A stretch of 64,000 bases of DNA, taken from positions 30,592 to 94,591 of the IMG/VR virus record IMGVR_UViG_3300008120_000012. The stretch is one strand, 5' to 3'. The notes beneath the pieces were generated by a model. That model ran no database searches. It saw only the letters and a list, made by a program, of their open reading frames with translations, and was not told where the DNA came from. The position numbers were made by a program, and so were the translations under genes. Source of the stretch: a virus. Below, piece by piece: positions 1 through 64,000 of this stretch (position 1 is its first letter; each line of letters starts with the position of its first letter).

Positions 1-414
1 CCATATCTAATAAATGAAGAGTGGTACTGTCTTGGTATAGCATTTACTGAACTTGTTGACTTTTCTGAGTACTCTGGATTTATTTCTTTGAATGGCCCAA
101 TGACATATAATAACGTATCCTTCTCTGTTGCAACAAACCTAGAGTTGGAGCAAAGAGTTACAAACAATTCATGGTCTGCTGTTAGTGCATCTGGAACATG
201 GGATTATTGGGAAAATTCATTTATTTGGGATAACGTATTTATTTTAGATGTGTCAAATGTTTACGATATTGACCCATCGGATATCTATGCTAGATATGTT
301 GGAACAAATAAGATTATTTTTGATGACTCTACAGAAGGTATTTTGGTAGATCCAGAGAAGTTTAAGATATTTGGCGACGTAGGTTGGTCAACTGCTGTCA
401 AAACTCCAGTATAA
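1..414 (+). CDS. 3' end of a large, probably virion-structural protein (partial)
   Basis: Frame open from base 1 (PYLINEEWYCLGIAF...) to the stop at 414; Trp/Asn/Ser-rich, upstream of the portal. Confidence 0.5.
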   Translation, partial: PYLINEEWYCLGIAFTELVDFSEYSGFISLNGPMTYNNVSFSVATNLELEQRVTNNSWSAVSASGTWDYWENSFIWDNVFILDVSNVYDIDPSDIYARYVGTNKIIFDDSTEGILVDPEKFKIFGDVGWSTAVKTPV

Positions 415-426
415 TCTGATATACTT

Positions 427-840
427 ATGGTTATGGATATGGACAAAAACCCTTTAATCAACCCCAAAACTGGTAAGCCTATTGTAGGAAATGTTCGTCG
501 TCAGGTCATTGATAAGCATTATGACTGGGGTCTTTATGTATACAAAAAGGCTGATGGTAGATGGTTTACTGATGGAAATGGTTCTGTTTTGAATATTCCT
601 TCTAATAAAGGTGATGTTAATCAAATTAATAAATTAAAAGAAGCAGCCATGTATTATGGTGATCCTGGTGATGGTAAGGCTGTTTTTGTTCCTGGACTAA
701 ACAGGGTATCAGAAGAAGAGTATTCTGAGCAGGTAGAAAGATTGAGATCTGGTTTAATTCCATCAATGAACGACCTGGGAGCATGGAAAGCAGCACAAGA
801 TACAGTAGACAAATATGGAAAAGGTGTTTTAGATGAGTGA
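427..840 (+). CDS. hypothetical phage protein upstream of portal (likely leaderless start at ATG 433)
   Basis: 137-aa ORF overlapping the portal start; TGATATACT at 417-425. Confidence 0.6.
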   Translation: MVMDMDKNPLINPKTGKPIVGNVRRQVIDKHYDWGLYVYKKADGRWFTDGNGSVLNIPSNKGDVNQINKLKEAAMYYGDPGDGKAVFVPGLNRVSEEEYSEQVERLRSGLIPSMNDLGAWKAAQDTVDKYGKGVLDE

Positions 841-2473
841 AGATTTTGAATATGAGTATGTTAGTGCATCACTAAACACTCAATCGGAAAAAGAAAATAT
901 TTTTAAAAAGAGTGACCCATTTAATCAAGATTGGGAAAGTTTAAAAAATCTTTTAAACATAGAACAAAATTTTAAAAGACGAACTGCTAGAAATGTAAGC
1001 AAGGCAGTTGAAACTTATAGTTCTGCAATTGTTACACAATCTCCAGCACCTACAGAATCTTATTTAGCATCTGCTAGAGCATCTCAAGTAGGAGATGGTG
1101 CTGGCTCAAAAACCATTAATCCAGGAACTGTTTATAGAAACGGTTATGGAATTTTTGATGTAATTACGCCTCCATATAATTTATATGAACTTGCTAACTT
1201 TTATGATACTTCTTTTGCTAACCATGCTGCTATTGATGCTAAGGTAGAAAATGTTGTAGGTCTTGGATATCGTTTTGAAATGAATTCAAAAACCATGATG
1301 AAGTTATCATCAGCAACTGATGAGGCTGCTGTAGAAAGAGCAAGAAAAAGAATTGAAAGACTTAAAATTGAAACAAAAGACTGGCTAGAAAGTTTAAACT
1401 CTGATGAGAGTTTTACTGACATTATGGAAAAGATATATACAGATGTTCAGGCAACTGGAAATGGCTACATGGAAATTGGACGTAAAGTTAATGGAGAAAT
1501 TGGTTACATAGGACATATACCATCAACAACTGTTCGTGTGCGTCGTCTTCGTGATGGATTTGTTCAGATCATAGGACCAAGTTTGGTTTACTTCCGTAAC
1601 TTTGGTGCAAAGAATAAGAATCCATTGACAGCAGATCCTAGACCAAACGAAATTATACATTTCAAGGAATACTCACCACTAAACACTTATTATGGTGTAC
1701 CAGATATTATTGCTGCTCTGCCTTCATTAATTGGAGATCAATTGGCTTCTCAATATAACATTGATTATTTTGAAAACAAAGCAGTTCCAAGATATATAAT
1801 TACTCTAAAAGGTGCAAAACTTTCTCCTGATGCAGAAGATAAGATGTTTAGATTTTTACAGACTGGACTTAAATCTCAGTCACACAGAACTCTTTATATT
1901 CCACTGCCTGGAGACACAGAGTCATCTAAAGTAGAATTTAATATGGAGCCAATTGAAAACGGTATTCAAGAAGGCTCTTTCAAAGAATATCGTAAGCAAA
2001 ACCGTGATGATATTTTGGTAGCACACCAAGTTCCAATATCTAAACTAGGTGGTCAGGATTCTGGAATTGCTTCAGCGCTTGCACAGGATAGAACTTTTAA
2101 AGAGCAAGTTGCAAGGCCAGAGCAACATAAAATAGAAAAAATGTTAGCAAAGGTAATTCAAGAATATACAGACATTATTGAGTTAAAGTTTAATGAACTC
2201 ACTTTGACTGATGAAATAGCACAATCACAAATTCTTGAAAGATATGTCAAAAATCAAATTATGCTTCCAAATGAGGCTCGTGAGATTTTAGATCTGCCAC
2301 AAGTGCCTCATGGAGATGAACCACTAGAATTAACTGCTAGAGCATCAGCAGACTCTAATGCCAATAATGCAAAAAATAGAGCAAGGGATGCAGAAAGAGT
2401 TAATAACTCTTCCGATTCACCAGCAACACTATCTGGTAGAAATCCAAAGGGAGAGGGAAGATCTTCTCAATAG
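833..2473 (+). CDS. portal protein (PBSX/HK97-like)
   Basis: GNGYMEI, EIIHFKEYSPLNTYYGVPD, YFENKAVP, NEAREIL motifs; precedes protease and capsid. Confidence 0.93.
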   Translation: MSEDFEYEYVSASLNTQSEKENIFKKSDPFNQDWESLKNLLNIEQNFKRRTARNVSKAVETYSSAIVTQSPAPTESYLASARASQVGDGAGSKTINPGTVYRNGYGIFDVITPPYNLYELANFYDTSFANHAAIDAKVENVVGLGYRFEMNSKTMMKLSSATDEAAVERARKRIERLKIETKDWLESLNSDESFTDIMEKIYTDVQATGNGYMEIGRKVNGEIGYIGHIPSTTVRVRRLRDGFVQIIGPSLVYFRNFGAKNKNPLTADPRPNEIIHFKEYSPLNTYYGVPDIIAALPSLIGDQLASQYNIDYFENKAVPRYIITLKGAKLSPDAEDKMFRFLQTGLKSQSHRTLYIPLPGDTESSKVEFNMEPIENGIQEGSFKEYRKQNRDDILVAHQVPISKLGGQDSGIASALAQDRTFKEQVARPEQHKIEKMLAKVIQEYTDIIELKFNELTLTDEIAQSQILERYVKNQIMLPNEAREILDLPQVPHGDEPLELTARASADSNANNAKNRARDAERVNNSSDSPATLSGRNPKGEGRSSQ

Positions 2474-2513
2474 TTGAGATGTTCAATAAAATGTTTGATA
2501 TAATAGGATTGCT

Positions 2514-3836
2514 ATGAATATACAAAAAGCACACTGGACGACCTCACAGGAAAACGTACGTATATCAATGCCTTTTAGCAAGGTTGATACTGAGCGTCGC
2601 ATAGTCTCTGGTTTTGCAACATTAGATAATGTTGATAAACAAAACGACATTGTTACTACAGAAGCAAGCGTTGCTGCATTTAAAAACTTTAGAGGTAATA
2701 TTCGTGAAATGCATCAGCCAACTGCAGTAGGAAAGATGGTATCTTTTAAAGAAGACCGTTACTTTGATCCTAGCAGCAAAAAGTTTTATTCTGGAGTTTT
2801 TGTTTCAGCATATATTTCAAAGGGTGCACAAGATGCATGGGAAAAAGTCCTTGATGGAACATATACTGGTTTTTCAATTGGTGGTAACATCAAGTCTTGG
2901 GACGATGCGTTTAATGAAGAGTTAAACAAGAGCATAAGAATTATTAAAGATTATGATTTATTTGAGTTGTCTTTAGTAGACAGCCCAGCAAATCAATTTG
3001 CAAGTATTGTTTCAATTGAAAAAGCCGATGGCCAAACTGTATTAAAAGGTTCTGCTACAGAAGTAGAATTAGAAAACGTTTTTTGGGATTCAGAATCTGG
3101 AATTGTTGTAGTTTCTGAACAAGAGTCAGCAGTAAGTCCAGCAACAGGAAAAGAAATGAAGAATATCGGCTTCGTTGAAAAAAGCGATAAAGAAAATACC
3201 GATATGTTAAAGTTCTTAGTTGATAGTGCTAAAGGCATTAAGACAATTAAGATGACAAAGGAGGTAATTCCAATGACAGAAGATACTAACGTAGAGGCAG
3301 TAGTAGAAGATACTCCTGTAGTTACTGAAGAATCAAACGTTGAGATTGCTCCAGAGGCTCCAGCAGATGCTCCAGCAGATGCTTCTGCAGAAGAAGCGGT
3401 TGTTGAAGAGTCTGAATCATCTGCAGAGGTTGTAGAAACAACTGAAGCAGAAAAGAGCATTGATACTGTAAATCCAGAAGAGGCTATCGTCAAAGCCGTT
3501 GCAGATATCAAAGACTCTCTTAATAATGCCTTTGGCGATCTAACAGCAACAATCAAATCAATTAATGATCAAGTTGCTGAACTAACAAAATCAATAGCAG
3601 GTGTAACTCAAGATGTAACATCTGTTAATTCAAAAGTTGTTTCTGTTGCAGATGAGGTTGCAACAATTAAGAATGACTTTAATGAGTTTGGAAAGCGAGT
3701 AGATAAGGTAGAATCCGATACTGCTTTCCGCAAGTCTGGCGATCTTGGCGAGATCGTGCAGGAATTGGCAGAACAGCCAGTTCAAAAATCCCTATGGGGC
3801 GGTCGTTTCCTCAAATCAACCGACCTATTTAATTAA
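2514..3836 (+). CDS. HK97-family prohead protease fused to acidic/coiled-coil scaffold
   Basis: RIVSGFA, IREMH, GFSIGG, ELSLVDSPAN protease motifs; acidic and coiled-coil C-half. Confidence 0.9.
   Translation: MNIQKAHWTTSQENVRISMPFSKVDTERRIVSGFATLDNVDKQNDIVTTEASVAAFKNFRGNIREMHQPTAVGKMVSFKEDRYFDPSSKKFYSGVFVSAYISKGAQDAWEKVLDGTYTGFSIGGNIKSWDDAFNEELNKSIRIIKDYDLFELSLVDSPANQFASIVSIEKADGQTVLKGSATEVELENVFWDSESGIVVVSEQESAVSPATGKEMKNIGFVEKSDKENTDMLKFLVDSAKGIKTIKMTKEVIPMTEDTNVEAVVEDTPVVTEESNVEIAPEAPADAPADASAEEAVVEESESSAEVVETTEAEKSIDTVNPEEAIVKAVADIKDSLNNAFGDLTATIKSINDQVAELTKSIAGVTQDVTSVNSKVVSVADEVATIKNDFNEFGKRVDKVESDTAFRKSGDLGEIVQELAEQPVQKSLWGGRFLKSTDLFN
3273..3836 (+). CDS. putative nested in-frame scaffolding protein
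   Basis: AAGGAGGT RBS 7 nt before in-frame ATG 3273 inside the protease gene. Confidence 0.6.
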   Translation: MTEDTNVEAVVEDTPVVTEESNVEIAPEAPADAPADASAEEAVVEESESSAEVVETTEAEKSIDTVNPEEAIVKAVADIKDSLNNAFGDLTATIKSINDQVAELTKSIAGVTQDVTSVNSKVVSVADEVATIKNDFNEFGKRVDKVESDTAFRKSGDLGEIVQELAEQPVQKSLWGGRFLKSTDLFN

Positions 3837-3861
3837 TAAAATCACTTAGGAGGTGAAATAT

Positions 3862-4989
3862 ATGTCGGAACAGAACAACACAGAGATTGTAAAGAACTAT
3901 CCAGGTTCAACTTCACCAGCAGGTCAATTGAACTCTGAAGGATCATTCGCTTCAGGCGGAATCGGTTCAGTTACAACTCCAGCAGGCGGTATCCTTGGAA
4001 ACACACCAACAGCAAACATGGGTGTTACCACAGGACCAAACGCAGTAAACCCAACTGGTACACTAGGAGGTATCCTATTGCCAGAGCAGGCTCGTCGTTT
4101 CATTGACTACGTGTGGGATGCAACAGTTCTCGCCCAGGATGGTCGTAAGGTTACTATGAGAGCCAATACGATTGAACTTGAGAAGGTCAACGTTGGTGAG
4201 CGTGTTATTCGTGCAGCAGCGCAAGGTTCAAATAACTACACAAACGCTGGTGCTACATTCACTAAGGTAGAACTAACAACCAAGAAGATTCGTCTTGATT
4301 GGGAAGTATCTACTGAAGCACTTGAAGACAATATTGAAGGAGGTGCTCTAGAAGATCACATCGTACGCTTGATGACCAATGCATTTGCTAATGACATTGA
4401 AGATCTAGCGATTAACGGTGATGGTACAACTGGAGATTTCCTTTCAATTATGAATGGTTTCGTAAACCGTGTAAAGACTGCTGGTTCAGGAGCACACGAG
4501 TCAATCGTGACTGTTACAAGCAACCAGTGGACAACTGATGTAATGCAGAACATTATCTTGGCAATGCCACGTAAGTATCGTGCACTTAAGAGCAATCTTA
4601 AGTTCTATGCAGGTACTGACGCATTCCAGGGAATTATCAAGCATAACGGTACACTTGCTGATGCAGTAGCAGAAGCATTTGCTTATCGTCCATCAGGCAC
4701 ACCAGCAAACCGTCAAGCATATCTTGATGGTTCAGGACAAACTTTCGGTGGAGCACGTACAACACGTGTTCTCGGAATTGATGTTCAGGAAGTTCCTTAC
4801 TATCCTGCAGGCTATGTAGATCTTACATTCCCTCAGAACCGTGTATGGGGTTTCCAGCGTGACATCACTGTAAACCGTGAGTACAAGCCAAAGAAGGACA
4901 CAATTGAATACACAGTATTCGTCCGATTCGGCGTACAATGGGAAGAACTTGATGCAGTTGCTTACGCAGATGCAGCAGCAGAATCCTAA
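3862..4989 (+). CDS. major capsid protein (HK97 fold)
   Basis: GGILLPEQARRFI, EVSTEALEDNIEG, DLAINGDG motifs; AGGAGGTG RBS before ATG 3862. Confidence 0.93.
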   Translation: MSEQNNTEIVKNYPGSTSPAGQLNSEGSFASGGIGSVTTPAGGILGNTPTANMGVTTGPNAVNPTGTLGGILLPEQARRFIDYVWDATVLAQDGRKVTMRANTIELEKVNVGERVIRAAAQGSNNYTNAGATFTKVELTTKKIRLDWEVSTEALEDNIEGGALEDHIVRLMTNAFANDIEDLAINGDGTTGDFLSIMNGFVNRVKTAGSGAHESIVTVTSNQWTTDVMQNIILAMPRKYRALKSNLKFYAGTDAFQGIIKHNGTLADAVAEAFAYRPSGTPANRQAYLDGSGQTFGGARTTRVLGIDVQEVPYYPAGYVDLTFPQNRVWGFQRDITVNREYKPKKDTIEYTVFVRFGVQWEELDAVAYADAAAES

Positions 4990-5011
4990 AAAATAGTTCT
5001 TAAATGAACCC

Positions 5012-5054
5012 TTGAGGGGGAGGTAGTGTAACAACTGCCTCCCCTTTCAACTTT
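5012..5054 (+). terminator. hairpin / probable intrinsic terminator after capsid gene
   Basis: ttgagggggaggtagt-gtaaca-actgcctcccctttcaa inverted repeat. Confidence 0.65.
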
Positions 5055-5067
5055 ATAAGGAGAATAA

Positions 5068-5313
5068 ATGTCATATTCAGATACAAACCCAAATGAAACA
5101 CTAAATGCACAAGGCGCAGTAGCAATAAATAGTGTTGGCGGTGTAATTATTATGGGACCAAGCGGATTGATCACTCAGCATAATGCGTTGGGTAATATTA
5201 ATGGAGATGTAATATTTGGAGATACAACAGGTCCTAACGCTGTAAATCCATCTGGTACTCCATCTGGTGGAAAAAATCCACAACAAAATAATTTTATAAG
5301 TTATATAAGATAA
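5068..5313 (+). CDS. 81-aa paralog of the major capsid N-terminal arm
   Basis: TTGPNAVNPSGT vs MCP TTGPNAVNPTGT; own AAGGAG RBS. Confidence 0.75.
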   Translation: MSYSDTNPNETLNAQGAVAINSVGGVIIMGPSGLITQHNALGNINGDVIFGDTTGPNAVNPSGTPSGGKNPQQNNFISYIR

Positions 5314-5347
5314 GCATTCTGGTATAATAAACGCAGGAGGATTTTTA

Positions 5348-5566
5348 ATGTCAAAGTCAAAAGTAGAAAAAACAACTAATAGCCCAGCAGCAGATGACAA
5401 GGTAGCACTTTATTCTCAAAAGAATTTATTTTGGAATGAAGTAGGAACTCTTAAAATTGGCTACAATATTGTCAATTCAGAAAATGCTGAAAAGTGGTTA
5501 AGGCATAAGGCTGTTAGAATTGCAACTCCAGACGAGGTGGCGAAGGCGTATAGCCAAAACAAATGA
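5348..5566 (+). CDS. small head-associated hypothetical protein
   Basis: ORF with AGGAGG RBS and TGGTATAAT promoter (5320-5328). Confidence 0.65.
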   Translation: MSKSKVEKTTNSPAADDKVALYSQKNLFWNEVGTLKIGYNIVNSENAEKWLRHKAVRIATPDEVAKAYSQNK

Positions 5567-6522
5567 TAGTTAGAAGAGTGCCCCCATACCCAATTGATAT
5601 TACCTATACGGTCCCTGAGCCAAATACTGAATATTATTTTACAATTGAAAACTCTCCAAAAACCATTGAGGCAAATGAAACATTAACATCAGATGCCAAC
5701 TCTAAAATAACATATACATTAACTGGAGACTTTGTTAAGTATGATCAAGACTATGCAGTTTTAGTTTATGATAGCCCAGAGGACGATACTGGAGATGTCG
5801 TAGTACAGGATATATTAAATGTAATTAGACCGTATGTTGATGTTAGAGATCTTGTCTCTACCGCTTCAGAAATTGCAGAGTATGAGGAGTATGAACTTCT
5901 TGCTAGAACATTAATTAATAGCATTGTCGGACCAAAAGGATTTTTATTTGAAAAGAGTATATTAGAGGTTACTGGACAAGGAACTGACTATTTACCACTA
6001 TGGGATCTAGCCTATAAGATTTTACAAGTATATGAAAACTCAGAATTAGTATATGATTCAACTCAAGACCCACCATACCTTGGTGAGTATACATATGGAA
6101 TAACACAGGATAGAACTGCAATATATAAAGATGCTGGTGGAATATATGATCGTTCAGAAAAAAAGCCATTAAGGTTTAGACCAAGTGCTTCAGATTCTTT
6201 TAATGCCTATACATCTTTAGATACACCAGAGTTTAGTGCACCAAATAATACAGTTATGTTTCCAGAAGGATGGGACTATGTAATTATTTATGAAACAGGT
6301 CATCGTGTTATACCAAATGACATTCGTGACGCTACTATCAGATTAATGGATGACATTCGTTGTGGGAAATTAGAATATTTTAAGAGATCCATTGATTCAT
6401 ATCAAACAGATCAATTTAATATAAAGTGGGATCCAAGACATCTTGATGGAACTGGAAACCTTTTTGTTGACAAGGCATTAGAAAAATATACAACAACATT
6501 ACCTAAGCCATGGGTGATTTAA
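5563..6522 (+). CDS. head-to-tail adaptor/connector
   Basis: Position; IPNDIRDATIRL and TGNLFVDKALEKY adaptor-like motifs. Confidence 0.7.
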   Translation: MIVRRVPPYPIDITYTVPEPNTEYYFTIENSPKTIEANETLTSDANSKITYTLTGDFVKYDQDYAVLVYDSPEDDTGDVVVQDILNVIRPYVDVRDLVSTASEIAEYEEYELLARTLINSIVGPKGFLFEKSILEVTGQGTDYLPLWDLAYKILQVYENSELVYDSTQDPPYLGEYTYGITQDRTAIYKDAGGIYDRSEKKPLRFRPSASDSFNAYTSLDTPEFSAPNNTVMFPEGWDYVIIYETGHRVIPNDIRDATIRLMDDIRCGKLEYFKRSIDSYQTDQFNIKWDPRHLDGTGNLFVDKALEKYTTTLPKPWVI

Positions 6523-6987
6523 ATGAGCGCATACCTATCATCTGGTAACTGCAATGAAACTGATCTATATTTTCCAATGACAGCAGATTTATATTATCCA
6601 ATAATTTCTCAAGGTTCTTATGGTGAAGTAAAAAAAGACTGGGTTTTTGATAGAAAGATTGCTCTTAATGCTATGCCTTTTTCAAGAAAAGGTACTGGAG
6701 AAATAGCCCCCGCAGTATTTTTACAATATAAAGATATGTTAGTTGGCAGAACAAAAGGTGACATAAGAGTAACATCAAACAACAACACAGAGGCATTGAC
6801 AAATATTTTAATTACAAATATTTCAAGTGCTTCTGGTGAATTAATATATAAAGAAAGTGCTGGCCCTAGATCTGGTCGTGGAACTATATATGAAATTGCA
6901 TCTTATGATCCTCATTTTGCTCCTTATGGCGATATAGACTATTATTCTTTTACTATACGTAGATCTGAGAACCAGGCGGCTCAATAA
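6523..6987 (+). CDS. head closure/stopper protein (putative)
   Basis: Synteny and size. Confidence 0.55.
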   Translation: MSAYLSSGNCNETDLYFPMTADLYYPIISQGSYGEVKKDWVFDRKIALNAMPFSRKGTGEIAPAVFLQYKDMLVGRTKGDIRVTSNNNTEALTNILITNISSASGELIYKESAGPRSGRGTIYEIASYDPHFAPYGDIDYYSFTIRRSENQAAQ

Positions 6988-7664
6988 TGAGAGTAACGCT
7001 TGACTATAATAAGTTTAATGCTATGATGAATAATGTTATAGGATACTCTACTGGATTTTTAGATGGTATTAATCAAGGCAAGACAATTTTTTTAAAAAAC
7101 TTAGCAGATGGAACAATAGAGACATTACGAAGATATATTGATGCTAACGCTAGAATGAATCCAGATGCCTTGCATCACGTATATGAATGGTATCGTGTAG
7201 GAAATGCAGATGCAAGACTTTTTAATATTAACTCTGTAGTACGTGGAACTGGCATATCTATTAATTCAACATTTAGGCAGTCTTCATCAATTTCTAGAGA
7301 TTCAAAAGAACCTTTTTATAACAAGGCAAGAATTATGGAGAAAGGTATTCCAATTACTATTAAGCCAAAAGAAAGTAGCGTTTTGGTTTTTGAAGAAAGT
7401 GGAGAAACAGTATTTACTAAAAATGAAATTGTAATTAATAATCCTGGAGGAAATAAAGTTAGAGGATCCTTTGAAAAAGTTATTGATCAATTTTTTACAA
7501 TTTATTTTTCACAAGCATTTTTAAAGTCTTGCGGTATTATGGACTATTTAGAAAACCCTAGGGCATATAAAGATAACTTCGCAGTTGGAGCAAAGACTGG
7601 AAGCAGTGCTGGCAAATCAACTGGGTATAAATGGATTATTAATGCAAAAGTTGAGGTAGAATAA
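6987..7664 (+). CDS. neck/tail-completion protein (putative)
   Basis: Synteny; KARIMEKG motif resembling HK97 gp10-like proteins. Confidence 0.5.
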   Translation: MRVTLDYNKFNAMMNNVIGYSTGFLDGINQGKTIFLKNLADGTIETLRRYIDANARMNPDALHHVYEWYRVGNADARLFNINSVVRGTGISINSTFRQSSSISRDSKEPFYNKARIMEKGIPITIKPKESSVLVFEESGETVFTKNEIVINNPGGNKVRGSFEKVIDQFFTIYFSQAFLKSCGIMDYLENPRAYKDNFAVGAKTGSSAGKSTGYKWIINAKVEVE

Positions 7665-7668
7665 GAAC

Positions 7669-8208
7669 ATGGCTACAGTAACAGATCTTCCATATCCACC
7701 AAAGTGGGTGAATAAGTTTATTTTTCAAGAGTTAGCAAAATATGATGATATTGGAGTTAGTGCTATATCTCAACTAGTTCCTATATTTGCAACTAGCCCA
7801 ATTAATACAGAAGAAATATATAAAAATGTTATACAGGCAACTAATATCTCTGAGCCATTAGTAATCATATATGACAGACTTATCACATTTAGACCCAGTG
7901 TATTTTATCCCCATAAACGAGAGCAATTAATATATTATTTATATAGTACTAGTTTGGCCAACGTCAATAATGCTAATATTGTTATTTCTCAATTATTAGA
8001 CAGAGAAGATGCATCTGCTCAGGACATGAATACTTGGTGCACCCTTAATAAAGGCTCTGAAAATTATAATGTATATTTTCATAATACTAAAGTTTATCAG
8101 GCTCAAGAGGCAAGGGATGTCCTTGACCTTGCTTCTGCTAGAACCATATTCGTAAATAAACTCATAATAGAGTACGACTACCACACAAATTCCACCTCAT
8201 ATTTGTAA
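7669..8208 (+). CDS. tail terminator (putative)
   Basis: Immediately upstream of the tail tube gene. Confidence 0.5.
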   Translation: MATVTDLPYPPKWVNKFIFQELAKYDDIGVSAISQLVPIFATSPINTEEIYKNVIQATNISEPLVIIYDRLITFRPSVFYPHKREQLIYYLYSTSLANVNNANIVISQLLDREDASAQDMNTWCTLNKGSENYNVYFHNTKVYQAQEARDVLDLASARTIFVNKLIIEYDYHTNSTSYL

Positions 8209-8288
8209 TAAAAAGGCTGTTATAATTGTCTTGAGGAAACACAAACGCCGTACAACTTAATAAAAAACTAAAAAGAAGAGGTGATATT

Positions 8289-8936
8289 ATGCCATATACT
8301 CGTGGTAATAATCAAAATATTATCGTCGGTGCAGCAGCGTTCTTTATTGCTGACACAACACTGACTCCAGGCACACTTCCATCGTTGTCAGCAGGTTCTG
8401 CAGCAACACAGTCTTTCCGTGAGACTTTGACAGCAAATGCATCGTATGACAACGTAGGTTACACAATGAATGGTCTTGAGTTACAGTTCCAACCAAATTT
8501 TGGTGAGGTTCAGGTAGATCAGGTTCTTGACGTTGCTAAACTTTACAAGCAAGGTATGACAGTTAGCCTAAGAACTGCTTTTGCAGAGGCTACTCTAGAA
8601 AATCTTTTGATTGCTTTGGCTTATGGAAGTTCTAAACTAACAGGTACCAAGAACAGCGCAGCAGGTCAAGCACTTGATCTTTCTGCAGGAGATCTTGGAG
8701 AATGTCCAGTTGAGCGTGGAATCATTGCAGTAGGTCCAGGAACTGGAGATTGCGATGACTCAAATCGTATTGAGCGTGTTTACGCTGCATACCGTGCACT
8801 TTCAATTGAAAATGTAACTGTATCAGCAAAACGTGATGCCCCATCTATGTTTGAGGTATCATTCCGCTTGCTACCTGAAGATACTTCAGGTTCATATGGA
8901 AAGATAATTGACCGTACTTGGACAATTACTTCCTGA
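8289..8936 (+). CDS. major tail (tube) protein
   Basis: NIIVGAA, VGYTMNGLEL, VQVDQ motifs; own promoter, GAGGTG RBS and terminator. Confidence 0.85.
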   Translation: MPYTRGNNQNIIVGAAAFFIADTTLTPGTLPSLSAGSAATQSFRETLTANASYDNVGYTMNGLELQFQPNFGEVQVDQVLDVAKLYKQGMTVSLRTAFAEATLENLLIALAYGSSKLTGTKNSAAGQALDLSAGDLGECPVERGIIAVGPGTGDCDDSNRIERVYAAYRALSIENVTVSAKRDAPSMFEVSFRLLPEDTSGSYGKIIDRTWTITS

Positions 8937-8954
8937 TAATTTAATACAATAAGA

Positions 8955-8993
8955 AACAACAGGCCCGTCTTTTTAGACGGGTCTTGTTGCTTT
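8955..8993 (+). terminator. intrinsic terminator after tail tube gene
   Basis: caacaggcccgtct-tttt-agacgggtcttgttg hairpin. Confidence 0.75.
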
Positions 8994-9010
8994 ATGATAG
9001 AATATAAAAT

Positions 9011-9715
9011 ATGGCAACTGAAATTTATAAAATAGAAAATGTACAAACTATTGATGGTTTGAATATTGAAATACATCCATTAAAAATAAAATATATGAGA
9101 CAGTTTATGGATCGTTTTTATGACATAGGAGACAACATGTCAGAAGAACAAATGATAGATATTTTATGTGACTGTGTAAGAATTTCAATGAAACAGTATG
9201 CTCCTCAATTTTCTAAAAGCATAGAAGATGTTCAAGATAATTTTGATATAAAAACTGTATATGATATTTTAGATTTTGCTGCAGGTATAAAAATAAATAG
9301 AGAAAAGAAAAAAGAAGAGGTTCAAAGTAACTCTAACTCAGAGAGTTTGTCATGGAAAGATCTTGATTTGGTTAAATTAGAAACAGAAATTTTTCTATTA
9401 GGTATATGGAAAAGTTACGATGAACTAGAAACATCTATTTCAATACAAGAACTATTTGCCACAATCTCCTCCAGCAGAGAATTAGACTATGAAGAAAAAA
9501 GATTTTTGGCTGCAATTCAAGGAGTTAAATTAGACGGGGACCCACAGGATGAAGGCAGAAAGAAGTGGGAAGACATGAAGGCAAGAGTCTTTAGTGGTGG
9601 CGCAACAAATGACAGCAAAGATATTTTGGCTTTACAAGGATACAATGCTCAAAAACTAGGTTTTGGTATTGGGATGGGCATAGATTACGAAGACCTAAGA
9701 ACTCCTTCTAGTTAA
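9011..9715 (+). CDS. tail assembly chaperone, long (GT-like) form
   Basis: Between tail tube and TMP; N-terminal ~95 aa paralogous to 9767..10081. Confidence 0.7.
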   Translation: MATEIYKIENVQTIDGLNIEIHPLKIKYMRQFMDRFYDIGDNMSEEQMIDILCDCVRISMKQYAPQFSKSIEDVQDNFDIKTVYDILDFAAGIKINREKKKEEVQSNSNSESLSWKDLDLVKLETEIFLLGIWKSYDELETSISIQELFATISSSRELDYEEKRFLAAIQGVKLDGDPQDEGRKKWEDMKARVFSGGATNDSKDILALQGYNAQKLGFGIGMGIDYEDLRTPSS

Positions 9716-9766
9716 TAAAAATATCTTATTATGCTATAATTGACTTAACCTAATTAGGAGGAAATA

Positions 9767-10081
9767 ATGTCAACAACCACATACGAAGCACAAACGCTTA
9801 CGCTTATGGACGGTACAGAGGTTACTGTAAGACCTCTAAAGATATCACTACTTCGCCAATTTACCAAAAAGTTTGAGGGTATTGGTGATGTTCAAGAAGA
9901 TAATGATAAGTCTATGGATCTTCTTCTTGAGTGTGTAGCAATCGCTATGCAACAATACAAGCCAGAATTGGCAGATGTAAAGAAACTGGAAGAGATTATA
10001 GATCTTCCAACGGTCTATAAAGTAATTGAGGCTGCCTCTGGTGTTCCAATTACTGACTTGGGCCAACCAAAAATTGCATAA
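9767..10081 (+). CDS. tail assembly chaperone, short (G-like) form
   Basis: Directly before TMP; own TGCTATAAT promoter and AGGAGG RBS. Confidence 0.7.
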   Translation: MSTTTYEAQTLTLMDGTEVTVRPLKISLLRQFTKKFEGIGDVQEDNDKSMDLLLECVAIAMQQYKPELADVKKLEEIIDLPTVYKVIEAASGVPITDLGQPKIA

Positions 10082-10097
10082 GTAAAGAGGTGAATAG

Positions 10098-13000
10098 ATG
10101 GCTGACGTAAATGCTAATATTGGCGTAAATATAGATACGTCCAATGCGTTGGCTCAGATTAAAAATCTTCAGAGACAGTTATCTGAATTCTATACCTCAA
10201 TATCAAGATCAAGCGCAACTGCTGCATTAGCACAGCGTGATCTGCAGAGAAATCTTGTCAATAGTATAAACTCTCTTGGCGGTTTCTCTGCAGAGTTGCG
10301 TACGATTAAAACTACAGCAGAATCTTTTACTAACTCATTAGAAAAAAATAAGTTCTCAATGCGGGAATATTTCCGCTATGCAGCAGCATCTACAAAAACA
10401 TTCAGCAGAGTTTTTTCTTCAGAATTTGACACAATAAATAAAGTTGCAGAAGATAATGTAAAGAGACTACAGACACAATATATTAAACTTGGTCGTGATG
10501 CCAATGGAGCAATGAAGGCAATTGCTGTTATCCCTACCGAACTTAATATGAAGGACTTTTCTGTACAGACTCAAATGGCATCACAAAGACAGGCTATATT
10601 TAATCAATTAATTAAACAAGGCTCTACAAACCTTCTAAACTTTGGTAAGAATACTCAGTGGGCTGGTCGTCAGTTGATGGTTGGTTTTACTATCCCATTA
10701 ACATTATTGGGTAATGTTGCAGCAAAAACATTTATGGAAATGGAAACTGCTGCTATTAAATTTAAAAAAGTGTATGGAGATATGTTTACTCCAGCAGCAG
10801 AAACACAAGCAGCATTAGATAATGTAAAGGAACTAGGTGTTGCATTTACAAGATATGGAATTGCTGTTAAGGATACTGTTTCTCTTGCTGCAGATGCAGC
10901 AGCAGCAGGTTTCCAAGGCTTAGATCTACAGAGACAGGTTACAGAAGCAACAAGGCTACAGGTACTTGGTCAGATTGATCAACAGAAGGCTCTTGAAACT
11001 ACAATATCATTACAAAATGCTTTCCAGATGTCTTCAGAAGACTTGTCTGATTCTATTAACTTTTTAAACGCAGTTGAAAACCAGACAGTCGTTTCTCTTG
11101 ACGATATTACAACCGCTATTCCAAAGGCAGCGCCAGTTGTTAAGCAATTAGGTGGTAGCGTTAAAGACTTAGCATTCTTTATGGCTGCTATGAAAGAAGG
11201 CGGTATTAATGCATCAGAGGGTGCTAACGCATTAAAGTCTGGTCTTGCATCTCTTATTAATCCAACAGATAAAGCAAGAGAGATGATGGCAGGATTTGGC
11301 ATTGATATTGATGCGATAGTAAATAAAAATGCTGGCAATGTAAAACAAACAGTTATAGAGTTTGCTATGGCATTAGATAATCTTTCTGATCTAAATCGTC
11401 AAAGAGCAATTGAACAACTATTTGGTAAGTTCCAGTTAGCACGTCTATCTACATTATTTGAAAACGTTACAAGGTCTGGAAATCAAGCATCACGTGTTCT
11501 TGATTTAGCAACAGCGTCTACTGGTGATCTTGCAGCAATGGCTGATAAAGAATTAGGAATGACAGCCGAATCGGCAATGAATAAATTCCGTGCATCTGTT
11601 GAGCAACTAAAACTAGCACTTGTTCCAGTAGGAGAAGTATTTTTACAAACAGTTACACCAATTGTTGATGTTGTTTCTAATGTTTTAGATGCTTTTAATG
11701 ATTTGTCTCCAGGAGTTAAAAAAGCAATAACTGTAATGACAGTAGCAATTGGTGGTATTGGACCAGTTGCACTTATGACATTTGGTTTGCTAAATAACGG
11801 CATTGCCAATGCTATTAAATTATTTACAACTCTTCGTAATGGATACTTAAGACTTACAGGCCAATCTCAAATTTTAGGTGAACAGACTCAACTATTAACA
11901 ACAGAGCAACAGAATGCTGCAGCAGTAGCACACTCTTTAGATCAATCTCATGCTAGATTAACGCAAACATTTAATGTTGAAAAAGCAGCGCTTGATGGAT
12001 TAGTAGGTGCTTATGCTAGAGCAACTACTGCTGCTCAAAATTTCATAATTCAAAATCCAGGCATGATGCTTCCTGGAAGAATGCCTAAGAGATATGCAAA
12101 GGGTGTTTCATTAGTTCCAGGATCAGGTAGTGGCGATACAGTACCAGCAATGCTTGAACCAGGCGAGGCAGTCATTCCAAAGGCAATGGCAAAGAAATAT
12201 GCACCACTAATTAATGCAATGGTTGCTGGAAACATTCCAGGATATAGAAAAGGACTGGGTACTGGAACCGCAGTTGATATTCCAGGAGGATATGCAGCAG
12301 CACACTTTGGTGGAAGTTCATACAGAAGTGGTTCTGAACTTTTACAGATGGTGGAAGGACTTGATACGGCTTTTGCAAGACAAATTCGTACAATGGTTGC
12401 AGAAGTAGAAAATGGATTAGACAGAGTATTTACTGTATTTAGTAATGAAGTTGTCTCTATGTCTACAGAATTAAACAGAGCAGTTGGAAAAACGGGAAGT
12501 GGAAAGAGGGCTTCTGTAGACTTAGCAAGAACAGAATTAACAACTGGGGCATATGCACAAACTAGAGATATTGAACTACAAAGACAGTTAGAAGCAGCAG
12601 GAGTTTCTATTGAAGATATTAGACAAATTAATAAAAAAATCACTGAAGAAATAACAACTGGATTTGGTAGATTAGGAGATATTACAGAAGTAACAGCAGA
12701 AGACCTTGATAAGTTGATCGGTGATGCATATAAGGCAGTAGCAAAAACAGATGCAAGAGTTGATCAAGCATATAAGAATATGCAAAATATTACTACAGTA
12801 ACCAATCCGCTAAATGATTCTAGAATTGCCGTTACAAATGATCCATATACCAAGGCAAGAAAATCAGGAAAATATTATGGCGGAATGACTAGAATGGTCG
12901 GAGAAGGTAATGTTCCATATCAAGCAAATGCTAGATTTAAAATCAGTAATGCAATGGCGGGTTCTTTGGGGCTTTCATCACAAGATGCTGCTGCTATTTA

Positions 13001-16000
13001 TAATAAATTCTCTAATGAAGTTAAAGTTAGATTAGCATCACTAAGAAAAGATATAACTGCATTTACTGTAGAATTTGAAAAGCAAGCAGAACTAGCAGGA
13101 ATAAAAACTGGAAATGCTTACAAGGTTGGATTAGATAAAAACTTAAGAGATGTCTATGTAGAGTCTCGTCAACGTCAAAGTCCACACCCAATGGCATCAA
13201 AAGATGGAACTGATGATGGTAATGCATACGAAACAGCAAGACAAAACGCTATCAAACAAAGACGAGTAGCAACATCACCTGGAGGAACAGTTGGTCCAGG
13301 GGGAGTTATTATTCCACCAATGCCACCAGTAATTCCTGGCGGAGCAGAAGGCCCTATGTATGGACCAAGAAAGCCAACTTTTGTAGATAAAACTTTTGGT
13401 AGATTTAGAGGAAGATTTGGCGGAATGGCCTCTAATCCAGCAGTAGGAATGGCTGCGTCTACTGCATTCTTCGCAGCATCAATGATGCCAGGTAAGGTTG
13501 GAGAAGTTGCACAGAAGGCAATGCCAGCAGTATTTGGACTACAAGCATTGCAGATGGCGCTAAAACTTCCAATTCCGCATATCAAGGCATTTGCTGCAGT
13601 AGCACTTGCTGGTGTGGGTATATTTAAGTTAGTAAATTCTCAACTAGAAAAAAGTAGGTTGGCAATTGAAGGCTTAGGTGATGCTGCTACATTAACATCA
13701 GATAAAGCAAAAACACTTGGTAATTTCTTTGGAGTAGCACCACAAAGCACAAGACTAGAGCGTAGTGCGCTAGGTTCTGGCAGATCTGTAATGGTAGACT
13801 CACAAACAAGAACACAACTTGATGCATTACGTGCAGACGAAGGGTTTAAAAAAGATTTTGCAAAAGACATTCAATCGTTAAAAAATGCAAGTTCAAAGCA
13901 AGCAGAATTAGTTTTAAATAGTTTAGCAATACAACTAAAAGGAAAAGGTTTTGCTAAAGAGCAAATAGATTTAATTATTAAAGCATTACAAGAAGAATCT
14001 GGTAAGACAAATCTAAAAATATCTTTTGCTGATATAGATTTATCAACAGCAGAAGGTCAGGCAAAACTAAAGCAAAGCGTAACTGCTCTAACGAGGAGTT
14101 TTGGTAAAGAGTTCAAAAAAGGTTATGAATCAGAAACAAAAACAGCAGTTAGTGGTGCTACTGGAGAGATAGTAACTTGGACTGAAGAGAAACTATCAAA
14201 GGGTTTAAAGAAGAGTGTTTCAACTGCCTCTAAGGCTATTGCTGGTATGTTTAATGGATTGTCTGGACAATTGGAAAATGGATCTATTAGTTTAGATCAA
14301 TTTAATCAAGGTTTTGACTCTATTATTCAGTCAATCCAAAGCATGCCACAACCTCAAAGTGCATTATTAATGCAAAACATATTTAAAAATATGCCTGGAG
14401 ATATTGCTAAGGCTGCAGGAGAAATAAAGAATTTTTCAACTCAAGCATTACTTGCCAAAGCAGCATTACTTGGTGTTGAAACTATTACAAAAACAATGAT
14501 AAATGCATTAAAAACTGCAGAAACAAGTTCTGATGGAGGAGCGCAAAGAGCAGCAACTCGTGTTAAAGCAAAGATCAAAAAAGACACTGATGCTGTTGCA
14601 GCAGGCATGAAAGCAATGGCTGAAGCAGCAAAGAAGGCTTTTGGAGATCTTGGTGGCGCAGGTACTGGAGAAGATAGTCCATTTGTAAAACTAAAGAAAC
14701 AATTACAAGAAGCAATAACCAATGCTCAAAATTCTTCTAGAGCATTTAATCTAATGCGTCAAAATGGTGTGGGCATTGCAGAAGCACTTGAACTATCTAA
14801 AGATCCATTATTAGCAATGGTATTAGCAACTACTAAATCTAAAAAAGAATTTAATACAATATTAAAACTAATTAGAGAAATGAACAAGGAGACAGAAAAG
14901 GGTGCATTGAAGAATTTCTTGCAAGGTCTAAAAGCAAAAAATAATTTAACAGAAGAATTTACAAAGGTTATGCCATTGCTACAAAAAATGGGATTAAAGT
15001 CTGAAGAGATAATGGATATTCTTAATAATGCTGATGTAGCAAGAGGACTTATAAATGGTCTTAACCAAGCAAAAGATAAGGCAGCATTCTTAAAAAATTA
15101 TATTGATGAAATTGTTAGGGAAAGAACTTTAAGAATCAATATAGAAATGAATACTGTTGAAGGTAAGGTCAATAAAGTAACTTCAATTGCTGGTGCTCAA
15201 ATTAGATCTCTTGATGCTAGAGCAGCAGTAATACGCCGTGCAGCGCAAACTGGAAGTTATGGTGGAGATTTTTCTAAATTAAGTGGACTAAATGCAGAAC
15301 AGATGGCAAAACTAAGCAAGATTAATCTTGGAGCATCTCAGGCAGCAGTAACTGCTGCTAGAAATCAAGTTACACAACAACAGAGTATTATTGCTGGCAT
15401 ACAAAGTCAAATAAATGCAAAACAACATCTTATTTCTTTAAATAATGCCTTGATAGACAAGCAACAGCAAGAGATTGATAAGATTGATAAGTTAATAGAT
15501 AAAGAACAAGAAAGATTAAAGGCAGCAGAAGAATATGTTAAGTTAAACTTTGATGAACCATTGCAAAAACTAAATGATGAATCAAATGTTCTATCAAATA
15601 GGCTTTCTCAGATTGAGCGTCAAGAAAAAGCAATTAATGAACAGTATGATAAACAGCAAAAAGCAATGGAGGAAATGAATAAACTCAATGAAGAGGCTAT
15701 TCAACAAGGTAAAACAAGAATTAGTATTGCTGATGCTTTAAGTCAGGGAGATATTTCTGCAGCAGCACAGGGTGTTCAAGATTTAAGATCTCAGCAAGCA
15801 GAGTCTCAGTCTGGTGCTATGCAGGCTGCCATGGATGCTGCTCGTCAGCAGGCACTTGGATCAATTGCTGTTGACGGAATGACAAGGGCACAGATTGAAG
15901 AAAGACAATATCAGATACAGCAAGAGTCATTTAAACTTGAGCAGGCTAAGGCAGAATATATTCGTAACACAGTTCTTCCAATTCAAAAAGAAATTGAAAG

Positions 16001-17066
16001 ATTGGAAGCATCTAAGATTCCATTCCAAAATGAAATTAATAGATTAACTGAGGCTAATGCTGCAATTCAAAGAGAGATAGAAGATATACAAAATAATCAA
16101 CTATATGCTGCAGAACAAACACTTGATAAGTTAGAAGGTCAATTAGATGCAGCAGAAGACAAACTTGCAGCAGATGAAGCAATTGTTGAAGAGATTATTA
16201 AGCAACTAGAAGAGTCTGGCAAAACAAAAGAAGAATGGGAAAAGATTGTTGAAGAAGCAGAGGCAGCATTGGCTAAGTTTAATGCAATCCAGGCATCACT
16301 AGAAGCAGGAGAGAATGCTGCAGCAGGAATAAAGGCTATCTTAGACTCTATTAATGGAATGGTTTATACAGTAACCATTGTACAAAATGTAGTTACAGTA
16401 GGCGGAACTGTGGGCTCAACTGGTTCAAGTGGTTCAACTAGTTCAAGTGGTTCAACTGTTACAGGAACAACAACTGTTGATGGAAGAACTGTTGTAACTG
16501 GTACAAGCACTACAGAAGATGCTCACCTATCGGCACTTGCTGGAGCATCAACAGTTAATGGAACAAAGGTAGTTGATGGTCGTACAGTAATTACTGGTAC
16601 AAGTTCTAGTGGTTCAGACATATATCCAAGTTATAGTGTATATGGTGCATTTAGCGCTAAAAAATACGGTGGAAAAATTTTAAAGAGAGCAATTGGCGGT
16701 ATTGTTCCAGGTATTGGATTATCTGACAAAGTTCCAACATTATTAACTCCAGGAGAATTTGTAATAAATAAAGCATCTGCTCAGGCCTTTGGCCCAATGC
16801 TTGAATCTATTAATCAAATGCAATATCCACAAATGGCTACTAATAGAGGTTTAAGAACTGCAACACAAAAGGCTGCAGACATTGCTTTACAGAATTCAGT
16901 TGCATTATCTAAGGGAGGATACAGCGACAATAGTTCTGAGGTGTATAATTATAAGGTAGATGTTAATGTTATGGGTTCTAGCAGTAATCCAGATGAAATA
17001 GCAAATGCTGTTATGAACAAAATTAGGCAGTTAGAATCTACAACATTAAGAGGTAGGAGAGTATAA
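10098..17066 (+). CDS. tape measure protein
   Basis: 2322 aa, Ala-rich helical, TP901-like core (EGGINASEGANALKSGL), coiled coils, GDTVPAMLEPGEAV / DKVPTLLTPGEFV motifs. Confidence 0.93.
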   Translation: MADVNANIGVNIDTSNALAQIKNLQRQLSEFYTSISRSSATAALAQRDLQRNLVNSINSLGGFSAELRTIKTTAESFTNSLEKNKFSMREYFRYAAASTKTFSRVFSSEFDTINKVAEDNVKRLQTQYIKLGRDANGAMKAIAVIPTELNMKDFSVQTQMASQRQAIFNQLIKQGSTNLLNFGKNTQWAGRQLMVGFTIPLTLLGNVAAKTFMEMETAAIKFKKVYGDMFTPAAETQAALDNVKELGVAFTRYGIAVKDTVSLAADAAAAGFQGLDLQRQVTEATRLQVLGQIDQQKALETTISLQNAFQMSSEDLSDSINFLNAVENQTVVSLDDITTAIPKAAPVVKQLGGSVKDLAFFMAAMKEGGINASEGANALKSGLASLINPTDKAREMMAGFGIDIDAIVNKNAGNVKQTVIEFAMALDNLSDLNRQRAIEQLFGKFQLARLSTLFENVTRSGNQASRVLDLATASTGDLAAMADKELGMTAESAMNKFRASVEQLKLALVPVGEVFLQTVTPIVDVVSNVLDAFNDLSPGVKKAITVMTVAIGGIGPVALMTFGLLNNGIANAIKLFTTLRNGYLRLTGQSQILGEQTQLLTTEQQNAAAVAHSLDQSHARLTQTFNVEKAALDGLVGAYARATTAAQNFIIQNPGMMLPGRMPKRYAKGVSLVPGSGSGDTVPAMLEPGEAVIPKAMAKKYAPLINAMVAGNIPGYRKGLGTGTAVDIPGGYAAAHFGGSSYRSGSELLQMVEGLDTAFARQIRTMVAEVENGLDRVFTVFSNEVVSMSTELNRAVGKTGSGKRASVDLARTELTTGAYAQTRDIELQRQLEAAGVSIEDIRQINKKITEEITTGFGRLGDITEVTAEDLDKLIGDAYKAVAKTDARVDQAYKNMQNITTVTNPLNDSRIAVTNDPYTKARKSGKYYGGMTRMVGEGNVPYQANARFKISNAMAGSLGLSSQDAAAIYNKFSNEVKVRLASLRKDITAFTVEFEKQAELAGIKTGNAYKVGLDKNLRDVYVESRQRQSPHPMASKDGTDDGNAYETARQNAIKQRRVATSPGGTVGPGGVIIPPMPPVIPGGAEGPMYGPRKPTFVDKTFGRFRGRFGGMASNPAVGMAASTAFFAASMMPGKVGEVAQKAMPAVFGLQALQMALKLPIPHIKAFAAVALAGVGIFKLVNSQLEKSRLAIEGLGDAATLTSDKAKTLGNFFGVAPQSTRLERSALGSGRSVMVDSQTRTQLDALRADEGFKKDFAKDIQSLKNASSKQAELVLNSLAIQLKGKGFAKEQIDLIIKALQEESGKTNLKISFADIDLSTAEGQAKLKQSVTALTRSFGKEFKKGYESETKTAVSGATGEIVTWTEEKLSKGLKKSVSTASKAIAGMFNGLSGQLENGSISLDQFNQGFDSIIQSIQSMPQPQSALLMQNIFKNMPGDIAKAAGEIKNFSTQALLAKAALLGVETITKTMINALKTAETSSDGGAQRAATRVKAKIKKDTDAVAAGMKAMAEAAKKAFGDLGGAGTGEDSPFVKLKKQLQEAITNAQNSSRAFNLMRQNGVGIAEALELSKDPLLAMVLATTKSKKEFNTILKLIREMNKETEKGALKNFLQGLKAKNNLTEEFTKVMPLLQKMGLKSEEIMDILNNADVARGLINGLNQAKDKAAFLKNYIDEIVRERTLRINIEMNTVEGKVNKVTSIAGAQIRSLDARAAVIRRAAQTGSYGGDFSKLSGLNAEQMAKLSKINLGASQAAVTAARNQVTQQQSIIAGIQSQINAKQHLISLNNALIDKQQQEIDKIDKLIDKEQERLKAAEEYVKLNFDEPLQKLNDESNVLSNRLSQIERQEKAINEQYDKQQKAMEEMNKLNEEAIQQGKTRISIADALSQGDISAAAQGVQDLRSQQAESQSGAMQAAMDAARQQALGSIAVDGMTRAQIEERQYQIQQESFKLEQAKAEYIRNTVLPIQKEIERLEASKIPFQNEINRLTEANAAIQREIEDIQNNQLYAAEQTLDKLEGQLDAAEDKLAADEAIVEEIIKQLEESGKTKEEWEKIVEEAEAALAKFNAIQASLEAGENAAAGIKAILDSINGMVYTVTIVQNVVTVGGTVGSTGSSGSTSSSGSTVTGTTTVDGRTVVTGTSTTEDAHLSALAGASTVNGTKVVDGRTVITGTSSSGSDIYPSYSVYGAFSAKKYGGKILKRAIGGIVPGIGLSDKVPTLLTPGEFVINKASAQAFGPMLESINQMQYPQMATNRGLRTATQKAADIALQNSVALSKGGYSDNSSEVYNYKVDVNVMGSSSNPDEIANAVMNKIRQLESTTLRGRRV
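16412..16459 (+). repeat. degenerate 9-bp tandem repeat encoding GST/GSS in the TMP C-terminus
   Basis: ggctcaact ggttcaagt ggttcaact agttcaagt ggttcaact. Confidence 0.7.
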
Positions 17067-17716
17067 TGGCTTCATCGGCATATATGACTGGCAGAAAAAG
17101 GTATGCTAGACCACAAGCAATGCTTTGGTCTGATACGCCTGGAACTATATCAAATGGCATATATGTTCCATCAGGATATGAAAAAGGTTCTGATTTAACT
17201 AGCATTACCACAGAAGATTATTTTATAGTGTTGTCTGATCACAACCGTTCTCCTATTAATATATCAACACAAAGATTAGAACAAAGACGAAGAATGATCA
17301 ATGGAACAATGCGTTCTTATCATATAGCAGATAAAATAGCAATATCAACTGACTGGAATAATTTACCATCAAGATCGTACAAACTAAATCCATCTTTTAA
17401 TCAAATTACTGGAAAGTCTGCATATGACCATGGCTATGGTTCTTTTACTGGATCAGAATCAGAATATACTGCTGATGGAGGTGCAGGCGGAGTAGAACTA
17501 CTTGATTGGTATGAAAATCATAAAGATCCGTTCTGGGTATTTTTATCATATGATAAATATAATAATTTTGGAGATGACAATCCCGCTAGATTACATTTAG
17601 CAGAATACAGCCAGGTAGTACAAATGTACATTGCTGGATTTAACTATAGCGTTGTAAAGCGTGGCGGGAATAATATGGATTTGTGGAACATAAGTGTTTC
17701 ACTAGAAGAGGTTTAA
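17066..17716 (+). CDS. distal tail (Dit-like) / minor tail protein
   Basis: Follows TMP; RMINGTMRSYH and C-terminal VSLEEV. Confidence 0.65.
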   Translation: MASSAYMTGRKRYARPQAMLWSDTPGTISNGIYVPSGYEKGSDLTSITTEDYFIVLSDHNRSPINISTQRLEQRRRMINGTMRSYHIADKIAISTDWNNLPSRSYKLNPSFNQITGKSAYDHGYGSFTGSESEYTADGGAGGVELLDWYENHKDPFWVFLSYDKYNNFGDDNPARLHLAEYSQVVQMYIAGFNYSVVKRGGNNMDLWNISVSLEEV

Positions 17717-17717
17717 T

Positions 17718-20700
17718 GTGTGGCAAAATGATGAATTAAAAAATCATTTAGAAACATCTTTTACTGTTCAGTCTCAAACTGCAGTAGTTGCTGAATGGAA
17801 TATGAACGTTCCTGGTAATATTTTTAAAATGGGTAATTATAGATATCGTAAAAATGATTCTACTTCTGATTATTTTAAAATTCCAAACTTTTTTGATCCA
17901 CTTGATGAAAGTAATCATTATACCAATGCAACTGATTCAGATGTTGTTATAGAAAGTGGATTAGAAACAGATACAGTAACTCCATTATTGTTTACGTATA
18001 CTAAAGAGTTAGAAAAATTATACTATTCCCTAGAAGATTGTTTTAAACCATACAGGCCAAGATCAGGAATTAACAAGGCATCATTTTTTAATAATAAATA
18101 TTTTTCTCATCCAAATCAAGATATGTATTTAAGACCAAGATATTATATGCCACACCGAGATGACCAATTTAAGTATTGGAGATCTTACAGAACCGAAAGT
18201 TTAGCATTAGAAGATGGATACGTAACTATACAAAGTAATAGTATCCCAATCCCATTGACTAGCGATAATAGCAACAAAGAGTACGGTATATCAAAATATG
18301 ATAACGCTAATGGTATATATTCAATTGACGATGCTTGTCCTTTCGTTGTTTATAAAGAGTCAGTTCCAGCAAATAGAATTATATGCAAAGTACAAACTAA
18401 CATTGGAGATATAAATCTTGGACCGTTTAAAAAAGATGGAGAAATTTTAAATGATCCATTTTATGGTCAAGAAAATGCAACAACTCCTGTAAGATTTACT
18501 ATTCAATATTTAAGTGAATATAATGAGTGGATAGATGCCTATTCATTTAATGAAGATTCGCTAAGGGATGATAATACTGATATTTTTAATAGTGACGGGT
18601 ATCTAAGTTTACAGTATGGGCTAGAAGTTCCAGATGCTTTTAAAGATAACTTTATTCTTGTAGGAACATCTACATCTGCTTCATCACTACCAACAAACAA
18701 TGTAAAGGGATATGCCTATTTAGTTAAAAGTACATCTTCTAGTCTTGGTATTTTGTATATTTGGAATGGCTCTGGATATTCTCAATTTACTCCAAAGTAC
18801 AGTTGGAAAATTGGAACTGACGGTGTATATGAAAATACACAATTTGTTACTGATTTTACAAATCCAGATTATTTTATAGATAGCAATGTTTTTGGTAAAA
18901 TATTTAGAGAGTTTGTTTTTATTAAAGGTCTTAGAGTTGTTGTAGAAACAATGAATGTTCCAAATGTACCATTTGAATTAATTGAACTATCTCCTAGACT
19001 AGTAGCAGATATGACTAATAAAACTATTAGTTTTTCAACTAGTAAAGTTTTATCTGATTTGGGAAATTCGTCTATACCCGTAGGAAATTTGCTGGCATCT
19101 ACTGGGTCCATATCTATTTTTGACAATGATAGTTCTTTCAATGAAAATAATATTTGGGATGGAAATGAAGGAAGTATAATAGCAAAATATTTTGATAAAA
19201 CAATTAAGTTCAATATATACGAGGTTATCAGAGAAGTAAATGATGTTAACTATTACATTCCAATAAAAACTTTGTACACTGAGGGAATGCCACAAACAAA
19301 CGCTATAGATGGCAACATAAGTTTTGCATTACGAGATTTTTATTTTTATTTTGAATCAGTTAAGGCTCCAGAAATATTAATAACAGAAGCATCTTTAAGT
19401 CAGGCAGTGGCTATTCTTTTAGACCATATTGGTTTTTCTAATTACATTTTTAAAAGACTTTCTAATGAAAAAGATCCTATAATTCCATACTTTTTTGTTG
19501 CTCCAGAACAAAACGTTGCAGAAGTTTTAAGACAACTTGCAATATCTACACAATCAGCAATGTATTTTGATGAATACAATAATTTTGTAGTTGTTAGTAA
19601 AAATTATTTATTAGATGAAACTGACGAAAGGCCAGTAGACATTGTGTTATATGGATCTAATAATTCATCAGAAGTTGGTATAAACAAAAACGTATACCCA
19701 AACAAACTTTCTAATATTATAGGAATATCTTCTCAAAACAAAAAAATATATAATGATGGTAATATTACATATACTGAAAGATATATTCAAAGATCTTATG
19801 GAAGTATTAAACAATCTCAAATGGTTGACCAAGATAAAACTTTTATATATAAACCAGTTTTGTTATGGGAAGTTTCTGGATCTGCTAAAACAAAAACGGC
19901 AAATAATGAAATGCAGTCAACATATGTATTGAGCGCATTACCATTAAACTCTGATCTTGATAATAATCCACCAAGTGTAGTTAATAATATTTTGATTAAT
20001 AATACTATTGATTTTGGAGAAAATGTATATTGGCTTGGAAGATATCAAGGATACTTCTATGCTGCTGGAGAAATAATTAGATTTGATGCAGTTCAATATA
20101 ATATACCAGGGGTGGGCAATGAATGGATAACCAGTGGTTTAGAGTATCAAAAATATTTTTCACAACTGCCATTTAATGGAAAGATGTATCCTACTGGATT
20201 AGTAAGAATATACGCAGAGCCATATTATGAAACAATTAATGGCAATACTGTGTTAAAAAACGGCGAGGTAGCACAACACGGCAGAGAACAATTTGGAACT
20301 ACTATACAATATCATAATGCTGGATTAGATAGTTATTGGTCAAGCAATGATTATGTTCAGGGTTGCGATATGCAATCAGAGTTACTGTATACAACAAAAA
20401 TTGACCCTACACTTCCTGCAGTTACCAATGGTGTTGCTGGTCTAAATAAAAGTAAAGCAGAAAAATCAAAAAGAAATGGTATTATTAAAAACTTATTTGC
20501 AACTTCATATGCAACTGAAACAGATGTACCATTATTAAAAACTACTCAAACTGGAACAATACAATCTTCCGCTCTTGTTTTTAATGGACCTATATTTGAA
20601 GCCACAGAAAAATCAAGGGACTTTGTTTCATATGTTTGGAAAGAGTTAGACAGGCCTTTTAAATGTTTTGGAACAAGAATGAGAATTATTGGAAGAATTG

Positions 20701-22121
20701 AATCTAACGGAGAATCAAATCAAACACCAGTAGGATCAACTACATATTTTAATATAACTGGCATAGATCCAACAAAAACAGTTACGCTGGGTGGAGGCTC
20801 TGGAGGTATTTGTCTTGTTAATCCAACAACAAATCAGGGTTATTACTTTGAAATTGCAGCCCTGACATCTTCTAATTTAAATAAATATTTAAATACAAAC
20901 TCAAGTGGTGAGGCAACTAACAATCTAGACAACATTTTATTTTATAAGGTGCAAAGAAATTCTAGCACTGGAAGGGCAGTACCAGTAAAACTATGGGGCG
21001 GTATAGGAAATATACTAGTTGACAGTGGTGAGTTTACTGGACAGTATAGAGTAGTTAATGAAAAAAATCCTACAGTATATGATTTAACAATAGAGTATAT
21101 GGATATAAATTCTAACAGAAGAGTGTTTTATTTATATATTAATAATAAATTAGTTCAAGTTGTTACTGACACATCTCCTATACCAATTACTGGAAATCAG
21201 GTTGGACTCTTTGTGCGTGGCTCAACAAAAATTATGTTTGAAAATATTTATGCACTTGGACAAAATTACTCTCAAAATTCTTCATTCCCAACTGGAATTC
21301 CAATCTCTAAAGTTTTTGGTGATGATGATGGAGAGATTAATGCAAATGAGTCTTTGAGTAAATATGCTATGAGTGGTATTATACAAAAAACATACATGAA
21401 AGGCATTATGCCGATGTGTATGCCAGTATATGATATTTTTTATGATGAATTTGGTACTATTATGAGAGAGGCATCTTATTTTAAAGTTAAATATGATAAA
21501 GCATATCCAGCATTATATGCAAAAATAGCAGCAACTTTTAATAGGTTAAAGGGCTATGTTATCTCTGGTTTTATGGCAGAATCATACGGTGCAGAATTTT
21601 TAGTATTTAACGCTACAGATACTACAATTAGTTTAGATGAAACAAGTGGCAACTATTTAAGAATTCAAGGCATAACATTTACGCAAGATACCACTCATAC
21701 TTTAACAGTAGATGAGTATTATAAAAAACGAGGTAACTTGTCTGACCCTGAATTAAAGGGAAATGTATTGGTAACATCACCACAAAGATTTATTGATGAA
21801 TATGATTCTATTCGTGTTAGCAGAATACAATATGGAAGAAATGAATTTACATTACAAGGTGTATATATTCAAGATCAAGACACGGCAGAGGATATACTAG
21901 GTTGGGTTATTGGCAAAACATCTAAGCCTAAAAAAACTATCGGTATGGAAATATTCTCTATACCAACGCTTCAATTAGGAGATATAATTAATATTGATTA
22001 TAAGACAGCAGATGGTGTTGATGTTATTTCTGACTCCAGCACAAGGTATGTTGTATATCAAATTGATTATGGTAAAAGTGTTGATGGCCCAATAATGTCT
22101 TTATATGCGGTGGAGGTGTAA
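17718..22121 (+). CDS. large tail tip/baseplate hub protein
   Basis: 1467 aa after Dit; YFDEYNNFV and LQLGDII hub-type motifs. Confidence 0.7.
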   Translation: MWQNDELKNHLETSFTVQSQTAVVAEWNMNVPGNIFKMGNYRYRKNDSTSDYFKIPNFFDPLDESNHYTNATDSDVVIESGLETDTVTPLLFTYTKELEKLYYSLEDCFKPYRPRSGINKASFFNNKYFSHPNQDMYLRPRYYMPHRDDQFKYWRSYRTESLALEDGYVTIQSNSIPIPLTSDNSNKEYGISKYDNANGIYSIDDACPFVVYKESVPANRIICKVQTNIGDINLGPFKKDGEILNDPFYGQENATTPVRFTIQYLSEYNEWIDAYSFNEDSLRDDNTDIFNSDGYLSLQYGLEVPDAFKDNFILVGTSTSASSLPTNNVKGYAYLVKSTSSSLGILYIWNGSGYSQFTPKYSWKIGTDGVYENTQFVTDFTNPDYFIDSNVFGKIFREFVFIKGLRVVVETMNVPNVPFELIELSPRLVADMTNKTISFSTSKVLSDLGNSSIPVGNLLASTGSISIFDNDSSFNENNIWDGNEGSIIAKYFDKTIKFNIYEVIREVNDVNYYIPIKTLYTEGMPQTNAIDGNISFALRDFYFYFESVKAPEILITEASLSQAVAILLDHIGFSNYIFKRLSNEKDPIIPYFFVAPEQNVAEVLRQLAISTQSAMYFDEYNNFVVVSKNYLLDETDERPVDIVLYGSNNSSEVGINKNVYPNKLSNIIGISSQNKKIYNDGNITYTERYIQRSYGSIKQSQMVDQDKTFIYKPVLLWEVSGSAKTKTANNEMQSTYVLSALPLNSDLDNNPPSVVNNILINNTIDFGENVYWLGRYQGYFYAAGEIIRFDAVQYNIPGVGNEWITSGLEYQKYFSQLPFNGKMYPTGLVRIYAEPYYETINGNTVLKNGEVAQHGREQFGTTIQYHNAGLDSYWSSNDYVQGCDMQSELLYTTKIDPTLPAVTNGVAGLNKSKAEKSKRNGIIKNLFATSYATETDVPLLKTTQTGTIQSSALVFNGPIFEATEKSRDFVSYVWKELDRPFKCFGTRMRIIGRIESNGESNQTPVGSTTYFNITGIDPTKTVTLGGGSGGICLVNPTTNQGYYFEIAALTSSNLNKYLNTNSSGEATNNLDNILFYKVQRNSSTGRAVPVKLWGGIGNILVDSGEFTGQYRVVNEKNPTVYDLTIEYMDINSNRRVFYLYINNKLVQVVTDTSPIPITGNQVGLFVRGSTKIMFENIYALGQNYSQNSSFPTGIPISKVFGDDDGEINANESLSKYAMSGIIQKTYMKGIMPMCMPVYDIFYDEFGTIMREASYFKVKYDKAYPALYAKIAATFNRLKGYVISGFMAESYGAEFLVFNATDTTISLDETSGNYLRIQGITFTQDTTHTLTVDEYYKKRGNLSDPELKGNVLVTSPQRFIDEYDSIRVSRIQYGRNEFTLQGVYIQDQDTAEDILGWVIGKTSKPKKTIGMEIFSIPTLQLGDIINIDYKTADGVDVISDSSTRYVVYQIDYGKSVDGPIMSLYAVEV

Positions 22122-22125
22122 AACT

Positions 22126-22941
22126 ATGGCAATGAGTGCATCAGAATGGGATGACTTAAATAGTATGCTCCCTGCAGAAGACCAAATGTCTTATCAAGAT
22201 TATTTGGCTTCAGTTACTCCAGCATCAGATCCAAACGCAGATACTTTTAGTCCATCATTCACTGACTACTGGTCTAATTCTGGAGACTATTGGATGGCCA
22301 TGGGTGATAAATATGCTGCAGAGGCTGCTGCTGCTACGCCATACATTGCACCGCCATACTTTTCATTTATTTGGGGTGGCGCTCCAAGAGAAACGCCTCC
22401 TGCTGAGCCGTACGTTCCTCCATACGTTCCGCCATACGTTGCTCCATATGTCCCTCCATATGTTCCTCCATATTTCCCCTCAACTCCTCCACCCCCTCCA
22501 CCCCCTCCACCGCCTCCACCACCTGTAAAAACGGCTACTCCTCAATATGTACTATTTGATGATGACGAAGTTCCTATTGATGCTATAGTAGATCTTTTAT
22601 TTGAAGATATTGGTGGACAAGAATTATTGTTAACAGGTAGATTTGATACTATTAATGGAATAGATGTTGCATATCAGCCAATCGCTAATCTTGGTATTAT
22701 TAATGAAGAATACAACCCAAACAATATTATTAGGTTACAAAATACATCTGATAAATTCTTTGCAAACTATACAATTAAATTATCAGAAAGAATACCAGTG
22801 GTAGGCAATGGTCCAAATGGCGATAATGTTTACTTAGATTCTAGTGGTAATCTTGTAATTGAATTTGTTAATCTTCAAAATGATGAGCAGGTTGAGGTTC
22901 AGGTTACATTAAATGGTACAATATATGAGATAGGAATATAA
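22126..22941 (+). CDS. minor tail protein with YVPP repeats and polyproline tract
   Basis: GGAGGTG RBS before ATG 22126; PYVPP-type repeats and a 13-Pro run. Confidence 0.65.
   Translation: MAMSASEWDDLNSMLPAEDQMSYQDYLASVTPASDPNADTFSPSFTDYWSNSGDYWMAMGDKYAAEAAAATPYIAPPYFSFIWGGAPRETPPAEPYVPPYVPPYVAPYVPPYVPPYFPSTPPPPPPPPPPPPPVKTATPQYVLFDDDEVPIDAIVDLLFEDIGGQELLLTGRFDTINGIDVAYQPIANLGIINEEYNPNNIIRLQNTSDKFFANYTIKLSERIPVVGNGPNGDNVYLDSSGNLVIEFVNLQNDEQVEVQVTLNGTIYEIGI
22405..22524 (+). repeat. 12-bp (PYVP) repeats followed by a poly-Pro codon run
   Basis: ccgtacgttcct/ccatacgttccg/... then CCN x13. Confidence 0.8.
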
Positions 22942-24461
22942 TGATAACAGAAACTGGCAAAGAGATTATTGCAAAGTATTTGATGGGTTTAACCCCAGCA
23001 TATGCTTCGTATATTGCTATAGGCTGTGGGGCTAAACCAAGACCAAATGTAACTCAAATAACAGGAGTTTCTTCTTCTGGTACCACCATCACCTGTGCAT
23101 CTACAAGCGGCCTTTGGGTGGGTGCAATTTTGTCACAAGTTACTGTTGGGACTGGAGTTTTAGCAACCAATACTGCGGTAGTAACAATAATCAGTGGAAC
23201 ACAGTTTACAGTAGATCAAGCACCAACAACTCCACTATCTTCAGCAACAGTTTCAATAAAAACTGATAATAGAAAAACTGTTTTAGATTTTGAAACACTT
23301 CGTATTCCTATTTCATCAAGAGGGTATATCAATGATAATGGTATAAATAAAATTGTATTTACTGGCGAATTGCCAACAGAAGAAAGGTATGAGATTTCAG
23401 AAATAGCAATTTATTCAGCAGGGTCTAATCCTTCTGCAGCATCCTTTGATAGCAGAGCGTTATTTACATTCACTGACGCTGAAAACTGGCAATACAATGA
23501 TGGAACAACTCTTTCTGCTCCTACATCCATACTTAGTTCATTAACAGATGGATCAAACAATATAACATCAGTAGCAAATGCAATTCAGACTACAGCAAAT
23601 AACACAGCATTTTTAAATGCAACAAGAGCGGGAAGATATGAAAGATGTAGATATTTTAATAATGTTATTATGTTGCGTGGAAATACTTCACATCTAAGTT
23701 CAAACACTGGTGTATTTACTGTAGGATCTAATCCAAAACTGTTGCAACTAACTGGACAAACATTTAATTTTAGTCAAAACTCTCCATCAGATTTAATTAA
23801 GATTGCATTTTCTATTGTAAATGTTACTGGAGGATCTGGTTTAAGCCCAGACAAGGCAAGAGTGCTTATTGAATTTAGTAACACAGATGGAACTCAGTAT
23901 GCTCGTTTTAACGGAGAAGCACTAAATTCAACTTTTAATTTTAATACTAATAGATATATGGTTGTTAAAAAAAGATTAGATGAATTAACATACTCTGCAA
24001 CGTTTTCATGGCAGGCAATGTCAATAGTTAAAATTTATGTTAGTGCTTTATATAATTTAACAATTACAAACAAGGCTGCCGATACAACATATGTTACATT
24101 AACCACATCCTCAGCACATAACCTGAGTGCAGGAGATAATGTCCTTGTTGCTGGAATTGACTCAAGATGTAATGGCCAATTTGTAGTTTTTGATACACCA
24201 ACACCAACTACTTTTAGATATGCTAATGCTGGAACTACTCTTTCTTCAACTGCTGTTTCTCCCAACGTTGTAATTGAAGCATCTTTATCATCATATTTTA
24301 TTGCCTTAGATGCAATAAGATTTGATAATGTTGGAACCATTAATCCATTATATGGAATGACTGGTTATAGTATTGTACAAAATTCTGATGCAGCAACAGT
24401 TGTTAAATCTTCTAACTCAAACAACTATGTAGAGTTTAGAGTTGTAGTGGATGTGACCTGA
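22941..24461 (+). CDS. minor tail/baseplate protein with beta-rich inserts
   Basis: MITETGKEIIAKYL...YIAIGCG, ISEIAIY baseplate-like motifs; TSSAHNLSAGDNV repeat-type domain. Confidence 0.65.
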   Translation: MITETGKEIIAKYLMGLTPAYASYIAIGCGAKPRPNVTQITGVSSSGTTITCASTSGLWVGAILSQVTVGTGVLATNTAVVTIISGTQFTVDQAPTTPLSSATVSIKTDNRKTVLDFETLRIPISSRGYINDNGINKIVFTGELPTEERYEISEIAIYSAGSNPSAASFDSRALFTFTDAENWQYNDGTTLSAPTSILSSLTDGSNNITSVANAIQTTANNTAFLNATRAGRYERCRYFNNVIMLRGNTSHLSSNTGVFTVGSNPKLLQLTGQTFNFSQNSPSDLIKIAFSIVNVTGGSGLSPDKARVLIEFSNTDGTQYARFNGEALNSTFNFNTNRYMVVKKRLDELTYSATFSWQAMSIVKIYVSALYNLTITNKAADTTYVTLTTSSAHNLSAGDNVLVAGIDSRCNGQFVVFDTPTPTTFRYANAGTTLSSTAVSPNVVIEASLSSYFIALDAIRFDNVGTINPLYGMTGYSIVQNSDAATVVKSSNSNNYVEFRVVVDVT

Positions 24462-24928
24462 TGGCTGATTCTAATATTAAAAAAGTTGTAATAAACAAAA
24501 TAGATTTACCACCTATTGATGCAAATAACTTTTCTTATAATATACGATATCGTTTAATATCAGAAGATAAAAACAGAACTTCTCATTGGTCTAGAATACA
24601 TAATATTGATGCTACAGATCAGGCACCAGGAACATTTTTTGATTATTCTTATTTTAAAGAAGTAGTGAGTACTGGAACAGGCACCACCACGGCAATAAGA
24701 TTAAACTGGATAGTTCCAACAACTTATGCTGGAAGTACATTTGATATTTTTGTTAAAAGAAATGCTGGGGCATACTCTTATTATGCAACATCATTTACAA
24801 ATAATTATGTTATTTTAAGAGAGTCCACAGAGACAAGTATTACTATTTTAGTTCAAATGCCCACATATCCCAAGGTACAGACAGCATCTGCTAAACTATT
24901 TGAAACAGTTGCAATAACTGTACCTTAA
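24461..24928 (+). CDS. minor tail protein (FN3-like, putative)
   Basis: YNIRYRLISEDKNRTSHWS; tail-module position. Confidence 0.5.
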   Translation: MADSNIKKVVINKIDLPPIDANNFSYNIRYRLISEDKNRTSHWSRIHNIDATDQAPGTFFDYSYFKEVVSTGTGTTTAIRLNWIVPTTYAGSTFDIFVKRNAGAYSYYATSFTNNYVILRESTETSITILVQMPTYPKVQTASAKLFETVAITVP

Positions 24929-24952
24929 TGATATAATATAATAGGAGGAATA

Positions 24953-25396
24953 ATGGCAAAAGTACCGCTACCAGAAAGAGGGCAACCGCTAGATGTTGCA
25001 TATCTATATAAAATTACTAGTGCGATAAATCAATTATCAGACTCAGTTTCCTCTGCTACTTATAACTATACTACTATTGATACAGTATCATCAGGAAAAC
25101 AAAATATTAAAACATCAGAAGCCAGAGTAATTGGTGGCTTTATTACAGTTTCTATTGATAGTACCGTTACTGCATCTCAAACAAAATCTTTTACATATAC
25201 ATTTCCAAGTGATTTTAAGTATACCCCAATAGTTACTGCATCGCCAGTTAACAGTGGAAAGACCACAGCAGGAGAAAATGTTACAGTAGTTCTTACAGAC
25301 ATTACAAGGTCAAGTGTAACTGGTTTCGTTAGATATAACGCAAACGGTCAGGTATCAACTATTGTTAATTTAATTATCATTGGAATACCTAATTAA
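24953..25396 (+). CDS. minor tail protein, lectin/gp53-like C-terminal fold (putative)
   Basis: TFPSDFKYTPIVTAS...VNLIIIG pattern. Confidence 0.5.
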   Translation: MAKVPLPERGQPLDVAYLYKITSAINQLSDSVSSATYNYTTIDTVSSGKQNIKTSEARVIGGFITVSIDSTVTASQTKSFTYTFPSDFKYTPIVTASPVNSGKTTAGENVTVVLTDITRSSVTGFVRYNANGQVSTIVNLIIIGIPN

Positions 25397-25587
25397 TGTT
25401 AAAGTGCAATAGATGCAATGGGAGGATGTTTGTTGACAGACAATATACAACAGTAGATCACGTTGAGATTTATTGTATTATATGTGGATCAAGAACTTTT
25501 TTTCATCCACCGTCTGAATCTCCAAAAGGATTATGGATACTGCAAAAGGAAAAATTCAGAGCCAAGCATATAATAATGCCCCTGTAG
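25396..25587 (+). CDS. zinc-ribbon protein
   Basis: CNRC...CIICG. Confidence 0.6.
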   Translation: MLKCNRCNGRMFVDRQYTTVDHVEIYCIICGSRTFFHPPSESPKGLWILQKEKFRAKHIIMPL

Positions 25588-26075
25588 TTAAAGGAAATAA
25601 AAAAGTTTGGTTTCTTAATAATGATTTAGTTAGACCTCATCATTATAATCGGGCAAATGGTATAGTAACAGTTTATAATATAAATAAAGATAGATTAGAA
25701 ACTTGTTTGCTTTCTGATTTTAAAAAAAATAGAGAGAAGGCTTACACTGTTGGAGAAACTGCAGAACTAATTAATCGTCATAAAAAATATATACCAGATT
25801 TAATAAAGCGTGGTGTTATTCCCCCACCAGTAGGATCTTCAAAAGATGGCAAGCGGGGATTTCAAATAAGATGTTATTATTCAGAGTCGCAAGTTAAGCA
25901 GATTCGTGATATACTGGCAAGTATCCATATTGGACAGCCAAGAAAAGATGGGTTGGTAACAAATAATATGACACCAAGTCCACAAGAGTTGACAAGAAGA
26001 ATGGGTCAGGGTATACTTACATATACAAAAACTGAAGATGGTAGATTTATTCCAGTCTGGAATGAATCAATATAA
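25533..26075 (+). CDS. MerR-like HTH DNA-binding protein
   Basis: YTVGETAELINRHK...GVIPPP...YYSESQV. Confidence 0.7.
   Translation: MDTAKGKIQSQAYNNAPVVKGNKKVWFLNNDLVRPHHYNRANGIVTVYNINKDRLETCLLSDFKKNREKAYTVGETAELINRHKKYIPDLIKRGVIPPPVGSSKDGKRGFQIRCYYSESQVKQIRDILASIHIGQPRKDGLVTNNMTPSPQELTRRMGQGILTYTKTEDGRFIPVWNESI
25989..26017 (+). promoter_or_regulatory. sigma70/SigA-type promoter for the replication module
   Basis: TTGACA-17 bp-TATACT. Confidence 0.65.
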
Positions 26076-26092
26076 TATAATTTGGAGGGGTA

Positions 26093-26302
26093 ATGGAATC
26101 AAACGATACAACAAAAGTATCTGTTACATTGGGATATACGCTTAATCTTGGAAACTTTCAGTCACTAAGATTAGATTTAGGCGTTGTAGATTCAAAGCGT
26201 GATGGAGAAAATACAGATCAGGCTTTTGAGCGTGTTTATAAATTTGTTGAAGACAAATTGTCATCAAAGATATCAGAAGCAAAAACTGAACTAGAAGAAT
26301 AA
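26093..26302 (+). CDS. hypothetical phage protein
   Basis: GGAGGG RBS; LGYTLNLGNFQSLRLD. Confidence 0.6.
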   Translation: MESNDTTKVSVTLGYTLNLGNFQSLRLDLGVVDSKRDGENTDQAFERVYKFVEDKLSSKISEAKTELEE

Positions 26303-26610
26303 TGGCTGATCGTAAGGACCGCATGGCACTTCTTAGCCGATATAATAAATATCATTTGCAACGATATGAAAAAAAGGCTAATTTAAATCTTAATGTAGAG
26401 CAGTGGGCTGCTGATGCACTGGTTGAGTCATATGGCTTGCCTATTTGTTATGATATTTTAGAATACTACTTTAAGGTAAGTCAGACACCATCGTGGAACT
26501 TTTTTGCTTACAATGCAGAAAAAATATTACAGGCTAAAGAAGACAGAGAGCAAGACAATAAAGAGAGGGCAGAAAGAAGAGAGATGGCTAGGAAGTGGTT
26601 AAGTGAATAA
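26302..26610 (+). CDS. hypothetical protein, possibly a helicase loader
   Basis: Overlaps the helicase start. Confidence 0.5.
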   Translation: MADRKDRMALLSRYNKYHLQRYEKKANLNLNVEQWAADALVESYGLPICYDILEYYFKVSQTPSWNFFAYNAEKILQAKEDREQDNKERAERREMARKWLSE

Positions 26611-27829
26611 TGTAGAGTCAAAGGTTATTTCAGCCCTATTAAAAGATAAGCAGATTCATGTTTTGCTACAAGCCAACATAGATGGTATCTTACGAACACA
26701 CAGTGATATCTGGAATTTTATAAAAAGATATTTTGAAACTAATAGTACCGTTCCTCCAGTATCTTTGGTAATAGAAAAATTCAGAGACTTTCAACCAGCA
26801 GAAGAGGTTGGCTCAACCAAACACCATTTAGAAGAGTTGCAAGCAGAATACCTAAATGATAGTTTGAAAGATATATTAAGAAGTGCTGCAACAGAAATTC
26901 AAAGTGGTCAAAGTGTTGTTGCATTAGATCAACTAATTACAAAGACATCCGAATTAAAGAAAAATACATCTGTAATTCGTGATATTGATGTAACAGATCT
27001 TGAATCTGCTGTTGCGTATTTTGAGCAAGTTAAAAAACAACAAGAGGCTGGTATTGTTGGAATCAAGACTGGTCTACCAGGATTTGATAACTATCTTCCT
27101 GCAGGGATTATGCCAGGTCAACTTGGAGTGTTTCTAGCATATCCAGGTATTGGTAAATCATGGTTAGCACTTTACTTTGCTGTTCAAGCATGGAAGCAGG
27201 GCAAGAGTCCTATGGTTATTTCACTTGAAATGTCAGAGACAGAAGTGCGTAATCGTGTTTATACAATCATGGGGGAAGGCTTATGGTCACATCGTAAAAT
27301 ATCAAATGGTGATATTGAAATTGATATGCTTAAGAAGTGGCACAAAGATAGACTAGAGGGCAAGCCAGAATTTCATATTATTTCAAATGATAGCGGTGGA
27401 GAAATTAATCCATCAGTATTACGTGGAAAGATAGATCAATACAAGCCAGACTTTGTAATCGTTGACTACCTTCAGTTAATGGCTCCTAATCAGAAGTCAG
27501 ATAATGAAACGGTACGAATGAAGAACCTTTCACGAGAACTTAAACTTATGGCTATTGGTGAAGAAGTTCCTATTATTGCTATTTCATCTGCTACTCCAGA
27601 TGATGTTAATGATCTTAGTACAGTGCCAACTTTAGGACAAACTGCTTGGTCAAGACAGATTGCTTATGATGCTGACTGGGTAATGGCTTTGGGTCGTGCT
27701 ACAAATAGTGATATTATAGAATGTGCTTTTCGTAAAAACCGTAATGGTTTTATGGGAGAATTCTTGGTTCAAGTAGATTTTGATAGAGGCTACTATAAAT
27801 ATAAGGATTACGAAGATAAGCAGTTATAA
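26603..27829 (+). CDS. dnaB: DnaB-like replicative helicase
   Basis: AYPGIGKS Walker A, SLEMS, IVDYLQLM, KNRNG. Confidence 0.93.
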   Translation: MNNVESKVISALLKDKQIHVLLQANIDGILRTHSDIWNFIKRYFETNSTVPPVSLVIEKFRDFQPAEEVGSTKHHLEELQAEYLNDSLKDILRSAATEIQSGQSVVALDQLITKTSELKKNTSVIRDIDVTDLESAVAYFEQVKKQQEAGIVGIKTGLPGFDNYLPAGIMPGQLGVFLAYPGIGKSWLALYFAVQAWKQGKSPMVISLEMSETEVRNRVYTIMGEGLWSHRKISNGDIEIDMLKKWHKDRLEGKPEFHIISNDSGGEINPSVLRGKIDQYKPDFVIVDYLQLMAPNQKSDNETVRMKNLSRELKLMAIGEEVPIIAISSATPDDVNDLSTVPTLGQTAWSRQIAYDADWVMALGRATNSDIIECAFRKNRNGFMGEFLVQVDFDRGYYKYKDYEDKQL

Positions 27830-27835
27830 TATGGT

Positions 27836-28162
27836 GTGGAAAAAATACATCATAGAGCCATAAAAAAATTTAATATAGATGGAATCATCCATGATGATAA
27901 ATTGTTGGTAAGACTAAAAAATGAATATGTAAGATTATTAACAACACAAATGAAACTTAAAGGATATGTGCCAAGGTATGACATTGACATGGATTTCACA
28001 TTAGACTATAATGAGAATAAGCAATATTTTGAATTTGAATTAACATTATATGGAGTATATGTAGGAAAGCGAAAGGCAGAATGGATACAAGGAATAGATG
28101 GTCAAAAGGTGATTTATACACCGACCAACAAGTTAAACGAGTCATCAACGGTTCAGGCGTAG
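27836..28162 (+). CDS. hypothetical protein
   Basis: 108-aa ORF between helicase and primase. Confidence 0.55.
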   Translation: MEKIHHRAIKKFNIDGIIHDDKLLVRLKNEYVRLLTTQMKLKGYVPRYDIDMDFTLDYNENKQYFEFELTLYGVYVGKRKAEWIQGIDGQKVIYTPTNKLNESSTVQA

Positions 28163-29025
28163 ATATAGAAAAAGAGGTTGACTCTGACTATATTATTTTT
28201 TGTCCATATCATAATAATCATCGCACCCCTGCTGGAGAAATATCAAAGACTTCTGGAATGTTCTTTTGTTTTTCCTGTCAAATATCAAAAACATTAGTAG
28301 AGTTTGTTATGGATGTTTCTAAAAGAACTTATTTTGAAGCAACAAGATTTATTAAAAGTAAAGAGCAGCAACAAAATATTGAAACTATAATTAATAAAGA
28401 ATTGCATGTGTTGCCAACCTATGTTGAATATGATGTAGAATTAATTAGTCGTTTAAATCAACAAGCCATTAATTCAGAAGTTGCTATTGAATATTTAAAG
28501 TCAAGGAAAATTAATAAAGAGTCTATTTCAGTATTTGCATTGGGCTATTCTGAAAAACAAAATATGATTACAATTCCTGTTCACAGTCCAGACGGAATAT
28601 GTGTAGGCTTTGTTGGTAGATCTATTGCTGGTAAAGATTTTAAGAATAGTGTTGGTTTACCAAAATCTAAAGTTTTATTTAATTTACATAGAGTTAAAAA
28701 TTCTAGTACAGTTTATGTGGTAGAGTCATCATTTGATGCAATAAGACTAACTCAGGCTGGACTTCCTTCAGTTGCAACCTTGGGTGCCAATGTATCAAAA
28801 ACACAAACAGATTTGCTTCAAAAATACTTTAACAGTATTGTTGTTATTCCAGATAACGATGAAGCAGGAATCAACATGAGAGAAAAAATAACTGATCGTC
28901 TAGGCTCACATGTTGATGTAATTAAACTAGATGATAAATATAAAGACGTAGGAGACATGAGTGATGATGAAATCAAAAATCTGGAATTTAGATTTGACAA
29001 GTCAATCATGTCTATGCTAAACTAA
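28081..29025 (+). CDS. dnaG: DnaG-type primase
   Basis: CPYH...CFSC zinc finger; TOPRIM VVESSFDA and DNDEAG. Confidence 0.92.
   Translation: MDTRNRWSKGDLYTDQQVKRVINGSGVDIEKEVDSDYIIFCPYHNNHRTPAGEISKTSGMFFCFSCQISKTLVEFVMDVSKRTYFEATRFIKSKEQQQNIETIINKELHVLPTYVEYDVELISRLNQQAINSEVAIEYLKSRKINKESISVFALGYSEKQNMITIPVHSPDGICVGFVGRSIAGKDFKNSVGLPKSKVLFNLHRVKNSSTVYVVESSFDAIRLTQAGLPSVATLGANVSKTQTDLLQKYFNSIVVIPDNDEAGINMREKITDRLGSHVDVIKLDDKYKDVGDMSDDEIKNLEFRFDKSIMSMLN
28994..29023 (+). promoter_or_regulatory. promoter for SSB/polymerase genes
   Basis: TTGACA-18 bp-TAAACT with TGN extension. Confidence 0.55.
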
Positions 29026-29045
29026 AGAAAACAAGGAGAAAAACA

Positions 29046-29699
29046 ATGAGCGTAGTAAAGGGATTAAAAAATATCAACGCCCTGCTTGATAAGCCAAAAT
29101 CAGAATCATCAGGCATCAAGGTCCGTTGGGTAAAACTAGCGGATGGTCAATCTGCAAAAATTCGTTTTATTGAAGAGTTAGATGTTGACTCTGCAAATTA
29201 TAATGAAGGTCGTGGATTGGCTGTAGTAATTTCTGAACATACAAATCCAAAAGACTATAAGCGTAAGGCTGCATGCACTATGGAGTCAATGGGAAGATGC
29301 TTTGGCTGCGAAATGGCTCGTAAGGAGCCTAAGAGTGGCTGGAGAGCACGTCTTCGTTTTTATTGCAATGTGCTAGTTGATGATGGACTTGAGTCTCCAT
29401 ATGTTGCAGTGTGGTCACAAGGTATTAGCAAGCAGTCTGCTTTTAATACTATTCGTGAATATGCACTTGAAACAGGAAGCATCTCAAATCTTGTTTGGAA
29501 ACTAAAGCGTAATGGACAAGGAACAGAGACAAACTATACTCTTATTCCAAGTGCACCAGATTCAGAACCATTTAAATGGGAAAATGTTGAATCATTCAAC
29601 CTAGAAAAGGTTGTTCGTGAAATACCATATCCAGAGCAAGAAGCATTCTACTTTGGATTTGATACACCTTCTGTTACATCAACGAATGTTGAATGGTAA
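29046..29699 (+). CDS. single-stranded DNA-binding protein (gp32-like, putative)
   Basis: KLADGQSAKIRF, Cys cluster, KRNGQGTETNY; between primase and polymerase. Confidence 0.7.
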   Translation: MSVVKGLKNINALLDKPKSESSGIKVRWVKLADGQSAKIRFIEELDVDSANYNEGRGLAVVISEHTNPKDYKRKAACTMESMGRCFGCEMARKEPKSGWRARLRFYCNVLVDDGLESPYVAVWSQGISKQSAFNTIREYALETGSISNLVWKLKRNGQGTETNYTLIPSAPDSEPFKWENVESFNLEKVVREIPYPEQEAFYFGFDTPSVTSTNVEW

Positions 29700-29702
29700 T
29701 AG

Positions 29703-32700
29703 ATGAATTACGTTGGCTTACATGTCCATACACACTATTCATTAATGGATGGTGTTGCTACTCCAGAAGAATACGTGAACCGTGCAGTTGATCTTGGTAT
29801 GCAAGCAATTGCTATCACAGATCATGGTACTTTATCTGGGCATAGGGAACTGCATCGTATTGCAAAAGCAAAGGGCATTAAGCCAATTCTTGGCGTAGAA
29901 GGCTATATGACAAGCAATCGCTTTGACAACAGGGCGAAGGCAGATAGAACAGATCCATTAGATCAAAACTATCATCATATAGTTCTTCTCGCTAAAAACA
30001 AAATAGGACTAGAAAATCTCAATAAGATTAATGAGATTGCTTGGACTGAAGGATTTTTTAGTAAGCCAAGGTTTGACTTTGAAACACTTGCTAAATACAA
30101 AGATGGCATTATCGTAACATCTGCATGTCTTAGTGGCTGGATTGCAAAGGCTGTAGAGTTAGATGAGTTAGCAACAGCAAAAAAGCATGTTTCATGGTTT
30201 AAAGAACAATTTGGTGACGATTATTATATTGAAGTGATGCCACACAATCCACCAGAAGTTAACAAGGGATTAATAGAACTTGCTAAAGCAATGGGTGTAA
30301 AAGTTGTTGTAACACCAGACTGCCATCATCTTGATGAATCACAAAAAGAAATACAAGAATTAATGTTAATTCTTAATACCCATGCTAAGTTACAAAAAGA
30401 TGTTAATTATGATAAGTCTTTAAAGCATAAAAATATGATGGATAGATTAGACTACCTTTATGGTGCAGATAGACAAATGTCTTTCCGTTCTTTTGATATT
30501 CACCTTCTTTCATATGAAGAAATGAAAGAGGCTATGGCAAAGCAGGGTATTGATAATGAAGAAATGTTTAATAGTACTAATGAGATTGCCAGTAAGGTAG
30601 AAGACTATGATGTTAAAGATGGTCTAAACCTTTTGCCTGTTCAGTATAAAGATCCAGACAAGCAGTTATACGAATTGGCCTATGAAGGACTAAAAACAAA
30701 AGGATTAGACACGAATCCAATTTATGTAGACAGACTTGAAGAAGAAATGCAAATTATTAGTGCTAAAAAGTTTAGCCCATACTTTCTTGTTGTTCGTAAC
30801 ATGATTAACTGGGCAAAGAAGGAAGGAATTATGGTTGGTCCAGGCCGTGGATCTTCTGCTGGTTCTTTGCTTTGCTACTCACTTGGAATTACTGATATTG
30901 ATCCAATTGAACATAATCTTCTATTCTTCCGATTTATTAATCCAGAGCGTAATGACTTTCCAGATATTGATACAGATATTCAGGACTCTCGTCGTGATGA
31001 GGTAAAGGATTATCTAGTTAGACAATATCGCCATGTTGCTTCTATTGCTACGTTTTTAGAGTTTAAAGACAAAGGTGTAGTAAGAGATGTTGCTCGTGCA
31101 CTAAACATCCCATTAATGGATGTAAATAAGGTATTAAAACTAGTAGATACTTGGGATGAATTCTGTACATCAAAAACTACAGAATGGTTTAGAGATAAGT
31201 ATCCAGAATTAGTTAGATATGGAGAACAATTACGTGGTCGCATTAGAGGTACTGGTATACACGCTGCTGGCGTTGTCACTAGTAAAGATCCTATTTTTAG
31301 GTACGCACCGATGGAAACACGCTCTGCTCCAGGTAGCGATGATCGTATTCCTGTTGTGGCAGTTGACATGGAAGAGGCTGAAAAGATTGGTCTCATTAAG
31401 ATAGATGCTCTTGGATTAAAGACTTTAAGTGTTATCAAAGATACGCTTGATATTATTAAAGAACGATATGACAAAAATATAAATCTATTAGAAATAGACA
31501 TGGAAGACAAAAATGTATATCAAATGTTATCTGAGGGATATACAAAGGGTGTGTTCCAATGTGAAGCAACTCCATATACAAACCTACTGGTTAAAATGGG
31601 AGTAAAAAATTTAGACGAGTTGGCTGCATCAAATGCACTAGTTCGTCCAGGTGCCATGAATACTATTGGAAAAGATTATATTGCTCGTAAGCATGGTAAA
31701 GAAAATGTTAATTATTTGCATCAAATCATGAAACCAATAACACAAGATACATATGGGTGTATCCTATACCAAGAGCAGGTTATGCAGGCTTGCGTACAAC
31801 TCGGCGGTATGACAATGGCAGAGGCTGATAAGGTGCGTAAAATTATTGGTAAGAAGAAGGATGCAAAAGAGTTTAATGCGTTTCAAGATCAGTTTGTCAA
31901 GGGTGCTTCTGTATACATTAGTCCTAATGCTGCGCTTGATTTATGGCATGACTTTGAAGCGCATGCGGGTTATTCGTTTAACAAGTCGCATGCCGTTGCT
32001 TACAGTACTCTCTCGTATTGGACGGCGTGGCTAAAATATCATTACCCACTAGAGTTTATGTACTCACTATTGAAAAATGAAAAGGATAAAGATGCACGAA
32101 CTGAATATCTTATTGAAGCGAAAAGAATGGGGATTAGCATTAAACTACCTCACATTAACGATTCGGATATTGATTTTAAAATTGAGGGTAAGGGTATTCG
32201 GTTCGGACTCTCCGCAATCAAATTTATCTCTGATAAGATTGCAGAACGATATATATCGGCACGACCTTTTAACTCTTATGCAGAAGTTGAAGAGTTCACA
32301 TTCACTAAAGGAAATGGTGTAAATAGTCGTGCACTGCAATCAATGAATGCGGTTGGCGCACTAGTGTTTCACGATAACCCAAGGAACGATGAAAAGATTC
32401 GTGAAAATTTGTATGAATATTTAAATCTTCCAGAGTTTAATTTAACAGTTCCTTCTCATTATCATGCATTTATTACAGATACCTGTGACTTTGAAGAAAA
32501 GGGTTCTTACATTTTGATGGGAATGGCTAAATCAATTAAAAGATCCAAGGGTTGGTCAAGAGTAGAGATACTTGATAAGACAGGTAGTGTTGGTATCTTT
32601 GATGAAGAGCAAACTACTATTGAAACAGGTACAACATATATTATTTTAGCAAATGATAACAGGATAGTTTCTGCAGTACCACTTGATCAAATTAATAATT

Positions 32701-32975
32701 CAGGTAATGCACTTATTAAATTTTTAAACTATCGTATGCTACCATATACAGAAGATGAAATGTTTGTTGTATCATTTAAGCCAAGAATTACTAAGGCTGG
32801 TAAAAAGATGGCATCGCTTACACTAGCAGATACATCAAGAGAGTTACATTCTATTACAGTATTTCCAACTCAGTTTGCAAAGGCTTATATGAAAATAGAA
32901 GAGGGTAGCGCATATAAATTTAGTTTTGGAAAAACCAAAGATGGAACAGTTATATTGGAGGATATACATGTTTGA
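29703..32975 (+). CDS. dnaE: DNA polymerase III alpha subunit
   Basis: LHVHTHYSLMDG PHP domain, GPGRGSSAGS, PDIDTD, YSFNKSHA. Confidence 0.97.
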   Translation: MNYVGLHVHTHYSLMDGVATPEEYVNRAVDLGMQAIAITDHGTLSGHRELHRIAKAKGIKPILGVEGYMTSNRFDNRAKADRTDPLDQNYHHIVLLAKNKIGLENLNKINEIAWTEGFFSKPRFDFETLAKYKDGIIVTSACLSGWIAKAVELDELATAKKHVSWFKEQFGDDYYIEVMPHNPPEVNKGLIELAKAMGVKVVVTPDCHHLDESQKEIQELMLILNTHAKLQKDVNYDKSLKHKNMMDRLDYLYGADRQMSFRSFDIHLLSYEEMKEAMAKQGIDNEEMFNSTNEIASKVEDYDVKDGLNLLPVQYKDPDKQLYELAYEGLKTKGLDTNPIYVDRLEEEMQIISAKKFSPYFLVVRNMINWAKKEGIMVGPGRGSSAGSLLCYSLGITDIDPIEHNLLFFRFINPERNDFPDIDTDIQDSRRDEVKDYLVRQYRHVASIATFLEFKDKGVVRDVARALNIPLMDVNKVLKLVDTWDEFCTSKTTEWFRDKYPELVRYGEQLRGRIRGTGIHAAGVVTSKDPIFRYAPMETRSAPGSDDRIPVVAVDMEEAEKIGLIKIDALGLKTLSVIKDTLDIIKERYDKNINLLEIDMEDKNVYQMLSEGYTKGVFQCEATPYTNLLVKMGVKNLDELAASNALVRPGAMNTIGKDYIARKHGKENVNYLHQIMKPITQDTYGCILYQEQVMQACVQLGGMTMAEADKVRKIIGKKKDAKEFNAFQDQFVKGASVYISPNAALDLWHDFEAHAGYSFNKSHAVAYSTLSYWTAWLKYHYPLEFMYSLLKNEKDKDARTEYLIEAKRMGISIKLPHINDSDIDFKIEGKGIRFGLSAIKFISDKIAERYISARPFNSYAEVEEFTFTKGNGVNSRALQSMNAVGALVFHDNPRNDEKIRENLYEYLNLPEFNLTVPSHYHAFITDTCDFEEKGSYILMGMAKSIKRSKGWSRVEILDKTGSVGIFDEEQTTIETGTTYIILANDNRIVSAVPLDQINNSGNALIKFLNYRMLPYTEDEMFVVSFKPRITKAGKKMASLTLADTSRELHSITVFPTQFAKAYMKIEEGSAYKFSFGKTKDGTVILEDIHV

Positions 32976-33285
32976 TGATTTAGCAGAACAAATACACAAG
33001 AATGCAGTTGATAAAGGATTTTGGGATAGAACCGTAGACCCAATTTTTGTTGCAAAGCAAATGATGATGATTGTTTCTGAAGTTGTGGAGGCGATGGAGT
33101 CTCTTCGTAAAGAAATGGATCCAGATCAAATGTCAGATGAATTTGCAGATATTATTATTCGCACTCTTGATCTTTATGCAGGGATGGTTGAGGCAGGGTA
33201 TATGACAAAATCTCTTGACTATGCTATTAAAGAAAAGATGGAGCGTAATACACACAGACCAAAGAAGCATGGGGTAAGATTCTAA
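32968..33285 (+). CDS. MazG-like nucleotide pyrophosphohydrolase
   Basis: SEVVEAMES...DEFADIIIR; GGAGGA RBS before ATG 32968. Confidence 0.85.
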   Translation: MFDDLAEQIHKNAVDKGFWDRTVDPIFVAKQMMMIVSEVVEAMESLRKEMDPDQMSDEFADIIIRTLDLYAGMVEAGYMTKSLDYAIKEKMERNTHRPKKHGVRF

Positions 33286-34298
33286 TGACAGTAACAATAG
33301 AAGATGTATTAGCACAGTTAAATCCTAAACTAAGAAAAAGTATTTTAGTTGGAGACGAGGTGCCAAAGACTGAGTATGCAAAAACTCCTAGTCATGGCCT
33401 TAATCGTGCCCTTAACGGTGGCTTGCCGTACGGTAGACAGGTTTTAATTTGGGGCAGTAAGTCAAGTGCTAAGTCTTCCTTATGTCTTCAGACAATAGCC
33501 TTAGCACAAAAGGAAGGCAAGGTCTGTGCTTGGATAGATGCAGAAATGTCATATGACAAAGATTGGGCAGAAAAACTTGGCGTAGATACTTCAAAGTTGA
33601 TTGTTTCCCAAGCAAGAACTATTAATGAAATGGTTGATGTAGGTGTAAATTTGATTGAGGCTGGCGTTGATCTTATTGTTGTAGATTCAATAACATCATT
33701 ACTTCCTGCAATTTATTTTGAAAAGGATTCTACAGAATTAAAGCAACTAGAAAATACAAAACAAATTGGTGCAGAATCTCGTGACTTTAGTAATGCGTGG
33801 AAGATGCTTAATTATGCAAACAATAAAGTAAAACCAACGTTATTGATTCTTATTTCTCAATCTAGAAATAATATCAATGCCATGTATACAAGCCAACAAC
33901 CTACTGGTGGTCAGGCTACTAAATTTTACTCATCTACAGTTATTAAACTATTTTCATCAGAATCAGATAATCAAGCATTGAAAGGAAAAGTATATGTTGG
34001 TGACAAGGCTATTGAAGAAAAGATTGGTAGAAAGGTTAGATGGGAATTGCAGTTTAGCAAAACCAGTCCTGCTTTTCAGTCTGGTGAATATGATTTCTAT
34101 TTTAGAGGCGATACTCTGGGCATTGATGGGGTCGCTGATCTTGTTGACACTGCTGAGTTGATGGGCATCGTTGAACGCACAGGTGCTTGGTATCTACTAC
34201 CTGATGGTACAAAAGTTCAGGGTAGGGATGGATTTGTCAATAGGGTAAGAGAAGATCTTGATTTACAGGATATGATTAGGTCAAAAACTAGTGGGTAA
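33285..34298 (+). CDS. recA: RecA-like recombinase
   Basis: GGLPYGR, GSKSSAKS P-loop, WIDAE, VVDSI, GAWY. Confidence 0.92.
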   Translation: MTVTIEDVLAQLNPKLRKSILVGDEVPKTEYAKTPSHGLNRALNGGLPYGRQVLIWGSKSSAKSSLCLQTIALAQKEGKVCAWIDAEMSYDKDWAEKLGVDTSKLIVSQARTINEMVDVGVNLIEAGVDLIVVDSITSLLPAIYFEKDSTELKQLENTKQIGAESRDFSNAWKMLNYANNKVKPTLLILISQSRNNINAMYTSQQPTGGQATKFYSSTVIKLFSSESDNQALKGKVYVGDKAIEEKIGRKVRWELQFSKTSPAFQSGEYDFYFRGDTLGIDGVADLVDTAELMGIVERTGAWYLLPDGTKVQGRDGFVNRVREDLDLQDMIRSKTSG

Positions 34299-34467
34299 GT
34301 ATACAATTTTTCAGGGCAAGTTTCCTTGTAAGACTTGTAAAGAAGAAGTAAAGACAATGAGAGTCTATATGGAAACTGGATTATCTTCATGGATGTGTTC
34401 TAAAAAACATTTATCAGAAGTTCAGTTATTTAAAGTTGGATATAAAAAGGTTAAAAGATATGAGTGA
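34291..34467 (+). CDS. small Zn-binding protein (58 aa, not in ORF track)
   Basis: GTG start; MGKYTIFQGKFPCKTC...WMCSKKH. Confidence 0.55.
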   Translation: MGKYTIFQGKFPCKTCKEEVKTMRVYMETGLSSWMCSKKHLSEVQLFKVGYKKVKRYE

Positions 34468-34768
34468 GAAAAATGAAAGTAAAAGAATAGGTGCTAAGCA
34501 GCACAAAAATTCTGGTAGAAATACTCAGAAGGGAGATGCTACTTGGAGAAACTTTGTTGTTGACTTTAAGGAGTCATCAAAATCTTTTACTATTAATCAG
34601 GATGTATGGGCTAAGGCTGTAACTGACTCAATTAAGGCTGGTAAGGACAAGTCGCCAGCAATTGTTGTTATATTGGGTGAGGGTAACAAAAAAACTAGGC
34701 TTGCCATTATAGAATTTGATTTACTTGATCAACTAACATGGGAGGCTAATAATGGAGATGCAAAATAA
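34460..34768 (+). CDS. PD-(D/E)xK Holliday junction resolvase-like endonuclease
   Basis: NSG...KGDA...VDFKE motif. Confidence 0.65.
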   Translation: MSEKNESKRIGAKQHKNSGRNTQKGDATWRNFVVDFKESSKSFTINQDVWAKAVTDSIKAGKDKSPAIVVILGEGNKKTRLAIIEFDLLDQLTWEANNGDAK

Positions 34769-35063
34769 TCAAACAACAATTGATATGGTTAATGGATTGT
34801 CAGAAATAGCAGAGTTTATGCAGGATGAAGAACTAACAACTGCTCTTACATTTATTGCTAAACTAATAGTTAAGCCAGATATTCCAATGAATGTAGCCAC
34901 AGTAGAAATAGTAAGGCTACAGGCTATTGCAGCCAAAATGGCATTTAGGGCTACCTGGATGGCCAATGTAGACAAAAGTGACAGGGGAAAGAAAAACATT
35001 TATTACACAGCAGCAGAATCAATCAATAATCTTGTCTCTGCTCTTAAGTACATAACTAGGTAA
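34752..35063 (+). CDS. hypothetical phage protein
   Basis: Helical 103-aa ORF with GGAGG RBS. Confidence 0.55.
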   Translation: MEMQNNQTTIDMVNGLSEIAEFMQDEELTTALTFIAKLIVKPDIPMNVATVEIVRLQAIAAKMAFRATWMANVDKSDRGKKNIYYTAAESINNLVSALKYITR

Positions 35064-35094
35064 TGGTATAATTAATTAAAAGAAAAGAGCAAAA

Positions 35095-35907
35095 ATGACA
35101 AAAAACTTGTTAAAGAGTGTAATGCAAAAGCCTGTTGAAAAAAAGAAAATGTTGGATACAGAAGAACTAATCAAGAAAATTGAAAGTGGATATACAGTAA
35201 ATCGTATACCAAAGCATACCAAGAAGAAAACATTCGCCCCATCAACATTAGTATATGGTCATGGTGAATGCCCAAGATATTGGTATCTTGCTTTTGAAGG
35301 CAACATTTTTACTGATAGTGCTACACCATATAGTGTTGCAAATATGACATCTGGTACTCTGTCCCATGGTCGTATTCAAAAGGCTATGATGGATTCTGGT
35401 GTAGCAAGAATTTATAAAGATGATGAAGGTCAAGATACAACAGAATTTAAAATCACACATTCAGATCCTCCAATTTTCGGCTATGGGGATGGAATTATTG
35501 ATTGGGCTGGAGAAGAAATAGTTGCAGAAATAAAAACAATGCCACATGAGCCATTTGAATATTTCAAGACAAAAGGCTCTGGCAAAAAGGGACACCTAAT
35601 GCAATTACTAATCTATATGAAAATTTTAGGTAAAGCAAAGGGTGTACTAATCTATGAAAATAAAAATACTCATGAACTATTGGTATTTCCAGTTGAAGTA
35701 AATAAAACCTATATTGAGTGGATTGATTATGTTTTTGGATGGTTGCGTGAAGTAAGAAAAGCATGGGAAGATAAAACTATTCCTAAAAAGAATTATAGAT
35801 CCAATTCTAAAGTATGCAAAGAATGCCCAGTAAAAGAAGCATGCAACGCAGCAGATGTTGGAGAGATTAAGATAGCATCTCTGGAGGAATTGAGTGAAAC
35901 CGTGTAG
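35095..35907 (+). CDS. Cas4-like PD-(D/E)xK exonuclease
   Basis: ECPRYWY, GYGDG...EIKT, QLLIY, CKECPVKEAC Fe-S motif. Confidence 0.85.
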   Translation: MTKNLLKSVMQKPVEKKKMLDTEELIKKIESGYTVNRIPKHTKKKTFAPSTLVYGHGECPRYWYLAFEGNIFTDSATPYSVANMTSGTLSHGRIQKAMMDSGVARIYKDDEGQDTTEFKITHSDPPIFGYGDGIIDWAGEEIVAEIKTMPHEPFEYFKTKGSGKKGHLMQLLIYMKILGKAKGVLIYENKNTHELLVFPVEVNKTYIEWIDYVFGWLREVRKAWEDKTIPKKNYRSNSKVCKECPVKEACNAADVGEIKIASLEELSETV

Positions 35908-36190
35908 TTGGTGTGATAATAAATTTAAGCCCAGTGTTTCTTATCAGATATACTGCTCTCCTGAATGTCGTGATTCTGCAACAAAAGAAAAAATTGTAGA
36001 AAGACAAAAAATTTTACGTAATAAAAAACGTAAAAATAGAGTAAGGAAATGTAAAAACTGTAAAGAAACATTGTCAATTTATCATGATGGCCCCCTATGC
36101 AGTTTCTGCAATATTGACCCAACAATGGTTAGCAAGGCTTTAAGAGATCTTAAAAAACTAGGAGTTATAGATTATGAACAGCATTCCTAA
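35894..36190 (+). CDS. Cys-rich zinc-finger protein
   Basis: CSWC, YCSPEC, CKNC, CSFC. Confidence 0.65.
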   Translation: MKPCSWCDNKFKPSVSYQIYCSPECRDSATKEKIVERQKILRNKKRKNRVRKCKNCKETLSIYHDGPLCSFCNIDPTMVSKALRDLKKLGVIDYEQHS

Positions 36191-36731
36191 TAAAATTTTT
36201 GCTATTGATGCTAGTACTAACAGCCTTGCTTTTGCATTTTATTCTTATAAAACATTACAGTCATATGGAAAAATTAATTTTGAAGGCAATGATATTTATG
36301 AAAAAGTAGGGGATGCTTGTAGAAAAACAAAAGCATTTCTTGAACAAAATAACTTAATTGAAGCGATAGTTATTGAGCATACAGTATTTATGAATAGTCC
36401 TAAAACTGCTGCAGATCTTGCATTGGTTCAGGGTGCTATCTTGGGTGCAGCCCATATCAATGGTATTCGTCAAATAGGCAAAGTATCACCTATGACTTGG
36501 CAAAACTATATTGGAAATAAAAAGATAACAAAAGAAGAACAACTGCTTATACGAAAAAATAATCCTGGTAAATCAGTTTCATGGTATAAAACCTATGAGC
36601 GCAATATCCGCAAACAAAGAACAATAAAGTTTATTGAGATTAACTATGATAAAAAAATAGATGATAACGATGTTGCAGATGCTTGTGGAATAGGTCATTG
36701 GGCCATTAATAATTGGGAGAAGGCAATCTAA
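36174..36731 (+). CDS. RuvC-like resolvase
   Basis: AIDAST, IVIE, DDNDVADACGIG. Confidence 0.85.
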   Translation: MNSIPNKIFAIDASTNSLAFAFYSYKTLQSYGKINFEGNDIYEKVGDACRKTKAFLEQNNLIEAIVIEHTVFMNSPKTAADLALVQGAILGAAHINGIRQIGKVSPMTWQNYIGNKKITKEEQLLIRKNNPGKSVSWYKTYERNIRKQRTIKFIEINYDKKIDDNDVADACGIGHWAINNWEKAI

Positions 36732-36732
36732 A

Positions 36733-36909
36733 ATGTCAGATCGTAATAGTTTTATTTTTAAAGAAGAGCCAGAAGATGTAGTCTTAACAGTTAGAACATT
36801 AAGTCCAACCAAATGGTTACTGATAGATCGTGAAACTGGACAAGTTTATCAGGGTAGTCCAAAAGGGCATTGGGATAAAGTAAGTCCAATAGTAAAGGTT
36901 GACAAATAA
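36733..36909 (+). CDS. small hypothetical protein (58 aa)
   Basis: MSDRNSFIF...KWLLIDRETGQVYQG; fills the gap between genes. Confidence 0.5.
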   Translation: MSDRNSFIFKEEPEDVVLTVRTLSPTKWLLIDRETGQVYQGSPKGHWDKVSPIVKVDK

Positions 36910-36913
36910 TAAC

Positions 36914-37069
36914 ATGGCTGCTAAACTATATACAAATGAAACCTGGCTACGTAAAAGATATACAATGGATAAGCGTACCCCAGAAGAAATTGCAAAGGAG
37001 TGTGGATGTAGCGTGGAAACAGTATATGTCTACCTTGCTAAATTTGGATTAAGGAAATCAAGGCGATGA
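36914..37069 (+). CDS. small HTH DNA-binding protein (51 aa)
   Basis: WLRKRY...TPEEIAKECGCSVETVYVYLAKFGL. Confidence 0.7.
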   Translation: MAAKLYTNETWLRKRYTMDKRTPEEIAKECGCSVETVYVYLAKFGLRKSRR

Positions 37070-37305
37070 GCGAAAAGTTTAATATTACAGTAGATCAGGT
37101 AAATCACCCTATTCACTACACAACAGATCCATCTGGAGTAGAGTGCATTCAAATAACACGTCATCGTAATTTTAATATTGGAAATGCCTTTAAGTATTTG
37201 TGGAGGGCTGGAATTAAAAATGAAAATACCCAAATAGAAGATTTAAAAAAGGCTATTTTCTATATTCAAGATGAAATTAAAAGACTAGAAGGTACCTATG
37301 AGTAA
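37066..37305 (+). CDS. DUF3310/SaV-like protein
   Basis: VNHPIHY...GNAFKYLWRAGIK...EDLKKAIFY. Confidence 0.85.
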   Translation: MSEKFNITVDQVNHPIHYTTDPSGVECIQITRHRNFNIGNAFKYLWRAGIKNENTQIEDLKKAIFYIQDEIKRLEGTYE

Positions 37306-37837
37306 TACTGAAATTGAATTAGTACAACATCTTGATGAGGTTAATAGGGTTGTTGAAGAGTACCTAAAAGGTAATGACCCTACGAAAATTTCTAAAACAT
37401 TATCTTTACCACGTACTCGTGTAGTAGCACACCTTAATGAGTGGAAGGCTATGGCTTCTGCAAATGATGCCATTCGTGCTCGTGCCAAAGATGCTTTGGT
37501 TAGTGCAGATGCACATTATACAAAATTGATTAAGCAGGCTTATGAAGTTATTGATGATGCAACCACTACGGCAAATCTTAATGCAAAAACTGCAGCAATT
37601 AAACTTGTAATGGATATTGAAGCACGAAGAATTGATATGTTGCAAAAGGCTGGACTATTAGAAAATAAAGAATTAGCAGAAGAAATGTTAGAGATAGAGC
37701 GCAGACAGGAAGTATTGGTTGGCATCCTTCGTGATATTGCTTCTACGCATCCAGAAGTTCGTGATCTTATTATGCAAAAGTTGTCTGCAATTGCAAAAGA
37801 AGGCGAAGTGATTACAATTGTCCACGATGTTCAATGA
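37298..37837 (+). CDS. terminase small subunit (putative)
   Basis: N-terminal HTH-like region and helices; overlaps the TerL start. Confidence 0.6.
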   Translation: MSNTEIELVQHLDEVNRVVEEYLKGNDPTKISKTLSLPRTRVVAHLNEWKAMASANDAIRARAKDALVSADAHYTKLIKQAYEVIDDATTTANLNAKTAAIKLVMDIEARRIDMLQKAGLLENKELAEEMLEIERRQEVLVGILRDIASTHPEVRDLIMQKLSAIAKEGEVITIVHDVQ

Positions 37838-39614
37838 TTTTTTAGAAGCACTTAAAGATAATCATTTTGAAGAAAATCCAGTAGATGTAAAAACATTTGT
37901 TGAATCTCCAGATTATTTAGGACAGCCACCACTTTCAGATATTCAATATGATGTTGTTGAGGCCATGAGCCAAATTTATCGTAAAGAAGATTTACAACAT
38001 TTATTAGGAACAGAAGAGGGGGCAAGGCACTATGCAAAATATACAAAAAACGAAATCATTCTTCAATTGGGTAAGGGTAGTGGTAAAGACTTTGTTTCTA
38101 CTGTGGCTTGTGCTTACGTTGTTTATAAGTTACTATGTCTTAAAGACCCTGCCAGATATTTCGGAAAGCCAAGTGGAGATGCAATAGATATTATTAACGT
38201 TGCTATTAACGCTGAGCAGGCTAAGAATGTTTTCTTTAAAGGTTTTAAAACAAAGATTGAGAAGTCTCCATGGTTTGCTGGAAAGTATGATCCGAAAGTA
38301 AACTCTATTGGTTTTAATAAATCTATTACAGTTTATTCAGGACACTCTGAGCGTGAATCTCATGAGGGTCTTAACTTGTTTATGGCTGTGCTTGATGAAA
38401 TCTCTGGTTTTGCTACAGAAGTAGGAACAGGAAATGATCAGGGTAAGACTGCTGACAATATATATAAAGCATTTCGTGGTACTGTAGATTCTCGTTTCCC
38501 AGATCTTGGCAAGGTAGTTCTTCTCTCATTCCCTCGTTATAATGGCGACTTTATTTCAAAGCGGTATGAAGAAGTAATTATGGAAAAAGATGTAGTAGAA
38601 CGTAGACATAAGTTTATTATTAATGAAGAGTTGCCAGAAGGTCCAGACAATGAGTTTGAGATTACGTGGGAAGAAGATCATATAAAGTCATACAAATATC
38701 CAAGGATGTTTGCATTAAAAAGACCTACATGGGAAGTTAATCCTACTCGTAAGATTGATGATTTTAAGATTGCATTTTTAACAGATCCAGGAGATGCAAT
38801 GATGCGTTTTCTTTGTACACCAACATATTCTTCAGATGCATTCTTTAAACAACGTGAAAAATTAGAAAAGTGTATGACATTAAGAAATCCAATTGACTCT
38901 ACAAAAAGGCTAGATGCATTTGCCCCTGATCCAGAAAAAATTTATTTTGTACATGCAGATCTTGCACAAAGACATGACAAGTGTGCAGTTGCAATAGCAC
39001 ATGTTGAAAAATGGGTTAATGTTCAAATTGTTAAGGACTATCAGCAAGTAGCCCCTATCGTTGTAGTAGATGCAGTAGCATGGTGGGAGCCAAAGATAGA
39101 AGGTCCAGTAGATCTGTCAGATGTAAAAAACTGGATAATTAATCTACGTAGACTTGGGTTTAATCTTGGTATGGTTACCTTTGACCGTTGGCAGTCATTT
39201 GATATTCAGCAAGAGTTAAAAACGGTAGGAATTAAAACAGATACCGTTTCTGTTGCAAAAAAACATTATGAAGACCTTGCTATGCTTGTATACGAAGAAA
39301 GAGTTGCTATGCCTAGCATCCCATTATTACTAGAAGAAATGTCAGAGTTAAAAATAACAGACAACGGAAAGCGGGTTGACCACCCACGTAAAAAATCTAA
39401 AGACTTGGCAGATGCTGTTTGTGGAGCGGTATTTGGAGCAATAAGCCATACCCCTAAAGACAATATGACAGAGGTAGATGTCCATACATGGTCATCTCCA
39501 AGAAAAAATACAGAAATCTTTGTTGACAGCAAAGGTGACAATGTGATAGAATATAACCGTAAAGAAATGCCTGATGATATCAAGTCATATCTTGACAGGC
39601 TCAATTTACTATAG
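37818..39614 (+). CDS. terL: terminase large subunit
   Basis: GKGSGKD Walker A, VLDEISGF Walker B, HADLA, DRWQS, DHP...SKDLADA nuclease motifs. Confidence 0.93.
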   Translation: MSTMFNDFLEALKDNHFEENPVDVKTFVESPDYLGQPPLSDIQYDVVEAMSQIYRKEDLQHLLGTEEGARHYAKYTKNEIILQLGKGSGKDFVSTVACAYVVYKLLCLKDPARYFGKPSGDAIDIINVAINAEQAKNVFFKGFKTKIEKSPWFAGKYDPKVNSIGFNKSITVYSGHSERESHEGLNLFMAVLDEISGFATEVGTGNDQGKTADNIYKAFRGTVDSRFPDLGKVVLLSFPRYNGDFISKRYEEVIMEKDVVERRHKFIINEELPEGPDNEFEITWEEDHIKSYKYPRMFALKRPTWEVNPTRKIDDFKIAFLTDPGDAMMRFLCTPTYSSDAFFKQREKLEKCMTLRNPIDSTKRLDAFAPDPEKIYFVHADLAQRHDKCAVAIAHVEKWVNVQIVKDYQQVAPIVVVDAVAWWEPKIEGPVDLSDVKNWIINLRRLGFNLGMVTFDRWQSFDIQQELKTVGIKTDTVSVAKKHYEDLAMLVYEERVAMPSIPLLLEEMSELKITDNGKRVDHPRKKSKDLADAVCGAVFGAISHTPKDNMTEVDVHTWSSPRKNTEIFVDSKGDNVIEYNRKEMPDDIKSYLDRLNLL

Positions 39615-39620
39615 TAAAAT
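39523..39620 (+). promoter_or_regulatory. tandem sigma70-type promoters for the Ala-rich secreted protein
   Basis: TTGACA-18-TAGAAT (39523-39552) and TTGACA-17-TAAAAT (39592-39620). Confidence 0.65.
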
Positions 39621-39669
39621 ATAGATATAACCAAAAGGTTATAAAAACAAAACAAGGAGAATAAATTAA

Positions 39670-40806
39670 ATGAAGTCATTTAAGAAAATCGCTCTCGCCA
39701 TGGTTGCAGCCATGACACTGGGCACAATTTCTGTAGCACCTGCAAGTGCTGCTGCCATGACACTAGCCGTAACGCTGAATGGTGCAGATAAGTCATCTGC
39801 AACTTCTGCTGCTGCAGCAGTGGCATTGCCAGTACCAGCAGACAACACTATTGGGGCACTAGAGGCTCTTAAGTTTGTCGCTACAGTAGACACAGGAACT
39901 TCTGTTTCTGTAACTGCAACAAACGCAACAATCGTAACCGCACTACATGATGCTGCTGCACCAGTAACTGCATCGTCTGGCTCTTCAAGCCTTACAATTG
40001 CAACTGGCACAGGAATCAACGCAACGTTCTATGTATATACTAAAACGACTGCTGTTGGTACTGTTGTAGTATCAAACCAAGGAACAACCTTTACATATTA
40101 TGTACAAGGAACTGCTGGTGGTATTCATACCCTAGCAGCATCAGCACCTTCTTCTGCACCAGCAGGAACTGTTCAGGATATTCTTGTAACAGCAACTGAT
40201 GTGTTCGGTAACAAGGTTGCTGGCAAGGTAATTGCTGGTCGTGTATTTGCTGCACAAGGAACACTTGCTGCTCCTGGTACTGCAACAACTGGATCAACAC
40301 TTGCTGACTTTGGTGTTGCAAAGTTTAACTTGACACTTCCAACAACTGGACGTGCTCTTGTTGAGTTTTCACTAAATAATGCTGCTGATGGAGCAACTGC
40401 TGTAGTTGGTCTACCAGCGCTATCTTTGACACCTGCTGTTGAGATCGTAACTCGTGATCTTGCTGCAGAACTAAAGGCTGCACAGGATGCACTTGCTGCT
40501 GAGAAGGCTGCTTCTGCAAAGGCTCTAGCAGATGCTAAGGCTGCTGCGGATGCTGCTGCTCTAAAGGCTGCTGCTGATTTGGTAACTGCTAATGCAGAAG
40601 TTGCTAAGTTGAAGGCTGAGGCTGTAACTGCTAAGGCTGCTGCTGACAAGGCACTTGCTGATGCAACTGCTGCACATGCTGCTACACTTGCGAAGGTAAA
40701 TGCAGATAATGCTGCTGCGATGGCTGCTATTAAGAAGGCATTTAATTCACTTGCTGTAAAGTGGAATAAGAAGAATCCTTCTGCAAAGGTTGCTTTGATT
40801 AAGTAA
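39670..40806 (+). CDS. secreted Ala/Thr-rich surface protein (signal peptide, Ig-like region, coiled coil)
   Basis: MKSFKKIALAMVAAMTLGTISVAPASA|A signal; ATDVFGN; Ala/Lys coiled coil. Confidence 0.75.
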   Translation: MKSFKKIALAMVAAMTLGTISVAPASAAAMTLAVTLNGADKSSATSAAAAVALPVPADNTIGALEALKFVATVDTGTSVSVTATNATIVTALHDAAAPVTASSGSSSLTIATGTGINATFYVYTKTTAVGTVVVSNQGTTFTYYVQGTAGGIHTLAASAPSSAPAGTVQDILVTATDVFGNKVAGKVIAGRVFAAQGTLAAPGTATTGSTLADFGVAKFNLTLPTTGRALVEFSLNNAADGATAVVGLPALSLTPAVEIVTRDLAAELKAAQDALAAEKAASAKALADAKAAADAAALKAAADLVTANAEVAKLKAEAVTAKAAADKALADATAAHAATLAKVNADNAAAMAAIKKAFNSLAVKWNKKNPSAKVALIK

Positions 40807-40815
40807 TCTAAACTT

Positions 40816-40856
40816 AAAGAGAAGGCGTAGATTAATTTCTACGCCTTTTTCTTTTT
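40816..40856 (+). terminator. intrinsic terminator
   Basis: aaggcgtaga-ttaatt-tctacgcctt followed by a T-run. Confidence 0.85.
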
Positions 40857-40903
40857 AATAAAATGGTATAATAGTTTTATTCTTATTATGAGGTGAAAGG
40901 AAA

Positions 40904-42868
40904 ATTAGAAAAACATTTAGAATATTAATAGCATTTTTTCTAGCCCTTGGCTGGACCTTAATTGTTCCAGAAAACGCTAATTCAAATGATCCTTTAGTAA
41001 TAGCACAACAAGAAATAAACAAACTTGAAGAAGATGTAAATAATCTAATAGATAAAACAAAAACATTAGAATTAATTGACATAGCAAAAACAAAATATAC
41101 AACTGCTGTAGAGGCAAAAAATGTATTTCAGATATCGCAAGGTATTTATAATGACGCTGTAGATACGTATGATAGCGCAATATTAGTTAAACAAGAAGCA
41201 CAATTAGCCGTAGATACACAGCAGCCAATAAGAGATTCTGCGTATGCTACTTTACAAAATAAACAAAATGCTTTGGATGTAGCCAATATAAACTTAGCCA
41301 TAGCCCAGTCTAACGGACAGCCAGCCACAAATAGCCTTAGTGCCTTCTTATACAACTGTTGGGATCCTTATAATACATATAACAATATGCCACCTCTAGG
41401 CTGCGGAACAGAGCCTATATCAATGGGTCCATGGTCAAACATTAACTTTAACTTTGGATCTGGCGGTCCTGCTGGGCTATATGATGATTATCAGATTAGG
41501 TGGTCTGGCTATATAAAGTCTACTCAGCATTGGACTCCACAATTTAGAACTTGTGGAGATGATGGAATGATATTAATTATTAACGGCAATATAGTTAGAA
41601 ATGACTGGTTTGATCGTGGTGGTGGCTGTGCTGGATCAACTGGTTATTATATGGAATCTAATGGATGGCTTCCCATAGAGGTATGGTGGTATGAAAATGG
41701 CGGGGGAGCCAATGGACAATTACAATGGGATATAGGCAATGGTTTTACTGCTATACCAAGTACTGTTTTTTCAATGTCTATACCGCTTGAAGACCCTAGC
41801 CTACCAGCAGCAATAGAGGCTCAAAATATAGCACAACAAGAATATAATCAGGCACTTGAAGCATATAATATTGAAAATAATAAATTGATTCAGTATAATC
41901 AAACCTTACAAACCTCACAAGAAAACCTCACACTTGCATCTGAAAACCTCACAACAGAAACACAAAACCTCACAATTGCACAAGGTAATTATGAAATTGC
42001 TATATCAGAAATGCAAATTGCAATTATTAATGCTCAAACAGAATACAACAATCAATTAGATTTTGAAAACAAGCAAAGGATTGCTGCTGCAATAGCACAG
42101 GCTTTAGCGAATCAACAAGCCTCTAATCCTACTCCAGAACCTACGCCATCTCCAGATCTTACAGAAGCACCAGAGTCCGAACCTTCTCCTACACCTACAA
42201 TAGATGAACCTACTCCATCTCAAGAGCCAACTCCAGAACCTACTTCTTCACCTGATATTGATCCAACACCTGAGACAACTCCAACGCCCGAACCCTCTCC
42301 TTCAAAGGACGAAGCATCACCTTCACCAGAACCCAATCCAGAGCCAAGCCCATCCCAAGACCAAACAGAAACCACAAAACCTGAGACATTACCAGAACCA
42401 TCTCCTTCCGAAAACAATACGACAAACAATGATACCACAAGTGATTTACTTAGAAAGTTATCTGATTTAACAAGCAAAGATACATTAACAAAATTAACAG
42501 ATGAGCAAAAAGAGGCTGTTGCTGGAACGCTGGGTATTAAGACAGAAGAGATAGCATTAGTGGCAGAGTTAGCAAAAGAAGATCCAGTTATAGCAGAAGC
42601 ATTAGAATCATTTGCAGAGAAGGCAGCAGAAAATAAAGATGCTCCAATGCCTTATACAATTGCAGACGCTATCACTGAAGCACAAGCAGATGAATTTTTA
42701 TCAAATCCAATAGGTGCATTAACAGATATAGATTTTGAAAAAGTTCTTAGTCCATCAGAATGGGGTAAAGATATGACGGATGACCAAAGAGAAAAGGTGC
42801 AAGAAATAGTAGTTTCTGCAATTATTGCAGGAAATATAGTTTCAGCATCAATGACAAGGAGGAAATAA
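40904..42868 (+). CDS. secreted/membrane PA14-domain protein with coiled coils and Pro/Thr/Glu linker; probable ATT start
   Basis: Frame open from 40892 with a signal peptide; PA14 motifs YQIRWSGYI, GDDGM, WWYENGGGA; PTPEP repeats. Confidence 0.75.
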   Translation: MRKTFRILIAFFLALGWTLIVPENANSNDPLVIAQQEINKLEEDVNNLIDKTKTLELIDIAKTKYTTAVEAKNVFQISQGIYNDAVDTYDSAILVKQEAQLAVDTQQPIRDSAYATLQNKQNALDVANINLAIAQSNGQPATNSLSAFLYNCWDPYNTYNNMPPLGCGTEPISMGPWSNINFNFGSGGPAGLYDDYQIRWSGYIKSTQHWTPQFRTCGDDGMILIINGNIVRNDWFDRGGGCAGSTGYYMESNGWLPIEVWWYENGGGANGQLQWDIGNGFTAIPSTVFSMSIPLEDPSLPAAIEAQNIAQQEYNQALEAYNIENNKLIQYNQTLQTSQENLTLASENLTTETQNLTIAQGNYEIAISEMQIAIINAQTEYNNQLDFENKQRIAAAIAQALANQQASNPTPEPTPSPDLTEAPESEPSPTPTIDEPTPSQEPTPEPTSSPDIDPTPETTPTPEPSPSKDEASPSPEPNPEPSPSQDQTETTKPETLPEPSPSENNTTNNDTTSDLLRKLSDLTSKDTLTKLTDEQKEAVAGTLGIKTEEIALVAELAKEDPVIAEALESFAEKAAENKDAPMPYTIADAITEAQADEFLSNPIGALTDIDFEKVLSPSEWGKDMTDDQREKVQEIVVSAIIAGNIVSASMTRRK

Positions 42869-43062
42869 TGAAGATACTTAAAGGCATACTAAACTATGCA
42901 TGGGAAGTAGTAAAGGAAAGCATTGCTCAAATATTTACCCTGCTTGGATTTTTTATAGCATGGCTAACCCTTACAGGCACTGCTCAGCAGGTAGTTGGAG
43001 TGGCTACTTTGGTTGCCACTGTTATTTGGCTTGCTACCATCCCGCTTAGAAAAGAAGATTAA
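42868..43062 (+). CDS. small two-TM membrane protein
   Basis: Two hydrophobic segments; coupled to the upstream gene. Confidence 0.65.
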   Translation: MKILKGILNYAWEVVKESIAQIFTLLGFFIAWLTLTGTAQQVVGVATLVATVIWLATIPLRKED

Positions 43063-43073
43063 TAACTGGTATA

Positions 43074-43397
43074 ATGAGCAATATGATAAGACTAGTATTA
43101 GTTTCCCTACTTGGATTAATGTTAACTGGTTGTGGCTACGACGGCCACTATCGTTATCCCTGCCAAGATCCAGTAAACTGGGAAGCCAAAGAGTGCAACC
43201 CACCACTATGTGAGGCCACAGGAACCTGTACAAAAGACCTGATTGGCTATGATCCAAATGAGGGTAAGGTAGAAGTAACAGAGGAAGCCCCAGAGGAAAC
43301 AAACTCTGATATAATTGAAGAGTCTAATGAAGCACCAGCGCCAGAAAACGTAGACAACATCAACAACATGGTTGATGATATTTCGGAAGGAAACTAA
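43074..43397 (+). CDS. lipoprotein
   Basis: Lipobox LTGC; Cys-rich YRYPCQDP...C...C...C; acidic tail. Confidence 0.7.
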   Translation: MSNMIRLVLVSLLGLMLTGCGYDGHYRYPCQDPVNWEAKECNPPLCEATGTCTKDLIGYDPNEGKVEVTEEAPEETNSDIIEESNEAPAPENVDNINNMVDDISEGN

Positions 43398-43403
43398 AAT
43401 AAG

Positions 43404-43775
43404 ATGGCTAAAACAAAATATACACCAGCAGAACTTGATGCACGATTAAAGTTTACATTGGGTATTATACTTGGATCTATTCTATTCTTTACTGCTATGG
43501 GAATTCTGTATGCACTTATTTTTGTTACCCAGCCAGTTGGTGGACAATCTGAAAATGATAAAATGTTTTTCAATGTTCTTGGATCAGTTGCTACGTTTAT
43601 TACAGGAACATTAGCAGGATTACTTATTGGTAAGAGTGGTTCAGATGCTATTGCAGAAACCATACAAACATCAGAGCCTGAAGAAGTTGTTCAAGAAGAA
43701 CCTGTTCAAGAAGGCAAGCCAGAAGGACAAATGCCTGATGAGCAAGATATAGATGAAGAATGGGATAAGGATTAA
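43404..43775 (+). CDS. two-TM membrane protein (holin-like candidate)
   Basis: Two TM helices directly upstream of the endolysin. Confidence 0.55.
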   Translation: MAKTKYTPAELDARLKFTLGIILGSILFFTAMGILYALIFVTQPVGGQSENDKMFFNVLGSVATFITGTLAGLLIGKSGSDAIAETIQTSEPEEVVQEEPVQEGKPEGQMPDEQDIDEEWDKD

Positions 43776-43777
43776 TC

Positions 43778-44350
43778 ATGGCAGAATTAGGAACAGCAGC
43801 AAAACTTATTGAGATTGCTAAGGGTGAAATTGGTACTATTGAAGGTCCAAAAGATAATGAAACAAAGTATGGCAAGTTTATGAAAGCAAACTTTCAGCCA
43901 TGGTGTGGATCTTTTGTTAACTGGTGTGCTGATCAAGCGGGGGTAAAAGTTCCTAATACTGTCTATACTCCATCAGGAGCAGCAGCATTTAAGAAGGCTG
44001 GTCGCTGGTATGATGCACAGATTTGTGACCCAGAGCCAGGAGACATTGCATATTTTGATTTCCCAGCAGACGGTGTAGATCGTATCTCACATGTTGGTAT
44101 TGTTATTAAAGATAATGAAGATGGAACTGTATGGTGCATTGAAGGAAATACCACTAACAAAAAAGGTGGAAGCCAAAGAAATGGTGGCGAAGTATGTAAG
44201 CAACTTCGTGCTTATAAGAAAAACAGCAAAGGCGTACAAGTTTCTATTGTAGGATTTGGTCGTCCTAAATTTAAAGGTGCTGCAGAAAAAACAGCCCCCG
44301 CTACAGCACAAGTGAAAAAATGTAGTAAATGCGGTCAAGAAATAAAATAA
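43778..44350 (+). CDS. CHAP-domain endolysin
   Basis: PWCGSFVNW, PGDIAYF, SHVGIV, IEGNT. Confidence 0.88.
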   Translation: MAELGTAAKLIEIAKGEIGTIEGPKDNETKYGKFMKANFQPWCGSFVNWCADQAGVKVPNTVYTPSGAAAFKKAGRWYDAQICDPEPGDIAYFDFPADGVDRISHVGIVIKDNEDGTVWCIEGNTTNKKGGSQRNGGEVCKQLRAYKKNSKGVQVSIVGFGRPKFKGAAEKTAPATAQVKKCSKCGQEIK

Positions 44351-44409
44351 TCTATCTTTGATATACCCCAAAATTCTGGTATACTTTTATAGAAGATATA
44401 GGGAGTGGC

Positions 44410-44928
44410 ATGACTTGTATTGCGGGTATAATGAAAGAAGGCAAGGTTTATCTTGCTGGTGAACGAGGGGCTTCAGAAGGTAATTATATAGTCCCAATAG
44501 ACAGACCAAAGATATGGAAAAACGGTCCATATATTTTTGGCTACGCAGGAACATTTGACAGCCAATTAATTCAATATAACTTTAATCCTCCTGCCCCAGA
44601 AGGAAATGTTGATAAATTTATGCATACTAAATTTTTAAAAGCATTAAAATCATTTTATACAGAATGGGATATTGGTGGAAAAGATTCAGAAGTATCTTTA
44701 CTTATTGGCATTAAAGGTAGATTATATGAACATGATGCCGTTGATCTTACATTGATTTCCTATGACAGAGACTATATTGCCATAGGATCAGGGGCAGACT
44801 ACGCTATGGGTTCTTTACATGCCACCCAAAACCATAAAGATCCAAAGCGTAGGCTTGCTCTTGCTTTAGATGCTGCATGTTATCTAAGCACGTCATGTAT
44901 TGGCCCAATTGACTTTTTGAATGGTTAG
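44410..44928 (+). CDS. Ntn-hydrolase, proteasome-beta/HslV-like protease
   Basis: N-terminal MTCIAG, PKIW, FGYAG, AIGSGADYAMG. Confidence 0.75.
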   Translation: MTCIAGIMKEGKVYLAGERGASEGNYIVPIDRPKIWKNGPYIFGYAGTFDSQLIQYNFNPPAPEGNVDKFMHTKFLKALKSFYTEWDIGGKDSEVSLLIGIKGRLYEHDAVDLTLISYDRDYIAIGSGADYAMGSLHATQNHKDPKRRLALALDAACYLSTSCIGPIDFLNG

Positions 44929-44943
44929 GTATACAATATATAT

Positions 44944-45147
44944 ATGAACCACATGAGTGAAGATTATTTATCTCCAGAAGAACAAGAATTTGGAATTTGG
45001 TTAACCAACGGCATTGAAAGAGGATGGATAAGCGGTCCGTACTGCCATACTCATGATGGTGGAACTCAATATATGAGTGAAGAAGAAATACAAGAATGGG
45101 AAGATGGCGGAGACCCATGTGAGCATGTTGTTAGAATTTTTATATAA
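44944..45147 (+). CDS. hypothetical phage protein (leaderless)
   Basis: CHTHDG...GGDPC; TTGACT-17-TACAAT ends 6 nt before ATG. Confidence 0.6.
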   Translation: MNHMSEDYLSPEEQEFGIWLTNGIERGWISGPYCHTHDGGTQYMSEEEIQEWEDGGDPCEHVVRIFI

Positions 45148-45164
45148 TAAAAGAATATTGGATA

Positions 45165-46109
45165 ATGAAAAAAAGTCGTAAAGTTCCAGATGGTAGTAGG
45201 GGAAAATTTAGAATAGTAAAAGATGGCTTATGTCATCATGCCCCATGGGATCAAGAAAAAACACATGACGAGAGTTATAAGTGTGACAAGCATTATGAAA
45301 ACTCAATTGGTATTTACACAAGGTCACTATTTTTTTTAAGACCATTAAAAGATATTTTAAAACTAGATAAACCAGTTGCAGATTTTCCAGGAGATAAAAC
45401 GCTTTGGCCAAATTATTTTGCAGATAGAAATACAGAAATTTTACAAGAAGAACTCAATAGCCATGGTTATAGATCAAATAGTTTTATAAATAAACATGAT
45501 GGAAAGCATGTATTGTTTTTAGGATGTTCTTATACTTGGGGTTCTGGATTATTTATAGAAGAAACTTGGCCTAAAATTGTATACAATAACATAAGTAACA
45601 ATGAAAAACTATCTGGATATTTCAATATGGCTTATCCTGGCGACTCTGTATTTTCTCAAGTATCAAATGCTTTTAAGTATTTTAAAAATTTTGGTAATCC
45701 GCAGGTTATTTTTTTCAATGTACCAGATTTAAATAGGTTTTATGGTTATTCAAAAACATCCAAGAGCATAGTAAAAATATTAACTGAGCAGAATGATAAC
45801 GGATTGATATCATTTTTAGCAGGACAATATTATTATATGTTAGAGCAATACTGTAATGCAAATAATATACAGTTGTTTTCTTTTAGTTGGTCATATGAAA
45901 ATAAAGAAATAAAGAATGCAGGAATTGAAGATTCTAAAACTTTTTATAAAATTAATATAAAAGACCTTTTTCATTTTACAAAACAATATAAAAAGGATCA
46001 TCATGGAGAAGACGCTTTAGAGTTAGCCAGAGATAATGCACATCTTGGAAGATCTGATCACGCATATTGGGCAAAGTTTATCACTGAGAAATATAGAGAA
46101 TCTCAATAA
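45165..46109 (+). CDS. SGNH/GDSL-like hydrolase
   Basis: NSHGYR, LGCSYTWG (block I), NMAYPG, DNAH (DxxH). Confidence 0.65.
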   Translation: MKKSRKVPDGSRGKFRIVKDGLCHHAPWDQEKTHDESYKCDKHYENSIGIYTRSLFFLRPLKDILKLDKPVADFPGDKTLWPNYFADRNTEILQEELNSHGYRSNSFINKHDGKHVLFLGCSYTWGSGLFIEETWPKIVYNNISNNEKLSGYFNMAYPGDSVFSQVSNAFKYFKNFGNPQVIFFNVPDLNRFYGYSKTSKSIVKILTEQNDNGLISFLAGQYYYMLEQYCNANNIQLFSFSWSYENKEIKNAGIEDSKTFYKINIKDLFHFTKQYKKDHHGEDALELARDNAHLGRSDHAYWAKFITEKYRESQ

Positions 46110-47536
46110 TGTATATATTGGGTATTAATGAAACATCTCATGATGCATCCGTATCTTTAATTAAAGACGGAGAAATACTTTTTGCAGGACATGCAGAAAG
46201 ATATAGTAAAAATAAAAATGACTGGTATGTTAATGATGAATTAATAAATGATGCTTTACAATATGGAAAACCTGATGCAATAGCCTATTATGAAAAGCCA
46301 TTGTTAAAGGCTTCTCGCTTATTCTTAAAAGGTGGTTTAGGAGATTGGAAACCTAAATATAATTTTGACAATATGATGCCAATATACAAATTTAAGCACC
46401 ACTATTCTCACGCAGCAGCAGGGTATTACACAAGTAAGTTTAATGATGCTGTAGTAGTAGTATTAGATGCAATAGGCGAGTATAACACTTCAACAATATG
46501 GGTTGGAGAAGGAAGCAATATAAAGTTAAAATACAAACAAAATTATCCAGTTAGTTTTGGTTTGTTTTATTCAGCATTTACCCAACTTATTGGCCTTATG
46601 CCAAACCAGGAAGAGTATATTATGATGGGTATGGCTGCATATGGGGACTGGCGCAGATATTATAAAGAAGTTGATGAATACTTCCCAAGATATGATAAAC
46701 AAAAATACAACCTACATACAGGAATATCTGATTGGGGAATGCAGATTACAGAACAAGATAGATTTGATATTGCTGCTGCAGTTCAAGTTGTATACGAGCA
46801 AAGATTAAACGAATTTATGCATATGGCAAAGAGCATAACTAATAAAAATAATTTAGTTTTTATGGGAGGATGTGCTCTTAATTCATCTGCTAACACACTA
46901 CTTTGGAATATTTTTGATGACGTTTGGATAATGCCAAATCCTGGAGATGCTGGCAGTTCTCTTGGAGCAGCAACAGCATTGTACGGCAAGCATGTAAATT
47001 GGAAAACACCATATTTAGGTTATGATTTAGGTGGAAAATATCCAGTTACTAAAATTATTACCAGTTTGATAAAGGATAAAGTCGCTGCAGTTGCGACAGG
47101 TAGAGCAGAATATGGCCCAAGAGCATTGGGTAATAGAAGTATTCTTGCAGACCCAAGAGATCCTAACATAAAGGATAAAGTTAATTTAATTAAACAAAGG
47201 GAATTATTTAGACCATTTGCTCCAGTAGTTATGGCAGAATATGCTAATAAATGGTTTGACATGGATTACGAAAGTCCATATATGCAATACACTGTAAAAT
47301 GTTTACAGCCAAATAAGATACCTGCAGTAGTGCATCAAGATGGCACTTCAAGAGTACAAACAGTCACAAGAGAGCAACATCCAGGACTATACGAAGTTCT
47401 TTCAAATTGGTATGTAATGACAGGTGTTCCAGTTTTATTAAATACTAGCCTAAATATTAAAAGTCAGCCATTAATCAATGATGAAAATGATATTATAAAT
47501 TGGGAAAAATCTTACAACTTTACAATATGTAGGTAA
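46109..47536 (+). CDS. O-carbamoyltransferase (NodU/CmcH family)
   Basis: HDASV, HHYSHAA, MGMAAYG, GPRALGNRS, RPFAP, DGTSRVQTV, LNTSLN. Confidence 0.93.
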   Translation: MYILGINETSHDASVSLIKDGEILFAGHAERYSKNKNDWYVNDELINDALQYGKPDAIAYYEKPLLKASRLFLKGGLGDWKPKYNFDNMMPIYKFKHHYSHAAAGYYTSKFNDAVVVVLDAIGEYNTSTIWVGEGSNIKLKYKQNYPVSFGLFYSAFTQLIGLMPNQEEYIMMGMAAYGDWRRYYKEVDEYFPRYDKQKYNLHTGISDWGMQITEQDRFDIAAAVQVVYEQRLNEFMHMAKSITNKNNLVFMGGCALNSSANTLLWNIFDDVWIMPNPGDAGSSLGAATALYGKHVNWKTPYLGYDLGGKYPVTKIITSLIKDKVAAVATGRAEYGPRALGNRSILADPRDPNIKDKVNLIKQRELFRPFAPVVMAEYANKWFDMDYESPYMQYTVKCLQPNKIPAVVHQDGTSRVQTVTREQHPGLYEVLSNWYVMTGVPVLLNTSLNIKSQPLINDENDIINWEKSYNFTICR

Positions 47537-47550
47537 TATGTTATAATATA

Positions 47551-47578
47551 TGTATACCTGCCCTAGTGGGGGTATACA
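47551..47578 (+). promoter_or_regulatory. hairpin at the 5' end of the hsp20 transcript
   Basis: tgtatacc-tgccctagtggg-ggtataca just after TGTTATAAT (47539-47547). Confidence 0.5.
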
Positions 47579-47604
47579 AAATAACTCGCTGAAAAGGAGA
47601 AAAA

Positions 47605-48024
47605 ATGGTTACAACATATGCATGGGACCTTTTCAAGGATCCCTTTTTTATTGGCTTCAATCGTGAGATGGAGCGTCTAAGTAATGTACAGTTGGCATCT
47701 CGCCAAACTTCATACCCACCATACGATCTAGTAAAGGTTGATGATGATACTTATAAATTGTCATTAGCGGTTGCTGGATTTGCTAAGGATGATATTGAGG
47801 TATCTGTTGACAATGGAACTCTGATTGTACAGGGTGAAGGCACAGATACTGAAGATGTTGAAGTAGTTCACAAAGGAATTGCTGGTCGTAAGTTTACACG
47901 TACCTTTGCCCTTGGTGAATATATGGAAGTTACTGGTGCTACCGTTAAGGATGGTTTGCTTAATATTGATATTGAGCGTATTATTCCTGAAGAGAAAAAG
48001 CCAAAAGTAATTAAAATCAAGTAG
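47605..48024 (+). CDS. small heat-shock protein Hsp20/IbpA-like
   Basis: YPPYDL, LAVAGF, HKGIAGRKFTRTF, DGLLNI. Confidence 0.93.
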   Translation: MVTTYAWDLFKDPFFIGFNREMERLSNVQLASRQTSYPPYDLVKVDDDTYKLSLAVAGFAKDDIEVSVDNGTLIVQGEGTDTEDVEVVHKGIAGRKFTRTFALGEYMEVTGATVKDGLLNIDIERIIPEEKKPKVIKIK

Positions 48025-48035
48025 TATAATATAAT

Positions 48036-48122
48036 AAGTCCCCACACAGGACCTTAGAGATGGATTAGTTACCCATTTATATAACCTGGCCATCGTGCCT
48101 GAATTACCTGTGTGGGGCTTTT
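48036..48122 (+). ncRNA. candidate rod-shaped small RNA
   Basis: TATAAT at 48025-48030; ccccacacagg/cctgtgtgggg closing stem; inner gatgg/ccatc stem. Confidence 0.5.
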
Positions 48123-48146
48123 AATTACTGATATAATTATCTTGCT

Positions 48147-48422
48147 ATGACTGAAAAAGAATTAGCAACATATAATAAGCAGCAATATAAAAAAAGATTG
48201 ACTGAGATTAAGCAGTCAAGTGGATGTGTTGACTGCGGAGAAAAGAATCCAATAGTTCTTGATTTTGATCATATAAAAGATAAAAAATATAATGTATCAA
48301 GAATGATTCATGATGGATTTTCTTGGGCAGCCATAAAAAAGGAAATAGCAAAATGCGAAGTTGTTTGTGCTAATTGTCATAGAATTAGAACTCATAGTAG
48401 ATTGACTGAAAAAGCAGTTTGA
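48147..48422 (+). CDS. HNH endonuclease
   Basis: CVDCG...DFDH...VCANCHRIRT. Confidence 0.85.
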   Translation: MTEKELATYNKQQYKKRLTEIKQSSGCVDCGEKNPIVLDFDHIKDKKYNVSRMIHDGFSWAAIKKEIAKCEVVCANCHRIRTHSRLTEKAV

Positions 48423-48437
48423 TGGTATAATATTAAT

Positions 48438-48638
48438 ATGGAATCAAACAAAAGAACACTTTTAAAAACAGCAAGTTGGGAAACCTTTCACCTAGTAGGT
48501 GTTGCAGGAGTAATTTATTTATTTACTGGTGAATGGGAATATGCAAGTCTTGGTGCTTTAATGTATATCGCATGGGAAGCACTTGGCTATTATCTTCATG
48601 AAAGAGTCTGGGCAAGATTTGGAAAGAAGATTAAGTAA
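48438..48638 (+). CDS. DUF2061-like membrane protein
   Basis: RTLLKTASW...YYLHERVW. Confidence 0.75.
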   Translation: MESNKRTLLKTASWETFHLVGVAGVIYLFTGEWEYASLGALMYIAWEALGYYLHERVWARFGKKIK

Positions 48639-48802
48639 TGTCAAAAAGAAAATCATCTGGAAAATATAGATCTAAACACCCTTTTAATCCAATGCAGATT
48701 AAAAATGGAATGATTGTTCGTCTTCGTAAAGATGGAACAGTTAAAGCAGTACTTGGTAAATATGGTGAGTATGGAAGGGAAAATGGTAATGCCAGCGTAT
48801 GA
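48638..48802 (+). CDS. small basic protein (54 aa)
   Basis: MSKRKSSGKYRSKHPFNP...; coupled stop/start with the upstream gene. Confidence 0.5.
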   Translation: MSKRKSSGKYRSKHPFNPMQIKNGMIVRLRKDGTVKAVLGKYGEYGRENGNASV

Positions 48803-48974
48803 ATATGACTGTATGCCGTGTGCTACCAGATATACAAAAGTTAGATCTATGTCAGAAGATGATCCAGGATATAAGTGCGAAATTTGCAATCAGCCTTTAG
48901 TTCGTGTATACTCTAGTGTAGGAATACAATTTAACGGAAAGGGCTTTTACAAAACAGATTATGCAAACAAGTGA
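48789..48974 (+). CDS. FmdB-family zinc-ribbon protein
   Basis: MPAYEYDC..C...CEIC...FNGKGFYKTD. Confidence 0.85.
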   Translation: MPAYEYDCMPCATRYTKVRSMSEDDPGYKCEICNQPLVRVYSSVGIQFNGKGFYKTDYANK

Positions 48975-49224
48975 TGTACACCCAAGCGCTGTAAAAGAAA
49001 AACCAGAATGGATACTAACCGCACAAGATAGATGCGATAGATGTTCTGCTCAAGCCTATGTTAGAATTAAGGGCGGTACTGGAGATCTTATGTTCTGTGG
49101 TCACCACTATGATAAAATTATGAATGATCCAAATGCTTATACAAAGATGATGGCATTTATGCTAGAAGTACTTGATGAGCGTGAAAGATTAAATGAAAAT
49201 AGAGCAAAAGGAGATAGTTACTAA
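48961..49224 (+). CDS. Zn-finger hypothetical protein
   Basis: LTAQDRCDRCSAQAY...FCGHH. Confidence 0.7.
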   Translation: MQTSDVHPSAVKEKPEWILTAQDRCDRCSAQAYVRIKGGTGDLMFCGHHYDKIMNDPNAYTKMMAFMLEVLDERERLNENRAKGDSY

Positions 49225-49631
49225 TGTATGAATATTTTGTAAAAGAGGTAAAGTCTGTTGTTGATGGAGATACCATTGACGTTGTATTAGACTTAGGATT
49301 TAATATTCTTTATGCACAACGAGTTCGTTTGGCTGGTATAGATACTCCAGAATCAAGAACTACAGATAAGGCTGAAAAGGCTCTTGGTCTAGAGGCTAAA
49401 GACTATCTTAAGAAAAAACTTGCTGGAGCAAAGACTGTTGTAATTAGAACAGAAAAGTTAGACAGTTCTGAAAAGTATGGCCGTATCCTTGGCTGGCTAT
49501 ATGTTGATGGTAGTGGAGAATCTATTAACAATCAAATGATTGAAGATGGGTACGCATGGGGATATCTTGGAGAGACTAAGGTAAAAGATTTTGATGCGCT
49601 TAAGATTCAAAGAATGAAATCAGGAAAATGA
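49224..49631 (+). CDS. thermonuclease (SNase family)
   Basis: VVDGDT, RVRLAGIDTPE, KYGRILG. Confidence 0.92.
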   Translation: MYEYFVKEVKSVVDGDTIDVVLDLGFNILYAQRVRLAGIDTPESRTTDKAEKALGLEAKDYLKKKLAGAKTVVIRTEKLDSSEKYGRILGWLYVDGSGESINNQMIEDGYAWGYLGETKVKDFDALKIQRMKSGK

Positions 49632-49960
49632 ATCCAGAAGATTTAACTATTGAACAATTAATACTTGATGGTGCTCTTGAGTTTGGTGGTATAGACGTTG
49701 AAACTGGAGAAGTGCTATATAATTTTACTGATAAATTAAAACAAGTAATGCCAGATTTATATAAGGAGCATTTAAATTTTGTCAATTCTGAGATAATGTA
49801 TTTATGGGAAAAGGGCTATCTAACATTAAATTATGACAAAAATGAAAGCCCTGTAGTAGGCGTTGCTCAAAAAGCATTTAATGACGCTGAAATTGCAAAA
49901 CTTTCTAAAGAAAAGCAAAGGTCTTTAAAAGAAATTATGAACATCTTAAAGGTGGTATAA
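49628..49960 (+). CDS. hypothetical protein
   Basis: 110-aa coupled ORF. Confidence 0.55.
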   Translation: MNPEDLTIEQLILDGALEFGGIDVETGEVLYNFTDKLKQVMPDLYKEHLNFVNSEIMYLWEKGYLTLNYDKNESPVVGVAQKAFNDAEIAKLSKEKQRSLKEIMNILKVV

Positions 49961-49967
49961 TAAACTC

Positions 49968-51029
49968 ATGCCATATCGTGTAGGTGCTAAAGGTTCATAC
50001 GGTTGCTCAGGCTACCCAGCCGTAAAAGAAGACGGTACAGTAATGGGTTGCCATAAAACAAAATCACAGGCTGCTGCTCAAATTTATGCTATAAATGTTT
50101 CAGAAGGAAAGATTGGAAAAGCCATGGTTAAAGAAGGCGATATGGTGATGGCACCACACGAAGAAGAGATGTATGTTGGGCGTGTTGTTCATGTAATGAC
50201 AGAGGGAATGTTGGGATCAGAAGGTTCAGAATACTCTATTATGGCAACACCAACAGATCCAGCAATATTAATTCAACTATATGAACTTGAAGAAGGCGGT
50301 CTAGAAGAAACAGAATACTTTGTTGGAGCGCTATCATCTGAGGTTATGGCATTGCCATCAATAGAATCAAATGTAGGAATGGATAAAGCATATGATGGAT
50401 GTGGATGTCCTACTTGTAAAGAAATGAATGTTAGTTGTGAAGATTGTCCAGTATGCAGTAAAGATATGGCAGAAAAAGGAATGTGCTGTCCAGAAAATAT
50501 GGAAAAGCAAGCACCATGTTGGGAAGGCTATGTACAACGTGGCATGAAAGAAAAGAATGGAAAGAAAGTTCCTAATTGTGTTCCAGCAGCAAAAGCAGAA
50601 GATCTTTGGGAAGATGACGATGATGTTGAATATGACGATGAAGATGAAATGAAAAAAGCAGAAGGATATGTTCCACCTGCAGGAGTGCGTTCAGCAGCAC
50701 GTAAGGCAATTAAATTTAAAGAACAGGGTAAGGCAAAAGGTGCTGGTACATCAGTTGGATGGACTCGTGCTGGTCAACTTGCTCGTGGCGAAAGGCTATC
50801 ATTGAGCACAGTTAAAAGAATGTATTCATACTTTTCACGACATGAAGTAGATAAAAAGGGCAAGGATTGGGGCAACCAAGCAAATCCTTCTAACGGATAC
50901 ATTATGTGGTTAGCATGGGGTGGCGATGCAGGCTTCGCATGGTCAAGATCTATTGTTAAAAGAGAAGCATCTAAATCAATCCTAGGAAATATTTTTGATC
51001 CATCAAATCTAAGACAACGTAATTTTTAA
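49968..51029 (+). CDS. modular protein, putative head-packaged polyprotein
   Basis: Modules separated by xxK|A/S/G/Q; CWEGY...VPNCV and WLAWGGDAG modules. Confidence 0.6.
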   Translation: MPYRVGAKGSYGCSGYPAVKEDGTVMGCHKTKSQAAAQIYAINVSEGKIGKAMVKEGDMVMAPHEEEMYVGRVVHVMTEGMLGSEGSEYSIMATPTDPAILIQLYELEEGGLEETEYFVGALSSEVMALPSIESNVGMDKAYDGCGCPTCKEMNVSCEDCPVCSKDMAEKGMCCPENMEKQAPCWEGYVQRGMKEKNGKKVPNCVPAAKAEDLWEDDDDVEYDDEDEMKKAEGYVPPAGVRSAARKAIKFKEQGKAKGAGTSVGWTRAGQLARGERLSLSTVKRMYSYFSRHEVDKKGKDWGNQANPSNGYIMWLAWGGDAGFAWSRSIVKREASKSILGNIFDPSNLRQRNF

Positions 51030-51037
51030 TTAATATT

Positions 51038-51454
51038 ATGTTAAATTATATAGCGGTCCTCTTGACATTGGTGAACGTTGTTGCTATACTTTATAGATGG
51101 CGAAACAAAAAAGTTTTGCTTAAGAGATATGTTTATAGGCAAACAACTCTTCATCAGATAGCCAAATTGGTTATACCAACTAATGAAGAATTGCTTCTTA
51201 AAAAACCTACTCAATATAAAAAACATATTACAGATAAAACTGTAAGGGTTATACAAACACCTGATAGAAAAGCCTATTGGGTAAAAGATAACAAGTTTTA
51301 TTGCGCTGATGTGTTAGATGGTGAGTTTAATCCTGATCTTGGAAAAGAGATTAAGACTGATTCGTTATCAAAAAAGGAAATGAATAAATTATTATTCATA
51401 TTGGACAGTTTGAACAAAGGAAAAGAAGATGATAGTAGGAGTTCAGGGAACTAA
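51038..51454 (+). CDS. membrane-anchored hypothetical protein
   Basis: N-terminal TM helix. Confidence 0.55.
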   Translation: MLNYIAVLLTLVNVVAILYRWRNKKVLLKRYVYRQTTLHQIAKLVIPTNEELLLKKPTQYKKHITDKTVRVIQTPDRKAYWVKDNKFYCADVLDGEFNPDLGKEIKTDSLSKKEMNKLLFILDSLNKGKEDDSRSSGN

Positions 51455-51779
51455 TTCTTTTGATGACTATAATGTTTTTTTAAGGGCAATGGGGGTAGCA
51501 ATATCCAACATGCAAGAAACAGATCATGAACTATTTATTTATTCAGCAGGTCCAAGAAACATAAACTCTTTTGCTTCAGAATTTACAAATGTATCTGAAA
51601 GAAGTTTTAAAGTGCGTGGTAAAAGAATTAAACTTTACAAGGTTCCGCCTTCTTGGTTGGAAGAAAACATAAAGTCTTTTAACTATATAGCATTTCTAAG
51701 CAAGCCAAAAGAGTCAGTATCAAAACTAGTTGCTTCTGCCGAATTAAACGGTATTGAAGTTGGAATATTCAGGTACTAG
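51429..51779 (+). CDS. hypothetical protein (SLOG-like, weak)
   Basis: MIVGVQGTNSFDDY start resembles YspA/SLOG proteins. Confidence 0.45.
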   Translation: MIVGVQGTNSFDDYNVFLRAMGVAISNMQETDHELFIYSAGPRNINSFASEFTNVSERSFKVRGKRIKLYKVPPSWLEENIKSFNYIAFLSKPKESVSKLVASAELNGIEVGIFRY

Positions 51780-51783
51780 AAAG

Positions 51784-51999
51784 ATGAAAACAATGATTAA
51801 AGAACTAGAAACTATGGAAAAGATAGTTACTGAAAACAATGAACTGTCCTGGGATGGATGGAAAGTTGTTGAACTGAAACCCTCAAAAACTGCTATGTTC
51901 AAAGTTAATGGTGCATTCGTTAATGGACAATGGTACATAAGAAATATGTACGAATATGGCACAAATGGCTGGGAGATTCCGAAAAAATATGTGAGGTAA
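51784..51999 (+). CDS. hypothetical protein
   Basis: LSWDGW...GWEIP. Confidence 0.55.
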   Translation: MKTMIKELETMEKIVTENNELSWDGWKVVELKPSKTAMFKVNGAFVNGQWYIRNMYEYGTNGWEIPKKYVR

Positions 52000-52002
52000 A
52001 TC

Positions 52003-52287
52003 ATGAAGCAACATCTATGGAAAGATAATGCTTCGTGTTTAGGTCTTGACACAAACTTATTTTTTGATAAATATGAAGAGAACGAATCATTAAGATCTGG
52101 CGTAGACAATATATGTCTTAATTGTCCAGTATTAAAAACATGTTTTGCCGTTGGTATATCTGGCAAAGAATGGGGAGTTTGGGGCGGAATTTATTTAGAA
52201 GGTGGAAAAATTTCTAAAGAATTTAACAGTCACAAAAATAAACAACAATGGGGTAAAGTTTGGATATCCCTAACAACGGAGGTGTAA
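52003..52287 (+). CDS. whiB: WhiB-family transcription factor
   Basis: C-x22-CxxC-x5-C pattern and GVWGG. Confidence 0.92.
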   Translation: MKQHLWKDNASCLGLDTNLFFDKYEENESLRSGVDNICLNCPVLKTCFAVGISGKEWGVWGGIYLEGGKISKEFNSHKNKQQWGKVWISLTTEV

Positions 52288-52288
52288 A

Positions 52289-53056
52289 ATGATTATTCAA
52301 ATAATTGGTCTTCCTGGATCTGGAAAAACTACATTAGCAACAGCATTAAAGGAACGTATCAATGCTATTCATTTAAATGCTGATGAAGTTCGTGCAACAG
52401 TAAATAATGATTTAAGTTTTACTGTAGAAGATAGAATAGAGCAAGCAAGACGCATGGGTGAGATGGCTAGACTCATTGCAAGACAAAACGTTGCTCCAGT
52501 AATTGTTGATTTTGTTTGTCCAACTGAAGATACTAGAAATGCTTTTGGACATGCAGACGTAGTTGTATGGATGAACACTATTGGCTTTAGCAGATTTGAA
52601 GATACTAATAAAATGTGGGAGCCTCCTACATTTCATGATATAGAAATTGAGGGGCATATTGATTCTCAAAATCTTGAAAACAATGTAAAAAGAGTAATCT
52701 TAGAGGCTGGATTATTTGATTGGTCTGCACCAACTACCCTACAACTTGGTAGATATCAGCCATGGCATGAGGGGCACCAAGCACTTAAACAAGAAGCGCA
52801 CAAAAGAACATCGCAGGTGCTAGTTGGAGTTCGTAATACTTATGGAACTTCAGACAAGGACCCCTTGCCTTATAAGAAGGTTCAAGATTTAATTTACACA
52901 GATAATAATGATTACAATACTTTAATATTGCGACTACCAAACATTACCAATATTGTATATGGTCGTGATGTAGGATATAAGATTGAGCAGGTAGAACTAT
53001 CTCCTGATATTCAAGCAGTTTCAGCAACACAAAAAAGAAAAGAGATGGGTCTATGA
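52289..53056 (+). CDS. APS kinase-like P-loop domain fused to an HxGH nucleotidyltransferase
   Basis: GLPGSGKT, LNADEVR, DRIEQARR; LGRYQPWHEGH; SATQKR. Confidence 0.8.
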   Translation: MIIQIIGLPGSGKTTLATALKERINAIHLNADEVRATVNNDLSFTVEDRIEQARRMGEMARLIARQNVAPVIVDFVCPTEDTRNAFGHADVVVWMNTIGFSRFEDTNKMWEPPTFHDIEIEGHIDSQNLENNVKRVILEAGLFDWSAPTTLQLGRYQPWHEGHQALKQEAHKRTSQVLVGVRNTYGTSDKDPLPYKKVQDLIYTDNNDYNTLILRLPNITNIVYGRDVGYKIEQVELSPDIQAVSATQKRKEMGL

Positions 53057-53352
53057 ATAAGATAAAATATATATGGACTATAGTAAAAGATAGATGGATA
53101 AAGCCATATGATGACATTATACTAAGATTTAATACAAAAGCAAAAAAGAATGATCCGTATGTTTGGAGAGTAATAGTTAATGGTCATGAAGATTTTGCTA
53201 CATCATTTGAAATACATGGATACGTCTACGATGTGCTCTCAGAAGAAAATGGAGTAACAAAATACAATGTTGGATGCAAGGGCAGAGTAAGATGGGATGG
53301 TAGTAAAGCCATTATTATAACAGCACCAAAGGCTCCAGAGGAAATGATATAG
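53053..53352 (+). CDS. hypothetical protein
   Basis: Coupled ORF. Confidence 0.5.
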   Translation: MNKIKYIWTIVKDRWIKPYDDIILRFNTKAKKNDPYVWRVIVNGHEDFATSFEIHGYVYDVLSEENGVTKYNVGCKGRVRWDGSKAIIITAPKAPEEMI

Positions 53353-53591
53353 TGTACACAGATGAAATGCGTAGGGCATTCCATTCGTTAGATGGGCTTG
53401 CTCCAAAAGGATTTAAGGTGGATCTAATAGATAATGACAACTTTTTAACTATTAGAATTGATGAAAAGTCTATCTTTAATTTATCACATGATGATAAGAT
53501 TGCTGCAGTTAGATACGTTGCAGTTTTAAAAGATGCCCTTGAACAAAATGGTGCAATTGTATTAGTTGTAAGAAAGCCATTAGAACAATGA
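53352..53591 (+). CDS. hypothetical protein
   Basis: Coupled ORF, GTG start. Confidence 0.55.
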   Translation: MYTDEMRRAFHSLDGLAPKGFKVDLIDNDNFLTIRIDEKSIFNLSHDDKIAAVRYVAVLKDALEQNGAIVLVVRKPLEQ

Positions 53592-54499
53592 GCATTTTTA
53601 TTTCAGTAGCATCTTACAGAGATCCAGCATTAGAGGATACTTTAAAAAGTGCTGTTGAAAATGCTTCTGGTAAAGAGGCTATAAAATTTGGGATAGTGCA
53701 ACAGGATTTAGAAACAGTTGACCTATCTTTTATAAAACAATATTCATTAACTTTAATGCATCCAAGACATGCTAGAGGGGTTGGACTTGCAAGAAGTAAA
53801 GCAATGGATCTGTATACTGATGAAGACTATTATTTACAAGTAGACTCTCATACTATTTTTAGTAAAAACTGGGATTTAAAATGTATTGAACAGTTAACAT
53901 TATCACAACAAATTGCAAGAAATAAAAAAGTAATACTATCTTCTTTTCCTCCTCCATACTCTATAGAAAGAAATGGCTCACAGTTTATTCATTCTATTTC
54001 AACTGATGAATTGCCAGTTGAGCCAACCAAGCAAGTTCCTTGGTTAAGAGTAGACAATCAATGGGGAGCAAAAAGATTACCATTTGATGATTTATCATAT
54101 TCAAAACCAGAATTATCAACTACAGTTCTTGGCGGTTTTATATTTGCTACTGGCGATATAGTCAAAGAAGTACCATATGATGAAGAAATTAGTTTTTTTG
54201 GAGAAGAAATCTGTTTTGCAATGAGAGCATGGACAAGAGGCTGGGATATATATTCTCCGCCTATTCCAATTGTTTATCATTTTTATAAAAGAAACGGCTA
54301 TAAAAAAATATGGTCTGATGAGGTAAGAAGAGAAGTCAATTGGGATCAAATTCAAACAAAATCACAACAAAAACAAAAGAAAGTTTTATGTGGCATTGAA
54401 GATGGAATAATGGGTGCAGGAAATGTTAGATCTTTAGAAGAGTATCAGCAGTTAATAGGATATGATTTTAATAAAATATATAAAGATTTGACATTCTAG
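53588..54499 (+). CDS. GT60-like GlcNAc transferase (Gnt1/Skp1-Hyp type)
   Basis: IFISVASYRD, ARGVGLAR, LQVDSH, WD, FFGEEI, RAWTRGWDIY. Confidence 0.8.
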   Translation: MSIFISVASYRDPALEDTLKSAVENASGKEAIKFGIVQQDLETVDLSFIKQYSLTLMHPRHARGVGLARSKAMDLYTDEDYYLQVDSHTIFSKNWDLKCIEQLTLSQQIARNKKVILSSFPPPYSIERNGSQFIHSISTDELPVEPTKQVPWLRVDNQWGAKRLPFDDLSYSKPELSTTVLGGFIFATGDIVKEVPYDEEISFFGEEICFAMRAWTRGWDIYSPPIPIVYHFYKRNGYKKIWSDEVRREVNWDQIQTKSQQKQKKVLCGIEDGIMGAGNVRSLEEYQQLIGYDFNKIYKDLTF

Positions 54500-54533
54500 T
54501 TTATCAATAGTACAATATAAGTAGGAGGAATAA

Positions 54534-54905
54534 ATGGAAATTGCAATAGTGGTGCTATCTGTATTGTTGATTTTTTTTATGTACAGAACTTTTAAGTTAG
54601 CAAAACAGAATGTTGAAATGGCAGAGGCTGTTCTTTCTATTGCTGATCTAAATGATACTAATAATAATCTTATTAAAGAAGACTTTTTAAAATTTATTTC
54701 AGACTCACGAGATTGGGCTTTTGATTATATTGAGGAAGTTCAAAATGGATTAAGTAAATTTATTAAAGAAGTTGAGCCAGATATTGAGTATTATGATAAA
54801 TATGGAACGGCTGTTGAGGGAATGGTAAGTCCACATGATAAGGCTCTAAAAAAAATATCTGAAGAATTCAAAGAACTAAAGAAATTATTGCCGAAAGATA
54901 ACTAA
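54534..54905 (+). CDS. membrane-anchored hypothetical protein
   Basis: N-terminal TM; TTGACA-17-TACAAT promoter at 54488-54516; AGGAGG RBS. Confidence 0.6.
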   Translation: MEIAIVVLSVLLIFFMYRTFKLAKQNVEMAEAVLSIADLNDTNNNLIKEDFLKFISDSRDWAFDYIEEVQNGLSKFIKEVEPDIEYYDKYGTAVEGMVSPHDKALKKISEEFKELKKLLPKDN

Positions 54906-54911
54906 AATAAT

Positions 54912-55922
54912 ATGAAATTTTATAATCAATCTCTATGCTTTGATGACATATTGTTAGTGCCTCAACATTCTAATGTTGTAAGCAGAAAACAGATAGACAT
55001 ATCAATGAGTGGTTTTGATTTTCCAATTGTTGCCTCCCCAATGGATACTGTTTGTGAAGCATACATGGCAGAATCAATAGCAAACGAGGGCGGTCTTGGA
55101 ATAATTCATCGCTATATGAACACATCTGAAAGACTAATATCATTTGAACATGCTGCTTCTAAAAATAGTGGCCGTGGCATTGGTATTGCACTTTCTTCCT
55201 TAGAATGTTTTGATACTGATTTTATTGATAGTGCTATTGAACTGGGCTGTTATTGGTTTTGTATAGATACAGCAAATGGACATAATGATGCAGCAATAAA
55301 AGCGGTGCAGCATCTTAGAATGTATTATCCAGGCATCCACATTATGGTTGGAAATGTATCAACTGTAGATGGATTTTCAATGTTGGCAGAAGTTGGAGCA
55401 GATGCCATTCGTGTGGGTATTGGTGGTGGTGCTACCTGTACTACAAGAATAGTTTCTGGACATGGCATGCCAACCCTGCAGTCTATTATTGATTGCTATG
55501 AGTATAAAAATAAAAATCATATGGACACACTAATAATTGCAGATGGTGGAATCAGAACTACTGGAGACATCGTAAAAGCCTTTGCAGCAGGTGCAGATAT
55601 GGTTATGCTGGGATCTATGCTGGCTGGCACAGACGAGGCTCCAGGAGCCGTTATTGAAGGATTTAAGGTATTCCGTGGCATGGCTAGTGAGGATGCTCAG
55701 GTAGATTGGAAAGGCCAATCTTCAGTAGTTGAGGGTATATCAACAAAAATAAAATATAAAGGGCCAGTTAAAAATATATTTGAAGAAATAAGAAATGGAA
55801 TTGGTAGTGGATGTTCTTATTCAGGAGTATCTAAACTATCAGAGTTGGCTGAGAATTCTGAATATACGATTGTATCAACATCGTCATTGCAAGAGTCTAA
55901 GCCACATGCTATACTAATATAG
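54912..55922 (+). CDS. IMP dehydrogenase/GMP reductase family protein (no CBS domain)
   Basis: [39 protein letters not shown]. Confidence 0.9.
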
Positions 55923-55950
55923 TCAAATCTATCCTATAGGAGGAAACGAA

Positions 55951-56214
55951 ATGGACAAGAAACTAAAGGCACTACTAGCATCATATGGACGTTCAGTTCT
56001 AGGTGCAGGTCTTGCGCTATACATGTCAGGAGTTACTGATCTAGGTACCCTTGCATATTCATTGGTAGCAGCGATTGCACCAGTGGCACTAAGAGCAATT
56101 AATCCAAACGATAAGGCTTTTGGCCGTATGCCAGCAGCATCACTCGTTGAAGATGCTCTAAAGAATGTTGAAGTCAAGAAGGCTCCAGCAAAGAAGGCTG
56201 CCAAGAAGGCATAG
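55951..56214 (+). CDS. holin-like membrane protein
   Basis: Two hydrophobic segments, basic C-tail; own promoter and RBS. Confidence 0.5.
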   Translation: MDKKLKALLASYGRSVLGAGLALYMSGVTDLGTLAYSLVAAIAPVALRAINPNDKAFGRMPAASLVEDALKNVEVKKAPAKKAAKKA

Positions 56215-56223
56215 TCTTAATAT

Positions 56224-56257
56224 AAGAAGGCCAGCCTGAAATATGGCTGGCTTTTTT
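56224..56257. terminator. terminator at the strand switch (probably bidirectional)
   Basis: aaggccagcc-tgaaatat-ggctggctt followed by a T-run, between convergent genes. Confidence 0.8.
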
Positions 56258-57290
56258 ATTGTTCAAATAAGTCTAAATATTTTTGTTTTAAAATATCAGT
56301 AGAAAAATTATTAAATCCTATTTCAAATGCTTTTTGCTTTATGTCAGTCTTATCGTTTATGTCCATATATTCATCAATTTTATTTGCTAATTGAACTTCA
56401 TTTGCACCATAAACATCAATTTTAGTTCTAGTTTGTAGTTCGTCAATCTTGTTTGAATCTACTAGCCATTCTTTTGGAAGTATATTATTGTTGGGTGATA
56501 TATCAGTCATAAAGACTGGAATACCGCTCATCAAGGCTTCATTCATAGGTAGGCATAGCCCAGCATATCTGCGTGGAAGGATCAAAGCGTCAAATCCTGA
56601 ATATAAATCTTGATTGTTTATTACATTATTAATTTCAAGTTTAAGTCTACCAAAACCAAATTTAACTGGCAGTTCTGTTTGACTTTTTATAACTACTTGA
56701 TATTCTCCAATAGAATGTTTTAGCATATCTAGTACAGTATTGGTACCATTTCTATCTTTTACCGCAGCCTTTCCACCAATATGTAACACACGACGATGAT
56801 CTCTGCTTATATTTATTTGTTTTGCTTCTTCAAATAATTTAGGATCAGTTGGTGGAGGTAGATGAACTACTTTAGTTTTATCTCCAAACTTATTTAATAC
56901 TTCTTCAAAGTTCCAAAGGCTAGGTGCTAATAATACATCTGGAAGAGGCAAACTAGGATTGACTAAATGATCTAAAAATTCATAATTATATTGTAAAATA
57001 GTTTTAACTTTTTTACGTTTTGCTAAAGTAACAAAATTGGGATTATAAAATATCTCACAACTTATAACAACGTCAAGCCCGTCAAGAAATTTTACAACTT
57101 CTTCATTGCTTGCAAACCCTTCTGTTGTTATACACTCATAATCTTTATACCAGTCTGCGTTTTGTTTATTTCTATTAAAAAAATAAGAATTAATAAGCAA
57201 AATCTTTTTTGGATTAAGCATTTTAACAAGTTCTTTTGTTTGATTGCCTAACCCAGTATTATCTGATCTTGCTACTATTCCTATGTTCAA
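56256..57290 (-). CDS. GT-B (GT4-like) glycosyltransferase
   Basis: TTG start overlapping the FkbM stop; GLCLPMNEALMSGIPV. Confidence 0.85.
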   Translation of the reverse strand: MNIGIVARSDNTGLGNQTKELVKMLNPKKILLINSYFFNRNKQNADWYKDYECITTEGFASNEEVVKFLDGLDVVISCEIFYNPNFVTLAKRKKVKTILQYNYEFLDHLVNPSLPLPDVLLAPSLWNFEEVLNKFGDKTKVVHLPPPTDPKLFEEAKQINISRDHRRVLHIGGKAAVKDRNGTNTVLDMLKHSIGEYQVVIKSQTELPVKFGFGRLKLEINNVINNQDLYSGFDALILPRRYAGLCLPMNEALMSGIPVFMTDISPNNNILPKEWLVDSNKIDELQTRTKIDVYGANEVQLANKIDEYMDINDKTDIKQKAFEIGFNNFSTDILKQKYLDLFEQ

Positions 57291-57940
57291 TACAACCACG
57301 CCCAAACCATACCACCACGTTCCCAACTACCCATAGTTCTAACGTGATGTGTTTCAGAAAGTTTTTGTACAACATCTCCTAATTGATTTCCAGACCGAAT
57401 GTCAAACTCCATAGTAATATATGCACACTTATTTAAATTATCTTTTGATGCAGCAAGAATAATATCTGCCTCACTTCCTTCAACATCAATCTTTAAAACA
57501 TTTACCTTTTCAATGTGATATAAATCAAATAGATTGTCCAATGTCATAACTTCAATTTCAGAACCAAATGTTCCATCATCTTTAATGCTTGATCCACCAC
57601 CACTATCATGGATAACGGCGGTACCTTTAAAATTACTAATGCCATATGGAATTGAAGTAATAAGGTTATCCAATCCACTCAATGTAATATTTTTTTTCAT
57701 TGCTTCTAAATTGTGTGGCTCTGGCTCTACTGCATATACTTTAGATCCATGATTGGCTGCTAATAAGGTAAATGCTCCTATATTTGCTCCAATATCCACT
57801 GTTACTCCATCAACTGCAAATCTTCCAGCATTAACTTCATAAACATTTTCTTCAAAAATTTCTTTAACAACAATCTCATCAGTTGGATAGTTTTCTCTTA
57901 AATCAAACTTTATCTCTGTGCCTTCAATTTCTTTAATCAT
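57287..57940 (-). CDS. FkbM-family methyltransferase
   Basis: DIGANIG, AVEP, LKIDVEGSE. Confidence 0.9.
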   Translation of the reverse strand: MIKEIEGTEIKFDLRENYPTDEIVVKEIFEENVYEVNAGRFAVDGVTVDIGANIGAFTLLAANHGSKVYAVEPEPHNLEAMKKNITLSGLDNLITSIPYGISNFKGTAVIHDSGGGSSIKDDGTFGSEIEVMTLDNLFDLYHIEKVNVLKIDVEGSEADIILAASKDNLNKCAYITMEFDIRSGNQLGDVVQKLSETHHVRTMGSWERGGMVWAWLY

Positions 57941-58878
57941 ATGCCTAACTCCTTCAATATTTGCTGCCATCTATGTTTATATGTATAGTTATTCTTCACT
58001 AACTCATGACCAGCAATCCTTATTTTTTCTCTTTCATCTTCATGTTCTAAGTAATAATTAATTAATTCTTTTAATTGATCAAAATTACCGTACTCATAAA
58101 AGACTAAATGTTTTTTATCTTCAAACTCTTCTTCCATACCTTTTACATAAGGGTGAATGATAAAGCCACCACGACCCATTGTTTCATAAACTCTATCTGA
58201 CCAATAATATGGGTATTTATAGTCAATACAAAGCGTATCACCAACAACTACCTTTGTGTTCCAATATAACCTATTTAATTCTTTACCTCTAATATTTTTA
58301 ATACCACCCTGACCATAATGCTCAAACCAGTTTCCGTAAGTTCTTTCAAGCCAGGATATCAACTGCTCCCTATACTTCCATTCTGGATGATACTTTCTGC
58401 TTCCAACAAATACTACATTTTTTTGAGGTTTAGACACACGATATTGACAGTCAGCATCATAAACTCCTGCTGGAATATAATGACCTTTTACATTAGTTTC
58501 TTTATTAAACCATTCTGCCATTTGTTTATCAACGGTAAAAAAATGTTCAATATCTTTATATACTGGAACGGACTCAAGATCTTTTTGTCTTTGTAAACCA
58601 AACCAAAGATCTAAATGGTATGTCATTGTAGGGATTTTGTTTTCTTTTAATTGTTTTAAAACTTGTGACATGGTAACTCTTCCAGGTGTTTTCCAACTAT
58701 GTGTATGTACCCAAACAAACAAATCGCTTCTTGAAGCCTTCTCGTATATGTCTTCTGATCTTGCTTCTGTTTCCTGTAAACGAATTACTGTATGCCCAAG
58801 GGATTCTAAAGACAGGGCATGATGCGTCTCAGTTGTATAGTCAACACGAAAGTTGCCTAAAAATACTATTTTTGCCAT
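57937..58878 (-). CDS. GT-B glycosyltransferase (CgeB-like)
   Basis: VVFVGS, SDRVYETMGRGGF, RIAGHELV..YTYKHR. Confidence 0.85.
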   Translation of the reverse strand: MAKIVFLGNFRVDYTTETHHALSLESLGHTVIRLQETEARSEDIYEKASRSDLFVWVHTHSWKTPGRVTMSQVLKQLKENKIPTMTYHLDLWFGLQRQKDLESVPVYKDIEHFFTVDKQMAEWFNKETNVKGHYIPAGVYDADCQYRVSKPQKNVVFVGSRKYHPEWKYREQLISWLERTYGNWFEHYGQGGIKNIRGKELNRLYWNTKVVVGDTLCIDYKYPYYWSDRVYETMGRGGFIIHPYVKGMEEEFEDKKHLVFYEYGNFDQLKELINYYLEHEDEREKIRIAGHELVKNNYTYKHRWQQILKELGI

Positions 58879-58898
58879 TTTAATTAGTATATCATACG

Positions 58899-58972
58899 TG
58901 CAACAGGTAGGACTTGAACCTACGATAACCGAATTATGAGTTCGGGGCCTTAACCGACTTGGCTACTGTTGC
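58899..58972 (-). tRNA. tRNA with CAT anticodon (elongator Met or Ile2)
   Basis: GCAACAG/CTGTTGC acceptor stem, CCGAA-CTCATAA-TTCGG anticodon arm, GTAGG-TTCAAGT-CCTAC T arm; CCA not encoded. Confidence 0.9.
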
Positions 58973-59493
58973 TTGTTAAACATTATAGAAATACCTGCTC
59001 TAGGTGTGATAGATTTAACTTCATGGGTAGTATTTGCAGGTACAAAAATAATATCTCCGTTTTCTAATCTAAATACCTGCTCTTCCATACCAACCTGAAC
59101 ATGCCAATCAACTGCCCCTTCGCACTGTAAATAAAATACTTCATAACTATCTTCATGTCTTCCAACAGTAGGTTCCATCGTAGTAAAACTTATCATGCCA
59201 AAAGCAGTTTTAAACTCAGAATCTAAAAATGATCCTAAGATTGTTAATACATCTTTTAAACCTTTATGATGTAAATGAGCATTGTCTAACATTATTGTGT
59301 ATGGACTCCAAAAATGTGCTTGTCCAACAGTTTTATGTAAATTATCTCTTACCGCAGCATCATCTTGATGCATAGCAAAATCTAAATGATTGATAAAATT
59401 AGACCAGTTAGAAGTGTTTGGAAAAATACCTTTAAACAAAATTGGAGTTTTGTTTATTTTTGCTAACTGTATTGTCTCACGATTCATATTCAT
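58963..59493 (-). CDS. cupin/JmjC-like oxygenase
   Basis: HED...FYLQCEGAVDW...LENGDIIFVPANTTHEV. Confidence 0.75.
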   Translation of the reverse strand: MNMNRETIQLAKINKTPILFKGIFPNTSNWSNFINHLDFAMHQDDAAVRDNLHKTVGQAHFWSPYTIMLDNAHLHHKGLKDVLTILGSFLDSEFKTAFGMISFTTMEPTVGRHEDSYEVFYLQCEGAVDWHVQVGMEEQVFRLENGDIIFVPANTTHEVKSITPRAGISIMFNKQQ

Positions 59494-59499
59494 ATTGTA

Positions 59500-59766
59500 C
59501 TATGATTTTGTTTTAGGTTTAGGCATTCTTTCTTTTATTAATACCTCAACAAAATCCACCCCTTCAATATAAGCCAACGCATCATCTTTAGCCCATAAAA
59601 GATTACCCTCTTTATCAAAAGAACTGCCCCTATATTCAAGATATTCTTTTTTGTGGTCATTGATTAATTGTAGCAATTGTTTTCTTTCAAAAGCAACTGC
59701 CTTTGCACATCCAGCGCATGGACATGCCCAATCCCCACGACTAGGTGTTTGATTTGGATCAGCCAT
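59500..59766 (-). CDS. hypothetical protein
   Basis: WACPCAGC motif. Confidence 0.55.
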   Translation of the reverse strand: MADPNQTPSRGDWACPCAGCAKAVAFERKQLLQLINDHKKEYLEYRGSSFDKEGNLLWAKDDALAYIEGVDFVEVLIKERMPKPKTKS

Positions 59767-59872
59767 TGTGCTCTTTCATGTGTCTATTTAATGTGTCATG
59801 ACCAAAAATACCCCAACGCAATTCTATCTCTTTTTGACATACATCGCAAATAACTACACGATTACTCGCCAC
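59759..59872 (-). CDS. C2H2-like micro-protein (37 aa)
   Basis: CDVC...LNRHMKEH; overlaps both neighbours. Confidence 0.45.
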   Translation of the reverse strand: MASNRVVICDVCQKEIELRWGIFGHDTLNRHMKEHNG

Positions 59873-59957
59873 TTTGATCAACCCCATACGTCATTTGAAT
59901 ATAGCATACAAACCAACCGCAAATAAAAGCGGGGATAAGCCATAAAGCATGAATCAT
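59862..59957 (-). CDS. micro membrane protein (31 aa)
   Basis: MIHALWLIPAFICGWFVCYI; ATGA overlap with the glycosylase gene. Confidence 0.45.
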   Translation of the reverse strand: MIHALWLIPAFICGWFVCYIQMTYGVDQSGE

Positions 59958-60439
59958 TTTGTTCTCCCTTCATGAGTTACCCAATAATATTTACATGTAG
60001 AGCAACATGGTTGGTTATATATACTATGTTTTGCATAACCAAAATGTGCATAATATATTGGATCTTTGTCAAATAAACTTGCTTTATGTGTTGTTACTAC
60101 ACGCATTAATTTTGTTTTATCATACCAAAATGATGGTGCATTATTACCCCAATCATCCCAGCATTGATCTTTTAGTCTATTAAGATTTGCTTCATTGTTT
60201 TCTGTACGAATGCCACGTTTACGAGCCTCATGAATCATGGCTTGCACATAACTCCACAAACCACGCTCAAAACCTTTCCACATAAGCACAGCAGGATGAT
60301 TACGCCATCCACCAGTAGGCGACTTACCAGATAAAACATTAAGGATTTGATAGCATTCAAGTATCTGCTTATTTAATCTTTTGCTGTCAAGCATACTAGC
60401 AGTAACCACAGCATTTGATGATGGTAAAAAAGTTTGCAT
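59954..60439 (-). CDS. pyrimidine-dimer DNA glycosylase/endonuclease V family
   Basis: MQTFLP...LDSKRLNKQILEC...WRNHPAVLMW. Confidence 0.85.
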   Translation of the reverse strand: MQTFLPSSNAVVTASMLDSKRLNKQILECYQILNVLSGKSPTGGWRNHPAVLMWKGFERGLWSYVQAMIHEARKRGIRTENNEANLNRLKDQCWDDWGNNAPSFWYDKTKLMRVVTTHKASLFDKDPIYYAHFGYAKHSIYNQPCCSTCKYYWVTHEGRTK

Positions 60440-60445
60440 ATAACC

Positions 60446-60474
60446 AGTATATCAATGCATGATTAAGATGTCAA
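60446..60474 (-). promoter_or_regulatory. sigma70-type promoter giving a leaderless mRNA
   Basis: TTGACA-17-TATACT, ATG 6 nt downstream. Confidence 0.7.
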
Positions 60475-60475
60475 G

Positions 60476-60919
60476 TTATTCGCAAATATAAGAAAATGAC
60501 ATGTGGAATTTATCTTCAGCACCTGGAGAAAATGGAGTATTAAAATCCATTGGCTCATCATTTCCAGATCCAGCATGTTGCCATAATGTCATAGTTGTAC
60601 TAGAAGGAACTAAGTGTCCTTTTAAACTGTAATGACGCAATGTTGGTAAAGTATCATGCGCTGAACCGCCATAAACATCTGTGTGATATTTAGATGCAAA
60701 TGGTAAAGTTAAAGAGTATTGTCCTGTGCCAAAGTTAGTAACAGTAGTATACAAAACATCAATTTGTACTATAACTAAATTACCAATCTTAATATAAGAT
60801 CCAGTTGCTGGTGTTCCAGTAAATGCAAGACCAGTTCCAGCCCAAGTAGGTGAGTATGTTTTAATTTCTGTTGTTAAGCCATCAGTATCGCCAAATGCTG
60901 GATGAGTAAAACGTGCCAT
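60476..60919 (-). CDS. tail-fibre-head-like beta protein
   Basis: YSPTW...GSYIKIGNLVIV...LTLPF. Confidence 0.5.
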   Translation of the reverse strand: MARFTHPAFGDTDGLTTEIKTYSPTWAGTGLAFTGTPATGSYIKIGNLVIVQIDVLYTTVTNFGTGQYSLTLPFASKYHTDVYGGSAHDTLPTLRHYSLKGHLVPSSTTMTLWQHAGSGNDEPMDFNTPFSPGAEDKFHMSFSYICE

Positions 60920-61203
60920 TATATTGCAGTCTCCAAACCAATTTGAATTACTGCTACTGACATTCCAGTTGTAGATGCAATAGCATAAAGTGCATCAGAG
61001 CCAGGAAGTTCAAAGGAAATAGAATGATTTGGCAAAATTCTAAAACCATAATTGGTTGAAGAAACAGTTTCATCTCCACCAAGATAAATATATCCAGATG
61101 CATTTACGTTTTGAACAGTAAAATCTAATCCAGAATGTGAGCCAAACGGAGTTAATCGTAAAGGCGTTGTATTGCTAACTGCGGTTAATGAATGCTGTGT
61201 CAT
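60919..61203 (-). CDS. small beta-rich protein
   Basis: TVQN...IYLGG..V....GF.I.P...LYAIA. Confidence 0.55.
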   Translation of the reverse strand: MTQHSLTAVSNTTPLRLTPFGSHSGLDFTVQNVNASGYIYLGGDETVSSTNYGFRILPNHSISFELPGSDALYAIASTTGMSVAVIQIGLETAI

Positions 61204-61451
61204 GTTGTAATTATATCATTCTTTTCATTTTGTCCACGAGCAATGGCAGCGCATATTTTAAAGGCTTTTTCAGTTCGGCGGGATTTAAGAAGGCCCATTC
61301 TTTTCCATAAAGGAACAGTAGCCTCTATATCCTGTGCAATCTGCTCTCTGATTTCTTTAACAGTCAAGATAACTAATTGCATCACATCAGCCTTTTGATC
61401 ATCAGTTAAATCATCAAAGGTACTTTTAGAAACAACGTTATCTTCAGACAT
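61200..61451 (-). CDS. hypothetical protein
   Basis: EIREQIAQDIEA...CAAIARG. Confidence 0.55.
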   Translation of the reverse strand: MSEDNVVSKSTFDDLTDDQKADVMQLVILTVKEIREQIAQDIEATVPLWKRMGLLKSRRTEKAFKICAAIARGQNEKNDIITT

Positions 61452-61605
61452 ATGTTTCTTTTAGCATTGTAAGAATATCATCATATACACCCTTAACCCA
61501 AAGGTATCTTGGATCTGAAGGATCGTTGAGTGCATTAGTTTCCAATACAGTTTTACATCTTTCTTCAATAAGATAAATAATCTTATCTTTTGTATCTTCT
61601 GCCAT
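61444..61605 (-). CDS. small hypothetical protein (53 aa)
   Basis: AGGGGG RBS; overlaps the next start. Confidence 0.45.
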   Translation of the reverse strand: MAEDTKDKIIYLIEERCKTVLETNALNDPSDPRYLWVKGVYDDILTMLKETYV

Positions 61606-61613
61606 TTTTCCCC

Positions 61614-61859
61614 CTATAGTTCTTCTATGTTTTCATCAAATTCTTCTGCAAAAGAATTTATTTCATAAAAAGTTCCCCATTTTTGATAAATGGGATATGT
61701 AACCTTATAGATATATGAATACACTTTATACTTTAATCCAAAATTATTATCCTCATCCAGCATAGCAATTTTCCAAATCGCTGTTCCATTGATTTCACCA
61801 ACAAAATTGGCAAACCAGCGCAAAGGTGGTTTTGAATTGTGTATAACAGTTGTCTTCAT
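61614..61859 (-). CDS. hypothetical protein
   Basis: 81-aa ORF with TTGACA upstream. Confidence 0.55.
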   Translation of the reverse strand: MKTTVIHNSKPPLRWFANFVGEINGTAIWKIAMLDEDNNFGLKYKVYSYIYKVTYPIYQKWGTFYEINSFAEEFDENIEEL

Positions 61860-61890
61860 GATTCTATTATTCCATAAAAGTTTTCATATG

Positions 61891-61986
61891 TCAAGACTTA
61901 GGAACGAGTCTTTCCCAACCGCATCTTTGGCAGTAGTATAAAATCTTATCTCCCATGTCTAATTCTTGATATCTGTGTAGGTGCAT
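61891..61986 (-). CDS. micro Zn-binding protein (31 aa)
   Basis: MHLHRY...YCQRCG; TATAAT a few nt upstream. Confidence 0.4.
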   Translation of the reverse strand: MHLHRYQELDMGDKILYYCQRCGWERLVPKS

Positions 61987-61996
61987 TTTAATATTA

Positions 61997-62080
61997 TAAC
62001 AGAAAGGGGGCTGCTAGTTGTAATCAGAAAGGGAATTTTACTAGCAGCCCCTCTGCTCCACAGAAAGGGAAAGGAGCAGT
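61997..62080 (-). ncRNA. candidate twin-hairpin sRNA with UUCCCUUUCUG loops
   Basis: Two adjacent stem-loops carrying the same 11-nt loop motif, directly behind a consensus promoter. Confidence 0.65.
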
Positions 62081-62086
62081 ACTATA

Positions 62087-62115
62087 AGTATAGCAAGGGT
62101 AGATCGTGATGTCAA
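62087..62115 (-). promoter_or_regulatory. consensus promoter of the sRNA
   Basis: TTGACA-17-TATACT with TGC extension. Confidence 0.75.
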
Positions 62116-62116
62116 A

Positions 62117-63073
62117 TTAGGGGTTAAGGTCGTCTTTTATTAGATCAAAAAATTTTTCAGCAATATGTATTTGAGAGTGACTTCCAAAGTGTTGATTATC
62201 TGCTGCTATATTATAAGTTTTATTGTCTTTTTGTTGCAAATTTTGATGACATGAAAAATTTACAATTTTATTTTTTTTGGATATTTTTGAATATATATTT
62301 GCTTCATCTAAATCATTAATATAGTACCTAAAATAGGTAGGGTCTGACATAGATTTTATTTTATTAAAAAATGCTGTAGAAAGGGTGCTCCATGTTCCCC
62401 AATATAGTTTAATTCCACTTACAAAACAATATTGTTCTAATAAATGTATTTGTTGTATTGTATAAAAATGAACAAATTCAATAGGCAAAACATCACTAAC
62501 ACTGTGGGGCAATTTAGAATATTGTGGCTGCCAACTTTCTGAATCATTACTTATAAAATTTGCATAGCAGATGTCTGTTAGAAATGGTTTTACTTCTTTG
62601 TTTGTGTAACAATAAAAATCGCTGTATGGTATGCCAAGATCTTCAAATCTTCCTGGAATAAGTGGTAAATAAACTCTATTTATATCTGGCCAAAGACATA
62701 AAATAATCTCTGGATTGCCAAACTTTCTTATGTAAGCAAAAATTCTATAAATTAACCCTATTATAGACCCCCCATTTACACTTAAATTTGCACATTCTTT
62801 ATTAGACCATTTTTTTATATAATTAGGCCAAATATATTTTTCTTCTAATCCTTGCCCAAATGTCATTGAACAACCCACCATAAGTATATCTGCTAGTTTT
62901 GTAAAATCATCATCTCTATATCCATAATTATTTATTCTTCCTTTATCTATTGTTATTGTCTCAGGATCATATTGGTTTAACTTTATGTTGTCAGATAGTC
63001 TTAAGTTATTTAAAAAAATTTTTTTTAAACTATCATCGGTCCAGGTTTGTTTTTTACCCATAAAATAATTCAT
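62117..63073 (-). CDS. SGNH/GDSL-like hydrolase (paralog of 45165..46109)
   Basis: NNYGYR, VGCSMTFG, NLSVNG, DNQH. Confidence 0.65.
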   Translation of the reverse strand: MNYFMGKKQTWTDDSLKKIFLNNLRLSDNIKLNQYDPETITIDKGRINNYGYRDDDFTKLADILMVGCSMTFGQGLEEKYIWPNYIKKWSNKECANLSVNGGSIIGLIYRIFAYIRKFGNPEIILCLWPDINRVYLPLIPGRFEDLGIPYSDFYCYTNKEVKPFLTDICYANFISNDSESWQPQYSKLPHSVSDVLPIEFVHFYTIQQIHLLEQYCFVSGIKLYWGTWSTLSTAFFNKIKSMSDPTYFRYYINDLDEANIYSKISKKNKIVNFSCHQNLQQKDNKTYNIAADNQHFGSHSQIHIAEKFFDLIKDDLNP

Positions 63074-63184
63074 TTAATAAATAAACCAACCCTTTTTACT
63101 ATTTTTGTTTCTAATAATTTTGTTTTTTATTAATGAATATTTAAAATATAAAAATAAAATTTTATTAATTATTTGCTTTTTCAT
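63074..63184 (-). CDS. basic micro-protein ending in FIY (36 aa)
   Basis: MKKQIINKILFLYFKY...KKGWFIY; leaderless behind TGATATAAT; abuts the SGNH start. Confidence 0.45.
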   Translation of the reverse strand: MKKQIINKILFLYFKYSLIKNKIIRNKNSKKGWFIY

Positions 63185-63196
63185 ATACAAATTATA

Positions 63197-63388
63197 TCAT
63201 TTGTTGTCTGGATGATCTAATGGAGTAGGGGCAGTAATTAAACACTTACAAGACATACATTCAGCATCATCTAATAAATACATTTGTATTTCATATGTAT
63301 TGGGGTCAAATTCAGCAGTGATTCTAAGCAGAGTAGACCCACAACATGGACATACTGGAGTTGGGATACCTCTTACATCTAATGTCAT
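63197..63388 (-). CDS. Zn-ribbon hypothetical protein
   Basis: RGIPTPVCPCCG...CMSC...TAPTP. Confidence 0.65.
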   Translation of the reverse strand: MTLDVRGIPTPVCPCCGSTLLRITAEFDPNTYEIQMYLLDDAECMSCKCLITAPTPLDHPDNK

Positions 63389-63573
63389 ATATCCCACCAA
63401 ACCCTTATAGTTCCGCCACAATGATCACATTTATATTTAATATGTTTACCCTCATCATAATGCTGTTTATATAGTTTTGCCTGTAGTTTCATGTCAGGTT
63501 CGTGCGTATCTTTTCCACAATATGGGCATATTTCCGCACCAACATACTCGTATACATGTTTACAAAATGTCAT
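63385..63573 (-). CDS. Zn-binding hypothetical protein
   Basis: CKH, CPYCG, CDHCG. Confidence 0.55.
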   Translation of the reverse strand: MTFCKHVYEYVGAEICPYCGKDTHEPDMKLQAKLYKQHYDEGKHIKYKCDHCGGTIRVWWDI

Positions 63574-63665
63574 ACTAGTGCTGCAAACACAATCGCTACT
63601 AATACTAAAACACTTATTAATGAAACAAATGCTTTAAAATTTTTATCTGCCTTTTCTTTATTCAT
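63570..63665 (-). CDS. micro membrane protein (31 aa)
   Basis: Single TM; ATGA overlap with the next gene. Confidence 0.45.
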   Translation of the reverse strand: MNKEKADKNFKAFVSLISVLVLVAIVFAALV

Positions 63666-63667
63666 AA

Positions 63668-63793
63668 TCACCCCATAAATCTAAAACTAAAATGTTTTGG
63701 GCATACGTTAATTATCTGACCTGTATCTTTCTCAGGCTGCGTATATTCTGCCTTGCTGCTGCAGTAGTAACATAACTCTTTTGTGGCTATCAT
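63668..63793 (-). CDS. micro Zn-finger protein (41 aa)
   Basis: CYYC...VCPKH. Confidence 0.45.
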   Translation of the reverse strand: MIATKELCYYCSSKAEYTQPEKDTGQIINVCPKHFSFRFMG

Positions 63794-63808
63794 TGTCTTT
63801 ATATTCTA

Positions 63809-64000
63809 TCATAAATCGTAAGATGGTGCTGGGTGATCTTCTTTAAATTTTTTATCAGGGTACAGATGATTCCTAGGATTAACCAGATGGGCATCGCTTT
63901 TATCATGCCCAAATGTTATTAGAATATGTCTATTGGGGCCAGCCTCTAAGGGTCTTACTCCATGATCATATTTTTTATGAACTCCAGGAAACATTATTAA
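63809..64000 (-). CDS. 2OG-Fe(II) oxygenase, prolyl-hydroxylase-like, C-terminal part (partial)
   Basis: LIMFPG...HGVRPLEAGPNR, distal His and 2OG-binding Arg motif; frame open to the window edge. Confidence 0.7.
   Translation of the reverse strand, partial: LIMFPGVHKKYDHGVRPLEAGPNRHILITFGHDKSDAHLVNPRNHLYPDKKFKEDHPAPSYDL

Follow-up and report, generated by a model that had tools for sequence, protein, structure and literature searches.

A small stand-alone paralogue of the N-terminal extension of a phage major capsid protein is kept under purifying selection and may act on the capsid in trans

An 81-aa open reading frame (ORF) downstream of the major capsid protein (MCP) gene, called the mini here, is a real gene under purifying selection. 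It corresponds to the inserted Gly-rich N-terminal extension of the MCP plus the first turn of the N-arm helix, and it carries neither the 11-residue MCP leader nor anything past the start of the helix. Our leading, tentative explanation is that the mini would be a sub-stoichiometric capsid-associated protein that uses the binding site of the MCP extension in trans.

The DNA analysed, called the window, comprises 64,000 nt of a 94.6-kb IMG/VR viral record with a CheckV completeness of about 88%. A siphovirus-type structural module occupies window positions 833–17066. Its gene order is portal (PF04860), protease-scaffold, MCP and then several ORFs without names; a 2322-aa ORF occupies the tape-measure gene position, as judged by position only. 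The features relevant to the mini are as follows.

2514..3836, + strand: head maturation protease with a coiled-coil scaffold domain fused to its C-terminus (N-terminal match to Pfam Peptidase_S78_2/S78; phrog_9427 head maturation protease, E 2.8e-116)
3862..4989, + strand: MCP gene, HK97 fold (PF05065 from aa 68 onward; phrog_1623, E 1.2e-73)
3895..4113, + strand: MCP segment paralogous to the mini (BLASTP and joint alignment), comprising the extension NYPG...GTLGG and the first turn of the N-arm helix (LLPEQARRFIDYV)
5012..5049, + strand: terminator-like GC-rich hairpin past the MCP stop; its U tract is imperfect (MFE -31.6 kcal/mol, z -4.9)
5057..5062, + strand: Shine-Dalgarno (SD) sequence AAGGAG of the mini, 5–10 nt upstream of the ATG, read from the sequence
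5068..5313, + strand: mini ORF, 81 aa (P0001), stand-alone paralogue of the MCP N-terminal extension (BLASTP, profile, dN/dS and tree)
5320..5328, + strand: TGGTATAAT, extended -10-like motif at the start of the downstream unit (TGnTAwAAT, conserved in 113 related loci)
5348..5566, + strand: orf72, head-module neighbour without a Pfam or PHROG match (synteny MCP – (mini) – orf72 – orf319 in all loci with downstream sequence)

The initial annotation had aligned the 81-aa ORF with the MCP N-terminus after IVK, and BLASTP bore this out. The mini and the MCP (P0002) shared 30 of 76 residues (39%), with an E-value of 3e-9 for this single comparison. Mini residues 6–80 were aligned with MCP residues 16–83, directly past the leader ending in IVK, and the alignment ended at FIDYV in the MCP and FISYI in the mini. 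The counterpart of the mini in the MCP thus comprises residues ~12–83. The mini begins with (M)SYPG where the MCP reads K-NYPG after its leader; after Met removal, it would resemble an MCP with the leader cut off. In the shared TGPNAVNP core, codons differed mostly at third positions, as had been noted initially.

Apart from itself, the mini matched only the MCP N-terminus in a search of the phage's own record. An HMM of 46 mini homologues matched the N-terminus of all 80 related MCPs (80/80), with E-values from 1e-18 to 1e-6; hence, the similarity is far beyond chance. In a profile search of 1.84 billion representative proteins, the module was found in minis and MCP N-terminal fragments only, with one exception. 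The exception, a 366-aa repeat protein that looks unrelated, was matched weakly (E 1e-5) and over a short stretch only.

The mini is rich in glycine (18%) and proline (9%), and its ESM Atlas model had a pLDDT of 0.35, meaning that it is predicted to be disordered. ESM Atlas neighbours were not informative (best feature score of 0.76, TM below 0.45), and no match was found in Pfam or PHROGs at E ≤ 0.01. The mini is not an HK97-fold MCP (PF05065): the MCP residues aligned with it (~12–83) precede the E-loop and the spine helix. Nor did it have the properties of a scaffolding protein, an elongated alpha-helical or coiled-coil protein encoded upstream of the MCP gene: it is rich in Gly and Pro, is homologous to an MCP segment without a helix in the AlphaFold2 (AF2) model and is encoded after the MCP gene, and a scaffold domain is present on the protease (2514..3836). 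Membership of a decoration or cement family was likewise indicated neither by Pfam and PHROGs nor by the ESM Atlas neighbours.

The MCP gene likely starts at ATG 3862 and not at the mechanically called GTG 3853: an AGGAGG lies 7 nt upstream of the ATG, and the related proteins begin with M(NN)MSE. An AF2 model from an alignment of close relatives only reached a pLDDT of 33; with Streptomyces-phage-like MCPs added to the alignment, the model was usable (pTM 0.60). It showed an HK97 fold with an N-arm helix at residues 74–86 and a spine helix at residues 161–185. The best Foldseek matches were the capsid proteins of P2/P4, T5 and HK97 (E down to 2e-11), with the P2/P4 procapsid gpN chains on top (7jw1, E 2e-11). 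Sequence identity to solved MCPs was only 10–20%, and a PDB sequence search with the MCP profile gave no match. Residues 1–70 had a pLDDT below 50 and no confident structure.

The comparison with Streptomyces-phage-like MCPs from IMG/VR located the extension. These proteins have a short leader and a short Gly-rich linker, followed by LLNAEQ..RFIDY, and they lack the extension. MCPs of the window family have the same leader (MSE..EIVK) and the same LLPEQARRFIDY, with ~55 residues inserted between the two. The insertion is rich in Gly, Pro, Asn, Thr and Ser, is lineage-specific and precedes the canonical N-arm helix. Accordingly, the initial description of the mini as a copy of the capsid N-arm only has to be revised. 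It is a paralogue of the MCP N-terminal region, as described, but consists mostly of the ~55-aa lineage-specific insertion and the first turn of the helix.

One Streptomyces-phage-like MCP (L248:1114-2157) had an extension of intermediate size at the same insertion point, with ~20 extra Gly/Thr/Ser-rich residues. The insertion site in the N-arm region may thus be prone to expansion. Both the MCP extension (3895–4113) and the mini (5068–5313) contain conserved X-Pro-Gly or Pro-X-Gly sites (YPG, NPSG, TPxG).

The nearest cultured phages are Streptomyces phages of the Stanwilliamsviridae (127–135 kb). Their MCPs were 43–44% identical to the window MCP, only from window-MCP residue 68 onward. Near relatives of the window phage were very common in freshwater metagenomes, and the MCP family comprised >3,800 clusters at 90% identity, abundant in freshwater viromes. 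None of these near relatives is cultured, and 50,697 phage records gave no match when searched with the mini by tblastn.

When prophage relatives were sought in bacterial genomes, only eight viral contigs were found (L164–L171), close relatives of the head module in freshwater MAGs. These MAGs were labelled Flavipsychrobacter, Flavobacterium, Actinomycetota, Aquiluna, Methylococcus, Polynucleobacter, Bifidobacterium and Lishizhenia. As the taxa are discordant, the eight look like phage contigs swept into bins and do not indicate a reliable host.

The homologues of the mini formed 46 protein clusters of 76–83 aa with 49–91% identity. A scan of IMG/VR yielded 97 mini loci, 80 of which were fetched; all contained intact ORFs of 70–92 aa save one, which was located at a contig end (L155). 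The family alignment had 19 invariant columns, mostly Gly, plus a G-P-N-A-V-N-P-S-G-T-P core. Selection was estimated in 59 non-redundant genomes with both genes, using pairs at an MCP-core dS of 0.02–0.5. The median dN/dS of close genome pairs (NG86) was 0.13–0.17 for the mini, 0.22–0.25 for the MCP extension and 0.07–0.14 for the MCP core. In a joint tree, all minis were placed in one clade and all MCP extensions in the other (SH-aLRT 99.5). These reciprocal clades indicate a single duplication that is older than the sampled diversity. The initial proposal of a selected stand-alone gene was thereby upheld.

Of the 78 closest MCP loci with downstream sequence, 17 had a mini and 61 (about 78%) did not. 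All 61 relatives without a mini have MCPs with the same extension. At least 5–7 gains or losses of the mini were required on the MCP-core tree, including between sister taxa. The patchy presence and the repeated gain or loss mean that the mini is accessory. It is therefore not an obligatory component of the capsid lattice, and any structural role is dispensable. The initial annotation had named absence of the ORF from close relatives, together with a dN/dS near 1, as a sign against a selected function; absence was indeed common, but selection was clear.

The mini cassette consists of the SD sequence, the ORF and the stop, seated between the MCP hairpin and the TGnTAwAAT motif. As the initial annotation stated, the ORF has its own ribosome binding site and follows the MCP hairpin. 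A hairpin with an MFE ≤ -12 was found in all of 113 non-redundant related loci (113/113; median -26.7). The hairpin at 5012..5049 was not called by a consensus terminator scan, owing to its overlong loop and interrupted U tract. The 26 related loci inspected have AAGGAG, or a sequence close to it, at the same place.

TGnTAwAAT was located ≤45 nt past the mini stop in all 57 loci with a mini, and in none of them (0/57) was it found between the MCP stop and the mini. In loci without a mini, the hairpin was directly followed by TCAyATTCTGrTATAAT, an SD sequence and the orf72 homologue (56/56). TGnTAwAAT is followed by GGAGG 6–10 nt on and by the next gene, and the surrounding intergenic sequence is otherwise variable.

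As the mini lies past the hairpin and has no promoter-like motif of its own, we infer that it is the distal end of the MCP unit and is expressed at a lower level than the MCP. It is thus probably made together with the MCP, in smaller amounts. The lower expression suggested by the initial annotation fits this arrangement. In a metatranscriptome (three RNA runs of one study, contigs only), exact matches covered the protease-scaffold and the MCP to about position 4992, and none were found over 4998–6200. One DNA run covered everything. Contigs from a single study say nothing, however, about read-through into the mini or its silence.

The conserved motif TCATATTCTGrTATAAT resembles mini codons 2–5 (TCA TAT CCA GG), and short ATT/CATT repeats flank the cassette. 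Both may bear on how the mini is gained or lost. Frames reading MSYSDII after the MCP in some loci without a mini were considered as relics of deleted minis and were rejected, as they are the translation of the same promoter-like motif.

In one DNA run (X1), a metagenome contig joined the mini (to 5262) to the MCP (from 4084) via 18 other letters. Rather than a rearrangement, the joint most likely represents an MCP of a relative or a cross-link of the two paralogous segments in the assembly graph. Caution is advised, since mini and MCP segments may be mis-joined in short-read assemblies.

The orf72 homologues of most relatives (L003–L082) were 107–179 aa long. Their N-terminus carried a motif like KTVFELKSYAKKNNIDLFG..K.EILE and was joined by a variable linker, either acidic or rich in Pro, to a conserved C-terminal domain (VA.YS..N..W.GVG.L..GYNIV...A.KWL....VR.ATPEEVA). 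The N-terminal motif is reminiscent of Rho-N/SAP-type helix-extension-helix domains. In the window and its nearest relatives (L084, L086, L119 and L161), the N-terminal domain is missing and only the C-terminal domain is present.

The alignment of the protease-scaffold proteins showed an acidic linker and a conserved C-terminus. At the border of the acidic linker and the coiled-coil scaffold domain, E-E-A-I-V-K (3477–3494) resembles T-E-I-V-K, which ends the MCP leader (3880–3894). A protease cleavage site E-x-I-V-K shared by the MCP leader and the scaffold linker was considered and kept as a weak lead only: any [ILV]VK was found in the protease-scaffolds of 15 of 107 relatives, and the aligned position was variable.

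We compared each mini with the MCP extension of its own genome and with those of other genomes. Under the null hypothesis of one duplication followed by independent evolution, no excess likeness to the own MCP extension is expected. The identity was 41.8% to the own extension and 37.9% to the others (permutation p<1e-4). The excess survived the removal of row and column effects and was also seen inside the two main sequence types. It remained significant when each of 16 clusters was reduced to one representative (p<0.0002). It came mainly from a patch at mini residues ~5–16 of the type PTVsHqHxGDG.

Third-codon-position identity at matching residues was 0.55 within genomes and 0.56 between genomes. 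Family-wide, the third-position identity of a mini to its own MCP was 0.41–0.55, no higher than between genomes. Identical residues were often encoded differently; for example, the two copies in one genome (L006) encode a shared Ser by different codons, TCA and AGC. As synonymous sites were no closer within a genome, the match is kept at the protein level and does not result from recent gene conversion. The most economical reading suggests either a common evolving partner, contacted by both the mini and the MCP extension, or contact between the two. Co-presence of an HxH motif (in both copies in 43 genomes, in neither in 15) was rejected as proof of co-evolution, since it reflects a single change on the tree and carries little weight alone.

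Taken together, these observations lead us to rank a capsid-associated role in trans first. The mini has kept the insert and not the leader or the helix, its changes track those of its own MCP, it is probably co-transcribed with the MCP gene at a lower level, and, as is often the case with decoration-type proteins, it is dispensable. The mini arose once, when codons ~12–83 in the 5' part of the MCP gene were duplicated, and it encodes a free copy of the flexible Gly/Pro/Asn-rich extension without the HK97-fold body. Situated between the hairpin and the following promoter-like motif, it closes the MCP transcription unit as its last cistron. In the proposed scheme, its product would engage the same surface or partner as the MCP extension, either on the shell under assembly or on the mature one. 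It would supplement the cis extensions and tune head assembly or stability without being essential.

The N-arm of HK97-fold proteins binds scaffold inside the prohead and is later exterior, where it makes inter-subunit contacts (PMC11922011). Since both the mini and the MCP extension are predicted to be disordered, no binding surface can be named. If the protease removes the MCP extension, a structural role of the mini in the virion is unlikely. Moreover, the C-terminal tail differs between subclades, so part of the mini may do something other than mimic the MCP.

The initial annotation had proposed that the mini fills N-arm grooves left empty at the portal vertex or pentons, or that it modulates capsid assembly or size; such a groove-filling role is conjectural. 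A more specific version of our explanation is somewhat doubtful. The mini, as a free extension in a pre-processed state, would pair with or replace cis extensions at certain sites of the lattice, such as the surroundings of the portal, which lack penton subunits with their arms. It would co-evolve with the MCP patch that it contacts, and it would represent a new class of capsid accessory protein.

The strongest alternative to a capsid-associated protein, and in our view a rather unlikely one, is a transient regulator or decoy of assembly. Here, the mini would vie with the MCP N-terminus for the protease-scaffold or the portal, would time scaffold release or proteolysis, or would be a protease substrate, and would not be part of the mature virion. 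A protease-scaffold fusion is encoded immediately before the MCP gene, and the N-arm in the prohead state is a scaffold-binding element in other phages (PMC11922011; PMC10275583). Competition for a common partner would fit the co-variation of the mini with its own MCP, and a modulator would fit the accessory status. However, the mini retains the Gly-rich insert, which is missing from Streptomyces-phage-like relatives with the same type of protease-scaffold. Missing from the mini are the leader and most of the conserved N-arm helix, where contact with the scaffold would be likeliest. No cleavage motif in common with the MCP was established, and the E-x-I-V-K likeness in the scaffold linker was seen in a minority of relatives.

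Two properties of the mini sequence are relevant to further alternatives. The first is a basic tail: at least 3 K/R were present in the last 8 residues of 52 of the 58 distinct minis, and the median pI was 9.7. At the very point where the two sequences cease to align, the tail stands in place of the MCP N-arm helix. The subclade of the window mini has no basic tail (it ends with FISYIR, pI 4.7), yet it is equally conserved. The second is hydrophobicity: the maximum 19-aa Kyte-Doolittle window was 1.66 in the window copy and 1.25 in the family median, compared with 0.67 in the MCP extensions. The hydrophobic stretch is rich in Gly, Pro, Ser and Asn, and the family median is below the usual transmembrane thresholds.

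The basic tail would be explained if the mini were a packaged internal protein, whose MCP-like segment docks on the inner face of the procapsid and whose Arg-rich tail contacts DNA, either for charge neutralisation or as an ejected protein. Small prohead core proteins of similar size are known, e.g. T4 gp67. The substitution of the tail for the helix at the very end of the alignment fits this reading, but the equally conserved subclade of the window without a basic tail does not. We consider it unlikely.

Still less probable is a role unrelated to the capsid, e.g. that of a small membrane-active or host-directed protein descended from an MCP 5' fragment. The greater hydrophobicity of the central segment compared with its MCP counterpart would agree with such a role, as would the patchy distribution, which is typical of accessory 'moron'-type genes. 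However, the hydrophobic stretch has the composition and sub-threshold median given above, the mini is always inside the head module on the MCP transcription unit, and protein-level co-variation with the own MCP is hard to explain without a common partner. A non-functional duplication remnant or spurious ORF, which would account for the frequent absence of the mini in close relatives, is very improbable, as it is contradicted by the low dN/dS, the intact copies at 49–91% identity, the invariant motifs and the conserved SD sequence.

Among known systems, gpN/gpO of P2 is similar in that the MCP model best matches the P2/P4 gpN chains and in the gene order of portal, protease-scaffold and MCP. 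The fusion of protease and scaffold upstream of the MCP gene is the arrangement of P2 gpO. Unlike in P2, the window MCP carries the ~55-aa Gly/Pro/Asn-rich N-terminal insertion. The N-terminus of the MCP is processed in the P2 system; in the window phage, such processing is assumed. We know of no free-standing copy of the MCP N-terminus in P2-like phages.

The vertex protein gp24 of T4 is a full HK97-fold paralogue of the MCP gp23 and forms the pentons. In both cases, a duplicated capsid gene beside the MCP gene has been kept by selection, and gp24 works in the same shell. In contrast to gp24, the mini has none of the HK97 fold and consists of the flexible N-terminal extension only.

CpmB of SaPI1, Ccm of SaPIbov5 and Sid of P4 are small capsid redirectors encoded by satellites, some with partial or whole homology to a head protein of the helper. 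The procapsid structures with Ccm and Sid were among the structural neighbours of the window MCP (7rwz, 7jw1). These redirectors are encoded by parasites and act against the phage, whereas the mini is phage-encoded, next to its own MCP gene and co-varying with it. Moreover, the mini mimics an MCP arm and not a scaffold.

Lambda gpD, T4 Soc and the GP4 cement protein are small and often dispensable, are encoded next to the MCP gene, bind between capsomers and stabilise the shell. The mini is also small and accessory, and its gene adjoins the MCP gene. However, those proteins are folded and unrelated to the MCP, while the mini is an MCP paralogue that is predicted to be disordered.

In a literature search that was far from exhaustive, we came across no report of a free-standing MCP paralogue that is confined to the N-terminal arm or extension. 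To our knowledge, no phage has been described before that encodes, under selection, a separate copy of only the flexible N-terminal extension of its own MCP. MCP paralogues and mimics of assembly proteins are already known; a paralogue of the flexible extension only is a new variation on MCP paralogy.

The natural pairs with and without a mini among near-identical head modules make a clean comparative test possible. If the mini does not bind the shell, it would still be a well-documented case of gene birth from a fragment of an essential structural gene. If it does bind, this would mean that a disordered arm can work in trans, and the mini would provide a handle on the role of long N-terminal extensions of HK97-fold proteins in assembly and maturation.

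Follow-up and report, generated by a model that had tools for sequence, protein, structure and literature searches.

Bacteria are known to make small RNAs with repeated anti-Shine-Dalgarno loops, and single antisense RNAs have been described from a few temperate phages. The alpha-r14/cuckoo RNAs (NfeR1, CcsR1-4) are predicted or have been shown to pair with the ribosome sites of many mRNAs (PMC10746234, PMC4615179), and the 77-nt c4 RNA of phages P1 and P7 uses its loops to pair around a ribosome-binding site of the phage's own mRNA, blocking translation (PMC12197685). Cluster K mycobacteriophages carry start-associated sequences (SAS), a conserved 13-nt tag that precedes the start codons of some of their non-structural genes by 3-7 nt; these tags partly match the 16S tail and are nearly absent from host genomes, with the question of whether they are read by an RNA or a protein having been left open (PMC3203893). 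In phage T4, the endoribonuclease RegB, which cuts GGAG, and the repressor RegA both recognise ribosome sites on early mRNAs of T4 itself and end their translation (PMC3014915).

Here we analyse a minus-strand locus in a 64-kb window, by which we mean the whole stretch of 64,000 nt examined, corresponding to the final 64 kb of a linear 94.6-kb IMG/VR record (88% complete, 35% G+C). A sequence-only reading of this window had proposed a small RNA with Shine-Dalgarno-facing loops, related in layout to 6C RNA and silencing host mRNAs. The first part of that proposal holds, with the element found to be stand-alone and non-coding, to have its own promoter and a terminator-like end, and to present CU-rich loops facing ribosome-binding sequences; the interpretation attached to it, host silencing and kinship with 6C RNA, is unsupported. 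Judged from its sequence and that of its relatives, the element is a real, conserved, non-coding small RNA gene with a predicted transcript.

Genomic setting of the locus

Lake metagenomes of at least 14 studies contain DNA of the record, and blastn against cultured phages returned zero matches. The portal protein is nearest to Streptomyces phage portals (44-46% identity), and a related portal is encoded on at least 598 IMG/VR contigs. A WhiB-like gene lies at 52018-52191 on the plus strand (44 bits, above the Pfam cut-off); as WhiB is a marker of actinophages (PMC10202952), this gene and the Streptomyces-phage-like portal together point to an actinobacterial host. A leaderless design, consisting of a (TGn-)TATAAT-like -10 followed by exactly 6 nt and ATG, is observed at starts 48438, 49968, 60439, 61203, 61859, and 61986, the last two being those of the genes that directly follow the RNA, with a promoter and start of the leaderless type also present at 51062-51090. 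Other genes use the ribosome sites AGGAGG, AAGGAG, or GAGGTG, and the gene starts thus bear out the earlier description of the phage's translation signals. Leaderless mRNAs are common in actinobacteria.

Upstream, the RNA gene is bordered by a 318-aa gene (62117-63073, minus strand) with no Pfam or PHROG family; it is inserted here as compared with kin phages and, together with two small ORFs, gives this phage an extra 1.5 kb upstream of the RNA. The 318-aa protein has an identical copy on a 98.7-kb contig and other relatives at 47% identity, and no comparable intergenic region was found beside its relatives at 27-39% identity on viral and metagenome contigs. A 41-aa Cys-rich ORF further upstream (63668-63793, minus strand) matches the ORF directly upstream of the L201 RNA (37% identity, E 3e-8), a homology indicating that the locus is collinear with its kin. 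Additionally, the 81-, 83-, 94-, and 147-aa early genes recur downstream of the RNA in relatives. Among relatives of an oxygenase fragment at the contig end, the RNA was present in none of four loci.

Immediately behind the RNA lies a second promoter, TGtTATAAT (62001-61993, minus strand), followed by 6 nt and an ATG at 61986-61984. The TG in the tail of the RNA (62001-62000) doubles as the extended -10 TG of this promoter, with TATAAT itself at 61998-61993. The leaderless 31-aa ORF that follows (MHLHRYQ...CQRCGWER..., 61891-61986, minus strand) is Cys-rich, belongs to no toxin family, and provides a syntenic marker of the locus, sharing 61% identity with the ORF that follows the L187 RNA (E 1e-16) and having counterparts in L149, L162, L160, L145, and L227. 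The same leaderless promoter-ORF layout stands right behind the RNA in nine relatives. Since a leaderless gene must start from its own promoter, the RNA and the 31-aa ORF are taken to be separate transcription units. A plus-strand ORF of 42 aa (61981-62109) lies antisense to the RNA, opposite in orientation to all neighbours.

Promoter and predicted structure of the RNA

The promoter, twin hairpins, loop motif, and third tail copy of the motif are present on the minus strand exactly where the first description had placed them. The promoter comprises a -35 TTGACA (62115-62110), a 17-nt spacer with TGc at its end (62109-62093), and a -10 TATACT (62092-62087), and begins 2 nt past the stop codon (62119-62117) of the 318-aa gene. 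It scores 11/12 with a TG-extended -10, ranks among the three best of the last 5 kb, and is one of 5 sites in the window matching TTGACA-N16-18-TATAMT exactly, against 0.22 expected. The predicted start, A62080 (minus strand), lies 7 nt past the -10 and one base ahead of the first hairpin; it is placed there because the "-10, 6 nt, ATG" spacing of the leaderless genes of the phage was applied.

From sequence and folding, hairpin P1 (62079-62053, minus strand) has a 7-bp stem, CUGCUCC/GGAGCAG, formed by the arms CTGCTCC (62079-62073) and GGAGCAG (62059-62053), and closes a 13-nt loop (62072-62060; DNA TTTCCCTTTCTGT, RNA UUUCCCUUUCUGU) whose complement is ACAGAAAGGGAAA. A single unpaired A (62052) separates P1 from hairpin P2 (62051-62007), in which a G+C-rich stem of 12 bp, with its 5' arm at 62051-62040 (DNA GGGGCTGCTAGT, RNA GGGGCUGCUAGU) and its 3' arm at 62018-62007 (DNA ACTAGCAGCCCC, RNA ACUAGCAGCCCC), encloses a 21-nt loop (62039-62019; RNA AAAAUUCCCUUUCUGAUUACA). 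The 3' tail follows at 62006-61998 (DNA CTTTCTGTT, also written CUUUCUGUU). The P1 and P2 loops alike contain UUCCCUUUCUG, and the last Cs of the P2 stem together with the tail make up a third copy, CCCUUUCUG, at 62008-62000. P2 and the U-rich tail likely form a terminator, with the tail as the termination zone, giving a predicted minus-strand RNA of ~80-86 nt with its 5' end near 62080 and its 3' end near 61998.

Folding of the hairpins gives an MFE of -35.3 kcal/mol, compared with -19.3 +/- 2.95 for 200 shuffles (z = -5.4), none of which folded as well (0/200). Furthermore, the 3 copies of CCCTTTCTG in the 64-kb window are all at the RNA locus, with 0.44 expected and 3 reached in only 1 of 100 shuffles. 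Metagenome DNA contigs aligned to the locus show zero variants inside the hairpins. A partial fourth copy of the motif, CACCCTTTCTACAG, at 62378-62393 (minus strand) within the 318-aa coding sequence, is probably due to chance. The sole alignable metatranscriptome contig (lake run X20, depth 2, 159 nt) is a perfect match to 61751-61908 and does not reach the hairpins; it spans a promoter at 61894-61866, which would indicate read-through from upstream if the contig derives from RNA and not from carried-over DNA.

A family of twin-hairpin RNAs in related phages

The RNA family is absent from Rfam 15, which gave zero matches at gathering thresholds and, at E <= 10, only MicX, a match at chance level whose 17 bits fall far below the gathering score of 75. 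The criterion of the 6C RNA family is a run of at least six Cs in the loops; the loops of the phage RNA hold three Cs in a row, not six, and the 6C model (RF01066, Rfam 15) was unmatched at both its gathering threshold and E <= 10, contrary to the kinship first suggested. The Rfam models of the alpha-r14/cuckoo RNAs were likewise unmatched at E <= 10, and no sequence or Rfam similarity to c4 was found at the same cut-off.

Relatives were sought by scanning IMG/VR viral contigs for CCCTTTCTG-N10-40-CCCTTTCTG and filtering for flanking inverted repeats, which yielded at least 20 contigs with the same twin-hairpin layout. A scan of viral contigs for the exact twin 11-mer gave 3 matches, all of them coding repeats of unrelated viruses. 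Two forms of the element can be distinguished. Form A consists of a promoter, a variable 5' hairpin (P0), P1 and P2 of 7 bp each with loops CCCUUUCU, a CUCCUG linker, a further hairpin (P3), and a tail that often reads CCCUUUCUGU and runs into TATAAT-6 nt-ATG. Form B (L124, L201, L206, and L226) is without P3 and has a 12-bp P2, as in the window. The own sigma-70-type promoter and the 3' hairpin and tail abutting a leaderless -10 are traits of the family that are present in the window. The stems of the window RNA have no sequence in common with form A, while the loops are identical, with CCCUUUCU(G) invariant in both loops across the family, window included; conservation of the loop, on which the original proposal depended, is thereby confirmed. 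The tail CCCTTTCTGT or ACTTTCTGT is kept in most relatives, the third (tail) copy of the motif being the least conserved of the three, and the P1-P2 spacer is a single base in the window only, measuring 5-6 nt in relatives.

Selection on pairing is evident in the stems. Across 14 form-A members, 98.9% of cells are paired and double changes occur at 10/19 pairs, with none of 500 shuffles as good and only 42-51% (about 45%) paired when partners are slid. A model-guided alignment of the window, form B, and ten form-A members retains 97.7% pairing, with double changes at 12/19 pairs and again 0/500 shuffles as good, so that the covariation expected of a structured RNA is found with the window included. 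The covariance model R1, built from the 14 members, has a single match in the 64-kb window (61970-62078, minus strand; 17 bits, E 0.018) and aligns the window hairpins to P1 and P2 of the family. The weak score stems from the absence of P3 and the length of P2; form B scores 24.7 bits with the covariance model.

No reading frame across the loops is conserved among members, and the element is therefore non-coding. In the window both 11-mers do fall in one frame from 62080 (..PFPFC..KFPF*), but this frame has no start codon, and the loop frames of relatives vary (LPFWG, PSLSG, or mixed). An attenuator-like pairing of the P1 3' arm AGCAG with the P2 5' arm CUGCU, possible in the window, was rejected because relatives do not conserve it. 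Outside phages, the form-A twin motif was sought in 185,579 genomes of bacteria and archaea and gave 22 matches; each is either a direct repeat or coding sequence, and none fits the model. At exact-motif sensitivity, the family was thus not found in these prokaryotes. By this comparison the window RNA is a divergent, minimal member and the most reduced version seen, its P2 apparently doubling as the terminator, and as such it helps to tell which parts of the RNA are essential.

Several further features were observed in the kin. The P3 hairpin of form A, UCCUGAGCA[UGA..AAAC]UGCUCA, also stands alone in early-gene blocks of the kin with its loop and stem conserved (L199 11890-11980 and 13947-14026; L160 6487-6551 and 3658-3732; L234 2507-2573; L187 6253-6326; G007:39698-39777 and 38890-38914; G002:9235-9314 and 3848-3921), and these lone copies may serve as terminators or processing sites specific to the family; none is present in the 94.6-kb record of this phage. 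In many form-A members (L145, L142, L125, L216, and others), the P0 stem joins AGAAGG(G) to CCUUCU or CCUUUCU and so repeats, within the RNA, the duplex between tag and loop described below; it might hide one of the seeds or imitate a target. Additionally, L122 2180-2400 (G003, minus strand) holds iteron-like repeats (CCTGTGGATAA x4, ATCTGGCATAT x4, and TTAAGTAAAGGCTAA x2) in a non-coding stretch ahead of a leaderless early operon, without a twin-loop RNA there, and may be an origin or regulatory region.

Complementary ribosome-site tags in kin phages

In kin phages, the sequence (A)CAGAAAGGG(A)AA is found 3-9 nt before the ATG of real early ORFs, on the strand of the RNA and 2.3-12 kb upstream of it. 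This tag is the exact complement, over 9-13 nt, of the loop motif (UUU)CCCUUUCUG(U). Kin tags often read ACAGAAAGGGAAA, the perfect 13-nt complement of loop 1 of the window RNA, which has the longest loop-tag complementarity here (13 nt). Tags were counted as AGAAAGGG-N3-10-ATG over whole kin records, with the reversed pattern as control giving 0-1 per record. In G023 (95% complete), where the RNA is at 91.3 kb, all five of five tags lie upstream on the same strand at 96.8-103.1 kb, 5.5-11.8 kb from the RNA. The same placement, upstream of the RNA and on its strand, is seen for four of four tags in G029, for three in G027, and for two each in G025 and G028. In eight kin records that lack the RNA (548 kb, the complete G002 among them), 2 tags occur in all. 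The association between tag and RNA rests on few near-complete genomes, namely G002 without the RNA and G023 and G022 with it.

In three Actinomycetota that were sampled, the 16S gene ends in CACCTCCTTTCT, and the loop sequence resembles the actinobacterial 16S 3' tail (CCUCCUUUCU). The tag would accordingly be read as a ribosome site pairing with the terminal 7-8 nt of the 16S tail, and the loops complement the tag more closely than that tail does; as the 16S tail is related to loops and tags alike, part of the match between them could be indirect. In G007 (L116, G007:38934-39894), early genes carry the variant tags ACAGAAAAGGAA or ACAGAAATGGAAA before the ATG, and an RNA with loops matching these variants was not found in the 63-kb, 60%-complete record of that phage. 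The G007 sequence TTCC(T/A)TTTCTG was considered as an RNA and rejected, since on the opposite strand it reads as the variant tag ACAGAAAAGGAA preceding genes encoded there.

In the record of the phage studied here, no complement of at least 9 nt to the loops occurs except for the RNA's own antisense strand; the best other duplex (-18.6 kcal/mol) falls inside a gene, and none is outstanding. Homologs of the 19 tagged kin proteins are likewise lacking from the 94.6-kb record (0/19). The contig stops 1.9 kb upstream of the RNA, and the nearest kin tag is 2.3-3.5 kb upstream; this truncation offers an explanation of the absence, though not a proven one. The collinear G023, with its RNA at 91.3 kb compared with 92.6 kb here, runs 12 kb further, and it is this additional sequence that holds its tags. 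Most simply, a tagged block, with ACAGAAAGGG-type sites (cf. (A)CAGAAAGGGAAA), would be located in the missing 12% of the genome. A consensus TTGACA-17-TATAAT at the contig start (G000:33-62, minus strand, outside the window) fires off the contig, which fits minus-strand early genes in the missing genome part.

Proposed function and alternatives

On balance, we think that the element encodes a trans-acting RNA, similar to the 16S tail, which damps early translation by pairing with tagged ribosome sites on mRNAs of the phage itself. Host RNA polymerase would transcribe the RNA from the consensus, TG-extended promoter, and the transcript would end at the long P2 hairpin and U-rich tail, presenting the same motif of 9-13 nt in two loops and once more in the tail. 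The loops would then pair with tagged ribosome sites on early mRNAs of the phage, and with 9-13 perfect pairs, compared with about 7-8 for the 16S tail, they would out-compete the ribosome. Translation of the tagged early genes would thus be turned down, repression being the presumed direction of the effect, and leaderless and AGGAGG-type genes would be spared. The promoter of the RNA looks immediate and host-type, and the RNA may therefore be made together with its targets, not after them, which renders a simple temporal switch uncertain. More tentatively, since we hold it with somewhat less conviction than the pairing itself, freshwater actinophages may possess a private translation code, in which early-gene sites pair with the 16S 3' tail and a tail-imitating RNA competes for them.

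Pairing with host mRNAs, as originally proposed, would instead shut off host translation through GAAAGG-type Shine-Dalgarno sequences while the phage's mRNAs escape. The genes of this phage almost never use GAAAGG or AAAGGG, the loops could pair with 7 nt (AGAAAGG) of extended actinobacterial sites matching the 16S tail, and a strong promoter could yield a high copy number. The predicted enrichment of complementary host ribosome sites, however, is slight, with AGAAAGGG-N3-10-ATG found 597 times versus 437 for the reversed pattern in 81 Actinomycetota genomes (231 Mb), or 0.26 per 100 kb; this count includes the unpublished-flagged G032, G079, and G049, without which it is 578 versus 424. Each genome thus holds about 7 matches where about 5 are expected by chance, and the tag is several hundred times (roughly 300) denser in the early blocks of kin phages. 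Nor would phage mRNAs be spared, as the exact complement CAGAAAGGG tags the phage's own early genes in RNA-bearing kin, and the strict invariance of 9 nt across phages of different hosts better fits a co-inherited phage target. We regard host silencing as improbable. Equally doubtful is a protein decoy, in which the repeated, 16S-tail-like loops titrate away a factor, of host or phage origin, able to bind or cut such a sequence, for example an anti-Shine-Dalgarno-directed nuclease or a 16S 3'-end-binding protein, in the way that CsrB and RsmZ present GGA in their loops. The identical motif in two loops and tail, the resemblance of the loops to CCUCCUUUCU, and the CUCCUCC linker added in some relatives would all suit a decoy. 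Known binders of the 16S tail contact its CCUCC core, though, and the loops keep CCCUUUCUG in preference to that core; no protein linked to the locus is a candidate binder, and a decoy leaves the exact-complement ribosome-site tags of the same phages unexplained, making it a possible but less parsimonious account than pairing with phage tags.

The position of the hairpins, which begin 38 nt past the stop codon at 62117, invites a purely cis-acting explanation as a terminator of the 318-aa gene, a 5' leader, or a put-like antitermination signal for the early operon; the put RNA of HK022 also has two hairpins with single-base spacing behind an early promoter, and the metatranscriptome contig at 61751-61908 crosses a promoter, making some read-through possible. 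Such a role is less probable still, given that the promoter sits between the stop codon and the hairpins, that in relatives a long non-coding stretch and not a gene precedes the element, that the hairpin spacer of relatives is 5-6 nt, and that termination needs no invariant loop sequence. The next gene, furthermore, is leaderless with its own -10, and read-through would leave the 31-aa ORF unexpressed. The three direct copies of CCCTTTCTG lie within 70 bp, with the third falling within the promoter that follows (spacer and extended -10), and could in principle be DNA operators for a regulator of the two adjacent promoters. This we consider very improbable, with the compensatory changes in both stems showing selection on RNA pairing, and the motif always being in loops, its third copy the least conserved.

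If damping of the phage's own tagged genes is true, one 85-nt RNA would switch off or buffer a whole class of genes while leaving leaderless and AGGAGG-led genes untouched, and the long-unexplained start-associated tags of actinophages would gain a reader. If the pairing is real, it would amount to RNA-only timing or dosing of early genes in lytic infection, parallel to RegB/RegA of T4. To our knowledge, a conserved phage RNA mirroring a private tag on a whole early-gene class is undescribed in papers.

Comparison with known systems

As far as sequence and layout allow a verdict, the phage RNA is a member of none of the alpha-r14/cuckoo, c4, 6C, put, or ToxI-like groups. It is similar to 6C RNA (RF01066) in its two hairpins, pyrimidine-rich loops, and actinobacterial setting, but 6C loops have at least 6 Cs, whereas the loops of the phage-borne RNA have CCC within a U-rich motif. 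A put-type RNA as in HK022 is not supported by the layout, the single-base spacer occurring in the window only, compared with 5-6 nt in relatives, and the next gene being leaderless. A Type III antitoxin (ToxI-like), which would call for near-identical tandem repeat units ahead of a toxin gene, was rejected, with the P1 and P2 stems differing and varying independently and the downstream 31-aa ORF belonging to no toxin family.

Like the alpha-r14/cuckoo RNAs, the phage RNA repeats an identical CU-rich anti-Shine-Dalgarno motif in several hairpins whose stems diverge (PMC10746234). Their motif, however, is CCUCCUCCC, absent here, compared with CCCUUUCUG in the phage RNA, and they are chromosomal RNAs of Alphaproteobacteria with host targets, in contrast to an actinophage RNA facing a private tag on the kin's own genes. 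The predicted outcome, early-gene shut-off, resembles that of RegB/RegA in T4 (PMC3014915), which are proteins and not RNA, and are without homology to the element described here. The SAS of mycobacteriophages share with the kin phages an actinophage tag ahead of the start codon that is related to the 16S tail (PMC3203893); they differ in sequence (GGGATAGGAGCCC) and in that a complementary RNA is undescribed for them, while the tag described here is seen in relatives only. The closest phage precedent is c4, likewise a phage-encoded RNA whose loops face the phage's own ribosome sites (PMC12197685). In contrast to c4, which serves immunity through one operon (ant) of a temperate enterobacterial phage, the RNA described here faces a tag common to many early genes.
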